Source of the DNA: Peribacillus frigoritolerans
GTDB taxonomy: Bacteria; Bacillota; Bacilli; Bacillales; Bacillaceae
Assembly (NCBI RefSeq): GCF_004358755.1
Contig: NZ_SMZY01000001.1
Coordinates: 1,206,796 to 1,238,795 of the forward strand
Direction: 5' to 3'
Length of the DNA: 32,000 nucleotides
Shown here: positions 1 through 32,000 of the stretch, in pieces
Layout of the letters: every line of letters begins with the position of its first letter
How positions within the stretch are numbered: position 1 is the first letter of the stretch
Notes under the pieces: generated by a model
Database searches by the model: none
Told to the model about the DNA's origin: nothing
The model's input: the letters and a program-made list of their open reading frames with translations, nothing else
Position numbers and translations under genes: made by a program

Positions 1-938
1 GAGGCATTGGGCTTGGCATCGGATATATTACCCCGGTTTCCTCGTTAGTAAAATGGTTTCCTGATAGAAGAGGTCTTGCTACGGGACTTGCCATCATGGG
101 CTTTGGATTTGCTTCTTTACTTGCAAGCCCTGTGATAGCATCGCTCATAGCAAGTGTCGGAATAGACAAGACTTTTTATATCCTTGGAACCGTCTATTTT
201 ATAATTATGATTTCATCATCCCTTTATCTTGCCCCTCCGCCTGAAGGATGGATGCCTGCAAATATGAAAGCGAATCAGCCGGAAGCAGAAACGGTAAAGA
301 GTGATTTATCCCAGCTTACAGCAAACGAAGCAGTCAAAACGCTCCGCTTTTGGGCTTTGTGGGCCATGCTCTTTATTAATGTTACCTGCGGAATTGCGAT
401 TATATCCGTGGCATCCCCGATGGCTCAGGATATTGCAGGATTAAGCGCAGCTGCAGCTGCAGCGATGGTAGGTATTATGGGGTTATTTAATGGATTTGGC
501 CGAATCGGCTGGGCATCTGTATCAGATTATATTGGCCGTCCAAACGTTTATACTGCATTCTTTGCCATTCAAACAGCTGCTTTTCTTTTGCTTCCAAGTG
601 TCACAAATGCCTTCCTGTTTCAGGCTCTAATCTTTTTAATTCTCACCTGTTACGGAGGAGGATTTGCTTCCATTCCAGCTTATATTGGCGATCTCTTCGG
701 CACCAAACAGCTGGGGGCTATTCACGGATACATTTTAACTGCATGGGCAGCGGCTGGACTTGCAGGACCGCTTGTTGTTTCTTGGATCAGAGAAACGACT
801 AACAGCTACTCATTGACACTGTCTATATTTGGAGGTGCTTTTGTAGCAGCACTGGTTATTTCATTACTTATTAGGATAAATATTAAAAATGTACGCAAAA
901 GAAGTCAGCAATCATCTTCAAACTCACTGACTTCATAA
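1..938 (+). CDS. MFS transporter, oxalate/formate antiporter (OFA)-like family; 5' end cut by the window edge
   Basis: The frame of track ORF 96..938 stays open back to base 3 (GIGLGIGYITPVSSLVKWFPDRRGLATGLAIMGFGF), a motif I associate with OFA-type MFS proteins. The rest is a run of hydrophobic helices. A hairpin plus T-run follows. Confidence 0.8.
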   Translation, partial: GIGLGIGYITPVSSLVKWFPDRRGLATGLAIMGFGFASLLASPVIASLIASVGIDKTFYILGTVYFIIMISSSLYLAPPPEGWMPANMKANQPEAETVKSDLSQLTANEAVKTLRFWALWAMLFINVTCGIAIISVASPMAQDIAGLSAAAAAAMVGIMGLFNGFGRIGWASVSDYIGRPNVYTAFFAIQTAAFLLLPSVTNAFLFQALIFLILTCYGGGFASIPAYIGDLFGTKQLGAIHGYILTAWAAAGLAGPLVVSWIRETTNSYSLTLSIFGGAFVAALVISLLIRINIKNVRKRSQQSSSNSLTS

Positions 939-957
939 ATAAATAATCAGCCGATGG

Positions 958-988
958 ACATTCTATTTGATAATAGAATGTTTTTTTG
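958..988 (+). terminator. Rho-independent terminator after the MFS gene
   Basis: Stem ACATTCTA (958-965) pairs with TAGAATGT (974-981), followed by a T7 run. Confidence 0.7.
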
Positions 989-1014
989 AGAATTAATTGG
1001 TAAAAAAGTAATAT
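986..1014 (+). promoter_or_regulatory. SigA-like promoter candidate for the small ORF 1082..1225
   Basis: TTGAGA (986-991), 17-nt spacer, TAATAT (1009-1014). Motif match only. Confidence 0.3.
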
Positions 1015-1081
1015 TTTTAAGGTAATATCACCTAATAATTAGTATAATATACTTAATATGGATCGGGAGGTGAACATGTAA

Positions 1082-1225
1082 ATGGAGCAAAAGCCATTGC
1101 ACTATGACGGGAGTGTTCAAGCAGAGGTTGATAATCAGCAGACATCATCTGAACCCTTGAAAATAACAGATGAAATGAGAAAAAATATAGGCAGCAATCC
1201 ATATTTTGTTGAAATAAATGAATAA
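1082..1225 (+). CDS. Small hypothetical protein (47 aa), absent from the supplied track
   Basis: MEQKPLHYDGSVQAEVDNQQTSSEPLKITDEMRKNIGSNPYFVEINE. GGGAGGTG lies 9 nt upstream, a promoter-like motif lies further upstream, and its own hairpin plus T-run lies downstream. No family recognised. Confidence 0.35.
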   Translation: MEQKPLHYDGSVQAEVDNQQTSSEPLKITDEMRKNIGSNPYFVEINE

Positions 1226-1235
1226 TCAATAGGCG

Positions 1236-1260
1236 GCCTCTAATTTAAAGAGGCTTTTTT
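1236..1260. terminator. Hairpin terminator between convergent genes
   Basis: GCCTCT (1236-1241) pairs with AGAGGC (1249-1254), followed by T6 on the + strand. It sits 11 nt after the small ORF and 16 nt beyond the stop of the minus-strand gene. Confidence 0.6.
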
Positions 1261-1275
1261 ACTTGTCAATTTATC

Positions 1276-2073
1276 TTATCTCCTCCCTTTGGAACGAATA
1301 ACTATAAACGTTTCTTCATCCTCATCATCTTCATATTTATAGGAATCATGATATTTTGCTTTTTCAGGAACTTGTTCCTTTACCCTCTCTGGAGTGAGTC
1401 TTTTTTCCTTTTCTCCTATCACTGGTTTTTCCTGTTTTTCTTGTTTCTTTTCCTTTTTTTCTAATTCTTGTTTTTCCTTTTTATCTTCCTTTGTTGCTTT
1501 AGCAGGCTCTTTTTTGTCTTCTTTCAGTTCTTTAAGCGAATCTTTTATTTGTTTTTCCTCTTCCTTTAATTTTTTTTCTTTCTTGACTTCCTTAAGAGAT
1601 TCTTCCACAGACTTTACCGCTTCAACATTTTCTTCTTTTAAAACTTCATGCTCAATTTGTGTACACTCTTCATGTCTACTGGGTTCTTCATCAGAATAGA
1701 GACATTTCTCATCTTCATATTCATCTGTACAGTAATCTTGATGAGAATGAATTTGTTCATCGACACACTTGCATTCAGTATCAAAAAAAATGACTTCACA
1801 ATGTTCCTTGACTTCTTCTAGGAGCATTTCTACAAGAACCTCTTTATTCATAGCCAGTTTCAATGTATTGTTTAAATCCTTTTTTAAATGAATCAGAAAT
1901 TCAGATGAAACAGCATTTTTTATTTCTTTCATTGCAATGAGCTCTTCATAGATCGCTTCAGATAAAGCATGATTTAAAGTTAAAACCGATTCAAGGAACC
2001 TATTAATGTCCCGGCATTTACAGTTGTCACAGGCTCCCGTGCAGCATTCTTTTCCATTGTTATAAGAAGACAC
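1276..2073 (-). CDS. Bipartite low-complexity protein with a Cys-rich N-terminal half and a Glu/Lys-rich C-terminal half; candidate spore coat/exosporium protein
   Basis: GTG start with GGGGGA 5 nt upstream. N-terminus reads KECCTGACDNCKC, with further ECKC and C-containing acidic stretches. The C-terminal 120 aa or so are almost only K/E (KEVKKEKKLKEEEKQIKD...). Function is inferred from composition and neighbours only. Confidence 0.6.
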   Translation of the reverse strand: MSSYNNGKECCTGACDNCKCRDINRFLESVLTLNHALSEAIYEELIAMKEIKNAVSSEFLIHLKKDLNNTLKLAMNKEVLVEMLLEEVKEHCEVIFFDTECKCVDEQIHSHQDYCTDEYEDEKCLYSDEEPSRHEECTQIEHEVLKEENVEAVKSVEESLKEVKKEKKLKEEEKQIKDSLKELKEDKKEPAKATKEDKKEKQELEKKEKKQEKQEKPVIGEKEKRLTPERVKEQVPEKAKYHDSYKYEDDEDEETFIVIRSKGRR

Positions 2074-2389
2074 AATAATCCCCCTTCATATAAGTTTTTC
2101 TGAAAATAGACTATGCAATAAAAATCTGATTGGATTGGATAATTGGAATTTGATGATGAAAATAGGCACATTGCATATGCAGAGAGGAAAGTGTGAAGGT
2201 GTAATTAAAAAGGGCTTATTATTTTTGATATTTGTTTAAAAAAGGCGAATGCACTGAATAAAATGCCGTCTCAATGAGGTTCATATTTGCATTATCTATA
2301 CAAGGACGAAGATAAAGCGAACAATTATTGACAAAATCTATGCTTTACGCTTTTTCTTTGTCCAAAAAAATATTAGGAGGAATAAATAG

Positions 2390-3199
2390 ATGTCTGTAAA
2401 TCCGTTCAGAAGAACAACATCTACAAATCATTGTGACGCTACAAACGTCAGACCAAATCCAATTCCAGCATCGCCGGATCCAATTATTAAGGTTCCAGTG
2501 TTGCTGAATGAAGTATCTGTGCAAATTCCAATGCATGCAGAAATTGAATTTCCAGCAGGTGAACGCGTTTTAGAAATCAAAACAATCAAAAAACGCACGT
2601 ATGTAACACAATGCCGTCTTGTTAACCGTGCTCCTGCCCCTGGCGACACACTTGCTAATTACAGAGCAAAACTTTTCCTTAGCGGTTTTGTGCGCAAAAA
2701 CATTCAATACGCTTCAAATCCAGTTGCAGATGCTGCTGGTGAAATTTTATCAAGAATCAATTCATTAACTGTTGAAGTTCCATTCGACTGTGTAGCAGAA
2801 ATTACAAATTTCAGAAATTTCCCTGTTGGACCATTCACTGATTCTCGCGATGAATTTGGTTATTTAATCTCTCAGCAGCTTCCAAATGACAGAAGCTTTG
2901 CTGCAAAAGACCGTTTAGATGGTACAGATCTTTCTCAGTTCCATCAAATCAGTACAGAATTCTACAACGAATTGCCTTTCTGTGAACTGATCAGAGCTGA
3001 TATCATTGAATTCGATGAGTCTTTAGACCGAGTTCCATTCCCTGCAGCTGGTGGTACAGGAGAACAAGAAATCGTAGGCGAAGGTACATTCACACGCCTT
3101 TCTGAAAAAATGGTATTAGACTTAACACTAAAACTATTGCAAAAACAACAAGTCAGAGTTGATTCTTTAGGGCCAGCACCAGGTGGACTCGAAGGCTAA
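2390..3199 (+). CDS. Beta-rich protein, paralog A of a duplicated pair; possibly DUF3794/SPOCS-like, candidate spore coat protein
   Basis: AGGAGG lies 9 nt upstream of the ATG. Long blocks are shared with ORF 3411..4385 (VPVLLxEV, LEIKxIKKR, TQCRLxNR, LFLSGFVRKNIQYASNP, SLTVEVPFDCVAEI, SQFHQISTE, PFCELxxADIIEFDE, SEKMxLDxTLKLLQxQQ). The family name is from memory and is unverified. Confidence 0.75.
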   Translation: MSVNPFRRTTSTNHCDATNVRPNPIPASPDPIIKVPVLLNEVSVQIPMHAEIEFPAGERVLEIKTIKKRTYVTQCRLVNRAPAPGDTLANYRAKLFLSGFVRKNIQYASNPVADAAGEILSRINSLTVEVPFDCVAEITNFRNFPVGPFTDSRDEFGYLISQQLPNDRSFAAKDRLDGTDLSQFHQISTEFYNELPFCELIRADIIEFDESLDRVPFPAAGGTGEQEIVGEGTFTRLSEKMVLDLTLKLLQKQQVRVDSLGPAPGGLEG

Positions 3200-3228
3200 T
3201 CAGCAAACATCAGTAAATAATGGGTTTG

Positions 3229-3260
3229 GGCTGTCGGGTATTACCCGGCAGTCTTTTTTT
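3229..3260 (+). terminator. Rho-independent terminator after paralog A
   Basis: CTGTCGGG (3231-3238) pairs with CCCGGCAG (3244-3251) with one G.U pair, followed by a T-run. Confidence 0.7.
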
Positions 3261-3351
3261 GGTACATAAATTGTTACACATCATATTTTATTGTATTGAA
3301 ATTACTAAGTGTGCACCCAAAAATAGACTTGTATCTATTTTTCGAGTCCAA

Positions 3352-3378
3352 ACAGGCGAATGCCTTTTGCATATGATA
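3352..3378 (+). promoter_or_regulatory. SigK-type (late mother-cell) promoter candidate for paralog B
   Basis: AC (3352-3353), 16-nt spacer, CATATGATA (3370-3378). This fits the published AC-16/17-CATAnnnTA pattern and lies 33 nt before the ATG. It is a short motif, so a chance match is possible. Confidence 0.35.
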
Positions 3379-3410
3379 AATTGCACAAAAACTTAAGGAG
3401 GAATCACTAA

Positions 3411-4385
3411 ATGTCTGTTGAGCCATTTCCGAGAAGCACTTCCATGCAGCACTGTAAAGCAACGATCGTAGATCCATCAGCAACTCCCTCAACTGGTATC
3501 ATTATCAAAGTACCAGTCTTGCTGCAGGAAGTCCGAATAGAAATTCCAGTACATGCTAAAATCACTTTTCCTAAAGGAGAAAAAGTTCTTGAAATTAAAG
3601 AAATTAAAAAAAGGGTTTTCTTAACACAGTGCCGCCTTATTAACCGCGAGGGTGCAGCCTCAGGCCAGCTATTTTTGAGCGGGTTCGTTCGCAAGAATAT
3701 TCAATATGCCTCAAATCCAAAAGAGGAATGCAAAGGATCTGTTTTATCTTCTATTAAATCACTGACTGTTGAGGTGCCGTTTGATTGTGTTGCTGAAATT
3801 GAACGTTTTCTTACTCCTCCAGTAGGTCCTGTAAGTGATACGAAAGAAGAGTTCGGTTTTTTTATTGCACAACCGTTAGGAATTGGTTTTCCTGAAAAGG
3901 ATCAATTATTGTCGAATGACATTTCTCAATTCCATCAAATAAGCACGGAACATTTTAATGAAATGCCTTTTTGTGAACTCGTTAAGGCTGACATTATTGA
4001 ATTTGATGAAGCACTGAACCGCAGCATCAAGAAAGAAGAGTGCATGTGTATTGAAAGCTGTGAAGAAAAAGAGATCATTCTTGAAATTCCGCTTGAAGAC
4101 TACATGGAACTGTGCAGGGAAGAAGATGGATGTGAATGTGAAGAATGTAAAAAGGAGCATGAATTTAAGCATTCAAGCTCGTCTAAACGAAAATCGTTTA
4201 AAGAACTATCTGACAAACTCAGTATGGAAATCATGGCATATGAAGAAGATTTTGAAAAGAAAGATGTCAAAAAAGATCATCGAAAAAAAGACGCAAAGAT
4301 TGAAACCTTTACTGAATTATCAGAGAAAATGATCCTGGATATTACACTTAAGCTGCTTCAAAGGCAGCAAATACGCCTAGGGTGA
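3411..4385 (+). CDS. Beta-rich protein, paralog B, carrying a Cys/Glu/Lys-rich insertion of about 94 aa; candidate spore coat protein
   Basis: AAGGAGG lies 9 nt upstream. It is collinear with 2390..3199 except for residues 205-298 or so (nt 4023-4304): SIKKEECMCIESCEEKE...CREEDGCECEECKKEHEFKH...KKDVKKDHRKKDAKIE. Confidence 0.75.
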   Translation: MSVEPFPRSTSMQHCKATIVDPSATPSTGIIIKVPVLLQEVRIEIPVHAKITFPKGEKVLEIKEIKKRVFLTQCRLINREGAASGQLFLSGFVRKNIQYASNPKEECKGSVLSSIKSLTVEVPFDCVAEIERFLTPPVGPVSDTKEEFGFFIAQPLGIGFPEKDQLLSNDISQFHQISTEHFNEMPFCELVKADIIEFDEALNRSIKKEECMCIESCEEKEIILEIPLEDYMELCREEDGCECEECKKEHEFKHSSSSKRKSFKELSDKLSMEIMAYEEDFEKKDVKKDHRKKDAKIETFTELSEKMILDITLKLLQRQQIRLG

Positions 4386-4398
4386 ATTTCACACTACC

Positions 4399-4430
4399 AA
4401 AGCACCTATAACAGGGTGCTTTCATTTTTT
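4399..4430 (+). terminator. Rho-independent terminator after paralog B
   Basis: AAAGCACC pairs with GGTGCTTT, with a T6 run shortly after. Confidence 0.65.
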
Positions 4431-4710
4431 GCGTAAAAATTAGCTAATTACATAGGATTCTATGAAAATTGGATGAATGAATCACTTCATCTAACCATAC
4501 GAAAAAAATATTTCTTAATAAGATAGTATAAGGGATCAGTCACAGATTACATGATTCTTTCTTTGCAAGATTTGAATGAGATATCCGGCAGCTATGTGCA
4601 GCGATCGTGATACGTTTGTCTGATAGATCAAGACGTCTTCTTGCAGGGTTGGATTTATTATCTAATGATGACTGCACCTTTAGTATGGATTGATGAAAGA
4701 GGTGAAAAAT

Positions 4711-5253
4711 ATGTGCCAGAAACATGTTGAAGTTCGTTTAATCTGCAAGCGTGTTAAACATTCGGGCGAACACTGTCCATGTGACCATTGCAAAAAACAC
4801 GAAGAAAAATGGATCTGTAAATGCGTCAAAGTTTGTGATGAGTGGAAGAAAGAAGAAAAGCACCATTGCGGATGTGATCACTGGAAAAAAGAAGAAAAGC
4901 ACCATTGCGAGTGTGGTTGCTGGAAACAAGAAGAAAAGCATCATTGCAGGTGTGAGTACTGGAAAAAAGAAGAAAAGTACCATTGCGAGTGTGATCACTG
5001 TAAGAAAGAAGAAAAGAATCATTGCAGGTGTGACGATTGGAAAAAAGAAGAGAAGCACCATTGCGAGTGTGATCACTGTAAGAAAGAAGAAAAGCACCAT
5101 TGCATGTGTGATAAGTGCAAGAAAAAAGAGAAGCACCATTGTAAGTGTGATAAATGCAAGAAGAAAGAGAAACACCATTGTAAATGTGATAAATGCAAGA
5201 AAAAAGAGAAACATCACTGCAAATGTGACAAATGCAAAAAGAAGCATAACTAA
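4711..5253 (+). CDS. Cys/His/Lys/Glu tandem-repeat protein (about 180 aa; 13-aa HHCxCD-type repeats); candidate metal-binding or disulfide-crosslinked spore surface protein
   Basis: The track ORF starts at TTG 4690, but ATG 4711 has AAGAGGTG 6 nt upstream. The protein is essentially CDxW/CKKEEKHHCx repeated 10.7 times. No Ser or Thr occurs in the repeats. Confidence 0.7.
   Translation: MCQKHVEVRLICKRVKHSGEHCPCDHCKKHEEKWICKCVKVCDEWKKEEKHHCGCDHWKKEEKHHCECGCWKQEEKHHCRCEYWKKEEKYHCECDHCKKEEKNHCRCDDWKKEEKHHCECDHCKKEEKHHCMCDKCKKKEKHHCKCDKCKKKEKHHCKCDKCKKKEKHHCKCDKCKKKHN
4834..5253 (+). repeat. In-frame 39-nt tandem repeat, 10 full copies plus one truncated copy
   Basis: Units begin with TGTGA at 4834, 4873, 4912, 4951, 4990, 5029, 5068, 5107, 5146, 5185 and 5224, an exact 39-nt spacing read from the sequence. 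Confidence 0.95.
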
Positions 5254-5333
5254 AACTAATGACAATTTAATCGCTAAGCTGCTTATTACGAATTGGGTGC
5301 AGCTTGTTTGACCTTTAACTTGCGATATTTTTT

Positions 5334-5362
5334 AAGACTTGTGTAAAAGCAAGTCTTTTTAT
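5334..5362 (+). terminator. Rho-independent terminator after the repeat-protein gene
   Basis: AAGACTTG (5334-5341) pairs with CAAGTCTT (5350-5357), followed by a T-run. Confidence 0.7.
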
Positions 5363-5446
5363 TTAGATACAAAAGCAGATGGAATATTTTATAGGAAGTT
5401 GTAAAAATTAAAGGAAACACACCTGCCTTAGCCCTGAGGTGAAAAT

Positions 5447-7117
5447 ATGGAACAAAAAAGGCAATTTGATCACATTTTAATCTATTTATGTATACTGGCC
5501 ATCGCTTTATATGTAGCACCGCTTTTTATCCTTAATGAAAATGCGCACATCCGCGTTCATGATAATCTGGATTCTAATCTTGCCTGGTATAAAGTGCTGA
5601 CGGAAAATGGGTACCTTTTAAGCGGGCTGAATGAAACTTTGCCGCAAATTATAAACGGACTGCCCAGAAATGCTCTTGGTTCTGAATGGAATCTTCAAAT
5701 CTGGCTGTACAATTGGTTCCCGACAATGACAGCTTATGCATTCTCTCAATCAATCACAAGAATTTTTGCCTTTTTGGGCATGTATCTTCTCTTGAAGGAC
5801 CATTTCCTTAAAGAAAGACAATATTGGTTTATTACTGCAGGAACAGCCTTAACATTTGCCCTGACCCCTTTCTGGCCCCAGGGAATGCTCAGCACACTGG
5901 GAATGCCTCTTGCTTTATGGGCATTTTTAAATATCAGAAATGGAAATCGTTATTGGCTCAGTATGGCAGTCTTAACTTTGCTCCCTTTTTACTCAAGCTT
6001 TGTTTTAGGTTTTTTCTTTTTTTTAACTGCTATAGGCATGTTATGGATCATGGATGTGATGAAAAAAAAGAAGTGGAATCTGCCTTTTTTGATTTCCGTC
6101 GGATACATGATAGTTGTCTATTGTATAGTTGAATATCGGTTAATCTATTCCTTTTTATTCTCATCTGAACCAAATAGCCGTGATGAGTACTTTCATGCGA
6201 GGCTGCCATTATGGCGGGTCATAAGGCTTACATTTAAGAACTTTGTATTAGGACATACACATGTCATGACCGTTCATGGCTTGATTATCCTGCCTGTCAC
6301 TCTGTTTGCTCTATACATAATGATCCGAAAAGGAAGATGGAAAACAGAAAAACCGTTTGTTTTTTTATTCATTTTAAATTTTTGTTTATCAGCCTGGTAT
6401 GCTTTCTGGTTTTATAAGGGCTGGCTTCCTTTAACGGAACGTTTTCATTTCTTGGATACCTTTAACTTTGCAAGATTCCACTTCTTGCGGCCTATCATTA
6501 TTTATTTGGGTTTTGCTTTGGGGTTAAAGATTTTATACAGTGAATTCCCCAAAAAGGGGGTAATCTGGGCGTGTATTCTAGCTCAAGTAATAGTGCTCGG
6601 CCTCTTTAATGATGAAATTATCTATCAAAAGAAACCATCTGTAAAAGAGTTTTATGCAGAGGAACAGTTTGCAGAAATTAAAGATCATATCGGCAAGCCA
6701 GTTGAGGATTATAGGGTTGCAAGCCTCGGACTGCATCCTGCCATCGCTCAATATAATGGATTCTATACTCTCGATACGTATAACAACTTTTACCCGCTCT
6801 CGTATAAATACCAATTTCGGAAAATCATCGAAAAGGAACTCAGTAAAAATAAAAGACTGCGGATTTATTTTGATGAGTGGGGAGGAAGATGCTATCTCTT
6901 TAGCAGCGAGCTTGGGAAAAAGTATATGTTTCCTAAAGATTCAACTAATCGAATTATGGATTTTGATCTGAATACGATACCATTTAAAGAAATGGGCGGT
7001 GAGTATATTTTTTCAAGCTTGCCGATTGAACAGCCGGAAAAGAACCATTTATTCCTGGATAAAGTATTTCATTCCGAGGAATCGGCTTGGAAAATTTATC
7101 TCTATAAGGCCAAATAA
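5447..7117 (+). CDS. Polytopic membrane protein (556 aa); candidate GtrC/GT-C-type glycosyltransferase, resembling my memory of the DUF6044 family
   Basis: GAGGTG lies 5 nt upstream. It has many hydrophobic helices in the N-terminal 400 aa or so and a soluble C-terminal domain. It sits directly upstream of GT2 and GtrA genes. Function is inferred from topology and context. Confidence 0.6.
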   Translation: MEQKRQFDHILIYLCILAIALYVAPLFILNENAHIRVHDNLDSNLAWYKVLTENGYLLSGLNETLPQIINGLPRNALGSEWNLQIWLYNWFPTMTAYAFSQSITRIFAFLGMYLLLKDHFLKERQYWFITAGTALTFALTPFWPQGMLSTLGMPLALWAFLNIRNGNRYWLSMAVLTLLPFYSSFVLGFFFFLTAIGMLWIMDVMKKKKWNLPFLISVGYMIVVYCIVEYRLIYSFLFSSEPNSRDEYFHARLPLWRVIRLTFKNFVLGHTHVMTVHGLIILPVTLFALYIMIRKGRWKTEKPFVFLFILNFCLSAWYAFWFYKGWLPLTERFHFLDTFNFARFHFLRPIIIYLGFALGLKILYSEFPKKGVIWACILAQVIVLGLFNDEIIYQKKPSVKEFYAEEQFAEIKDHIGKPVEDYRVASLGLHPAIAQYNGFYTLDTYNNFYPLSYKYQFRKIIEKELSKNKRLRIYFDEWGGRCYLFSSELGKKYMFPKDSTNRIMDFDLNTIPFKEMGGEYIFSSLPIEQPEKNHLFLDKVFHSEESAWKIYLYKAK

Positions 7118-7139
7118 ACAGCACGGGAGACTCTACATT

Positions 7140-8147
7140 ATGAATGCACCTACTTTAACTATTGTAGTTCCATGTTATAACGAAGAAGAAATTCTTCCTC
7201 ATACGATTCATAATCTCAGTCAAGTTCTTGAAAATTTGGTAACAGAAAAGAAAGTATCATTAAAAAGCAGGGTCCTGTTCATTGATGACGGCAGCAAAGA
7301 CTCTACCTGGTCAATTATAAATAAAGCATGCCTGAATATGAAAAGAGTGGCAGGATTAAAATTATCAAGAAATGCAGGGCATCAAAATGCATTGCTTGCC
7401 GGGATGTTCACAGCCCAAGAAGGATCTGACTGTATGATCACGATTGATGCCGATCTGCAGGATGACGTCACAGTCATTCATGAGTTTATAGACACCTATC
7501 AAAAAGGATTTGAAATTGTTTACGGAGTCAGAAAGAAAAGAGGAACAGATACTCTTTTTAAACGCAAATCGGCGGAATGGTTTTATAAAATAATGAAAAA
7601 GCTTGGAGTCGAGCTTATCTACAATCATGCGGATTATCGGCTGATGAGCAAGCGGGCCGTACAAGAATTAAAAGGATTTGATGAGGCTAATTTGTTCCTA
7701 AGGGGCATTGTTCCGCTAATTGGATTTAAATCAGCCAAGGTCTATTATGACCGGAAAGAAAGGCTTGCAGGGCAAACCAAGTATCCACTAAGCAAAATGC
7801 TGTCATTTGCGTTTGATGGCATTACATCCTTTTCAGTAACACCAATTCGCTTTGTCTTATCAATGGGTTTGATTACTTTCCTTATCAGTCTTTTGTTCGG
7901 CATTTATTGCCTGACGATGAAATATCTCGGCCGGACACAAACAGGATGGACATCATTAATAGCCTCTATATGGTTAATAGGAGGACTGCAGATGATTGCC
8001 ACAGGATTAGTGGGGGAGTATATAGGTAAAGTATACAAAGAAACAAAAAGACGCCCTAAATATATTGTCGATATTGATTTATTCAATCTTCCGATTCTAA
8101 AAAACAATATTCAGGAAGAAGATTTTCGCTATGAGATCAGAAGGTAA
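7140..8147 (+). CDS. Family-2 glycosyltransferase, GtrB/CsbB-like polyprenol-phosphate sugar synthase
   Basis: MNAPTLTIVVPCYNEEE...FIDDGSKD...ITIDADLQD, with two C-terminal TM helices, which is typical GtrB/DPM1-like architecture. GGGAGA lies 9 nt before ATG 7140. The track's 6999 start would overlap the upstream gene by 119 nt and is unlikely. Confidence 0.85.
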   Translation: MNAPTLTIVVPCYNEEEILPHTIHNLSQVLENLVTEKKVSLKSRVLFIDDGSKDSTWSIINKACLNMKRVAGLKLSRNAGHQNALLAGMFTAQEGSDCMITIDADLQDDVTVIHEFIDTYQKGFEIVYGVRKKRGTDTLFKRKSAEWFYKIMKKLGVELIYNHADYRLMSKRAVQELKGFDEANLFLRGIVPLIGFKSAKVYYDRKERLAGQTKYPLSKMLSFAFDGITSFSVTPIRFVLSMGLITFLISLLFGIYCLTMKYLGRTQTGWTSLIASIWLIGGLQMIATGLVGEYIGKVYKETKRRPKYIVDIDLFNLPILKNNIQEEDFRYEIRR

Positions 8148-8565
8148 TTTAATTCGCATTGATCCGCTTTTTATTAGATTCATTCTCGTTGGAATCATGA
8201 ATACAGCTGCAGGATTATCAGCAATCTTCCTTTTACTGAATCTTTTTAACGCGGATTACTGGCTTTCAACTTTTTCGGGAAATATCATCGGGGCAGCTGT
8301 CAGCTATTATTTAAATCGTTCATTCACATTTTCAAATCAGACCAGCTTCAAAAAAAGTCTTCCGCGTTTTATAGTAGTAGTTATTGTGTGTTATGCTGCT
8401 GCATTTTCCTTTGGGAAAGCGGCAGCTGAATTCTTATATCTTTTATTACCACACTTTTTAATAATGACGGAAGATTTGCTTGCGGTCCTGCTTGGGACAG
8501 GTATATATACAATTTTAAATTTTTGGGGACAGAAATACTTTGTGTTCGGGATTAAACCTATTTAA
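8131..8565 (+). CDS. GtrA-family small membrane protein (putative flippase or accessory protein)
   Basis: 144 aa with four hydrophobic helices. It carries FIRFILVGIMNTAAGL and a terminal QKYFVF motif typical of GtrA-like proteins. It overlaps the GT2 stop by 17 nt, suggesting translational coupling. Confidence 0.8.
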   Translation: MRSEGNLIRIDPLFIRFILVGIMNTAAGLSAIFLLLNLFNADYWLSTFSGNIIGAAVSYYLNRSFTFSNQTSFKKSLPRFIVVVIVCYAAAFSFGKAAAEFLYLLLPHFLIMTEDLLAVLLGTGIYTILNFWGQKYFVFGIKPI

Positions 8566-8628
8566 TTGAAACCTTAAGCATTTCTAATAAAATGATGTTC
8601 CAACTAAAGAATATTTAAAGGGCAAAAA

Positions 8629-8657
8629 GTGTCCAGAGCTCTGGGTCACTTTTTTTG
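8629..8657 (+). terminator. Rho-independent terminator after the gtr-like operon
   Basis: GTGTCCAGAG pairs with CTCTGGGTCAC (one bulge), followed by T7. Confidence 0.75.
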
Positions 8658-8684
8658 TTTGTCGTTATTATGATTATCTAGTTA

Positions 8685-8709
8685 AACTATGATTTAAATT
8701 ATCATAGTT
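8685..8709. promoter_or_regulatory. Perfect 9-bp inverted repeat, operator-like
   Basis: AACTATGAT-TTAAATT-ATCATAGTT. Related half-sites recur at 8952-8972 and, inverted, at 9096-9113. Confidence 0.3.
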
Positions 8710-9146
8710 AAAAAAATTGTCCCCAGACGAAATCTAAGAAGAACCTGCGATTTTATCTTTCCTGAAAAAGAAACAAAATGTCTAAAGACTTAAATGAAAA
8801 TCAAAAATTTATCTATGGGGCAGGGACTGATCTGCTGAGCAGAAGTTTCGGCTTCAAGCTTAATGGTGAATCCCGGCAGAATGATGCAAAACCTCCAGAC
8901 ACATTAAACTTCCTTTGTCCAGAATGCTCAAATAGAATTAAAAATTAATAAAACTATGTTCTAAATAATCATTTATAAACCTATTTCACTCAGACCACAT
9001 TCCAAATATCCCTCAATAATGATACCTCTAAAAGTTTACAAAGGGGCAAAAGACTCATTTTTCAACGTAAAGCAGGTATTTTTCTAAAAACATTGAATTA
9101 TTAGAACATAATGCAACCAAAATATCTTCAGGAGGAGATGTTTCGA

Positions 9147-9515
9147 ATGGGTGAGAAAAGAAGTGCGAGCGGATTTTTATTAAAACAGAGAGCTTTTCTT
9201 AAACTCTATATGATCCGAATGACGGAACAGGATAAGCTGTATGGGTTAAAGCTGCTGGATGTGCTCCGTGATGAATTCAGAAGATATGGATACAGACCAA
9301 ATCATTCAGAAGTATATAAATCGCTGCATGAATTGATAGAAGACGGAGTATTGAAGCAGGTTAAAAGAAAGAAAGAGGGAATGAAGCTGCAGGAGGTCGT
9401 TTATTACAAGTTCGAGGATTATGAAAAAGCAAAGCTATATAAAAAACAGCTGAAGGCAGAGCTTGATCGGTGTCAAAAACTGCTGGATAAAGCTCTGCAG
9501 GATAATTATTCATAA
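9147..9515 (+). CDS. PadR-like winged-helix transcriptional regulator
   Basis: LYGLKLLDVLRDEF...YRPNHSEVYKSLHELIEDGVLKQVKRKKEGMKLQEVVYYKF matches the PadR wHTH pattern, followed by a coiled C-terminal helix. The start is uncertain: ATG 9147 lies 10 nt after AGGAGGA, and the track gives ATG 9111. Confidence 0.65.
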   Translation: MGEKRSASGFLLKQRAFLKLYMIRMTEQDKLYGLKLLDVLRDEFRRYGYRPNHSEVYKSLHELIEDGVLKQVKRKKEGMKLQEVVYYKFEDYEKAKLYKKQLKAELDRCQKLLDKALQDNYS

Positions 9516-9527
9516 AAGGGCTATTGG

Positions 9528-9558
9528 ATCAAATCTGGATACCAGGTTTGATCTTTAA
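9528..9558 (+). terminator. Hairpin (possible terminator or attenuator) after the PadR-like gene
   Basis: GATCAAATCTGG pairs with CCAGGTTTGATC (one G.U pair). Only a short TTT follows. Confidence 0.4.
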
Positions 9559-9627
9559 ATATGTTTGCAGCAGTTTCATGTTGGGTTATGATAGGAATAG
9601 ATTTCCGCAAATACAGGAGGACTGAAC

Positions 9628-10236
9628 ATGCTGCAAAAAACAATTAAAGCATATATTGAAAATCAAATAAATCATCAACCGCAAAATCAATCTATTGGCA
9701 TTTACAAACAAGAGAAAGAATATGCTGAGGCGCATGGACTTGTTCCTGAACAAATTAAACTAGTGGAAGAGAAAGCACAGTCTAGATTCAAAGATGCTTA
9801 TCTGGAGCGAGTTGATAAAGAAACAGAAGAATTGATTTCAGCTGAAAACCCATCTGAGTTTCTTCAGGAAAAAGTAAATTTCTTAAAAGCGAATCAAAAA
9901 GAGTTTGTTTATTTAGAATCTGATTGGTTTGACATTATTAAAATAGACGGCTTAACAATAGAGCATGATGACGTTTTTGGCACATATAAAGGACTGCTCG
10001 GTTTAAAACAGAAAAAGGCCGCCGGCAGCAGCATCCGAAATTGGTTTAATGAAAAGGCTGATGGAGAGACAACAAAATACCAGCTGCTTTTTAATGATAA
10101 AGACGGCTTATGGGATGTTAATTTTGATTGTGACCTCATTGAGGGTTTTCATGAAGATTTAACCTTGAACGAAGCATTTGAAAAGATCTATAGTTTTCTC
10201 TTTGAACTAGTGAAAGATTTGGAGAGCACTGTCTAA
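9628..10236 (+). CDS. Hypothetical soluble protein (202 aa)
   Basis: ACAGGAGG lies 7 nt upstream. The ORF is clean and has its own terminator. No motif recognised. Confidence 0.6.
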   Translation: MLQKTIKAYIENQINHQPQNQSIGIYKQEKEYAEAHGLVPEQIKLVEEKAQSRFKDAYLERVDKETEELISAENPSEFLQEKVNFLKANQKEFVYLESDWFDIIKIDGLTIEHDDVFGTYKGLLGLKQKKAAGSSIRNWFNEKADGETTKYQLLFNDKDGLWDVNFDCDLIEGFHEDLTLNEAFEKIYSFLFELVKDLESTV

Positions 10237-10250
10237 TAAGTATTTTATGA

Positions 10251-10280
10251 AGCCTGCAGAAATGCAGGTTTTTATTTTTA
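10251..10280 (+). terminator. Rho-independent terminator
   Basis: CCTGCA-GAAA-TGCAGG followed by TTTTTATTTTT. Confidence 0.75.
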
Positions 10281-10304
10281 GATTGAGGCGGGGTTGAAAG
10301 GGGG

Positions 10305-10790
10305 ACGAGGGTCTATGTTTCCTCTTTTTCCGGATTTGAACCGTATTGTGGAATCATACGGGGCCTATGTTTCCTCTTTTTCCAGATTTGAACCGTATTG
10401 TGGAATCATACGGGTCTATGTTTCCTCTTTTCCCGGATTTGAACTGTATTGTGGAATCATACGGGGTCTATGTTTCCTCTTTTTCCGGATTTGAATTGTA
10501 TTGTGGAATCATACGGGTCTATGTTTCCTCTTTTCCCGGATTTGAACCGTATTGTGGAATCATACGGGGCCTATGTTTCCTCTTTTTCCAGATTTGAACC
10601 GTATTGTGGAATCAAACAGGGTCTATGTTTCCTCTTTTTCCGGATTTGAATTGTATTGTGGAATCATACGGGTCTATGTTTCCTCTTTTTCCAGATTTGA
10701 ACTGTATTGTGGAATCAAACAGGGTCTATGTTTCTTCTTTTTCTGATTTTGCTCGATATTGTGGAATCATACAGCCCCTATGATTCCCAG
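10305..10790 (+). repeat. Spacer-less tandem array of a non-coding unit alternating 51 and 52 bp, nine full copies plus a degenerate tenth
   Basis: The anchor CTATG occurs at 10313, 10365, 10416, 10468, 10519, 10571, 10623, 10674, 10726 and 10778. Consensus unit: GGGTCTATGTTTCCTCTTTTTCCGGATTTGAACCGTATTGTGGAATCATAC(G). Each unit contains the inverted repeat CCGTAT-N9-ATACGG. Confidence 0.95.
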
Positions 10791-10816
10791 ATTCATAAAT
10801 TTAAAAATGGGCGTTC

Positions 10817-10843
10817 ACCCTTACTCATTTTGAACATATGTTA
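10817..10843 (+). promoter_or_regulatory. SigK-type promoter candidate upstream of the P-loop ATPase gene
   Basis: AC (10817-10818), 16-nt spacer, CATATGTTA (10835-10843), lying 27 nt before ATG 10870. Short motif match only. Confidence 0.3.
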
Positions 10844-10869
10844 GAAGAAAAGAGTGAGAGGATGATTGG

Positions 10870-11937
10870 ATGAGCGGAAAAGCTCTTCATTATTTTGCCG
10901 GAGGGAATACGGCTAAAGGTTATTTCAGCCTGTATGATTCTGCATTTAAGAATTTATCACGTGTGTTCATGCTTAAGGGCGGGTCAAGAGCCTATAAATC
11001 AGAATACATGAAATTGATTAGTGAATCATTCCTTGCAGCCGGACATTCTATTGAGTATTTACACTGTCCATCTAACAATGAGTGGCTCGACGGGTTCATT
11101 ATTCCAAGTGCCGGAACAGGAATCATAGATGATGCTGTGCCGGATATTCGCAGCCACATCCCGATAGAAAACCTTGAAGTGATTGTCATGAATAATGACA
11201 TGAAGCATCAATCTGCATATCATGATGCAATCGGACAGCTCACAGCTGACATTTCTTTTAAATTTCAGCAGGCATACGAAACGTTCGCAGCTTCGCTGAA
11301 AGCACATGATGACATTGAAGATATATATATAGCAAATATGGATTTTACTAAAGCGAATCAGTTATCAGCTGATCTTATCGACCTTTTCTATGGAGAAGAG
11401 AAGGCCGGCAAACCTTCTGTTGTTAACCACCGCTTCCTGGGCGCAGCTACACCTGATGGAGCAGTAGACTTTATTCAAAACTTAACAGAAGATATCGAAA
11501 AGCGGTATTTTATTAAAGGGAGAGCTGGGTCAGGCAAGTCCACGATGCTGAAGAAAATTGCAGCCGCCGGTGAAGAAAGTGGATATGATGTGGAAGTCTA
11601 TCATTGCGGATTTGATCCAAACAGCCTCGACATGGTCATACTGCGGGAATTAGGCATTGCGATTTTTGACAGTACGGCACCACATGAATATGATCCCGAT
11701 CGTCCAACGGATGAAATAATCGATATGTACGAAAAATGCATAACGGCTGGAACAGATGAAAGATTCGAGCCTGAAATTCAGAGAACAACTGAAGCTTATA
11801 AAGATAAAATGAAAGAAGCTATTTCTTATTTGGCAGAAGCAAAAGGGATGATGGATCAGCTGGAGGAGTTGAAAGGCGAAATGCCATCTTCATATTCAGT
11901 TGATTTATACAAAATAATCACAGAAGAATTAAATTAG
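10870..11937 (+). CDS. P-loop NTPase, PRK06851-like family (uncharacterised)
   Basis: N-terminus HYFAGGNTAKGYFSLYDS and Walker A GRAGSGKST at about residue 218. It also carries FDSTAPHEYDP. The family name is from memory. GAGAGGA lies 7 nt upstream. Confidence 0.75.
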   Translation: MSGKALHYFAGGNTAKGYFSLYDSAFKNLSRVFMLKGGSRAYKSEYMKLISESFLAAGHSIEYLHCPSNNEWLDGFIIPSAGTGIIDDAVPDIRSHIPIENLEVIVMNNDMKHQSAYHDAIGQLTADISFKFQQAYETFAASLKAHDDIEDIYIANMDFTKANQLSADLIDLFYGEEKAGKPSVVNHRFLGAATPDGAVDFIQNLTEDIEKRYFIKGRAGSGKSTMLKKIAAAGEESGYDVEVYHCGFDPNSLDMVILRELGIAIFDSTAPHEYDPDRPTDEIIDMYEKCITAGTDERFEPEIQRTTEAYKDKMKEAISYLAEAKGMMDQLEELKGEMPSSYSVDLYKIITEELN

Positions 11938-11943
11938 GAATGA

Positions 11944-11968
11944 AGAGAGCTAATGATTTTAGCTCTCT
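11944..11968. terminator. Hairpin between convergent genes
   Basis: AGAGAGCTA (11944-11952) pairs with TAGCTCTCT (11960-11968). There is no clear T-run on either side. Confidence 0.4.
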
Positions 11969-11970
11969 AG

Positions 11971-12327
11971 TTATGTCAGTTTTAAAAAACGGATAGGTGT
12001 ATCCAAATTAGATTGATCCCGGTAAGACCGGTAAGCTACTACCTTATGGTCTATAGTACGTACATCAAGCTGTAAAATCTCAGACCCCCTGGTTTCCAGC
12101 TTGTAATGAACATCACCCTGGTCCAATGTATAAAACGAAAAGGTCAGACCTAAAAGATGCTTGGTCCTTTTTACAGATTGGGGATGGAACCGGATGTAAG
12201 CTGCTAATTGTTCTATTGTAGCAGTTTGGGTTCCTGTCAGTGAATCGATTCGCTGTTTTACATATGCAGCCGCCTGAATTAGATTCATTTTCGTTCTATT
12301 TAGCATGTTAGAAAAATGAATATCCAT
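11971..12327 (-). CDS. Hypothetical protein (118 aa)
   Basis: AAAGGAG lies 7 nt upstream of ATG 12327 (MDIHFSNMLNRTK...). The track ORF extends to 12369 without an RBS. No family recognised. Confidence 0.55.
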   Translation of the reverse strand: MDIHFSNMLNRTKMNLIQAAAYVKQRIDSLTGTQTATIEQLAAYIRFHPQSVKRTKHLLGLTFSFYTLDQGDVHYKLETRGSEILQLDVRTIDHKVVAYRSYRDQSNLDTPIRFLKLT

Positions 12328-12394
12328 ATGGCTTCTCCTTTCATTATTGTGATCCGGAGAATTCATCATAGTTCGTTCTCCCGATCAGCTGAAT

Positions 12395-12574
12395 TTACTG
12401 ATTTTGATCCGGCTGTGCAGAAAATTGGTTATTTGTCCCTTGGCTGCTCATTCCAGTTAATTGCGGCATCATATTCTGAAGCTGACCTCCGCGGCCTGTC
12501 ATCAAACTGTATGCAGCTGCACCAATACCGATTGAAGCAATGATAGGAAGGATTTGGATATTATTTTTATTCAT
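12395..12574 (-). CDS. Small membrane protein (59 aa) with a Gln/Asn-rich tail
   Basis: MNKNNIQILPIIASIGIGAAAYSLMTG is one TM helix. GGGTGA lies 6 nt before ATG 12574; the track starts at TTG 12580. It is probably co-transcribed with 11971..12327. Confidence 0.5.
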   Translation of the reverse strand: MNKNNIQILPIIASIGIGAAAYSLMTGRGGQLQNMMPQLTGMSSQGTNNQFSAQPDQNQ

Positions 12575-12694
12575 TTTCAATCACCCGTTTCATAATTACT
12601 TTTTTAATGCAGTTATAGGTTCTGTCTTTTTCTAAAATCTAAAGCTAACAAATCCTTCCTGACACAGAATTTCTTTAAAGCGGCAAAATAGGAA

Positions 12695-12722
12695 TAGCCT
12701 CTCTTTTTACAAGAGAGGCTAT
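12695..12722 (-). terminator. Hairpin terminator downstream of the SASP-like ORF
   Basis: TAGCCTCTCT (12695-12704) pairs with AGAGAGGCTA (12713-12722). Confidence 0.5.
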
Positions 12723-12832
12723 GTTGCATTCATAAAGCAAATTTATAAAGTTTAGATGTCAGTAAACAGAAATCCTTTAAGAATTAATTAAAAAGGAAAG
12801 AAAGGGAAGGAGGCACCATTGCCCCCCGGTTT

Positions 12833-12976
12833 CTAAATTTTCGTATTGGATTTTTTAGCTCTATTCTCAAGCTCGCTTTTAGGTTCAGATGAAAACTCAG
12901 TATCTTTACCATGGCCCTGAGGATTCACGCTGGGTGCTGCTTTACCGCGATTTGATCCTGTAAATTTGCTGCTCAT
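12833..12976 (-). CDS. Small acid-soluble spore protein, SspL-like (47 aa); absent from the supplied track
   Basis: MSSKFTGSNRGKAAPSVNPQGHGKDTEFSSEPKSELENRAKKSNTKI. GGAGGTG lies 6 nt upstream. The C-terminal ELExRAKKSNTK motif matches my recollection of the SspL family. A CATATTA -10-like element lies upstream. Confidence 0.55.
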   Translation of the reverse strand: MSSKFTGSNRGKAAPSVNPQGHGKDTEFSSEPKSELENRAKKSNTKI

Positions 12977-13095
12977 TGCATTCACCTCCACGCATAATAT
13001 GCCCCTAAATAAAGGATTTAAAAAGCAGATTTTGGTGACCCTCGGAAAAACGTTCTTAAAAACGAATTATCTATTAATTCAAATATAGGAGGCCT

Positions 13096-13260
13096 ATGAT
13101 GAAAACGATCATTTCAAATAAAGAATTAGCATTTTTAGTCGATGCAGCGGCAAAATCTGATGTGTCAAAAGAAGATTTCAAGGTTTTCGTTCAATCAAAA
13201 AAGCTTGAAAGAGAAATAAAGGTCTACGTAAACGATAAATTTATGTCCTTACTTAAATAG
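13096..13260 (+). CDS. Small hypothetical protein (53-54 aa), absent from the supplied track
   Basis: AGGAGG lies 3 or 6 nt before the tandem ATGATG. Sequence: MMKTIISNKELAFLVDAAAKSDVSKEDFKVFVQSKKLEREIKVYVNDKFMSLLK. It is divergent from the SASP-like gene. Confidence 0.4.
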   Translation: MMKTIISNKELAFLVDAAAKSDVSKEDFKVFVQSKKLEREIKVYVNDKFMSLLK

Positions 13261-13583
13261 TTGGCTGTTTTTCTGAAGCTTAACAAATTAATTAAATCTC
13301 CTGTAAACTAAGTTCCATTTATTTTTTCTCACAAAAATGAAAATCCTTACAATTTATTTGGAAAAGGGTGCCTGGAAAGTTTATCCCAGATCTAAAGATC
13401 AGTTTCTAAAAACAGTTCATTTCATATATGCTGCCAAAGAACTCTCCTTTAATTCACATTTTCCTTCTGAATTTCTGTTAACCAACACTTCGTTTAATTT
13501 TATGGCCAAACATTTGAGGGTCACATGAAAAAAGACACCTATATAGACTATAAAGAATGAATAGGGAAGAAAGGAGAGAAAAA

Positions 13584-14364
13584 GTGTCCAATAACGACAG
13601 CCATCATGGTCAATCAAAGGCTTATTTAACGATTCCTTCAACAGGAAGTACTTCATATCAGGAATTCTTCCGTGTCAATTATATGTAAGACTATCTGAAA
13701 CACCAGCAGCAAGTAAATACTGAACTTTCACATGCAGTAAATGCCTTAAACAGCTTACTTCATGAGTCCAGAAAAGAGCAAAAGCAGCACTATCATGCTG
13801 TTTACCGGCAATTAGAAAAACAGGAAGCTGCGACATCACCGCTGCTGTCAAATATAGAAACACAGCAGTCTGCATCAAAAATATTGAGTGAACGACTAGA
13901 AATTATGGAAAATTCAAACACTGAAATGATGAGCAAATTAATAAGTGAAGGTCATGTAAGCCAGGCAATTATGTGATCAGCTCACATTGCAGGATCAGTC
14001 TATAAGAGAACTTTCAGGGAGATTTAAATCGTATGAGAGTTTGCAGGGGAAAATAATGGACCAGCTGGATTCGCATGCTGAACTTAAAGAACAGATTAAA
14101 AACAGGCTGGAACTGCAAGAGGTGTTTCATCAGAGTGTAATCGAGAGGATCAATCATCAAGAAGCTTTGACAGAGAAAATTTCAAGAGATATAGCTCACT
14201 TAAAATCTGTTATTTTTGAAAGGGTTTCTTATCTCGTTGAAAAAGCAGAAGCGAATTTCAAAATAACGAAAGAGTATATATTCAATCTTTTCACAAAGAG
14301 TGAATCTTTTAAAGAATATACGATGACAAAGCCTCAAAAGAAAAAGGATCTTTCAAACCTTTAA
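13584..14364 (+). pseudogene. Coiled-coil protein gene interrupted by an in-frame TAA and a frameshift
   Basis: GTG 13584 has AAGGAGAG upstream and reads 34 codons to TAA 13686-13688. The same frame stays open for 95 more codons without any start codon, up to TGA 13974-13976. Another frame is open from 13960 and carries track ORF 13987..14364. All three pieces have similar Q/E/L-rich heptad-like composition. Confidence 0.5.
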
Positions 14365-14392
14365 CAAAAAAAACCAACTGAAGTTGGTTTTT
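14365..14392. terminator. Bidirectional terminator between convergent genes
   Basis: A-run, AACCAAC-TGAA-GTTGGTT, T-run. Confidence 0.75.
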
Positions 14393-14398
14393 ATCATG

Positions 14399-14704
14399 TC
14401 ATGATTTATTTTTCCATTTATCAATCTCTTCCGTTACAACAAATGCAAGATCGTCATTTCCAAACAGGGAGAGTACACCAAGAAGTGTATCGTTTGAAAT
14501 TTCGCCAGCTTCCTCTTTGGATACAGTTAATTCGATTGCTTGCTTCAATTCATTATTTTCAGCCTGATTAGGATATGCGCGTCCATAAAGTTCTGCAGGG
14601 TCAAGATCATGATTGATGCACCATTGGGCAAAGACAAGAATCATCATTTGCTCGTCGCGCTGATAATTGCGGATGATTTGTTCTTGTGTCTCTTTAGAAT
14701 TCAT
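14399..14704 (-). CDS. Hypothetical acidic protein (101 aa)
   Basis: AAGGAG lies 9 nt upstream of ATG 14704 (MNSKETQEQIIRNYQRDEQMMILVFAQWC...). The track ORF's extra 14 codons lack an RBS. Confidence 0.55.
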   Translation of the reverse strand: MNSKETQEQIIRNYQRDEQMMILVFAQWCINHDLDPAELYGRAYPNQAENNELKQAIELTVSKEEAGEISNDTLLGVLSLFGNDDLAFVVTEEIDKWKNKS

Positions 14705-14825
14705 GTCAAAAAGCTCCTTACTATGTATCATTTCTATCCTTATCATAGCACAGGATTTTATGCTTGTAATGAAATAGCAAAAAGAGGCTTCATTAGGAAA
14801 CCTCTTCGCTTCTTGAGTTTAGCTG

Positions 14826-15158
14826 TTAATAATAGAACGGGTAAGGGATGAAGAATGGAAAGATAAACGCGTAATACGGAAAACGGCGTCTTCGGTAACG
14901 TCGGAATCTTCTTCTATATCCATATTGCCTGTTCGCATCCATTTCACTTTCTTCCACTTCTTCAGGAATCATCATTGTGACACCCTCATTATCCATATCC
15001 TCGATAATTCCTTCAACTTGAGATCCATCTGTCATTCGTGCAATAACATAAAAATTCATATGTCTTCTGCATGTGCTCATTGCATCTTCTCTAGTTTCAA
15101 AAGGTTCTTCTTGCGGCCAATTGGCAGGATAATACCCATATTGGTAATTGTTCATCAT
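14826..15158 (-). CDS. Tyr/Arg/aromatic-rich small protein (110 aa); possible spore coat component
   Basis: GAGGAGGG lies just upstream of ATGATG (15158/15155). The protein starts MMNNYQYGYYPANWPQ and ends YGYRRRFRRYRRRRFPYYAFIFPFFIPYPFYY. The track ORF extends to 15341 with no RBS. Confidence 0.55.
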   Translation of the reverse strand: MMNNYQYGYYPANWPQEEPFETREDAMSTCRRHMNFYVIARMTDGSQVEGIIEDMDNEGVTMMIPEEVEESEMDANRQYGYRRRFRRYRRRRFPYYAFIFPFFIPYPFYY

Positions 15159-15296
15159 AATCCCTCCTCTGCGGTTTAGGTTATTCACCCGCATCAAAAC
15201 ATGTAACAATGTAGTTAGAAGTATTTTTTTCATATGGATAAGATATTGAATCATATTGTTTAAAGTGATACCTGAACTTGAAAGGAGGTTCCTATT

Positions 15297-15860
15297 TTGA
15301 AGCTGATTGATAAAGTCCAGACCATTCTTGGAAGTGTTCAAACTGCGGCGAAAATGGATCTATTGGAAGCCTTAAAGAATTTGAATATACAGCTTGAAGA
15401 ATTAGAACCCTTTCTTAAAAACGAACAAAATAAACCATACTACCGAAAGCTGCTTTATAAAAATGAGTACCTTGAGCTTCTAGTGATGAACTGGTCTGAA
15501 CTGGAATGTGTGCCTCATGATCATGGGAGTTCGCATGGGTGGATTCAAGTCATAAACGGAGTTTCTGAAAATACTGTATATGAGGTCAAAGAGAATCAGC
15601 TGCCTTATGAAATTTTTACAGTAAAAAAAGAGAAAGGGAAGATCTTTTTTGCGCCAAAAGGAGGCGTGCATAAAATGAGGGAGGCTCAAGGCACAAACCT
15701 TGTAACTCTTCACCTTTATTCTCCGCCAATTACAGGAATGAAGGTGTATGATCTGGAAAAATGTGCAGCATGTGTGGTTTCTGATGATTGCGGTGCATGG
15801 TGGCCTGATGAAGAGTCTCAAATGGTGAAAGAAATAAAACTAAAAAAAGCTGCGGAATGA
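15297..15860 (+). CDS. Cysteine dioxygenase type I-like cupin
   Basis: ELLVMNWSELECVPHDHGSSHGW...GGVHKM...LHLYSPP matches the bacterial CdoA cupin His motifs. TTG start with AAAGGAGG 8 nt upstream. The C-terminal tail contains CAACVVSDDC. Confidence 0.7.
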   Translation: MKLIDKVQTILGSVQTAAKMDLLEALKNLNIQLEELEPFLKNEQNKPYYRKLLYKNEYLELLVMNWSELECVPHDHGSSHGWIQVINGVSENTVYEVKENQLPYEIFTVKKEKGKIFFAPKGGVHKMREAQGTNLVTLHLYSPPITGMKVYDLEKCAACVVSDDCGAWWPDEESQMVKEIKLKKAAE

Positions 15861-15875
15861 ATTCGCAGCTTTTTA
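15848..15875 (+). terminator. Rho-independent terminator overlapping the stop codon
   Basis: AGCTGCG (15848-15854) pairs with CGCAGCT (15864-15870), followed by TTTT. Confidence 0.65.
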
Positions 15876-15915
15876 ATATGCTGAAATTGGATATAACTAT
15901 ATTGAGGTGATTTTA

Positions 15916-16233
15916 ATGAAGCGGCCGACACACCTGTTCATTTTCTTTATGGCAGGACTTTTCCTTTATTATGCCTGGACAGGCTTTGTAAAAAGCGAAC
16001 TTACAATTACAACACATAAAGGGTTCATTTTGGAAAAGTACGAGACTGCAGACATTTTAGAATCAGGAATAAATGTCATGTCTCAGACTGTTTATCACGT
16101 TAAACTTTCAACAGGTGCCAGTCTGCAGGTATCTGCATTTGTCTATAGCACCCTCAAGACAGGGGAATCAGCCGTTTTCGCAGAAAAACAAAACCATGTG
16201 TACCTTATAGATGAAAACAAATTAATATATTGA
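15916..16233 (+). CDS. Small membrane-anchored hypothetical protein (105 aa)
   Basis: GAGGTG lies 6 nt upstream of ATG 15916. The N-terminal TM helix is HLFIFFMAGLFLYYAW. Confidence 0.55.
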   Translation: MKRPTHLFIFFMAGLFLYYAWTGFVKSELTITTHKGFILEKYETADILESGINVMSQTVYHVKLSTGASLQVSAFVYSTLKTGESAVFAEKQNHVYLIDENKLIY

Positions 16234-16350
16234 ATACTCTTTTTATAAGATTTGGTGGCATTTTCCGCTATACGTATGAGATAATACATAAGTTCATTTT
16301 TCGCACGAAATTGATAAGAACAAGTCACATAATATAGGAAGTGAATCATA

Positions 16351-16725
16351 ATGATTAAAATTGAAATCCCTAGAGCAGATGTTGTCCTGACAAGAAATCC
16401 GGTTAAAGGCCAGCCTGTTGAAGCACCATTAAGCAGCGAATACGGTTTTACTGATTACAACAGAATTCCCCGCGATAAAGGCGGAATTTTCATGTTTTAC
16501 AATATCAATGATGAACTTTTGTTTGTAGGCAAAGCACGCAAGCTTAGACAAAGAATCAAAAAACATTTTGAAGATACTGTCTCTCCAATCAAAAACAACC
16601 GTGATGAAGTACATGAAATTGCTGTTTGCATCGTAGACAATGCAGTAGATCGTGAAATTTACGAGACATACATTATTAATGAGCTTCAGGCTAAATATAA
16701 TGTAGATAAAGTATTTTATAAATAA
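16351..16725 (+). CDS. GIY-YIG domain protein (UvrC N-terminal-like small nuclease)
   Basis: GIFMFYNINDELLFVGKARKLRQRIKKHF is a GIY-(x)-YxG-K/R...R motif. At 124 aa it is reminiscent of B. subtilis YurQ-type proteins (from memory). Confidence 0.7.
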   Translation: MIKIEIPRADVVLTRNPVKGQPVEAPLSSEYGFTDYNRIPRDKGGIFMFYNINDELLFVGKARKLRQRIKKHFEDTVSPIKNNRDEVHEIAVCIVDNAVDREIYETYIINELQAKYNVDKVFYK

Positions 16726-16735
16726 TGAAGATTAG

Positions 16736-16761
16736 CATTCGGCCCTGCCGGATGTTTTTTA
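16736..16761 (+). terminator. Rho-independent terminator
   Basis: CATTCGG pairs with CCGGATG (one G.U pair), followed by T6. Confidence 0.7.
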
Positions 16762-16940
16762 TTGGATCTAATTTTAGCAGCACCGTAAAAAAATTGCTGC
16801 TATTTAACGATTAATAGGTAATTGGAGTACAAAGTGTTATAATAAACTGGTTTCAAAAGAGGATTATATTATTTGAGTTAGGGAAAATAACTAAAGCAAA
16901 GAATTCATCCAAATTTCAACTAATGGAAGGAGATTTTACG

Positions 16941-17219
16941 ATGGATAAAATTGAAGTAGGCGAGATTTTCACAATCAGCGATGAGAACGATCAGGAGCAG
17001 GAAGTAGAAGTTCTTGGGGTATTAGAAGTAGACGGCACTGAATATGCGGCAGTTGGTTTTGTTGAAGAAATTCAGCAGGAAACAGACGAGGACATTGACA
17101 TCTACTTCCTTCGTGTAGACGAAGAAGGAGACTTCACTGCCATTGAAAGCGACGATGAGTTTGATAAAGTATCCGCTGCGTTTGACGAATTGATGGAAGA
17201 AGAAGCAGAAGAAAACTGA
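16941..17219 (+). CDS. DUF1292-like acidic protein (92 aa)
   Basis: GGAAGGAG lies 8 nt upstream of ATG 16941. The pattern ...DENDQEQEVEVLGVLEVDGTEYAAV...YFLRVDEEG... is typical of the DUF1292/UPF0473 family. Confidence 0.7.
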   Translation: MDKIEVGEIFTISDENDQEQEVEVLGVLEVDGTEYAAVGFVEEIQQETDEDIDIYFLRVDEEGDFTAIESDDEFDKVSAAFDELMEEEAEEN

Positions 17220-17234
17220 TCTACATAATTTTAA

Positions 17235-17270
17235 GACCAAGTGCTTTCATGCATTTGGTCATTTTATTTA
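17235..17270 (+). terminator. Rho-independent terminator
   Basis: GACCAAGTGC pairs with GCATTTGGTC (one G.U pair), followed by ATTTTATTT. Confidence 0.6.
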
Positions 17271-17391
17271 CGGATGGATTTTACTTGAAATACAAGGAAT
17301 TTCTATTTAAAGATACAGATTTGTTTTTCGTTTTTCTTATCTTTATAGTACAATCAATTCTAATGGAAAAAAAGATAAGGAAGTGTAACAA

Positions 17392-18177
17392 ATGAAAGAA
17401 CGCATCATCACCGGCATTATTATCTTGATTTTATTCATGATTCCATTCTACATTGGAGCATTTTGGTTTACTTATTTAGCCATGATTTTAGCCATCATTG
17501 CCTTTCATGAATTGACAACTATCATTAAAATCAGAAAATACGGGACGAAATATTTTGTTGGCCTTGCAGGAATTGTGCTGTTATTTCTCCCGCTGCTTCC
17601 GTTTTTGAATGTAACGTTTGAGATTATCCAAATTAAAGTGCTGCTGGCACTCGTTTTGTTTTTCCTGACATCCACCGTTTTTAATATTGAATATTCAATT
17701 GAAAAAGCTGGAACGCTGCTGATCGGTGTTCTCTACATTGGATTTGGCTTTGTGTTTTTGGCAGAAGCTAGAATTGATGAAGGCCTTATTTGGACACTGG
17801 CAGTATTAATTTCCATTTGGGCAACTGACTCAGGAGCCTATTTTATCGGCAGAAAGTTTGGCAGAACGAAGCTTGCTGAAAAGGTAAGCCCGAATAAAAC
17901 GATTGAAGGTTCAATTGGGGGCATCATCATTGCTCTTATTATTGGTCTTGTTATGCAAATGAGTTTTCAGCCATTTGACAATTATGGTGAAACAGTACTT
18001 CTGATTTTTGTCGTTTCTATTGCCGGTCAAGTTGGAGACCTTGTAGAATCAGCTTTAAAACGCCACTTCAAAGTAAAAGATTCAGGCAAGCTGCTTCCTG
18101 GACACGGCGGCATTCTCGACAGGCTGGACAGCTGGATCTTTGTTTTCATCGGATTGAAGTTAATAGGATTAATTTAA
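17392..18177 (+). CDS. cdsA: Phosphatidate cytidylyltransferase (CDP-diglyceride synthase) family protein
   Basis: Polytopic membrane protein carrying the CdsA signature SGAYFIGRKFGRTKL...SPNKTIEGSIGG...GDLVESALKRHFKVKDSGKLLPGHGGILDRLDS. It is probably a paralog, since the usual uppS/dxr context is absent. Confidence 0.85.
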   Translation: MKERIITGIIILILFMIPFYIGAFWFTYLAMILAIIAFHELTTIIKIRKYGTKYFVGLAGIVLLFLPLLPFLNVTFEIIQIKVLLALVLFFLTSTVFNIEYSIEKAGTLLIGVLYIGFGFVFLAEARIDEGLIWTLAVLISIWATDSGAYFIGRKFGRTKLAEKVSPNKTIEGSIGGIIIALIIGLVMQMSFQPFDNYGETVLLIFVVSIAGQVGDLVESALKRHFKVKDSGKLLPGHGGILDRLDSWIFVFIGLKLIGLI

Positions 18178-18179
18178 AG

Positions 18180-18208
18180 GATATACGATTACCGTATATC
18201 TTTTTTTT
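18180..18208 (+). terminator. Rho-independent terminator
   Basis: GATATACG pairs with CGTATATC, followed by T8. Confidence 0.8.
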
Positions 18209-18245
18209 ATCTATAAAATGAAAAATTCGAAAGGGAGGGGGATCT

Positions 18246-19367
18246 TCAGTCTCCCAAAGCCCCTTCAATTTTATATAGATCAAGGTCAATCTCAAGTTCC
18301 ATGCCAAGTGCAAGCTTTGCAAGCTCCCGGCCAATAAAAGGACCCATCGTCAGCCCCGATGCTCCCAGTCCGTTTGCAGCTGCTAAGCCTCGCAAGCCCG
18401 GTACGAAACCTACTACAGGCAAAAAACCCGGAGTAAATGGCCTGAAACCGGTTCTGGCTTCAAGAAAGGTACTGCTTTCTAGGCCTGGTGCCGTTTCTAA
18501 AGCTTTATTAAAAACCTCCTGCAGGCCGCCTGCTGTAATTCTAGTATCGAAACCTTCAATCTCATTTTCATGCGTTGCTCCGGCGACAATCCGCTGTTCA
18601 TCAAATGCAAGTAAATATTGATCACTTGGAGGCATGACTACAGGCCAGGAATCCGTATTTGCGTCTTCTATTTTCAAATGGGCAATCTGAGCTTTTTGAT
18701 AGGTAACTTTAAAAGTTATGCCAAGAGGTTTTACTAATTCATTTGCCCAGGCTCCTGCGCAGATTATGACCTCATCTGCAGAAAAAACTTTCCCGCTAGC
18801 AAACACTCCTGTCACTTGGTTGCCTTCATATTGAAGCTTAGCATCCCCATTAATATAAACGGCTCCCTTTTTTTCGGCAGCTCTTAAAAGGGAGTCTCTT
18901 AAAGCACGGCCATCAACACGTGCAGCTCCTTCAATATGAACGGAAAAATAGTCATCTGATAGCGGAGGAAAGCTTTTTTTTGTTTCTATTTTGGATAATG
19001 AAGTGATTTTGCCGATTTCCGGTGCATCTTCTTTTCTTTTAATAGCCCGTTCTTCAACCTTCTTAATCTTATCTTCATCACGATGCAGGATAATCGCCCC
19101 TACCCGCTTATAACCCGTATTTGATTCACCTTCTTTTTCTAGTTCATTAATTAATTCCGGATAGTAACGGGCTCCGCCTTTGGCAAGCTTATACCAGGCT
19201 TGATTTCTGCGCTGTGACACCCAGGGGCAGACGATTCCGGCCGCAGCATCTGTTGCTTGTCCTGCATCTTTGCGGTCTACTATAGTGACATCCGCTCCGA
19301 ATTTAGTTAAATGATAGGCAGTGGAAGCTCCTAAGATTCCTGCACCGACTACGATGATTTTTTTCAT
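18246..19367 (-). CDS. FAD-dependent oxidoreductase (DAO/glycine-oxidase-like family)
   Basis: N-terminal Rossmann motif KKIIVVGAGILGASTAYHL...VTIVDR at 373 aa. Possibly YurR-like (from memory). Confidence 0.8.
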   Translation of the reverse strand: MKKIIVVGAGILGASTAYHLTKFGADVTIVDRKDAGQATDAAAGIVCPWVSQRRNQAWYKLAKGGARYYPELINELEKEGESNTGYKRVGAIILHRDEDKIKKVEERAIKRKEDAPEIGKITSLSKIETKKSFPPLSDDYFSVHIEGAARVDGRALRDSLLRAAEKKGAVYINGDAKLQYEGNQVTGVFASGKVFSADEVIICAGAWANELVKPLGITFKVTYQKAQIAHLKIEDANTDSWPVVMPPSDQYLLAFDEQRIVAGATHENEIEGFDTRITAGGLQEVFNKALETAPGLESSTFLEARTGFRPFTPGFLPVVGFVPGLRGLAAANGLGASGLTMGPFIGRELAKLALGMELEIDLDLYKIEGALGD

Positions 19368-19496
19368 TTACATTCATCCTTTTAATAATTCATTACTCTT
19401 ACTATACACGATTGTTCTCATCCTTTTGATTCCATCCTAACCAAAGATAAGAGCGCATAGAATAGTGTATCAAATGTTTTTATAAAGAGGTGCAGA

Positions 19497-20471
19497 ATGA
19501 ATCCGATAACGAACAATTATTTGCCTTTGATAAAGCATTTTTTACCGCATGAAGCTGAAGTGCTGGAAATATTGCATCCGATGAACCGCCAGGCCATACT
19601 TGTTGGTGATATAGACGGAGATCAAATCATGGAAATTGCGGCTGCCTACAGATACAATGAGGAGCATTATGTCCTTATCTTAAAAAATGTTCATCATTCG
19701 TGGCAACAGGCAGCAAATTTGAAAGGAAACAGTCCTTATTTTGCTGATTTTTATCTTAACCCTCCTGAGATGAACCGTTATATTGTGACCGAGGAAAAGG
19801 GTGACGTCACTGGAGATGGCATACCTGATAAAGTCTATCTGACTGCCGATCAAACTCCGGACAGTCCATTTCTGCAGAATATCAGGCTAAATGTTAAAAA
19901 TGGAAGAACCGGACAAGTGCAGCAAATTCCTCTAAAAGAGAATGCCGGATATGAACCATCTTTGTTTTTGGGTGATTTCACCGGCAATAAAGCAAATGAT
20001 ATTTTAGTAGTCATTAACTCAGGCGGCAGCGGAGGCATTATCTTCACCTATGTTTTTTCCTACATGGACAGGAACTTCAAACAGATATTCGACTCTGAAA
20101 CATTTAATGAATCAAATAAATACGAAGTTATTTATCTAGATCAATACAAGGCTCAAGTAAATAGTTTAAACCCGGCTAAAACATATATTCTTGACCTTCA
20201 GTATAAAGGGGAGGAGTACCTGAACGAAATTTATAATAAAGACGGAACTTTAAAACAGCCTGTTGAGGGCTGGGTAGCTCCGCTTTCAGGACTGTACCCG
20301 GTCGACTTTGAACGGGACGGCATATACGAACTGGATGCGTATCAGAATATCGCGGGCAGGTACAGTGCAGATGGATTAGGTTACATGATGAATGTTTTGA
20401 AGTGGAATGGACGTGAATTTGTGACTGATCGGCAAAGCATTGCGATTTTTGGAAAGGAAAAAGAGCAGTAA
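19497..20471 (+). CDS. FG-GAP/VCBS-like repeat protein (324 aa)
   Basis: Repeated GDxDGDxxxE / GDVTGDGIPD / GDFTGNKANDILVV motifs. No signal peptide is evident. Confidence 0.6.
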   Translation: MNPITNNYLPLIKHFLPHEAEVLEILHPMNRQAILVGDIDGDQIMEIAAAYRYNEEHYVLILKNVHHSWQQAANLKGNSPYFADFYLNPPEMNRYIVTEEKGDVTGDGIPDKVYLTADQTPDSPFLQNIRLNVKNGRTGQVQQIPLKENAGYEPSLFLGDFTGNKANDILVVINSGGSGGIIFTYVFSYMDRNFKQIFDSETFNESNKYEVIYLDQYKAQVNSLNPAKTYILDLQYKGEEYLNEIYNKDGTLKQPVEGWVAPLSGLYPVDFERDGIYELDAYQNIAGRYSADGLGYMMNVLKWNGREFVTDRQSIAIFGKEKEQ

Positions 20472-20641
20472 ATATTTTAATGTCAATCGATAAATACAAG
20501 CTGCGATTCAATTTTAGTTTTCACTATCTTCCTTGTTCTCGGTGTCATTTGGCTATTCTTAAAAAAACAAAACAAGCAGTTAAAAGGAGTCATCAGCTAA
20601 TCCAAATTTAGTAACCGATTGACAGTATTAAGCTGCAATTG

Positions 20642-20675
20642 AAGGGAACTTCCAGAAATGGAGTTCCCTTTTTTC
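20642..20675 (+). terminator. Rho-independent terminator
   Basis: AAGGGAACT pairs with AGTTCCCTT, followed by a T-run. It lies 170 nt after the 20471 stop. Confidence 0.6.
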
Positions 20676-20706
20676 TAATTCTTGTCCTCTAATACATAAT
20701 TAGTCC

Positions 20707-21156
20707 TTAATCCACAACAATATACGCAACCATCGGCACACCTTGTCCGTGATGGGAGTGTGTATCGCAAATGAGGCGATAAATTCCTTCTTTATCGAAT
20801 TTTAATGGAATGACTGTTTTGGTCCCTTTTTTCACTGTACCAGTGATGTCCGTTCCTTCAATTCTGAATGGATGCTCATTGCCATTCACACCATGAATGG
20901 TTAATGTAACTTGTTTTCCTTCAGGCACATAAATCGTTCCCGGGTCCCATCTGTAGGCTTCAATCTCTTTTCCGTCATCCGTTTTTGATTTGAATTCCCC
21001 TGTGACCATATTGATTTCCAGATTCCCGCTGTTATTTTCCATTTTCAAGGTCGGAGCTGCTGCCGGACTGAAATAATACCAACTGCCAATTCCTATTAAG
21101 GCAAATAGTGCCGCTCCAAATAAAAGCCATTTCTTTTTAATTAAGACAAAGCGCAT
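20707..21156 (-). CDS. Membrane-anchored cupredoxin (type-1 copper) domain protein
   Basis: AGGAGG lies 7 nt upstream. It has an N-terminal TM helix. The H...C..H....M ligand pattern is present (NEHPF ... LICDTHSHHGQGVPM). Confidence 0.7.
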   Translation of the reverse strand: MRFVLIKKKWLLFGAALFALIGIGSWYYFSPAAAPTLKMENNSGNLEINMVTGEFKSKTDDGKEIEAYRWDPGTIYVPEGKQVTLTIHGVNGNEHPFRIEGTDITGTVKKGTKTVIPLKFDKEGIYRLICDTHSHHGQGVPMVAYIVVD

Positions 21157-21287
21157 GAATGTACCTCCTATCTCTATTTTTAAATTTATATGACAGGAGG
21201 GATGAAAACTTGTCTTATCTATTCATGTAAAAAGACGAATAGACACGTTTCTATTAACAAACCCTTTAAGAAAAAGGAGGTTCAACC

Positions 21288-21452
21288 ATGAAAAAAGAAA
21301 AAGATGATTCGTTTTTGAAGCTGAAAGATAGACAAGCACATCCAAATTTCAAGGACATATCAGGAGACTCCGTAGATGAACTCAGAAATACAGAGTCTGC
21401 CAACATCATGTTAGGCGGAGATGAAATCAAGCAGCAAAATGAAAATCTATAA
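21288..21452 (+). CDS. Small hydrophilic protein (54 aa), absent from the supplied track; possibly spore-associated
   Basis: AAAAAGGAGG lies 7 nt upstream. Sequence: MKKEKDDSFLKLKDRQAHPNFKDISGDSVDELRNTESANIMLGGDEIKQQNENL. A strong bidirectional terminator follows. The overlapping minus-strand track ORF 21266..21556 has no RBS. Confidence 0.5.
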   Translation: MKKEKDDSFLKLKDRQAHPNFKDISGDSVDELRNTESANIMLGGDEIKQQNENL

Positions 21453-21455
21453 ACC

Positions 21456-21487
21456 AAAAAAGGTATGTCACATGCGACATACCTTTT
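21456..21487. terminator. Bidirectional terminator between convergent genes
   Basis: A-run, AAGGTATGTC-ACATGC-GACATACCTT, then TTATT. Confidence 0.75.
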
Positions 21488-21488
21488 A

Positions 21489-21770
21489 TTATTCCTCATT
21501 ATAGAACTCACTGCTGAACAGATTATATGAGTCCTCTTCTTCCTCTTCTTTATCAATTGCCCGCACAGTGTCAGAGTAAGATTTTCTTCTCCGGTTTAAA
21601 TCCTTGAATTCCGCTTCCAGAAATTCTGCCTGATTGTGCGAAAGCTTAATCGTGACTTCATTATTATTTTCATCTGCAGCTTTTAAAAGCACATAGCTGT
21701 CTACCGAATCACGCAGCGTCACGTTGCTGAGCGTTAAATTCATATTATTTAATTCGTATCTTGCTTTCAT
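21489..21770 (-). CDS. Hypothetical protein with an acidic tail (93 aa)
   Basis: Clean ORF with GGAGG 11 nt upstream. No family recognised. Confidence 0.5.
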   Translation of the reverse strand: MKARYELNNMNLTLSNVTLRDSVDSYVLLKAADENNNEVTIKLSHNQAEFLEAEFKDLNRRRKSYSDTVRAIDKEEEEEDSYNLFSSEFYNEE

Positions 21771-21993
21771 TGATGAATGGACCTCCAGTGGCCGTATATA
21801 TTATACATTCTATTTTATAGGTATAGACACAAAAGTACAATGAACCGGCAAAATAATTCTAAATAACCATTCTATTGGACAAAGTGTAAAAACATATCAT
21901 GATTCATTTTACGTTAAGAAAAATGAAATAGAGAGAAATTTGCTATATTATTAATACAGAATATTCTATAAATTCACACAGGAGGGGATACGA

Positions 21994-23244
21994 TTGACAG
22001 AAAAAACACTGACAATAAACAAAACCCGGCTGGAAGAAAGAATACATGCTCTATCTCAGATAGGGAAAATCAGTGATACTGGAGTATGCAGACTGGCTCT
22101 ATCTCCTGAAGACAAAGCCGCAGTGGAAACGGTAAAAGGCTGGATGGAAGAAGCAGGATTAACGGCGAGAATCGATCACTTTGGAAATCTGATTGGCCGG
22201 CTTGAAGGAAGGAATCCTGAGGCTCCTGTATTAATGCTGGGTTCACATATTGATTCACAGCCGTATGCAGGAAGATTTGATGGAGTAATCGGTGTTATAG
22301 GTGCGTTAGAAGCCGCTCAAACATTGAAAGAGTTGAATATTACTCCAAATATGCCAATTGAAATTGTCGCGTTTTGCGATGAAGAGGGCTGCCGTTTTAA
22401 CAAAGGATTGTTTGGAGTTAGAGGAATGCTTGGTCAACTGGAAGAAGGCGAGTTAGACCGGACAGATAAAAATGGCATCACTCGAAGAGAGGCATTAATT
22501 GAATTTGGATGTGATCCTGAAAGATTCAAGGAATCAGAATACCCTGCCGGAAGTATTTCCGCATTTATTGAGCTGCACATTGAACAAGGGCCGATTCTTG
22601 AAGCAAAAGATACACCCGTTGGAATTGTTACAGGCATTTCAGGGCCATTATGGCTGACGGTAGAATTGGAGGGCTTTGCAGGTCACGCCGGCTCTGTCCC
22701 TATGCATATGAGACAGGATGCGCTTGTTGGTGCAGCCAAAATCGTTGTCGCGCTCAATGAATTAACAAGCGAGGATGTTTCTGCGCCTACAGTCGGTACA
22801 GTTGGAAGCATGAAGATCTTTCCTGACTCACGAAACATCATTCCCGAAAAAGTCAGCTTTACAATCGATTTAAGAGATATTGAGATTGAAAGACGCGATC
22901 TTATTGAACAGCAGCTAAGAAAAAAAATCCACACGATTTCACAGCAGCATGGACTGACTTATACCATTTCAGAAGATACAAATAGTGAACCGCGCTATTG
23001 CTCTGAAAGAATAAAAAGATTGATGAGTAAAGAGAGCGCAAGTATCGGGCTGAATGCGATTGAATTAATGAGCGGACCGTTTCATGATTCGCTGGCAATG
23101 TCGTATGAATGTGAGTACGGGATGATTTTTGTCCGCTGCATGGACGGCATCAGCCATAATCCTAAAGAGTTTTCAACTATTGAAGATATCTCGCTTGGAA
23201 CGGAGCTATTATACAGAACGGCTATGAAAATGGCTTTAGATTAA
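21994..23244 (+). CDS. M20-family Zn-dependent amidohydrolase (allantoate amidohydrolase / N-carbamoyl-L-amino-acid hydrolase type)
   Basis: The motifs DHFGNLIGRLEG, GSHIDSQPYAGRFDGVIGVIGALEA and GHAGSVPM are typical of the AllC/AmaB family. TTG start with AGGAGGGG 6 nt upstream. Confidence 0.85.
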   Translation: MTEKTLTINKTRLEERIHALSQIGKISDTGVCRLALSPEDKAAVETVKGWMEEAGLTARIDHFGNLIGRLEGRNPEAPVLMLGSHIDSQPYAGRFDGVIGVIGALEAAQTLKELNITPNMPIEIVAFCDEEGCRFNKGLFGVRGMLGQLEEGELDRTDKNGITRREALIEFGCDPERFKESEYPAGSISAFIELHIEQGPILEAKDTPVGIVTGISGPLWLTVELEGFAGHAGSVPMHMRQDALVGAAKIVVALNELTSEDVSAPTVGTVGSMKIFPDSRNIIPEKVSFTIDLRDIEIERRDLIEQQLRKKIHTISQQHGLTYTISEDTNSEPRYCSERIKRLMSKESASIGLNAIELMSGPFHDSLAMSYECEYGMIFVRCMDGISHNPKEFSTIEDISLGTELLYRTAMKMALD

Positions 23245-23278
23245 ATAAAAAATGAATCATGGAAAACCAGATAAAGAG

Positions 23279-23314
23279 CGCCAAAGTGGATAATTATTCA
23301 TTTTGGTGTTTTTT
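23279..23314 (+). terminator. Rho-independent terminator
   Basis: CGCCAAAGTG pairs with CATTTTGGTG (two G.U pairs), followed by T6. Confidence 0.65.
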
Positions 23315-23473
23315 GATAGAAAAATAACCGGCTTAAGAGGCAGCTTGTTGTATTTTAATACACTCACCTCATTCTTAACGGCAATTTCTTTTGACTAAAG
23401 ATTCCTTATGAATCATAATCAAAATGGAAAAAGACAAAGAATACATAAAAAAAGATTGAAAGCGGTGAATCCA

Positions 23474-24151
23474 ATGAAGAAAAAGATTGCCCTATCCTGG
23501 AGCGGCGGAAAAGATGGCTGTATGGCACTGCATAAGCTAATTGCCCAGGGCTATGAAATTGCCTGTCTTGTAACCACTGTACCAGTGGAGCTGGAAAGAA
23601 CGTTCGGACATGGCGAGAAAATGGAAGCGATTCTAAAACAAAGTGAAGCCTTAGGTATTCCTGTGCATTTTATTAGATGTACATTTAAAGGATATACTCA
23701 AAGTTTTATAGATTCACTTAGAGAGTTGAAGGAGAACTATCATCTTACAAGTGCAGCTTTCGGAGATTTGTATCTTGATGAACACCGCAGCTGGGGAGAG
23801 AATGCAGCGGACTCTGCCGGGTTAGAAGCACTGTATCCGCTCTGGATGGAGAAGAAGGAAGCAGCGCACGCCCTTCAAGCTTTTGTAAATAGCGGATACA
23901 AAGCTGTCATCATCAGAACTCAGGATGATGTGCTTGATAAAACATGGCTTGGCAGGGAAATTGATCAGCAGCTCATTGAAAAAATGAAGTCCGAGCCTAT
24001 CTGTCCTATGGGTGAGGCAGGGGAATATCATACCTTTGTGTATGATGGTCCATTATTTAAAAAGCGAATCCAGCTTACATTTGGCGAGAAAACACAAATG
24101 GAAACTACGACGCGTCTGGAGCTTGAAGGTTTAACCCTCATCGTGAAATAG
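23474..24151 (+). CDS. Dph6-related ATP pyrophosphatase (diphthine-ammonia ligase / MJ0570-like N-type ATPase)
   Basis: The PP-loop reads KIALSWSGGKDGCMAL. ATG 23474 has GGTGA 5 nt upstream; the track start at 23408 lacks an RBS. Confidence 0.7.
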   Translation: MKKKIALSWSGGKDGCMALHKLIAQGYEIACLVTTVPVELERTFGHGEKMEAILKQSEALGIPVHFIRCTFKGYTQSFIDSLRELKENYHLTSAAFGDLYLDEHRSWGENAADSAGLEALYPLWMEKKEAAHALQAFVNSGYKAVIIRTQDDVLDKTWLGREIDQQLIEKMKSEPICPMGEAGEYHTFVYDGPLFKKRIQLTFGEKTQMETTTRLELEGLTLIVK

Positions 24152-24181
24152 TCTGACTGACGTTTCAGAAAAAAGATTTTG

Positions 24182-24210
24182 ATGACATTTCCATTTTTAT
24201 AGATTACAAT
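24182..24210 (+). promoter_or_regulatory. SigA-type promoter for the riboswitch and cob operon
   Basis: ATGACA (24182-24187), 17-nt spacer, TACAAT (24205-24210). Confidence 0.5.
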
Positions 24211-24232
24211 GAACAAAAAAATATGATTCTTT

Positions 24233-24501
24233 AAAAGTGCCTGAAAAATATCAGGATAATAGGGAAACCGGTTAAAATCCGGTGCAGCCCCCGCTACTGT
24301 AAGCGCAGATTCCATTGAGATGCCACTGACTTTTTAAGTTGGGAAGGTTCAATAGAAAATGAAGCGTGAAGCCAGGAGACCTGCTTTTAAAGATTGATTG
24401 CTTGTTTTTCGGTGGGAAAAATAAGTCAGGTATCCTTAGTGTGTAAGAATTTGCTTATTAAAGGCCTTGACTGACTTCCTATTCAGTTCAAGGTCTTTTT
24501 T
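24233..24501 (+). promoter_or_regulatory. Cobalamin (AdoCbl) riboswitch with a terminator expression platform
   Basis: The conserved core is read directly: AGGGAAACCGGTTAAAATCCGGTGCAGCCCCCGCTACTGT ... GCCACTG ... GGGAAGG ... AGCCAGGAGACCTGC. A hairpin (24463-24495) plus T6 follows, immediately upstream of cobO. Confidence 0.9.
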
Positions 24502-24532
24502 ATGTTTATAGACAAAAAAAGGAGATGCGGGA

Positions 24533-25081
24533 ATGACAGGGAATGATCAAAAAGGAAGAGTACTTGTTTATACGGGCAATGGCAAAGGAAAAACAACAGC
24601 GGCAATCGGTCTTGCTGTCCGGGCAATCGGAAGAGAAATGAGAGTCTCCATCCTTCAATTTATAAAATCACCCGAAAGAACTTATGGCGAAAAAAACGTG
24701 CTTGAAAAACTCAGCGGTGCTGAGATTCATCAGCTTGGCGCCGGATTCACTTGGACAAAAACACCTGATGTGCACCGAAAAGCGTTAAAATCAGCCTGGA
24801 GTATAGCTAAAGAAAAGATCGTAAGCGGCAAGTATGATGTTGTCATTCTTGATGAAATCAATAATGCGCTAGCTATTCAGAAATTCCCGGTTGATGACGT
24901 TCTGCCGATAGAGGATGTCATACATACGATTCAAAACCGCCCGAACCACGTTCATATCATTCTGACAGGAAGGGATGCAAAAGAAGAAATAAAAGAAATC
25001 GCGGATCTCGTGTCTGTCATCCATGTAGAAAAGCACTACTACGAAGAAGGTGTAGATGCCATTTATGGAATTGAATATTAA
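24533..25081 (+). CDS. cobO: Cob(I)yrinic acid a,c-diamide (corrinoid) adenosyltransferase
   Basis: VYTGNGKGKTTAAIGLAVRAIG...ILQFIK...ILDEIN is the CobO/BtuR-type P-loop pattern. AAGGAGA lies 7 nt upstream. Confidence 0.85.
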   Translation: MTGNDQKGRVLVYTGNGKGKTTAAIGLAVRAIGREMRVSILQFIKSPERTYGEKNVLEKLSGAEIHQLGAGFTWTKTPDVHRKALKSAWSIAKEKIVSGKYDVVILDEINNALAIQKFPVDDVLPIEDVIHTIQNRPNHVHIILTGRDAKEEIKEIADLVSVIHVEKHYYEEGVDAIYGIEY

Positions 25082-26606
25082 CGAACAAAACGCATTAAAA
25101 CTCATGATTCAAGGCACACATTCTGACGCAGGAAAAAGTATGCTCGTGACAGCACTATGCCGGATATTTAGGCAGGACGGCTATCAAACAGCCCCGTTTA
25201 AATCGCAAAATATGGCTCTGAATTCATATATAACGAGTGATGGCAAGGAAATCGGAAGGGCTCAGGGAATTCAGGCGGAGGCTGCCCGAATAGAAGCGAC
25301 GACTGATATGAATCCCATTTTGATCAAGCCATCAAAAGACATGGAATCTCAAGTGGTTTTTCATGGGAAGCCCTATGCAAATATGAGGGCAACCGAGTAC
25401 AGAGAGGATTTTTATCATTTAGGACTGCAGGCGATTAAGGATTCGCTGATGAAGCTGTCTAACAAATACGAAGTCATTGTGATCGAAGGGGCTGGTTCTC
25501 CTGCAGAAGTGAATTTAAATGACCGTGAGCTTGTGAACATGAAAGTAGCATCAATCGCAGAGGCTCCAGTGATTTTAATCGGAGATATTGACAAAGGAGG
25601 CGTTTTTGCAAGCCTCGTCGGAACCCTTCAGCTGCTGAGCGAGACCAGCCGGAACCGATTTATCGGGGTGATTATCAATAAATTCAGAGGCGATCTTTCT
25701 CTGCTTCAGCCGGGGCTGGACTGGTTTGAGGAATATACAGGGCTTCCGGTACTTGGAGTTGTTCCCTTTTTGCCGGACCTGGAAATAGATGGGGAAGATT
25801 CTCTTGTTTTAAGCCAGTATTCAAACGGCACCAACCACGATGCAGAGCTGGATGTGGCGGTTCTTAGTTATCCAAGATTATCAAACTTTACAGATATTGA
25901 TCCGTTAAGGCTCGAGCCTGATGTGAATATCCGTTTTGTTAAAAAAGCAGCGCATTTTGGAAACCCCGATCTCATCATTTTGCCTGGAACAAAAAACACG
26001 GCTGAAGACCTGCTGTTTTTAAAACAGACAGGACTCGATAACAAAATCTTCTCAGCTTATGAAAAAGGCATTCAACTTGCAGGTATTTGTGGAGGCTTTC
26101 AAATGCTGGGGGAAAAGGTAATGGATCCAAACGGAGTTGAATCAGATCATCAGGAACTGACTGGACTTGGGATTTTCCCTGTATGTACAACGATCTTTTC
26201 TGAAAAGAAAACGATCCGTTCTGAGGGGTATTGCTCATTAAAAGATTTTGAAAAAATTTCTTTAACCGGATATGAAATCCATATGGGACAAACAGAATCA
26301 ACACAGAAAGTGAATTCTTTTTCAGTCCTCTCGGGCATTGAAGACGGCTGTACCGCTCGAGATGGGCAGGTGTTCGGCACGTATTTGCATGATGTTTTTC
26401 ATAATGATGAATTCAGAGGGATTTATTTGAACAAGCTGCGGCAGAAAAAAGGGCTGGAACCGATTGAGCGCTCGCTCCGCTTCCGTTCTTTTAAAGAAAG
26501 CGAGTATGACAGACTTGCTGCCCACGTCAGAGGCACTGTTGATTTGAAAAAGATTTATGAATCAATGAAAACGTTTTATTTAAAGGGGGTGAAACAAAAT
26601 GATTGA
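25056..26606 (+). CDS. cobQ: Cobyric acid synthase
   Basis: LMIQGTHSDAGKS N-terminus, EGAGSPAE, and a C-terminal GATase domain (GICGGFQMLG). The start is ambiguous (ATG 25056 or 25065), and the gene overlaps the end of cobO. Confidence 0.9.
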   Translation: MPFMELNINEQNALKLMIQGTHSDAGKSMLVTALCRIFRQDGYQTAPFKSQNMALNSYITSDGKEIGRAQGIQAEAARIEATTDMNPILIKPSKDMESQVVFHGKPYANMRATEYREDFYHLGLQAIKDSLMKLSNKYEVIVIEGAGSPAEVNLNDRELVNMKVASIAEAPVILIGDIDKGGVFASLVGTLQLLSETSRNRFIGVIINKFRGDLSLLQPGLDWFEEYTGLPVLGVVPFLPDLEIDGEDSLVLSQYSNGTNHDAELDVAVLSYPRLSNFTDIDPLRLEPDVNIRFVKKAAHFGNPDLIILPGTKNTAEDLLFLKQTGLDNKIFSAYEKGIQLAGICGGFQMLGEKVMDPNGVESDHQELTGLGIFPVCTTIFSEKKTIRSEGYCSLKDFEKISLTGYEIHMGQTESTQKVNSFSVLSGIEDGCTARDGQVFGTYLHDVFHNDEFRGIYLNKLRQKKGLEPIERSLRFRSFKESEYDRLAAHVRGTVDLKKIYESMKTFYLKGVKQND

Positions 26607-27654
26607 TATTTATCAGCAGATAGAATCGATAAAACCTGTCAACAAGCAAAAAGGGCTCGAAGCTTTAGCCTATATTCATTCCTTAACAAAGCCAATGAAC
26701 AGCCTTGGAGAAATCGAAAAAATGGCTGTTCAGCTTTCAGAAATCACGTCTAACATAAAACCTGAAGTCTTTCCCCCAGGTGTCATCGTTTTTGCTGCAG
26801 ACCACGGAGTTACAGAGGAAGGCGTCTCTGCTTATCCTCAAGAGGTGACGGCTCAGATGGTCAAAAATTTTCTGAGTGGAGGGGCAGCCATAAACGTATT
26901 TACAAAACGGGTAAATGGGTTGCTGGAAATCGTTGACGCAGGCGTGAAAACAGATATTCCCGGTGTCCGCTCTGAAAAGATCGCATATGGAACAAAGAAC
27001 TTTACGGTTGAGCCTGCCATGACAAGAATGGAGGCAGTCCGCTCAGTGGAAATGGGAATGCAGCGAGCAGATGCCATGATTAAAAATGGCGCTAAGCTCC
27101 TGATCCTTGGAGAAATGGGTATTGGCAATACAACTTCAAGCAGCGCCATTGCAGCGGCCCTGAGCGGAATAAAGCCTGAGGAGCTTACTGGCAGAGGAAC
27201 AGGCATCGAGTCAAAGCAGGTTGCTTATAAAGCAGAAGTGATTCAAAAAGCTCTAAATAAGCTGAAGCCTGACGCAAATGATCCGATTGATGTTCTTGCC
27301 AAGGTAGGCGGTTTTGAGATCGGGGCGATGGCTGGCGCCATGCTTTACGCAGCATCAAAAAAAATTCCGGTTGTTTTAGATGGATTTATATGTACAACGG
27401 CTGCACTCGTTGCTTCAAAATTAAATCGGCATGTGTGTGATTACATGATTGCCGGTCATTTATCGGTCGAACCGGGACATCTTCATGTTTTGAATTTACT
27501 TGGGAAAAAGCCGCTTGTGTCCTTGGGAATGAGGCTTGGCGAAGGAACTGGAGCAGTTCTTGTCTACCCGCTGGTTGAAGCAGCCGCTGAAATGGTGAAG
27601 GGAATGGCAACATTTGATGCGGCAGGTGTATCAAAGGAACGTACAATAAAATAA
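26599..27654 (+). CDS. cobT: Nicotinate-nucleotide--dimethylbenzimidazole phosphoribosyltransferase
   Basis: KPxxSLGxxE, ADHGV, LGEMGIGNTT and MRLGEGTGA motifs are present. AGGGGGTG lies 7 nt upstream. It overlaps the cobQ stop by 8 nt. Confidence 0.9.
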   Translation: MIDIYQQIESIKPVNKQKGLEALAYIHSLTKPMNSLGEIEKMAVQLSEITSNIKPEVFPPGVIVFAADHGVTEEGVSAYPQEVTAQMVKNFLSGGAAINVFTKRVNGLLEIVDAGVKTDIPGVRSEKIAYGTKNFTVEPAMTRMEAVRSVEMGMQRADAMIKNGAKLLILGEMGIGNTTSSSAIAAALSGIKPEELTGRGTGIESKQVAYKAEVIQKALNKLKPDANDPIDVLAKVGGFEIGAMAGAMLYAASKKIPVVLDGFICTTAALVASKLNRHVCDYMIAGHLSVEPGHLHVLNLLGKKPLVSLGMRLGEGTGAVLVYPLVEAAAEMVKGMATFDAAGVSKERTIK

Positions 27655-27688
27655 AAAACAGACAATGACATAAAAGGCGGAGAAAAAA

Positions 27689-28678
27689 ATGAAAACATCT
27701 TTCGGCACTTATTTTCATCGTATTGCCCTTATGCTGCTTTTACTGGCAGGAATCCTTTCGGGATGTACACAGGGAGAACAAACTCAGCAAGCGAGCAAGA
27801 GCCAGGAACAAACTCAGCAGGCTGAAAAGAAGGAAGAAGCTTTCCCGGTAACTGTTACAGATGATGCAGGAAACGAAGTAACACTAGAGGAAAAACCGGA
27901 GAAAATTGTTTCACTGCTTCCCAGCACGACTGAAATGCTTTTTGCCCTTGGACTTGACAAGGAAATCGTCGGTGTCTCCGATTATGATAACTATCCAGAA
28001 GCAGCTTTAAAAAAGGAAAAAGTAGGAGCACAGGATTTAAATGCAGAGAAAATCATTTCCCTGCAGCCGGATGTAGCTTTTCTGCAGGATTATCATGCTC
28101 AAAATCATGGGGAAATCCTCAAACAGTTAGAAGCAGCTGGCATCAAGGTGTTTATAGTCGGCTCACAAAATTCATTTGACCAGGTATACACAGCCATCCG
28201 CACTGTCGGGAAGGCTACAGGAACGATAGATAAAGCAGACAGCATCATCGCAGATATGGATGCACAAGTTAAGGCCATCAAGGAAAAAGCAAAAGCTGTT
28301 AAAGACGAAAAACGCGTTTGGATTGAAGTCTCACCGCAGCCGGATATTTACACAACAGGCAAAGGAACATTTATGAATGAAATGCTTGAAATGATTGGAG
28401 CTGAAAATGTTGCAGCAGCTGAAGAAGGCTGGGTAAAAATGGACGAAGAGAAAATCGTCAGCAGCAATCCGGATGTCATCATCACTACATATGGCTACTA
28501 CGTCGACAATCCAGCTGATCAAGTTCTAAACAGAAGCGGCTGGAAGGAAGTAAAAGCGGTTCAGTCAAAACACGTGTTTGACGTAAACAGCGACATGGTG
28601 ACCCGTCCTGGCCCCCGCTTAGCAGATGGAGTTGAAGAGCTTGGAAAACTCATTTATCCAGATGTGTTCAAAAAATAA
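27689..28678 (+). CDS. ABC transporter substrate-binding lipoprotein, BtuF/FhuD-type (cobalamin/corrinoid uptake inferred from context)
   Basis: Lipobox LLLAGILSGC. The class III SBP pattern is present (EKIVSLLPSTTEMLFALGL..VGVSDY). It lies within the riboswitch-controlled operon. Confidence 0.8.
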   Translation: MKTSFGTYFHRIALMLLLLAGILSGCTQGEQTQQASKSQEQTQQAEKKEEAFPVTVTDDAGNEVTLEEKPEKIVSLLPSTTEMLFALGLDKEIVGVSDYDNYPEAALKKEKVGAQDLNAEKIISLQPDVAFLQDYHAQNHGEILKQLEAAGIKVFIVGSQNSFDQVYTAIRTVGKATGTIDKADSIIADMDAQVKAIKEKAKAVKDEKRVWIEVSPQPDIYTTGKGTFMNEMLEMIGAENVAAAEEGWVKMDEEKIVSSNPDVIITTYGYYVDNPADQVLNRSGWKEVKAVQSKHVFDVNSDMVTRPGPRLADGVEELGKLIYPDVFKK

Positions 28679-29708
28679 ACATCGGTTTCTCATTTTGTTT
28701 GCAGCAGTCTTTGCCATCATCAGCATGATATCAGGAGTCTTTGTGGGGGCGGTAAATGTTACCGTCCCTGATATTTTAAACATCATTGCAGGCAAAATGT
28801 TTCATCTTCAGCTGTTTCAGGGAGAAAAGAGTACAGAAATGATCATCTGGGAGATCCGGTTCTCTAGAGTTCTGCTCGCTTTTTTTGTTGGAGCATCCTT
28901 GTCGCTTGCCGGTGCTGCGTTTCAGGGACTGCTGCAGAACCCGCTTGCTGATCCGTATACGATAGGCGTTTCATCCGGAGCTTCTCTTGGAGCGGTCATC
29001 ATTATTTTTTTCCAAATTCAAATAACCATTCTCGGCAGTTTTACCCTGCCGATCATCGCAGTTCTCTTTGGAATGCTGACGCTGCTCATCGTCTTTGCTT
29101 TAACTCACTTGGCAAGCGGAAAGCTTACAAATGAAACCATTATCCTCGCAGGCATAATCATTTCTTCGTTTATCAGTGCGTTTATTTCCTTGCTGATTGC
29201 CCTGATTCCCCGTGAGGATATCAGCCAGATTCTCTATTGGATCATGGGAAGCGTTGCGATGAGAGGATGGGGGCACGTTCAATTAATCGTCCCATTCTTT
29301 ATACTTGGGGCTGCGGTCATTCTTTTCCATTATCGTGAACTGAATAACATGGCACTGGGTGAACAGGCAGCCCAATTTTCCGGAATGAATGTAAAAAAGA
29401 AGAAAACCATTGTCTTGATTGCGGCATCCATTTTAACAGGAAGCGCTGTAGCTGTGTCAGGAGCGATCGGATTTGTAGGACTCGTTATTCCTCATCTCGT
29501 CCGTCTCTTGGCCGGAGCGAATCACCGTCATGTTCTTCCGCTTTCTATGCTGATAGGAGGAGGATATCTTGTCCTAGCCGATCTGCTCGCAAGGTCCATT
29601 ATCTCTCCTAAAGAACTTCCAATAGGAGTCGTAACAGCGCTGATTGGATCGCCTATATTCACTTTATTGCTTATCAAAAATCGAAAACAGAAGAAGTCAC
29701 ATCTATAA
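28626..29708 (+). CDS. FecCD/BtuC-family ABC permease
   Basis: About 10 TM helices, with LADPYTIGVSSGASLGA and GxIGFVGLVIPHLVRLL motifs. The start is uncertain (28626, 28641 or 28662). It overlaps the end of the SBP gene. Confidence 0.85.
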   Translation: MELKSLENSFIQMCSKNKHRFLILFAAVFAIISMISGVFVGAVNVTVPDILNIIAGKMFHLQLFQGEKSTEMIIWEIRFSRVLLAFFVGASLSLAGAAFQGLLQNPLADPYTIGVSSGASLGAVIIIFFQIQITILGSFTLPIIAVLFGMLTLLIVFALTHLASGKLTNETIILAGIIISSFISAFISLLIALIPREDISQILYWIMGSVAMRGWGHVQLIVPFFILGAAVILFHYRELNNMALGEQAAQFSGMNVKKKKTIVLIAASILTGSAVAVSGAIGFVGLVIPHLVRLLAGANHRHVLPLSMLIGGGYLVLADLLARSIISPKELPIGVVTALIGSPIFTLLLIKNRKQKKSHL

Positions 29709-29720
29709 AGGAAGGAAGGG

Positions 29721-31070
29721 ATGCATATGCTGCAGGTCAATAATCTGACTGGAGGTTACGATGGGAAAAAAGCGGTCATCAAGGATCTCTCTTTTTCCAT
29801 CGAACAAGGACGTTTTTTTGCTTTAATCGGTCCCAACGGCAGCGGAAAAACAACAATCATCCGGTTAATTATGGGGGCATTGCCCGTACACGATGGGGAA
29901 ATCCTTCTAGGTGCAAAGCCACTGGGTTCATATTCTCAAAGAGAACTCGCTAAAAAAGCTGCCGTTATGACCCAAGAAAACGAAGCAGGGCTTGATTTTT
30001 CAGTTGAAGAGATTGTCATGCTCGGCAGATATCCTTATCAAAAAGCGCTGTTTTTCAAAGAAAACACGGTGGCGGACCTGCAAGCAACAGAAACTGCCAT
30101 GAAGCAGACTTCCGTCTGGGAATACCGCAAGCGCCCATATCATTCATTAAGCGGCGGAGAGAAACAAAGAGTGCTTCTTGCAAAAGCGCTGGCTCAGGAA
30201 CCGGAACTGCTTCTGCTCGATGAGCCAACAAATCATTTAGATGTGAAACATACGAAAGAGCTTTTGGAATTACTGAAAAAATTGCAGAAAGACATGAATC
30301 TGACCATCCTAGCCATTTTGCATGACCTGAATTTGGCATCACTCTATGCAGATTCGATCGGATTGCTTAACAACGGAGAGCTGGAAGGGAAGTATGAGGA
30401 CCTTCATCTGCAAAACGAGAACACCTTTTCAAATGTCTATGAAGTTAAGCTCAATTTTACTTCTCACCCATCTGTTTCAAAAACGCAAATTTCTCTCTCT
30501 CCTGATTATATGGCAGAAAAACCTGTCAATCTTCTGTCAGCTGTCCAAATTCAGCAAACAGAAAGGGCAGCATATATAAAAATGCAGAAACCTTTTAGAA
30601 CTCTTTCTGCAGGGGTTGACGGAAAAGGGCTTCATTGGAGCAGACAGTGGATTTTTTCCCAAGCAGAACAGTCAGATAAAGGAGAATCCATTTTTTTCTC
30701 AAGCATACAGCCTTATATTCTGTGGTCTTTAAATGAAAACTTGCCGCAAAATGAGCTGCATCAGAATTCGTTTATCGTAAATCAAAGCGGCTATACGTTT
30801 TGTGCGATAGTATCTCATTCTCCTTATGACGGGAAAGTGCACGCCGCTATCTTAACGGATGCACCTATAGACGACGCAAATTTAATTAATTTGGCTTTAA
30901 AACTAAATGCTGTCAAATGGCATGCTGAGCAGAACTTTGGAAAAATCGTTGTTGGCATTCAGAAAAAAGAGCAAAATCAAGCTGATCTAAAACGGATCTT
31001 TGAAGCAGCCGAAGATCTATTGCAGACAGCTCTAAAAAGACTGGAGACTCCTCATGCAGTCTTTCGATGA
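29721..31070 (+). CDS. ABC transporter ATPase (FepC/BtuD-like) fused to a CbiZ-like (adenosylcobinamide amidohydrolase-like) C-terminal domain of about 190 aa
   Basis: Walker A GPNGSGKTT, signature LSGGEKQRV and Walker B LLLLDEPTNHLD lie in residues 1-260 or so. The C-terminal part (FRTLSAGVDGKGL ... HAAILTDAPIDDANLINLALKLNAVKW) resembles CbiZ motifs from memory and is unverified. Confidence 0.75.
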   Translation: MHMLQVNNLTGGYDGKKAVIKDLSFSIEQGRFFALIGPNGSGKTTIIRLIMGALPVHDGEILLGAKPLGSYSQRELAKKAAVMTQENEAGLDFSVEEIVMLGRYPYQKALFFKENTVADLQATETAMKQTSVWEYRKRPYHSLSGGEKQRVLLAKALAQEPELLLLDEPTNHLDVKHTKELLELLKKLQKDMNLTILAILHDLNLASLYADSIGLLNNGELEGKYEDLHLQNENTFSNVYEVKLNFTSHPSVSKTQISLSPDYMAEKPVNLLSAVQIQQTERAAYIKMQKPFRTLSAGVDGKGLHWSRQWIFSQAEQSDKGESIFFSSIQPYILWSLNENLPQNELHQNSFIVNQSGYTFCAIVSHSPYDGKVHAAILTDAPIDDANLINLALKLNAVKWHAEQNFGKIVVGIQKKEQNQADLKRIFEAAEDLLQTALKRLETPHAVFR

Positions 31071-32000
31071 GCAAACGGTCCTCCTCATTATGATGAGTGT
31101 AATGCTTGATCTTTTAATCGGAGACCCGAAATGGCTGCCGCACCCAGTCATCTTTTTCGGAAAGGTTATCAGCAACATAGAAAGAGCATGGAATAAAGGG
31201 GACAGGAAAAAGCTTAAAGGCATCATGCTTGCTGCGTATCTGCCTTTTTCAGTTTTCATTATTTCTCTGTTTCTGCTAAAACTGCTTTATGCGATTTCTC
31301 ATCTGCTTGGAATGGCTATTGAAATCTACCTTATTTCTATGACCATCGCCATTAAAGGACTGAGGGATGCAGCAATGGAAGTCTATCATCCTTTAAAGTC
31401 AGGAGATCTTGCTGAAGCCCGGAAAAAACTTGGTTATATTGTGGGAAGAGATACTGACAAACTTCCTTCATCTGAGGTTGTGAGGGGAACGGTTGAAACG
31501 GTTGCAGAAAATACGGTGGATGCCATCATTTCCCCGCTGTTTTTTGCCATCATAGGCGGTGCTCCGCTAGCCCTTGCATACAGGGCAGTCAATACACTCG
31601 ACTCGATGGTCGGATACAAGAATGAAAGATTTATAGACTTCGGCTTTGGATCTGCAAGACTTGATGATCTGCTCAACTTGATTCCAGCCCGTATTTGCGC
31701 AGGGTGTATGTGGACAGGCAGTTTTTTTATAAAAAAAATGAGAAGAATACATGCATTATCCGTAACGAAAAGAGATGCAGCTAAGCATCCAAGTCCTAAC
31801 GGCGGATGGCCGGAAGCCATGACTGCGGGACTGCTCGGCATCCAGCTTGGCGGTGTAAATATATATGGCGGAATTGTCTCAGAACGGGCAAGGCTTGGTG
31901 ATCCGCTCGAACCTTTGACTTTCATCCATATAAAAAGGGCAATTCTCATTCTGAACAGTGCCTGGATTCTTTTTTTGACAGGTTATTTGATCCTATTTGG
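31054..32000 (+). CDS. cbiB: Adenosylcobinamide-phosphate synthase; 3' end beyond the window
   Basis: It is absent from the track because no stop occurs before the window edge. Translation from ATG 31054 (GGAGA 6 nt upstream) gives MQSFDEQTVLLIMMSVMLDLLIGDPKWLPHPVIFFGKVI...GRDTDKL...VETVAENTVDAIISPLFF...YRAVNTLDSMVGYKNERF..FG..SARLDDLLNLIPAR, the classic CbiB/CobD pattern. It overlaps the previous stop by 17 nt. Confidence 0.9.
   Translation, partial: MQSFDEQTVLLIMMSVMLDLLIGDPKWLPHPVIFFGKVISNIERAWNKGDRKKLKGIMLAAYLPFSVFIISLFLLKLLYAISHLLGMAIEIYLISMTIAIKGLRDAAMEVYHPLKSGDLAEARKKLGYIVGRDTDKLPSSEVVRGTVETVAENTVDAIISPLFFAIIGGAPLALAYRAVNTLDSMVGYKNERFIDFGFGSARLDDLLNLIPARICAGCMWTGSFFIKKMRRIHALSVTKRDAAKHPSPNGGWPEAMTAGLLGIQLGGVNIYGGIVSERARLGDPLEPLTFIHIKRAILILNSAWILFLTGYLILF

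Follow-up and report, generated by a model that had tools for sequence, protein, structure and literature searches.

A CsxC-family gene pair and two accessory genes as a probable outer spore-envelope cassette in Peribacillus frigoritolerans

The closest described counterparts of the locus considered here are CsxC of Clostridium sporogenes and the A-ENA sporesilk of Bacillus thuringiensis israelensis. C. sporogenes depends on CsxC for its crystalline parasporal layers, which lie in the spore interspace and are lost in a delta-csxC mutant, and an AF3 trimer has been reported for this protein (10.64898/2026.09.03.749163). The same preprint assigns SPOCS proteins that are poor in cysteine to an 'organiser' class. 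In it the clostridial layers are named after those of B. cereus-group spores, the crystalline spore layers of Bacilli and Clostridia are argued to be convergent on the grounds of their different folds, and CsxC homologues are named in Clostridia only (Discussion, supporting legends and homologue passages).

Within a window of 32,000 nucleotides from Peribacillus frigoritolerans (contig NZ_SMZY01000001.1 of assembly GCF_004358755.1), four neighbouring genes, here called A to D, probably build part of the outer spore shell, in the form of a late mother-cell cassette that would yield a CsxC layer locked by disulfides, together with two accessory proteins. An earlier note on this DNA had described four genes, each with a ribosome-binding site, and the ORFs of A (1276-2073, minus strand, 265 aa), B (2390-3199, plus strand, 269 aa), C (3411-4385, plus strand, 324 aa) and D (4711-5253, plus strand, 180 aa) are indeed each accompanied by a Shine-Dalgarno-like sequence. 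Measured against two orthologues, all four are under purifying selection, with dN/dS of 0.31-0.37 for A, 0.13-0.15 for B, 0.09-0.10 for C and 0.08-0.10 for D; they are real genes, and the block is conserved. It is not a single operon: A diverges from its neighbours, and an intrinsic-terminator-like hairpin with a T-run follows each of B, C and D (3228-3254, 4399-4422 and 5334-5357, respectively, all on the plus strand). Individual terminators, which had been noted for most of the genes, are thus present at these three; A has only a shared hairpin (1235-1255) with its T-run on the plus strand. Sigma-70 promoter and terminator counts are at the level of chance (17 against 15.0 and 5 against 3.0).

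The motifs that the earlier note had quoted (ECCTGACDNCKC, ECKC, CMCIESC and GCECEEC) are found in the sequences, as is its SspL gene elsewhere in the window (12833-12976, minus strand; TIGR03093, 64.9 bits against a cutoff of 51.85). Its picture of four uncharacterised, low-complexity proteins with CxC or CC clusters in Glu/Lys-rich sequence has to be redrawn: the idea of a spore-envelope module stands, and A and D lack any Pfam or NCBIfam match (the Pfam set searched did not hold PF26595), but most of B and of C is globular beta protein, both already belong to a named family, and the cluster description fails for B, which has 4 cysteines (1.5%), no CxC, CC or CxxC, and 10.8% Glu plus Lys.

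That family is CsxC. A search of both paralogs with the NCBI CsxC-type model NF045794, a check that had been proposed, gave 238 bits for B, which also matches DUF7852, and 226.2 bits for C, against a curated cutoff of 135 bits. The two proteins are 61% identical over 214 aa. All four cysteines of B (residues 15, 75, 134 and 198) belong to the family core in a 99-member alignment, and its AF2 model is all-beta (pLDDT 78.6), with no Foldseek match among solved structures at E<=0.001 and a best VIA Z of 4.9. C has 12 cysteines, in a family whose median is 8 among 175 homologues; 7 of them are extra ones in a charged insertion (about residues 205-297, 4023-4301, plus strand), which appears as a gap in the B/C alignment ahead of the last beta-strands, contains CMCIESC and GCECEEC, and has a dN/dS of 0.14-0.15. 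Eleven homologues of clostridial class are 31.6-43.4% identical to B and C, and 7 of the 11 possess all four core cysteines. B and C are, in short, CsxC-family beta proteins with four common core cysteines. Both also match, below its cutoff, a model named after BC_2427, a member of a list of B. cereus coat and exosporium proteins (cited in 10.1101/2022.06.22.497182). As a separate observation that we do not count towards the CsxC assignment, a spoVT mutant shows BC2426 lowered 8-fold (PMC5061766).

It could be supposed that B and C are morphogenetic organisers in the manner of CotE or SipL, which recruit coat proteins and are not themselves bulk crystalline subunits. The low cysteine content of B and the class to which the preprint assigns cysteine-poor SPOCS proteins speak for such a role, as does the SipL/SPOCS model PF12673, which is matched at E<=0.01 by 52 of 99 homologues of the family, although the Pfam search gave no match to it for B itself. 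Yet the genome already has a CotE gene, both proteins score as full CsxC-family members, and C combines its 12 cysteines with a late, SigK-type box, so that we consider an organiser role unlikely and prefer a structural one.

Boxes of the SigK type (-35/-10, 3-mer-N16-CATAnnnTA) are conserved upstream of A and C and in variant form at D. That of A, CCA-N15-CATAGTCTA (2107-2133, minus strand), lies about 42 nt upstream, with CATAnnnTA at -40 to -42 in all six orthologous upstream regions and the -35 pattern in five of them. C, for which a SigK-like motif had been correctly noted, is preceded by ACA-N15-CATATGATA, equivalent to AAC-N16 (3352-3378, plus strand), and the pattern recurs in 10/10 orthologous regions, 8 times at -41 to -46 and twice at -64; the sequence used for comparison was CAC-N16-CATATGTTA (PMC4750369). 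For D, a candidate variant read by eye, ACG-N15-AATAAGATA (4499-4525, plus strand), is situated about 190 nt upstream, is seen in 6/6 aligned upstream regions and follows a conserved imperfect inverted repeat. No conserved sporulation-sigma box was found in the aligned upstream regions of B. The full pattern precedes 24 of 3321 ORFs, A and C among them, in a search window that was chosen after these promoters had been seen. Three RNA runs had small word shares, and contigs of run X2, from a relative about 90-95% alike, span the orthologues of A, C and D and are deepest on D; as contigs carry no strand, level or timing, they are not counted as support here.

Gene A consists of an N-terminal cysteine cluster (C10, C11, C15, C18 and C20), an A-ENA-like helical hairpin, an acidic cysteine-bearing linker and a long E/K-rich tail, so that cysteine clusters stand on both sides of the hairpin. 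The hairpin (about residues 21-92; 1798-2013, minus strand), which has helices at 15-51 and 57-88 in an AF2 model (pLDDT 82.6), is very probably a remote homologue of A-ENA, judging from sequence comparison. Homologues of A are few: a search of 1.84 billion representatives gave 6 at E<=0.001. Of the profiles built on it, A3 has 9ihh as its best PDB match (E 5.1e-5); A1 and A2 found no A-ENA among PDB sequences, and A2 no short homologues among 374 candidates. The canonical profile, made from 21 A-ENA sequences, scores A at 10.6 bits, a value reached by 3 of 1995 shuffles, and A is absent from its genome matches at E<=10; its best genome match, C19:53312-53509, was rejected as an off-frame ORF within a helicase gene.

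A generic coiled-coil hairpin, resembling A-ENA by convergence or derived from it and no longer polymerising, would account for the modest direct scores (atlas 0.81, hhalign probability 21%, Foldseek E 0.31), for the silence of A1 and A2, and for the loss of the residues on which sporesilk cross-linking depends. None of the five isopeptide triads (IPB1-5, Table 1 of PMC13111695) is intact in A, where, in A-ENA numbering, E28>L, E29>N, E41>I, K42>A, Q44>K, N64>K, K76>N and K84>L have been replaced and the equivalents of E39, K77, E78 and E86 are retained together with an acceptor-type E82; the Pro/hydrophobic N-terminal lock (A-ENA residues 2-14) is absent and the cysteine cluster stands in its place. 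Against this, both helices align with A-ENA without a gap and have the motif LKxxxxKE in common, 9ihh is Foldseek's top natural protein, and six bridging homologues match the canonical profile (E<0.01), while a profile made from these six ranks A first in the genome (E 2.6e-9, against 0.33 for the next ORF), the set having itself been found by an A-based profile. The generic-hairpin reading is accordingly an improbable account, and homology is retained here; that A forms fibres is a more doubtful matter, on balance rather against than for.

Gene D encodes an orphan His/Cys/Lys repeat protein with 35 Cys, 27 His and 50 Lys, the highest cysteine fraction of 3321 called ORFs. A conserved N-terminal segment (VEVRLICK...WICKC) is followed by a 39-nt (13-aa) tandem array of 10.6 copies, KKEEKHHCxCDxW/C (4834-5244, plus strand). 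The eleven HHCxC repeats once counted come to 8 when taken exactly, and the number holds for xHCxC, 10 in the array and 1 outside it. An atlas search returned unnamed clusters alone (0.79-0.80, below lead level). Homology to CotG/ExsB was considered and ruled out: D is not a CotH-phosphorylated SKR protein, because it has 3 Ser, Thr and Tyr residues in total and the genome has no match to CotH.

The core pair and the accessory genes differ in range. CsxC-family members above the cutoff occur in 11 of 41 related genomes and 13 of 401 genomes of the phylum, so the lineage-specific module that had been envisaged is upheld only for the narrowly distributed A and D. A synteny comparison, also proposed earlier, showed the A-B-C-D order retained across two families, in 5 of 75 CsxC loci (Metabacillus and Jeotgalibacillus); the organism itself is closest to Metabacillus idriensis. 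That the genes are four independent late-sporulation neighbours, A and D not working with the CsxC pair and D perhaps being a metallothionein-like Zn- or Cu-binding protein, would be in keeping with the separate promoters and terminators, the divergence of A, its presence in only 5/75 CsxC loci and its absence from the cassette versions of Fictibacillus, Guptibacillus and Rossellomorea, and with the HHCxC/CxxC composition of D, which is typical of metal ligands. Such independence is nonetheless quite unlikely in view of the identical order in two families, the His/Cys-rich small genes that flank the same CsxC subtype in those three genera, a locus (L113) where one protein joins an A-like hairpin to a His/Cys repeat, and the finding that all five close A matches among 401 genomes lie beside csxC. 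At another locus (L112) an A-like hairpin adjoins a CotZ-like gene, and 39 of the 75 loci, in other Bacillales, have CsxC genes beside a CotY/Z-family gene.

In this genome no CotY/CotZ, CotX or CotH was found, nor any PF10612 match in A to D or elsewhere; the PF10612 family was likewise not found in 8/8 congeners and was found in 16/16 other genomes of the same family. The cassette as an obligatory replacement for a CotY/Z crust is weakened, because six of the eight congeners are without both CsxC and CotY/Z.

The preferred reading remains that of a structural cassette for the outer envelope, to which CsxC membership, the SipL/SPOCS matches among homologues, the A-ENA-like domain, the SigK-like boxes and synteny all point; the few cysteines of B, its lack of a PF12673 match and of a conserved box, the cassette versions without A and the low canonical score of A weigh against it. 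Separately transcribed under late, mother-cell (SigK-type) control, the genes would produce a self-assembling, disulfide-locked layer, which might belong to coat, crust, interspace or exosporium; on the model of C. sporogenes CsxC, our best guess is a crystalline layer situated beyond the coat. By the same analogy, B and C may assemble as strand-swapped tripod trimers, and these may pack into a crystal lattice that rests on the coat or lies outside it, with B as the cysteine-poor core subunit and C as a co-subunit whose inserted charged loop would add cross-linking sites. More tentatively, D might be a basic multi-cysteine cross-linker or filler, linking the acidic cysteine-bearing segments of C to those of A once the envelope becomes oxidised at mother-cell lysis. 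A might stack through its hairpin as cross-alpha oligomers that owe their cohesion to hydrophobic packing and to disulfides on the flanks in place of isopeptides, and might display its charged tail.

CsxC-family genes are common in Bacillales, which makes them the obvious genes to suspect behind the parasporal layers of B. cereus-group spores; CsxC-type scaffold genes thus occur in Bacilli, whereas the preprint argues for convergence by way of different folds (10.64898/2026.09.03.749163). A and its bridging relatives would constitute an A-ENA branch without the self-cross-linking residues, a natural test of cross-alpha stacking without isopeptides that should be of interest to protein nanomaterials. 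A literature search, with partial coverage of open texts, found no paper on Bacillales CsxC genes or on such a branch. The boldest synthesis, which we put forward as a long shot, is that a Bacillales lineage without CotY/Z/ExsY makes a Clostridium-type heteromeric B/C crystal layer, decorated or bound by a sporesilk-derived cross-alpha fibre held by disulfides and not isopeptides; A would then be an undescribed Cys/His-flanked A-ENA branch, and CsxC crystals would be common to Bacilli and Clostridia and not convergent.

Among known systems, CotY/CotZ/ExsY (PF10612) resemble the block in the cysteine-rich outer-layer role proposed for it and have no sequence relationship to its proteins. In a comparison of workings, D is like CotG/ExsB (PMC7821199) basic, repetitive, of low complexity and a proposed late spore protein, but lacks Ser/Thr-rich repeats and a linked CotH kinase. 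The common Bacillales CsxC cassette consists of a csxC pair, a BC_2427-type gene, an inverted csxC, an actin-like gene and, in many cases, a CotY/Z-family gene (a literature search on actin-like genes and spore coats found no paper); the window similarly has tandem CsxC paralogs and a Cys/His-rich neighbour, but its pair forms a separate clade in a quick tree, and A and D take the place of the actin-like, BC_2427-type and CotY/Z genes. With A-ENA sporesilk (9ihh, PF26595, PMC13111695) A shares the hairpin, K77-E78, the E39- and E86-equivalent glutamates, an upstream SigK-type box and a C-terminal passenger region; it differs in having no complete isopeptide triad, a cysteine cluster instead of the lock, a charged tail of 170 aa, a passenger type not named in the main text of PMC13111695, and a place in a CsxC cassette. 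C. sporogenes CsxC (PMC4942563, 10.64898/2026.09.03.749163) differs from the pair described here, which has a Bacillales host, is a tandem of paralogs, includes in C some 90 inserted residues with 7 Cys among them, and in B has 4 Cys against 14, which fits the cysteine-poor 'organiser' class of the preprint. B nevertheless resembles it in NF045794 membership above the cutoff, in length (269 against 273 aa) and in its all-beta model, and the core cysteines of B and C are common to most clostridial homologues compared, a likeness at the level of the family and not of the C. sporogenes sequence itself.

Close to the start of the window lie four genes, here called A (1276-2073, minus strand), B (2390-3199, plus), C (3411-4385, plus) and D (4711-5253, plus), which the earlier note proposed as a cysteine-rich spore-surface module. 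All four exist as it described, each with a ribosome-binding site, and all are under purifying selection (dN/dS 0.08-0.37, two orthologues). Its picture of Cys clusters set in Glu/Lys-rich sequence holds for three genes and fails for B, which has no CxC or CC motif, 10.8% Glu plus Lys and an ordinary Cys fraction (top 16% of 3321 called ORFs, a set that includes spurious calls); within that set D ranks highest, and A and C fall in the top 2-3%. A points away from B, and a terminator-like hairpin closes each of B, C and D; the block is therefore probably made up of four transcription units. The nearest named relatives are Metabacillus idriensis strains, with B identities of 96% and 84%. A spore-envelope role for the block is, in our judgement, very likely.

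The core of the block is formed by B and C, paralogs sharing 61% identity over 214 aa. The search with family models that had been suggested for this pair assigned both to the spore-layer family CsxC (NF045794; B 238 bits, C 226 bits, cutoff 135), and a model for BC_2427 was matched below its cutoff. For B. cereus ATCC 14579, an excerpt of 10.1101/2022.06.22.497182 cites BC_2426 and BC_2427 as proteins of the coat/exosporium. The tie of B and C to CsxC of C. sporogenes, first identified in PMC4942563, runs through shared membership of the NCBI family NF045794. According to the excerpted text of 10.64898/2026.09.03.749163, C. sporogenes spores lose their crystalline parasporal layers when csxC is deleted, and the protein, which has 14 Cys per subunit, is predicted by AF3 to form a SPOCS tripod trimer. 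Trigonal lattices with a spacing of about 6 nm are reported for this species. The model of B is all-beta (pLDDT 78.6), and fold searches with it returned no solved structural relative; the SipL/SPOCS model was matched by 52 of 99 aligned homologues at E<=0.01. Conservation over 72 rows is 83-96% for the four Cys of B, which make up the family core; this core is complete in seven of 11 clostridial-class homologues (31.6-43.4% identical to B or C) and absent, in that alignment, from the other four. C carries an insertion of about 90 aa ahead of the last strands, with seven extra Cys. We consider a lattice with accessory proteins a reasonably probable model, in which B and C would trimerise and form the lattice; one of the two main rival readings is that B and C serve as organisers.

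CsxC domains also occur in fusions. In Rossellomorea aquimaris, three tandem proteins of 579-595 aa (L039:4202-9792), downstream of a stand-alone csxC, combine a CsxC domain with an N-terminal region that is rich in repeats and was judged beta-propeller-like by eye, and other fusions include P0052, with DUF4183 and an Ig-like domain. These suggest that CsxC is used as a display anchor.

Gene A has only six matches among 1.84 billion representatives, and an atlas search with its residues 1-110 brought up clusters of the 'sporesilk' fibre protein A-ENA (PDB 9ihh) at a lead-level score of 0.81. With a nine-sequence profile of the N-domain, 9 of 401 genomes gave a match. Three of the matched proteins are distant (E 1.4e-7 to 1.1e-5), and one of these three matches 9ihh at E 3.4e-5; a further, weak match (E 0.003) was dropped as unrelated. 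The enlarged profile ranks 9ihh at the top (E 5.1e-5) and retrieves canonical A-ENAs, with 37 of 401 genomes matched and the one match checked giving E 8e-22 to 9ihh. A profile built from 21 canonical A-ENAs detects, at E<0.01, six of ten candidate bridging proteins, intermediate homologs linking the N-terminal hairpin of A to canonical A-ENA. A profile of these six, from a set itself found starting from A, places A first of 29,844 genome ORFs (E 2.6e-9; next 0.33). Several results weigh against the link: the canonical profile alone scores A at 10.6 bits, equalled by 3 of 1995 shuffles; hhalign against canonical A-ENA gives a probability of 21% (best of 60 shuffles 4.5%); and Foldseek with the model of A lists 9ihh second (E 0.31). 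AF2 predicts a two-helix hairpin. That A is a remote homologue of A-ENA is highly probable.

When the isopeptide residues listed in Table 1 of PMC13111695, as excerpted, are mapped on A, no complete triad is found: E28, E29, E41, K42, Q44, N64, K76 and K84 are changed, and E39, K77, E78 and E86 are kept. None of the 12 rows for the A family and the bridging set has E28 or K84, both of which are invariant in the 21 canonical rows, and in A a Cys cluster stands in place of the N-terminal lock. A is therefore A-ENA-like without being a functional member of the family; that A forms fibres is a tentative idea, on the doubtful side. Several bridging proteins bear Cys/His-rich extensions, one (L113) has the hairpin fused to a His/Cys repeat reminiscent of D, and another (L112) adjoins a gene resembling, by eye, the CotZ-family genes of CsxC loci. 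Short or passenger-fused hairpins resembling A-ENA were also seen in clusters at L111:1-1746, L123, L124, L125 and L132; at least some are without equivalents of E28 and K84, some are 54-74 aa long and some have several hairpin repeats.

The -10 element of SigE is similar to that of SigK. The promoter scan, which used consensus patterns, upheld the SigK-like motif noticed ahead of C: 10/10 orthologous regions have a CATAnnnT box together with a match at -35. Upstream of A, at about 41 nt, there is a CATAnnnTA box, and D has a variant, ACN-N15-AATAnnnTA, some 190 nt upstream (6/6 regions each); the orthologous regions upstream of B contained no conserved sporulation box. The full SigK pattern occurs upstream of 24 of 3321 ORFs, in a search window set after these cases were seen. 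The conserved boxes agree with SigK promoters that have been mapped, for example CAC-N16-CATATGTTA in an excerpt of PMC4750369. A conserved imperfect inverted repeat, near-perfect in Jeotgalibacillus, lies directly upstream of the candidate promoter of D (4466-4500), and TTGGAT words are repeated at the -35 region of A (2125-2148); both are possible regulator sites.

Scores above the NF045794 cutoff were obtained in 11 of 41 relatives and, across the phylum, in 13 of 401 genomes, and the complete block is present in two of eight congeners. CotE and CotO are present in the genome of the window (completeness 100, 21 contigs), in which CotY/Z, CotX and CotH were not found. CotY/Z was likewise not found in any of the eight congeners and was found in 16/16 other genomes of the family. 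Since six congeners are without both the CsxC and CotY/Z systems, the cassette is optional. Among 75 loci of B's relatives, drawn from the best 80 of 196 matches, A occurs in five (two Metabacillus, three Jeotgalibacillus), all with a D-type gene downstream of C sharing the same N-terminal motif. The B or B/C subtype occurs without A in Fictibacillus, Guptibacillus and one Rossellomorea, where other small genes rich in His and Cys accompany it. Fictibacillus has small Cys-rich genes of 83-87 aa downstream of csxC2 (L032:8203-8856, L033:8164-8415), the one searched having no Pfam or NCBIfam match. B-type and C-type proteins form separate clades in a quick tree (support 95 and 97), and the duplication is therefore older than the genera with the B/C subtype.

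In most other loci of that survey (best 80 of 196 matches) the cassette is of another kind, containing an actin-like gene in 50/75 and a CotY/Z-family gene in 39/75. The actin-like gene (PF17989 ALP_N, about 396 aa; e.g. L050:3878-5442) is divergent beside the csxC pair; in 47/75 the same holds for a small gene (about 124 aa), and the CotY/Z-family gene often comes next, with both present in 35 loci. The literature search found no explanation for a ParM/Alp-type pair fixed within a spore-envelope cassette. Elsewhere in the genome of the window, far from the block, is an actin-like gene (C12:762253-764073, minus strand) that is only distantly related to the cassette-linked ones (25-30% identity) and is followed by a 192-aa ORF.

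The surroundings of the block offer further observations. Directly downstream of D, a surface glycosylation-type triplet (5447-8565, plus) encodes a DUF6044 membrane protein, a GT2 glycosyltransferase and a GtrA-family protein; it adjoins the block also in both block-bearing congeners, G008 and G007 (GtrA not being shown in G007), and not in Jeotgalibacillus. An unassigned 47-aa ORF at 1082-1225 (plus) is conserved in both congeners. The replication terminator protein gene rtp (PF02334; 9111-9515, plus) places the block near the chromosome terminus, and GC skew is mostly positive throughout the window. Short ORFs at about 10300-10750 with repeated MFPLFPDL-type units, also seen in G008, suggest an intergenic DNA repeat. 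A PRK06851-like P-loop ATPase gene (10870-11937, plus) has a SigK-like box upstream. Of the small spore-type genes noticed earlier, sspL was confirmed (12833-12976, minus), and the ORFs at 21288-21452 (plus) and 14826-15341 (minus) are spore-like by eye, without a family match.

D is an orphan, with no family match in Pfam, NCBIfam or the atlas search. It had been credited with eleven HHCxC repeats; exact motifs number eight, in an array of 10.6 units of 13 aa. Its length varies from 167 to 192 aa between strains with repeat number, and its N-terminal 45 residues are conserved as far as Jeotgalibacillus. The second main rival holds that the genes of the block are independent, with D a metal binder. 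Under the lattice-plus-accessories model, SigK would drive synthesis of the proteins in the mother cell, A would stack by its hairpin, and disulfides through D, the C insertion and the flanks of A would lock the assembly.

Compared with CotG/ExsB in the excerpted account of PMC7821199, D shares no more than a basic, repetitive character; the phosphorylatable residues are missing from it, and no CotH was found in the genome. The core of the block is a known family, so the block is not categorically new. For the gene combination, the isopeptide-less A-ENA branch and CsxC scaffolds across Bacillales, the literature searched gave no account, and together they open the make-up of Bacillus parasporal layers to direct testing.

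Follow-up and report, generated by a model that had tools for sequence, protein, structure and literature searches.

A csxC-linked, repeat-built protein rich in cysteine and histidine and its possible place in the spore envelope of Bacillaceae

Positions 4711-5253 on the forward strand of the window (the whole stretch of DNA analysed, 32 kb in length) are a coding sequence, stop codon included, for a product of 180 amino acids, here called the Cys/His protein, as judged by codon-position and synonymous-substitution tests. Its ATG at 4711 is preceded by the ribosome-binding site AAAGAGGTG at 4696-4704 with a spacing of 6 nt, and GAGGTGA stands ahead of the start codon in all orthologues. The gene is monocistronic, with a strong ribosome-binding site and with terminators on both its 5' and 3' sides, and its immediate neighbours are csxC2 and a gene for a DUF6044 membrane protein. 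The features of the locus, in coordinates of the window, are as follows.

1276-2073, reverse strand: gene for a divergent Lys/Glu-rich protein of 265 aa with a Cys-bearing N-terminus, opening the conserved module (open reading frame and translation).
2390-3199, forward strand: csxC1, CsxC family (DUF7852; NCBIfam NF045794 CsxC_fam, 9.6e-71, 238 bits; Pfam PF25250).
3352-3378, forward strand: exact sigma-K-type consensus promoter of csxC2, AC-N16-CATATGATA (pattern scan).
3411-4385, forward strand: csxC2, CsxC family (NF045794, 4.2e-67, 226 bits).
4399-4422, forward strand: terminator-like hairpin 3' of csxC2, a 9-bp stem followed by a T-run.
4470-4497, forward strand: imperfect palindrome TGGATGAATGAA-TCAC-TTCATCTAACCA, a candidate operator beside the promoter -35 (aligned across four genera).
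4499-4525, forward strand: candidate sigma-K-type promoter of the Cys/His gene, AC (4499-4500), N16, AATAAGATA (4517-4525).
4515-4533, forward strand: second conserved upstream block, TTAATAAGATAGTATAAGG (alignment).
4711-4833, forward strand: conserved N-terminal module of the Cys/His protein, 41 aa, motifs [LIV][IV]CK[CR] and W[IV]C[KE]C (alignment and shuffle tests, HMMs).
4834-5223, forward strand: ten full units of 39 nt, or 13 aa (Tandem Repeats Finder, unit comparison).
5224-5250, forward strand: truncated eleventh unit, CDKCKKKHN.
5334-5357, forward strand: terminator-like hairpin 3' of the Cys/His gene.

The product is thus laid out as a non-repeat N-terminus of 41 aa, ten 13-aa units and the truncated CDKCKKKHN, the repeats (10.7 units) continuing up to the stop codon, so that the protein lacks a distinct C-terminal module; the unit peptide CDxWKKEEKHHCx drifts to CDKCKKKEKHHCK. 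An initial sequence-only reading had described ten exact 39-nt units and a truncated one, written in an alphabet of C, H, K, E, D and W. Tandem Repeats Finder (period 39 nt, 4834-5244, 10.6 copies, 82% matches, 0% indels, score 339-440) and translation confirm the array, and the composition agrees with the alphabet (K 27.8%, C 19.4%, H 15.0%, E 14.4%, D 6.1%, W 3.3%), with one Ser and no Thr among the 180 residues and neither of them in the repeats. Lys and Arg number 54 and Asp and Glu 37, for a net charge of about +17 (pI 8.8). No hydrophobic or signal-like stretch was seen when the sequence was read by eye, which together with a GRAVY of -1.83 is consistent with assembly from the mother-cell cytoplasm. 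AlphaFold2 run on the single sequence returned an uninformative model (pLDDT 40.8). The same reading had taken the last three full units to be nearly identical in DNA and recently expanded, and here it has to be corrected: their peptides are identical, but their DNA differs at 4-6 of 39 nt, every difference falls on a synonymous third position, and the units are also present in other strains, which points to an old array kept under purifying selection.

The open reading frame is a genuine gene, and its coding frame is the Cys/His one. When four Metabacillus idriensis-like strains are compared, the differences in the first 162 nt fall in this frame 15 times on a third codon position, four times on a first and once on a second (chi-square p = 0.0003). 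Comparison of the paralogous units shows variation at 11 of the 13 third positions, as against 5 first and 3 second positions; it is this concentration on third positions, between strains as well as between units, that marks the frame as coding. Conservation of the open reading frame as coding, which the sequence-only reading had made a point of its own, is further seen in the repeat number, which is 9, 10, 10 and 11 units across the four strains and always changes in frame. A rival product would come from another open frame of the same strand (4751/4782-5311), Lys/Ser/Thr-rich and with GKKKKSTIASVIT repeats, as a CotG-like kinase substrate. This frame is open over 186 codons, its composition superficially recalls that of CotG, and it is the one called for the closest NCBI assembly (GCA_031194915.1) as well as for Jeotgalibacillus sp. 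S-D1. However, it begins with GTG, with no Shine-Dalgarno sequence seen ahead of it by eye, and the strain substitutions hit its first and second codon positions: relative to the Metabacillus orthologue (locus L083), the Cys/His frame shows 9 synonymous and 10 non-synonymous codon changes, as against 5/15 and 0/18 in the shifted frames. Moreover, only in the Cys/His frame are the differences between units silent and is the N-terminus homologous across genera, and the Logan assembly calls use that frame, all of which makes the alternative product very improbable.

No named family accommodates the Cys/His protein, as the sequence-only reading had already found: Pfam and PDB gave no match up to E 10, NCBIfam none up to E 0.01, and two billion-scale protein searches no homologue. 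With the whole protein as query, a word-indexed search of 5.8-billion proteins yielded 541 candidates, none at E <= 0.001, and exhaustive phmmer against 1.84 billion representatives yielded nine matches, the six inspected being unrelated, apparently eukaryotic repeat proteins. HMMER would detect the orthologues if they were present in the collection, according to a local test; exact look-up of nine orthologue and variant sequences in the protein collection found none of them, and neither the window protein, tried from each of two start codons, nor the antisense open reading frame turned up on record. In the public gene calls inspected, the gene is mis-framed or missing. Empty protein searches, and an array that leaves three of the six frames open, would also be expected of a non-coding minisatellite open in several frames by chance, but to this we assign a negligible probability, given the ribosome-binding site and terminators, the third-position bias of the substitutions, the fact that units with diverged DNA still specify the same peptide, and a non-repeat N-terminus that is conserved across genera.

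The genes preceding the Cys/His gene place it in a recurrent context. Both csxC genes score above the NF045794 cut-off of 135 bits, and csxC2 has 464 homologues across the Bacillaceae, many of them named 'CsxC family protein'. Its C-terminal tail is rich in Lys, Glu and Cys and contains the unit-like CECEECKKEH (4131-4160); at the DNA level this segment agrees with the repeat unit at 21 of 26 nt (score 18, shuffle maximum 17), a similarity suggestive of a common origin and too short for such a claim. The 265-aa Lys/Glu-rich protein matches nothing in Pfam or NCBIfam, and its counterpart adjoins csxC1 in Metabacillus L083 (58% identity over 54% of the query) and in Jeotgalibacillus L084 (43% over 34%). 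The Cys/His gene closes a conserved module that runs from the Lys/Glu-rich gene on the opposite strand through csxC1 and csxC2; the full order is kept in Metabacillus L083, Jeotgalibacillus L084/L085 and L091, while Guptibacillus L089 has csxC1, csxC2 and a small Cys open reading frame. The flanks of the module are unlike between loci (MFS/DUF6044; AMP-binding/enolase-superfamily; ABC transporter/ECF sigma factor; recombinase). Three further loci (L086, L088, L090) hold a run of csxC genes and no Cys/His-type gene, which is therefore dispensable for CsxC function. Two small Cys proteins encoded 3' of the Fictibacillus csxC genes were considered as CotZ-like, which neither Pfam nor NCBIfam confirmed. 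CsxC itself has been studied experimentally as part of the spore envelope of Clostridium sporogenes, and it forms cysteine-rich crystalline layers (PMC4942563; bioRxiv 10.64898/2026.09.03.749163).

Through synteny, orthologues were located in another Metabacillus, in two Jeotgalibacillus species and, where support from the sequence is borderline, in Guptibacillus, each directly downstream of a csxC1-csxC2 pair. They have in common an N-terminal Cys module of ~45 residues, M[CS]xKHxE[IV][RK][LIF][IV]CK[CR]...[DE]KW[IV]C[KE]C, and upstream of each lies a shared DNA element that includes a sigma-K-like promoter. The N-terminal module, the position directly downstream of csxC2 and the upstream element are all found in Metabacillus and Jeotgalibacillus; Guptibacillus L089 shows the position and the promoter. 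N-terminal shuffle z-scores are 22 for L083 and 5.1 for L084, and 5.4 between L084 and L089. Among 22,894 open reading frames, an HMM built from Metabacillus only recovers J. proteolyticus (E = 2.6e-5) and one built from Jeotgalibacillus only recovers all Metabacillus copies (5.5e-8 to 4e-3); Guptibacillus L089 (E 0.04-0.17) is always the top match outside the membership. Judged by these alignments, the N-terminal module is the conserved part and the one that appears to define the family, and the repeat tail, in which a 13-residue unit has expanded, is lineage-specific. We propose that these csxC-linked small Cys proteins may form a new family, fitting none described so far. Small Cys/His open reading frames beside a DUF6044-GT2-GtrA operon in Bacillus sp. 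J33 (L021) and Cytobacillus oceanisediminis (L066) were set aside as look-alikes: the former reaches a shuffle z of 4.7, the N-terminal HMM recovers neither, and a database search with the L021 frame as query returned nothing.

The upstream regions are consistent with late, mother-cell expression. The exact sigma-K-type consensus, which is taken from the B. subtilis literature, lies 57-81 nt 5' of csxC2 in five of eight loci, from different genera, at a background of 0.005 per 200 nt. Ahead of the Cys/His gene the exact consensus is absent in the window, and a sigma-70 scan found no promoter there; we infer a candidate sigma-K-type promoter at 4499-4525, with one mismatch to the B. subtilis -10 consensus CATAnnnTA, which would imply a leader of ~180 nt. 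The relaxed sigma-K pattern occurs four times per 32 kb strand; AC-N16-AATAnnnTA occupies the corresponding place in the alignment for L083, L084 and L091 (sequences read against the alignment), and in Guptibacillus L089 an exact consensus, AC-N17-CATAAACTA, lies 5' of the small Cys open reading frame. The adjacent palindrome is unique within the window (0.05 matches expected by chance), and in Jeotgalibacillus L084 and L091 its arms are perfect over 10-11 bp. Inspected by eye as a possible sigma-E or sigma-G element, the CATACGAA box showed weak spacing and -35 matches, and both readings were discarded, as was a Fur/Zur-like AT-rich box near 4662-4676, which is not conserved between strains. 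Folding of the putative 5' leader is not significant (z = -1.4). It is the family naming of the csxC neighbours, the synteny and the promoter motifs that link the gene to the spore envelope; the spore-surface role guessed at in the sequence-only reading so gains independent support from the csxC genes, the recurring block and the sigma-K-type promoters, while the function itself we infer.

Metallothioneins of the SmtA/BmtA type and Helicobacter Hpn are His/Cys-rich proteins that bind and store metals, and the Cys/His protein resembles them in its Cys-x-Cys spacing, dense Cys and His, low complexity and want of a stable predicted apo-fold. It could accordingly be a cytoplasmic buffer or store for Zn, Cu, Ni or Co, with a spore link that is incidental or limited to metal loading. 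Cys and His make up 34% of the residues, and every 13 residues of the tail carry 2-3 thiols and 2-3 imidazoles and present 4-5 potential ligands; that no signal-like stretch was seen on reading the sequence fits such a protein, and a fold that depends on bound metal would be in keeping with the low AlphaFold confidence. The strict 13-residue period with Lys/Glu spacers, however, sets it apart from these proteins, and no metallothionein or other metal-binding family is matched in Pfam (up to E 10) or the PDB. Rfam found no family in the leader and gene, and thus no metal-sensing riboswitch or known RNA element; nor does a metal efflux or regulator gene adjoin, the conserved neighbours being csxC genes among spore-envelope functions rather than a metal-homeostasis context. 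The ligand pattern is itself unconserved: HH becomes HE in Metabacillus L083, the unit is EKKEHSSRCGNC in Jeotgalibacillus sp. S-D1 (L084), and hardly any Cys is present in the tail of J. proteolyticus. This variation speaks against any single precise geometry of cross-link or metal site, and the HHCxC cluster, earlier put forward as the functional core, does not keep that standing. Overall, we consider a storage protein unlikely, if by no means negligible. Other roles open to a small, basic, Cys-rich protein, such as binding of nucleic acid or polyanions in the spore, regulation, or that of an antimicrobial peptide precursor, draw on the net charge and extreme hydrophilicity and on the absence of a family assignment anywhere. 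But no leader peptide, modification enzyme, transporter or immunity gene is present nearby, the csxC genes are the only conserved genomic partners, and fast change in a repeat tail is what one typically sees in structural surface proteins, not in specific binders, so that roles of this kind seem decidedly improbable.

Comparison with known spore proteins leads back to a structural reading. CotG consists of 19 repeats of 6 and 7 residues, 13 per pair (Giglio 2011 and Saggese 2016, summarised in PMC9765600), and CotG-like proteins are modular, repeat-built, positively charged and non-homologous between species, their genes adjoining and divergent from cotH (PMC9765600). The Cys/His protein is likewise small and modular, derived from a mini-gene amplified into tandem units, strongly positive, predicted to be disordered and encoded among spore-surface genes, and in both cases copy number and sequence evolve fast and members are non-homologous between species. 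In contrast to the cotH-linked CotG-like genes, with their partners cotH and cotB, the Cys/His gene is partnered by csxC genes; as the sequence-only reading had observed, cotH neither adjoins it nor lies elsewhere in the window, no CotH domain (PF08757) being found when 30 open reading frames of at least 110 aa were scanned against Pfam (the full list holds 36, the other six being overlapping or in alternative frames). CotG is a Ser-rich substrate of the CotH kinase, with Ser/Arg/Lys chemistry and repeats set between N- and C-terminal modules, whereas the Cys/His protein relies on Cys and His and its repeats extend to the C-terminus. The proposed kinship with CotG-type proteins therefore stands as regards positive charge and, in part, modular architecture, but not as regards membership of the CotG-like group, for want of cotH linkage and Ser-rich kinase-substrate character.

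A second point of comparison is provided by the cysteine-rich, self-assembling envelope proteins, for which cooperative disulfide cross-linking has been proposed (bioRxiv 10.64898/2026.09.03.749163; PMC6101409). Like CsxA/CsxC of C. sporogenes, CotY/ExsY of Bacillus and CdeC/CdeM of C. difficile, the Cys/His protein is very Cys-rich and presumably synthesised in the mother cell, and like CdeM it is small and limited to a narrow lineage. It differs in having no sequence similarity to them and no SPOCS, DUF3794 or DUF7852 domain (no match to NF045794 or PF25250/PF12673, with Pfam taken up to E 10 and NCBIfam up to E 0.01), and in being predicted as disordered and repeat-built, with 15% His and 28% Lys in addition, where those proteins are folded lattice-formers.

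We suggest that the Cys/His protein is an accessory component of a CsxC-type spore-envelope layer, produced in the mother cell, enlarged by repeat expansion and acting through thiol (possibly metal) cross-linking and charge, a reading based on sequence comparison that we hold to be somewhat on the probable side. Its synthesis by the mother cell would fall late in sporulation, alongside that of the two CsxC-family proteins encoded upstream, and the protein would be built into an envelope layer (coat, interspace or exosporium), where the N-terminal module could dock onto a CsxC-type lattice or another coat partner and the repeat tail could serve as a positively charged spacer bearing thiols and imidazoles. 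Lysis of the mother cell and oxidation would then allow cooperative disulfide, possibly metal-bridged, cross-links with the cysteine-rich CsxC proteins; architecture and evolution would be CotG-like, with thiol/imidazole chemistry in place of CotH-dependent serine phosphorylation. In a more speculative version, which we regard as quite unlikely, the units might act as metal-templated cross-link nodes, HHCxC(D)(H/K)(W/C) binding Zn, Cu or Ni alone or together with the Cys-rich tails of CsxC, to give a metal- and disulfide-set 'mortar' that hardens the crystalline layer and makes the spore surface a high-capacity metal sink; if true, this would be a spore cross-linking chemistry unlike the known disulfide, dityrosine, transglutaminase and phosphorylation routes.

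Should the accessory role be borne out, an undescribed family of small proteins would be travelling with CsxC-type gene pairs in several genera of the Bacillaceae, and there would be a second, chemically different build of the CotG-style repeat protein, in which thiols and imidazoles replace kinase-dependent serine phosphates. With Lys at about every third residue, tryptic proteomics would probably miss the Cys/His protein, and this probable blind spot, together with shifted-frame or absent gene calls, suggests that such proteins are systematically overlooked. The gene would then also provide a handle on the role of the CsxC family in aerobic spore-formers.

The Cys/His gene lies between two terminator-like hairpins and is therefore monocistronic:

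4399-4422: terminator-like hairpin, 3' of the upstream gene csxC2
4696-4704, + strand: AAAGAGGTG, upstream of the Cys/His gene start, 6 nt before the ATG at 4711
4711-5253, + strand: Cys/His gene, ATG at 4711, 180 residues on translation
5334-5357: terminator-like hairpin

A second in-frame ATG (4693) is also conserved, and by reading of the sequence no good Shine-Dalgarno precedes it. Tandem Repeats Finder and translation recovered the ORF with 39-nt repeats as the sequence-only reading had described it: the period extends over 4834-5244 (10.6 copies, 82% matches, no indels), and the protein, translated from ATG 4711, consists of a repeat-free N-terminus of 41 residues, MCQKHVEVRLICKRVKHSGEHCPCDHCKKHEEKWICKCVKV, followed by ten 13-residue units, the first being CDEWKKEEKHHCG and the last three all CDKCKKKEKHHCK, and a truncated final unit, CDKCKKKHN. 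Its composition is dominated by few residues (K 27.8%, C 19.4%, H 15.0%, E 14.4%, D 6.1%, W 3.3%), with pI 8.8, a net charge of about +17 and GRAVY -1.83; one Ser and no Thr were counted in the entire protein, in agreement with their claimed absence from the repeats.

The choice of frame matters because the array is open in three of the six frames and public gene calls disagree. In the closest assembly, the recorded product has 176 aa, is Lys/Ser/Thr-rich and carries GKKKKSTIASVIT-type repeats in a shifted plus-strand frame, while in Logan assemblies the gene is called in the correct, Cys/His frame, as in one built from a sequencing run of this strain or one almost identical to it. The records in question are:

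4782-5311 (window positions), + strand: shifted-frame call at the Cys/His gene locus, wrong frame, M. idriensis GCA_031194915.1
6366-6680 of locus L084: wrong-frame call of the orthologue, 104 aa, Jeotgalibacillus sp. S-D1 GCA_004358665.1
5101-5367 of locus L089: Guptibacillus orthologue, no recorded gene call, GCA_001039475.1

The coding frame is the Cys/His frame. Among four strains (the window, GCA_031194915.1, M. idriensis DSM 19097 and M. idriensis NRS-1149), variable sites in the first 162 nt are distributed 15:4:1 over codon positions 3:1:2 of this frame (chi-square p = 0.0003). In a more distant Metabacillus (locus L083), the 41 N-terminal codons read in this frame differ from the window by 9 synonymous and 10 non-synonymous changes, as against 5/15 and 0/18 in the two shifted frames. 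Third positions are variable at 11 of 13 codons among the array units, compared with 5 first and 3 second positions. A survey of repeat number across the four strains, as the sequence-only reading had proposed, gave nine units in NRS-1149, ten in both the window and GCA_031194915.1 and eleven in DSM 19097, with every difference in frame and one DSM 19097 unit exactly one codon shorter. The three C-terminal units encode one and the same peptide but show 4-6 synonymous differences, and so are not the nearly identical DNA copies they had been thought to be. Compared with the divergence of the strains the array is old, and it is under purifying selection; recent expansion of these units is therefore unsupported.

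The protein belongs to an undescribed family of narrow distribution, missing from the protein collection and family libraries searched. Searches of Pfam, NCBIfam and PDB sequences gave no match, nor did a word-indexed search covering 5.8 billion proteins, so that the earlier failure to place it in a named family holds. With phmmer, run exhaustively against 1.84 billion representatives, nine weak matches came up; the six inspected were tandem-repeat proteins, unrelated and apparently from eukaryotes. None of the orthologue sequences tried by exact look-up was present in the protein collection; since HMMER readily detects the M. idriensis orthologues in a local control once they are supplied, their absence is an annotation gap and not a problem of sensitivity. 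AlphaFold2 without an alignment gave a pLDDT of 40.8, an uninformative value that would fit disorder or a fold that depends on a cofactor.

Directly upstream lies a conserved group of genes:

1276-2073, - strand: Lys/Glu-rich 265-aa protein with a Cys-bearing N-terminus, divergent from the csxC pair, no family match; short 21-24-nt internal repeats at 1402-1486
2390-3199, + strand: csxC1, CsxC family (NF045794, Pfam DUF7852)
3411-4385, + strand: csxC2, paralogue of csxC1, same families

The pair scores 238 and 226 bits on NF045794 (cut-off 135 bits). CsxC has been found in the Clostridium sporogenes exosporium (PMC4942563), and in a 2026 preprint it is reported to form a crystalline layer, cysteine-rich and probably stabilised by disulfides, that lies between the coat and the exosporium (bioRxiv 10.64898/2026.09.03.749163). 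Beside csxC1, the divergent Lys/Glu-rich gene is kept in L083 and L084, and by reading of the sequence in J. proteolyticus (L091); its uncharacterised product is therefore probably a further part of the module. The C-terminal tail of csxC2 (4131-4160, CECEECKKEH) resembles the repeat unit HHCECDHCKKEEK, with 21/26 nt matching the array end; this likeness could reflect shared origin or composition.

Downstream follows a DUF6044-GT2-GtrA operon, probably a three-component glycosylation system, and then the replication-terminator-protein gene rtp (9111-9515). An intergenic array of nine 52-bp units (10309-10772, TRF score 722) separates a 202-aa ORF after rtp from a 355-aa ORF whose match to the AAA_30 ATPase domain is borderline; its counterpart in the same position of DSM 19097 (L001 13065-13371) has only 5.9 copies, so this copy number varies. 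The DUF6044 product is 96% identical to its Metabacillus idriensis counterpart, which places the window in M. idriensis or a near relative, and among 80 species having the DUF6044 gene the csxC block adjoins it only in M. idriensis. The survey was therefore moved to CsxC2 homologues (464, widespread in Bacillaceae), through which csxC2 contexts were chosen and fetched. Four further cases have a small Cys-rich gene directly downstream of csxC2:

L083, Metabacillus sp.: 162 aa, 13-residue units xWKKDEKHECKCD; flanks as in the window
L084/L085, Jeotgalibacillus sp. S-D1: 165 aa, units such as EKKEHSSRCGNC; beside AMP-binding enzyme and enolase-superfamily genes
L091, J. proteolyticus: 131 aa, repeats absent, few tail Cys; other flanks again
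L089, Guptibacillus hwajinpoensis: 88 aa, three [FL]ICKC motifs; no gene on record

The gene is absent from three other loci with a csxC gene run (L086, L088, L090). In the first of these, from Fictibacillus sp. b24, a tandem of three csxC-family genes precedes two small Cys-containing ORFs without family match (6185-6475, 6765-7019) and several glycosyltransferase and sugar-epimerase genes; it may be another spore-surface locus.

The window protein and its counterparts in the four further cases have a common N-terminal module, M[CS]xKHxE[IV][RK][LIF][IV]CK[CR]...[DE]KW[IV]C[KE]C, and the N-terminus is therefore the family-defining, conserved part, the repeat tail with its HHCxC cluster being lineage-specific. 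Shuffle tests of this region gave z = 22 for the window against L083 and 5.1 for it against L084; L084 compared with L089 gave 5.4, and the window compared directly with L089 only 2.2. Among 22,894 ORFs, a Metabacillus-only HMM finds J. proteolyticus at E = 2.6e-5 and a Jeotgalibacillus-only HMM finds every Metabacillus copy (E 5.5e-8 to 4e-3); next best in every case is Guptibacillus, on its own not significant. Small Cys/His-rich ORFs also occur in Bacillus sp. J33 (L021 11415-11687, - strand) and Cytobacillus oceanisediminis (L066 11201-11404, - strand), convergent to GtrA and with strong ribosome-binding sites and terminators. They are like the window protein in composition, with repeats such as four HHCSCKRCFPDF units, and in the start MCHxC[IV]E; neither is matched in the protein collection searched or recovered by the N-terminal HMM.

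The B. subtilis sigma-K consensus consists of AC, a 16-17 nt spacer and CATAnnnTA. The following upstream elements bear on expression:

3352-3378: ACAGGCGAATGCCTTTTGCATATGATA, exact sigma-K-type consensus promoter of csxC2
4470-4497: imperfect palindrome TGGATnnATGA-N5-6-TCATnTAnCCA, just upstream of the candidate Cys/His-gene promoter
4499-4500 and 4517-4525: candidate Cys/His-gene promoter, AC, N16, AATAAGATA, from two conserved blocks
4515-4533: TTAATAAGATAGTATAAGG, second conserved upstream block

In 5/8 loci from different genera an exact consensus lies 57-81 nt ahead of csxC2, the background rate being 0.005 per 200 nt; csxC1, too, has a GGCGAATGC motif upstream. In front of the Cys/His gene, the alignment across four genera shows two conserved blocks. 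The candidate promoter has one mismatch to the -10 consensus, and the same arrangement was read in L083, L084 and L091; L089 has an exact consensus upstream of its small Cys gene. A relaxed sigma-K pattern occurs about once per 8 kb. The palindrome, unique in the window and with perfect 10-11 bp arms in Jeotgalibacillus, may be an operator for some regulator. Together these elements make a reasonable candidate site for transcription late in the mother cell, with an operator beside it. The leader contains no known riboswitch and folds not significantly better than shuffled controls. Elsewhere, at 24218-24402, an ordinary cobalamin riboswitch (Rfam RF00174, 131 bits) precedes cobalamin salvage and transport genes.

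The proposed analogy with CotG-type proteins stands for architecture and mode of evolution but not for membership: Ser-rich kinase-substrate repeats are lacking, as is cotH linkage, and, as had been noted, no CotH domain was found among the 30 ORFs scanned (110 aa or longer), of 36 listed in the window. Only composition and context place the protein, as to functional class, among the cysteine-rich proteins of the spore envelope; a SPOCS domain is lacking, and in sequence it resembles none of CotY/ExsY, CsxA/CsxC and CdeC/CdeM. Nor is it recognisable as a metallothionein. Its His/Cys clusters could coordinate metal, which if true would be the more novel outcome, but the ligand pattern is poorly conserved among orthologues, arguing against a precise metal site, and we consider a primarily metal-binding protein unlikely. 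All other readings seem far less probable still.

We somewhat favour the view that the protein, with its expanded repeats, is an accessory component of a spore-envelope layer of the CsxC type. Counted towards it are the lack of a signal-like sequence, the high charge, probable synthesis in the mother cell, co-inheritance with two cysteine-rich lattice-forming proteins, the conserved N-terminal Cys module as a probable docking piece, and a fast-evolving tail in which each 13 residues offer 2-3 thiols and 2-3 imidazoles with Lys/Glu spacers between. In what we regard as the most economical mechanism, cooperative disulfides with the CsxC proteins would form after lysis of the mother cell, and the charged repeats would serve as spacers, on the lines proposed for CotG (PMC9765600).

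Follow-up and report, generated by a model that had tools for sequence, protein, structure and literature searches.

The tandem array at positions 10308-10793 of the window (the whole stretch of DNA analysed, 32,000 nucleotides) is probably a near-neutral minisatellite, i.e., a single-locus variable-number tandem repeat (VNTR) of Metabacillus idriensis and its closest relatives, and it most likely has no sequence-specific function. Its units follow one another directly, occur at one locus only, differ in number between strains, include hybrids, and are missing from sister lineages. The array bears the marks of bacterial VNTR loci that were examined and lacks those of Ter sites, CRISPR arrays, iterons, dispersed REP/MITE elements, Rfam RNAs and coding repeats. 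The features to which the text refers are as follows.

8944-8974, + strand: Ter-like RTP site ATTAATAAAACTATGTTCTAAATAATC..., upstream of rtp and outside the array (match to the B. subtilis Ter consensus)
9147-9515, + strand: rtp, replication terminator protein gene, 122 aa from the ATG at 9147 (Pfam PF02334 RTP, E = 3.6e-55)
9628-10236, + strand: gene for a 202-203-aa protein of unknown function (ORF list)
10249-10282, + strand: intrinsic-terminator-like hairpin GAAGCCTGCAG-AAAT-GCAGGTTTT followed by a T run (hairpin at 10249-10272; terminator scan)
10308-10793, + strand: minisatellite (Tandem Repeats Finder, CTATG anchors, unit HMM, same-locus arrays in other strains)
10805-10869, + strand: conserved promoter/5'-leader block of the NTPase gene (near-invariant between lineages)
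10870-11937, + strand: gene for a PRK06851-family ("dual-wield") P-loop NTPase of unknown function (NCBIfam PRK06851.1-1, E = 4.7e-118, a match that falls below the equivalog cutoff)

Structure of the array

Nine full units of 51 or 52 bp are arranged head to tail in a CTATG register running from 10313 to 10777, followed by a decayed partial tenth unit from 10778, and the consensus unit reads CTATGTTTCCTCTTTTTCCGGATTTGAACCGTATTGTGGAATCATACGGG(G)T. The CTATG anchors lie at 10313, 10365, 10416, 10468, 10519, 10571, 10623, 10674, 10726 and 10778, with spacings of 52, 51, 52, 51, 52, 52, 51, 52 and 52, which reproduces exactly the anchors and spacings of the original prediction. Both unit lengths were thus as predicted; the strict alternation of 51 and 52 that had been described alongside them was not found, the two lengths occurring as a mixture. 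Tandem Repeats Finder agreed on the array (10309-10772, period 52, 9.0 copies, 90% matches, score 722), with units that abut and nothing unique between them, and gave higher-order periods of 103 and 155 bp whose scores were as high as that of period 52. The core TATTGTGGAATCA occurs nine times with no mismatch, every time within the array, and a search allowing up to two mismatches returned 10 matches in total against 1.75 expected, a number that none of 100 shuffles reached. A unit HMM set the limits of the array at 10308 and 10793 and had no match elsewhere in the 32-kb window.

Individual units differ by variants that are shared among non-adjacent copies. In the 5' arm of the hairpin considered below, CTGTAT occurs in units 3 and 8 and TTGTAT in units 4 and 7; further along, units 6 and 8 share AAACAG, units 3 and 5 share CCCGG, and CCAG recurs in units 2, 6 and 8. 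The variants and their mosaic distribution were all present as previously described, and the mosaic points to unequal crossover or gene conversion, as had been suggested. We also agree that the repeat belongs to no known family.

Minisatellite or VNTR loci are intergenic and intragenic tandem repeats that are used for MLVA typing, for example the vrr loci of B. anthracis. The present array resembles such loci in its spacer-free head-to-tail units, single location, conserved flanks and strain differences of whole units, as well as in its unequal-exchange hybrids, higher-order periods and edge units that are more diverged than the interior ones. It departs from a typical VNTR in having a fairly long unit (52 bp) with a 9-10-bp inverted repeat, and in its place within the Ter/rtp region, where a conserved promoter follows directly downstream. 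With CRISPR arrays it shares regularly spaced direct repeats and partial dyad symmetry; unlike in CRISPR arrays, the units abut without unique spacers, the whole 52 bp repeats, and the window offers no leader or cas context, so that the original conclusion that this is not a CRISPR array holds.

Genomic context

M. idriensis was formerly Bacillus idriensis and is not a member of Bacillus sensu stricto. The window lies in the Ter/rtp region of an M. idriensis-like chromosome, since rtp is located two genes upstream of the array; in three complete related chromosomes rtp maps at 49.6-50.4% of the chromosome by record coordinates. The RTP encoded in the window is 100% identical to a database protein recorded as replication termination protein, MULTISPECIES Bacillaceae. 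The array itself lies 0.8 kb downstream of rtp and 1.2-1.6 kb from the Ter-like sites. Applied as a control to the B. subtilis rtp locus, the B. subtilis Ter consensus found TerI with no mismatch and TerII, inverted, with one, both upstream of rtp. In the window, its only match at up to three mismatches was 8944-8970 (none expected). Most related lineages retain the core AAACTATGTTCTAAATAATCA upstream of rtp, with a one-base variant in two; in the window it is accompanied by a perfect 21-bp dyad at 8687-8707, and an inverted site lies over the rtp promoter at approximately 9094-9114. B. subtilis has the same layout of Ter sites around rtp, and there rtp is autoregulated through a Ter site in its promoter region (PMC10331603).

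The gene at 9628-10236 is apparently co-operonic with rtp. Its protein had no match in Pfam or NCBIfam, and in all Metabacillus-type loci the next gene after rtp is one of 199-203 aa. The terminator at 10249-10282 ends the rtp/203-aa-gene operon and forms the left flank of the array, and it is conserved in every lineage compared, whether the array is present or not. On the other side, homologues of the NTPase carry the name PRK06851 family protein, and the dual-wield NTPase family has been described (bioRxiv 10.1101/2023.02.19.529160). The NTPase sequence of the window itself had no exact counterpart in the collection searched, which thus does not include the window strain. The original placement of the array between a terminator and a P-loop ATPase gene was therefore accurate on both sides (hairpin at 10249-10272, PRK06851-family ORF at 10870-11937).

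The promoter block of the NTPase gene consists of AAATGGGCGTTC at 10805-10816, AC at 10817-10818, a 16-nt spacer and CATATGTTA at 10835-10843, the last with the palindrome AACATATGTT around it at 10833-10842, and is followed in the leader by a ribosome-binding site, GAGAGG, at 10856-10861. The block hardly varies between lineages that have only 65-80% identity in their coding DNA. It appears to resemble the -10 and -35 elements of sigma-K together with a GerE box, and the promoter is probably sporulation-linked. The right end of the array is located about 15 bp upstream of this block. Given that the array lies upstream of the whole of 10805-10869, the number of units leaves the core promoter and leader of the NTPase gene unaltered. 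This position, and the related lineages that have no array, argue against the earlier proposal of a copy-number-variable spacer that tunes the ATPase gene.

Copy number and distribution across strains

The same locus was compared in ten other assemblies with conserved flanks. The array comprises nine units in the window, 11 in L002, six in L003 and in the type strain DSM 19097 (L027), four each in L004, L005, L006/L028 and L030, and three in L008, while a Logan contig (L029) breaks inside the array. Copy number thus changes in whole-unit steps between conserved flanks (3, 4, 4, 4, 4, 6, 6, 9 and 11), in assemblies that are mostly short-read, so that some of the differences could reflect assembly collapse. 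Intergenic lengths differ between strains by multiples of approximately 52 bp. The array-bearing strains encode an identical RTP and have the same terminator and promoter block on either side. The closest comparison is that of L003 and L004, which have six and four units, respectively, between flanks that are 99.7-100% identical. The original prediction had held that copy number varying freely among near-identical strains, with no effect on the expression of neighbours, would count against it, and the sequence half of this, free variation in copy number, is what this pair displays.

Unit 3 of L004 is a hybrid, its 5' part being that of unit 4 and its 3' part that of unit 5 of L003, which we regard as the footprint of a unit-length unequal exchange. 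The terminal unit is orthologous in all array-bearing strains compared, and the interior units have strain-specific signatures, such as GAACCGTATTGTGG versus GATCTGyTTTGAGG; terminal units are diverged, and interior units are homogenised within each strain. Hybrid unit, higher-order periods, homogenised interior and diverged edges are all features of VNTR loci.

Outside these strains the locus looks different. Sister lineages (L001, L007, L009 and L010) encode an identical RTP protein and have an unrelated insert of about 170 bp in place of the array; in L021-L026, whose RTP is 96% identical, there is neither array nor insert, and the terminator abuts the promoter block. The array has persisted across two GTDB species-level clusters, which counts against a neutral reading. 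No other tandem array was found near rtp in the loci examined from Metabacillus lineages without the array, Priestia and B. subtilis. A 27-nt degenerate pattern of the unit, searched among 185,579 species genomes, matched this locus only, in two M. idriensis-labelled genomes and at one locus per genome; the scan took exact matches to the degenerate pattern, so that diverged solo copies could be missed. The pattern had no match among viral contigs and metagenome contigs, nor did BLASTN of three units find one among plasmids and phages, and with nothing similar in plasmids, phages or viral contigs a mobile-element origin was rejected. The unit HMM, run on the 32-kb window and the loci fetched, matched arrays only.

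REP/BIME, BOX and bcr-type MITE elements are, like the array, made of short non-coding units with an internal inverted repeat; they differ in being scattered around the genome in many copies, whereas the array unit is confined to one locus. The alternative, raised earlier, of a common dispersed REP/MITE-like element is thereby answered: one locus per genome, and HMM matches in arrays only.

On our reading, the lineage consensus units of the most distant array-bearing strains differ by approximately 17-19%, and the DNA of the NTPase gene differs by 14% between the window and L006; unit divergence is thus about that of the neighbouring gene and gives no sign of extra constraint.

These observations are best accounted for by slippage or recombination acting on a near-neutral sequence. 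A single origin is envisaged in the ancestor of the M. idriensis clade, in which a stretch of about 150 bp would have entered dispensable DNA past the terminator of the rtp operon and ahead of the following gene's promoter, and a 52-bp unit of this stretch would then have been amplified. The DNA at this position would be free to vary because it lies between terminator and promoter. Whole units may since have been gained and lost by replication slippage (slipped-strand mispairing) and/or unequal recombination, with interior units homogenised strain by strain and edge units remaining orthologous, a pattern of concerted evolution. The 9-10-bp inverted repeat in each unit may favour slippage, and fork arrest nearby may also contribute to the instability.

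Inverted repeats within the unit and possible protein binding

Two inverted repeats can be drawn in the units, of which the examples considered here are the following.

10341-10361, + strand: hairpin of the original prediction, CCGTAT, loop TGTGGAATC, ATACGG (pair counts)
10350-10374, no strand assigned: junction palindrome GGAATCATA, 7-nt spacer, TATGtTTCC (read from the sequence)

The junction palindrome, GGAATCATA-N7-TATGwTTCC, recurs every 51/52 bp across the unit junctions, and the one-base difference in unit length sits in the G run of its spacer. It is perfect, with nine bases in each arm, in strains whose units read CTATGATTCC. Over all units, its arms are complementary in 86% of cells and do not covary, and every second unit on average has a central mismatch (T·T or A·A) in the arms. 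The inverted repeat TATGwTTCC/GGAAwCATA dominates the predicted folds of single units and is a stronger symmetry than the hairpin proposed earlier; given that 10341-10361 overlaps the palindrome, the two cannot form at once. The arms, GGAATCAwA and TATGwTTCC, are the least variable part of the unit. When any unit is counted, 8 of 18 arm columns vary against 29 of the remaining 34 (p = 0.0035, with units that are not independent of one another); between lineage consensuses, the figures are 2 of 18 and 11 of 34 (p = 0.18). The lower variability of the arms hints at constraint.

Such a repeat could be read as a series of operator-like sites, with a palindrome every 51/52 bp, or about five helical turns, that would be bound by a dimeric protein. 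The resulting nucleoprotein array on one face of the DNA would regulate the NTPase promoter or organise terminus DNA, with the number of units setting the strength. Consistent with this are the rank of the inverted repeat as the strongest symmetry in the unit, the conservation of its arms, whose columns change least of all, also in the terminal units, which are old and diverged, and the end of the array some 15 bp upstream of a conserved promoter block. We nevertheless consider this reading unlikely, since no candidate binding protein was found, the arms show no covariation and are mismatched at the centre in half of the units, the contrast between arms and the rest is not significant between lineages (p = 0.18), lineages with the same flanking genes and promoter block do without the array, and unit number ranges from 3 to 11 with no visible compensating change. 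Quite improbable, too, is its more pointed form, in which GGAATCATA-N7-TATGwTTCC would bind a dimeric protein and the array would act as a copy-number "rheostat", a nucleoprotein structure beside rtp, for which RTP in a non-canonical half-site mode is a conceivable binder. If the rheostat existed, the NTPase promoter would be modulated, or fork progression or recombination near the terminus would be influenced; protein binding of any such kind would be news on terminus biology or on the regulation of the uncharacterised dual-wield NTPase family.

The proximity of rtp raises the related possibility that the units are themselves binding sites of RTP, which would make the array a multi-copy, Ter-like barrier to forks or a decoy that titrates RTP. 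The array shares with the RTP/Ter system its rtp neighbourhood, in which the Ter-like sites upstream are laid out as TerI and TerII of B. subtilis, and the heptamer CTATGTT. Its distance from rtp, within the Ter/rtp region, is 0.8 kb on the downstream side; every unit opens with CTATGTT, which is also exactly the core of AAACTATGTTCTAAATAATCA, the local RTP B-site; and a second, inverted half-site-like motif, TATGwTT, is present at the 3' end of the unit. A 7-mer shared with some part of the 21-bp site is, by our estimate, expected by chance in about 8% of random 52-bp units. The units mismatch the 21-bp B-site of the clade at 12 of 21 positions and match no Ter consensus, and no unit is among the window sites with at most seven mismatches, although about 17 random sites would come that close by chance; the sole full match to the Ter consensus at up to three mismatches lies upstream of rtp. 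The half-site-like motifs are 37 bp apart or divergent and do not form a 21-bp dyad such as that at 8687-8707 or those of TerI and TerII in B. subtilis. In addition, the units are in tandem and not dispersed as Ter sites are, and lineages with the identical RTP protein lack them. Given that lineages with the array and lineages lacking it encode a 100% identical RTP, there has been no co-evolution of the two. The identity of the units as Ter/RTP sites was rejected on mismatch counts and site architecture, and binding of RTP by the array is accordingly a very doubtful proposition.

Plasmid iterons are likewise directly repeated, equally spaced and non-coding, and the array could in principle bind protein as they do. 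Iterons differ in being about 17-22 bp long and in lying beside a rep gene and an AT-rich origin, whereas the units are 52 bp long and chromosomal, in the Ter/rtp region. No rep gene was found nearby, the neighbours being rtp, the 202-aa protein and the PRK06851 NTPase, and there is no plasmid or phage homologue. The iteron-like array of protein-binding sites put forward originally is not supported, given that no replication gene adjoins it, that its units are 52 bp long, and that the loop TGTGGAATC, on whose invariance it had relied, reads TGAGGAATC, TGCGGAATC or TTTGGAATC in other strains.

Several other binding motifs were compared with the unit. The CATA-N6/7-TATG junction resembles the inner arms of dif; a dif/Xer site was rejected, as its spacing is wrong and no site in the window comes closer than 10 of 28 mismatches to the B. 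subtilis dif. By eye, TGTGGAATC agrees at 6 of 9 positions with the DnaA box TGTGGATAA. Leads of this kind, compared by eye, were considered for GerE, SpoIIID, Spo0A, CodY, Noc (NBS), parS and the DnaA box, as well as for the LexA box, AbrB and SinR, and none of them fits the unit. These candidates are unconvincing because the positions in question also vary between strains.

Structured RNA and coding potential

The original prediction had given prominence to the CCGTAT/ATACGG hairpin and to the idea of a transcribed array of structured RNA modules. Most units do allow a 6-bp hairpin: pair counts on 37 units, taken from 7 strains, gave 80.5% paired cells, and two pairs have changes on both sides (C-G to U-A and A-U to U-A, 11 cells) that could be taken as compensatory. 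The minus strand of the whole region also folds somewhat better than shuffles (z = -2.3, 20 shuffles). On the other hand, at two of the six pairs 12-13 of the 35 distinct units fail to pair, and the covariation is weak, as good a result being obtained in 7-14 of 500 shuffles, which is within the false-positive range of unconstrained related sequences. The predicted minimum-energy structure of a unit is not this hairpin, and the folding of the + strand does not surpass that of shuffled sequence (z = +0.55 for the array; single units, +0.49 and +0.28). As to transcription, a consensus scan found no sigma-70-like site in 10240-10870 on either strand, no promoter-like site stands in or before the array, the next promoter block lies downstream, and a terminator is located immediately upstream. 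Screening of the whole window against Rfam at gathering thresholds gave nothing over the array, and the array region searched at E up to 10 gave chance-level matches only, far below the cutoffs, so that the Rfam comparison proposed with the RNA reading found no known RNA there. The loop said to be invariant varies between strains, and sister lineages lack the array altogether. Tandem RNA modules are therefore highly improbable, and this part of the original prediction was not borne out. The minus-strand sequence GGTTCAAATCC has a tRNA-like look, and ARAGORN found no tRNA or tmRNA.

Translation of the array, either of + strand ORFs of 45-83 aa or of a minus-strand mini-ORF of 14 codons, can hardly be entertained. 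The mini-ORF recurs in every unit (ATG ATT CCA ... ACA TAG, peptide MIPQYGSNPEKEET). As a self-contained ATG-to-TAG frame in each unit it would not be disturbed by the 51/52 change in the spacer, and its codon 3 varies synonymously only (CCA, CCT, CCG), both of which would suit a coding function. Most of its other changes are non-synonymous (Y/N/S/I/T at codon 5, G/S/N/R at codon 6, P/L/S at codon 9), many units have TTG as its start codon, at a distance of 14 nt from the Shine-Dalgarno-like GAGG, and unit 4 of L003 has a 1-nt deletion inside the frame. The + strand ORFs start with TTG and have no ribosome-binding site, and their frame shifts at each 52-bp unit, 52 not being a multiple of 3 as it would be in a protein-coding repeat. 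The whole array is, moreover, missing in sister lineages. Coding potential was rejected for both strands on frame changes, non-synonymous variation and the internal frameshift, in agreement with the earlier view that the array is unlikely to be coding.

Use of the locus

Among the matches listed in a full-text search with the species name, no such VNTR locus was described for Metabacillus. The array provides a ready-made, highly polymorphic marker for typing M. idriensis isolates, and at the same time marks a place where short-read assemblies break or collapse. It also offers a clean illustration of how a bacterial minisatellite evolves in concert, and its closeness to rtp and the Ter sites raises the question of whether fork arrest near Ter sites leads to repeat instability. 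The more useful by-product of the analysis is the rtp/Ter module of the window, which is complete although it comes from outside the B. subtilis group, and whose RTP is under extreme purifying selection.

Replication Terminator Gene and Ter-Like Sites

As read from its sequence, the window holds a complete rtp/Ter-like module outside the B. subtilis group, with the following elements.

8687-8707: perfect 21-bp dyad, CTATGATTTAAATTATCATAG
8944-8974, + strand: full Ter-like site (one such site)
~9094-9114, - strand: inverted site over the rtp promoter
9147-9515: rtp, the replication terminator protein gene

The layout of the Ter-like site, the dyad and the inverted site mirrors that of B. subtilis TerI/TerII, and most of the lineages compared keep the core AAACTATGTTCTAAATAATCA upstream of their rtp gene. 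The RTP protein (window 9147-9515) is 100% identical to that of a sister lineage represented by four loci from other assemblies (L001, L007, L009 and L010, at 4001-4369), while the rtp DNA differs from theirs at 62-63 of 369 positions; every one of these differences is synonymous, and nearly all fall on the third base of a codon. The genes neighboring rtp share just 65-77% identity between these lineages. This pattern indicates extreme purifying selection on RTP. The + strand GC skew is positive across most of the window (1-32000), and neither a clear sign switch at rtp nor a dif-like site was found in this interval, the best match having 10 mismatches in 28 positions to the B. subtilis dif. 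It is therefore probable that dif and the point where the forks actually meet are located beyond the window.

Array and the Terminator-Promoter Gap

In the same four sister-lineage loci, an unrelated insert of ~170 bp (~5130-5300) occupies the exact position of the window's 52-bp minisatellite array, and where RTP identity is 96%, the lineage lacks both array and insert in the gap between the rtp operon terminator and the NTPase promoter. Insertions appear to be favored in this gap, as at a hot spot. The array locus breaks or collapses short-read assemblies, as seen in a Logan short-read contig (L029, 1-100) that starts within the array, and copy numbers from draft genomes need caution. On the minus strand (window 10313-10777), every unit contains a complete mini-ORF of 14 codons, from ATG to TAG (MIPQYGSNPEKEET), with GAGG 14 nt before it, and this recurrence gives the region its 'open' look in ORF scans; from its substitution pattern, the mini-ORF was judged to be non-coding.

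Putative Promoter Block of the PRK06851 NTPase Gene

The non-coding block 5' of the PRK06851 NTPase gene (window 10805-10869) is nearly invariant across lineages. It contains the palindrome AACATATGTT and reads AAATGGGCGTTC, then AC, 16 nt and CATATGTTA, elements which make a GerE box plus sigma-K promoter a candidate reading of the block; GAACATATGTTA presumably resembles a LexA box as well. The sigma-K/GerE-like look would fit a sporulation-related NTPase family. A relation to sporulation has been suggested for the PRK06851 family (bioRxiv 10.1101/2023.02.19.529160).

Other Features of the Window

Two further features were recorded.

4834-5244, + strand: 39-bp (13-aa) tandem repeat within coding sequence, ~10 copies, in ORF 4690-5253
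24218-24402, + strand: cobalamin riboswitch (Rfam RF00174, 131 bits, E = 5.3e-33)

The repeat protein of ORF 4690-5253 is rich in Cys, His, Lys and Glu, has CDHWKKEEKHHCE and CDKCKKKEKHHCK among its motifs, and is reminiscent of CotG-like modular spore-coat proteins; its 39-bp repeat is also present in L002, a locus with an 11-unit array. Downstream of the riboswitch, a run of + strand ORFs extends from 24533 to ~31070.
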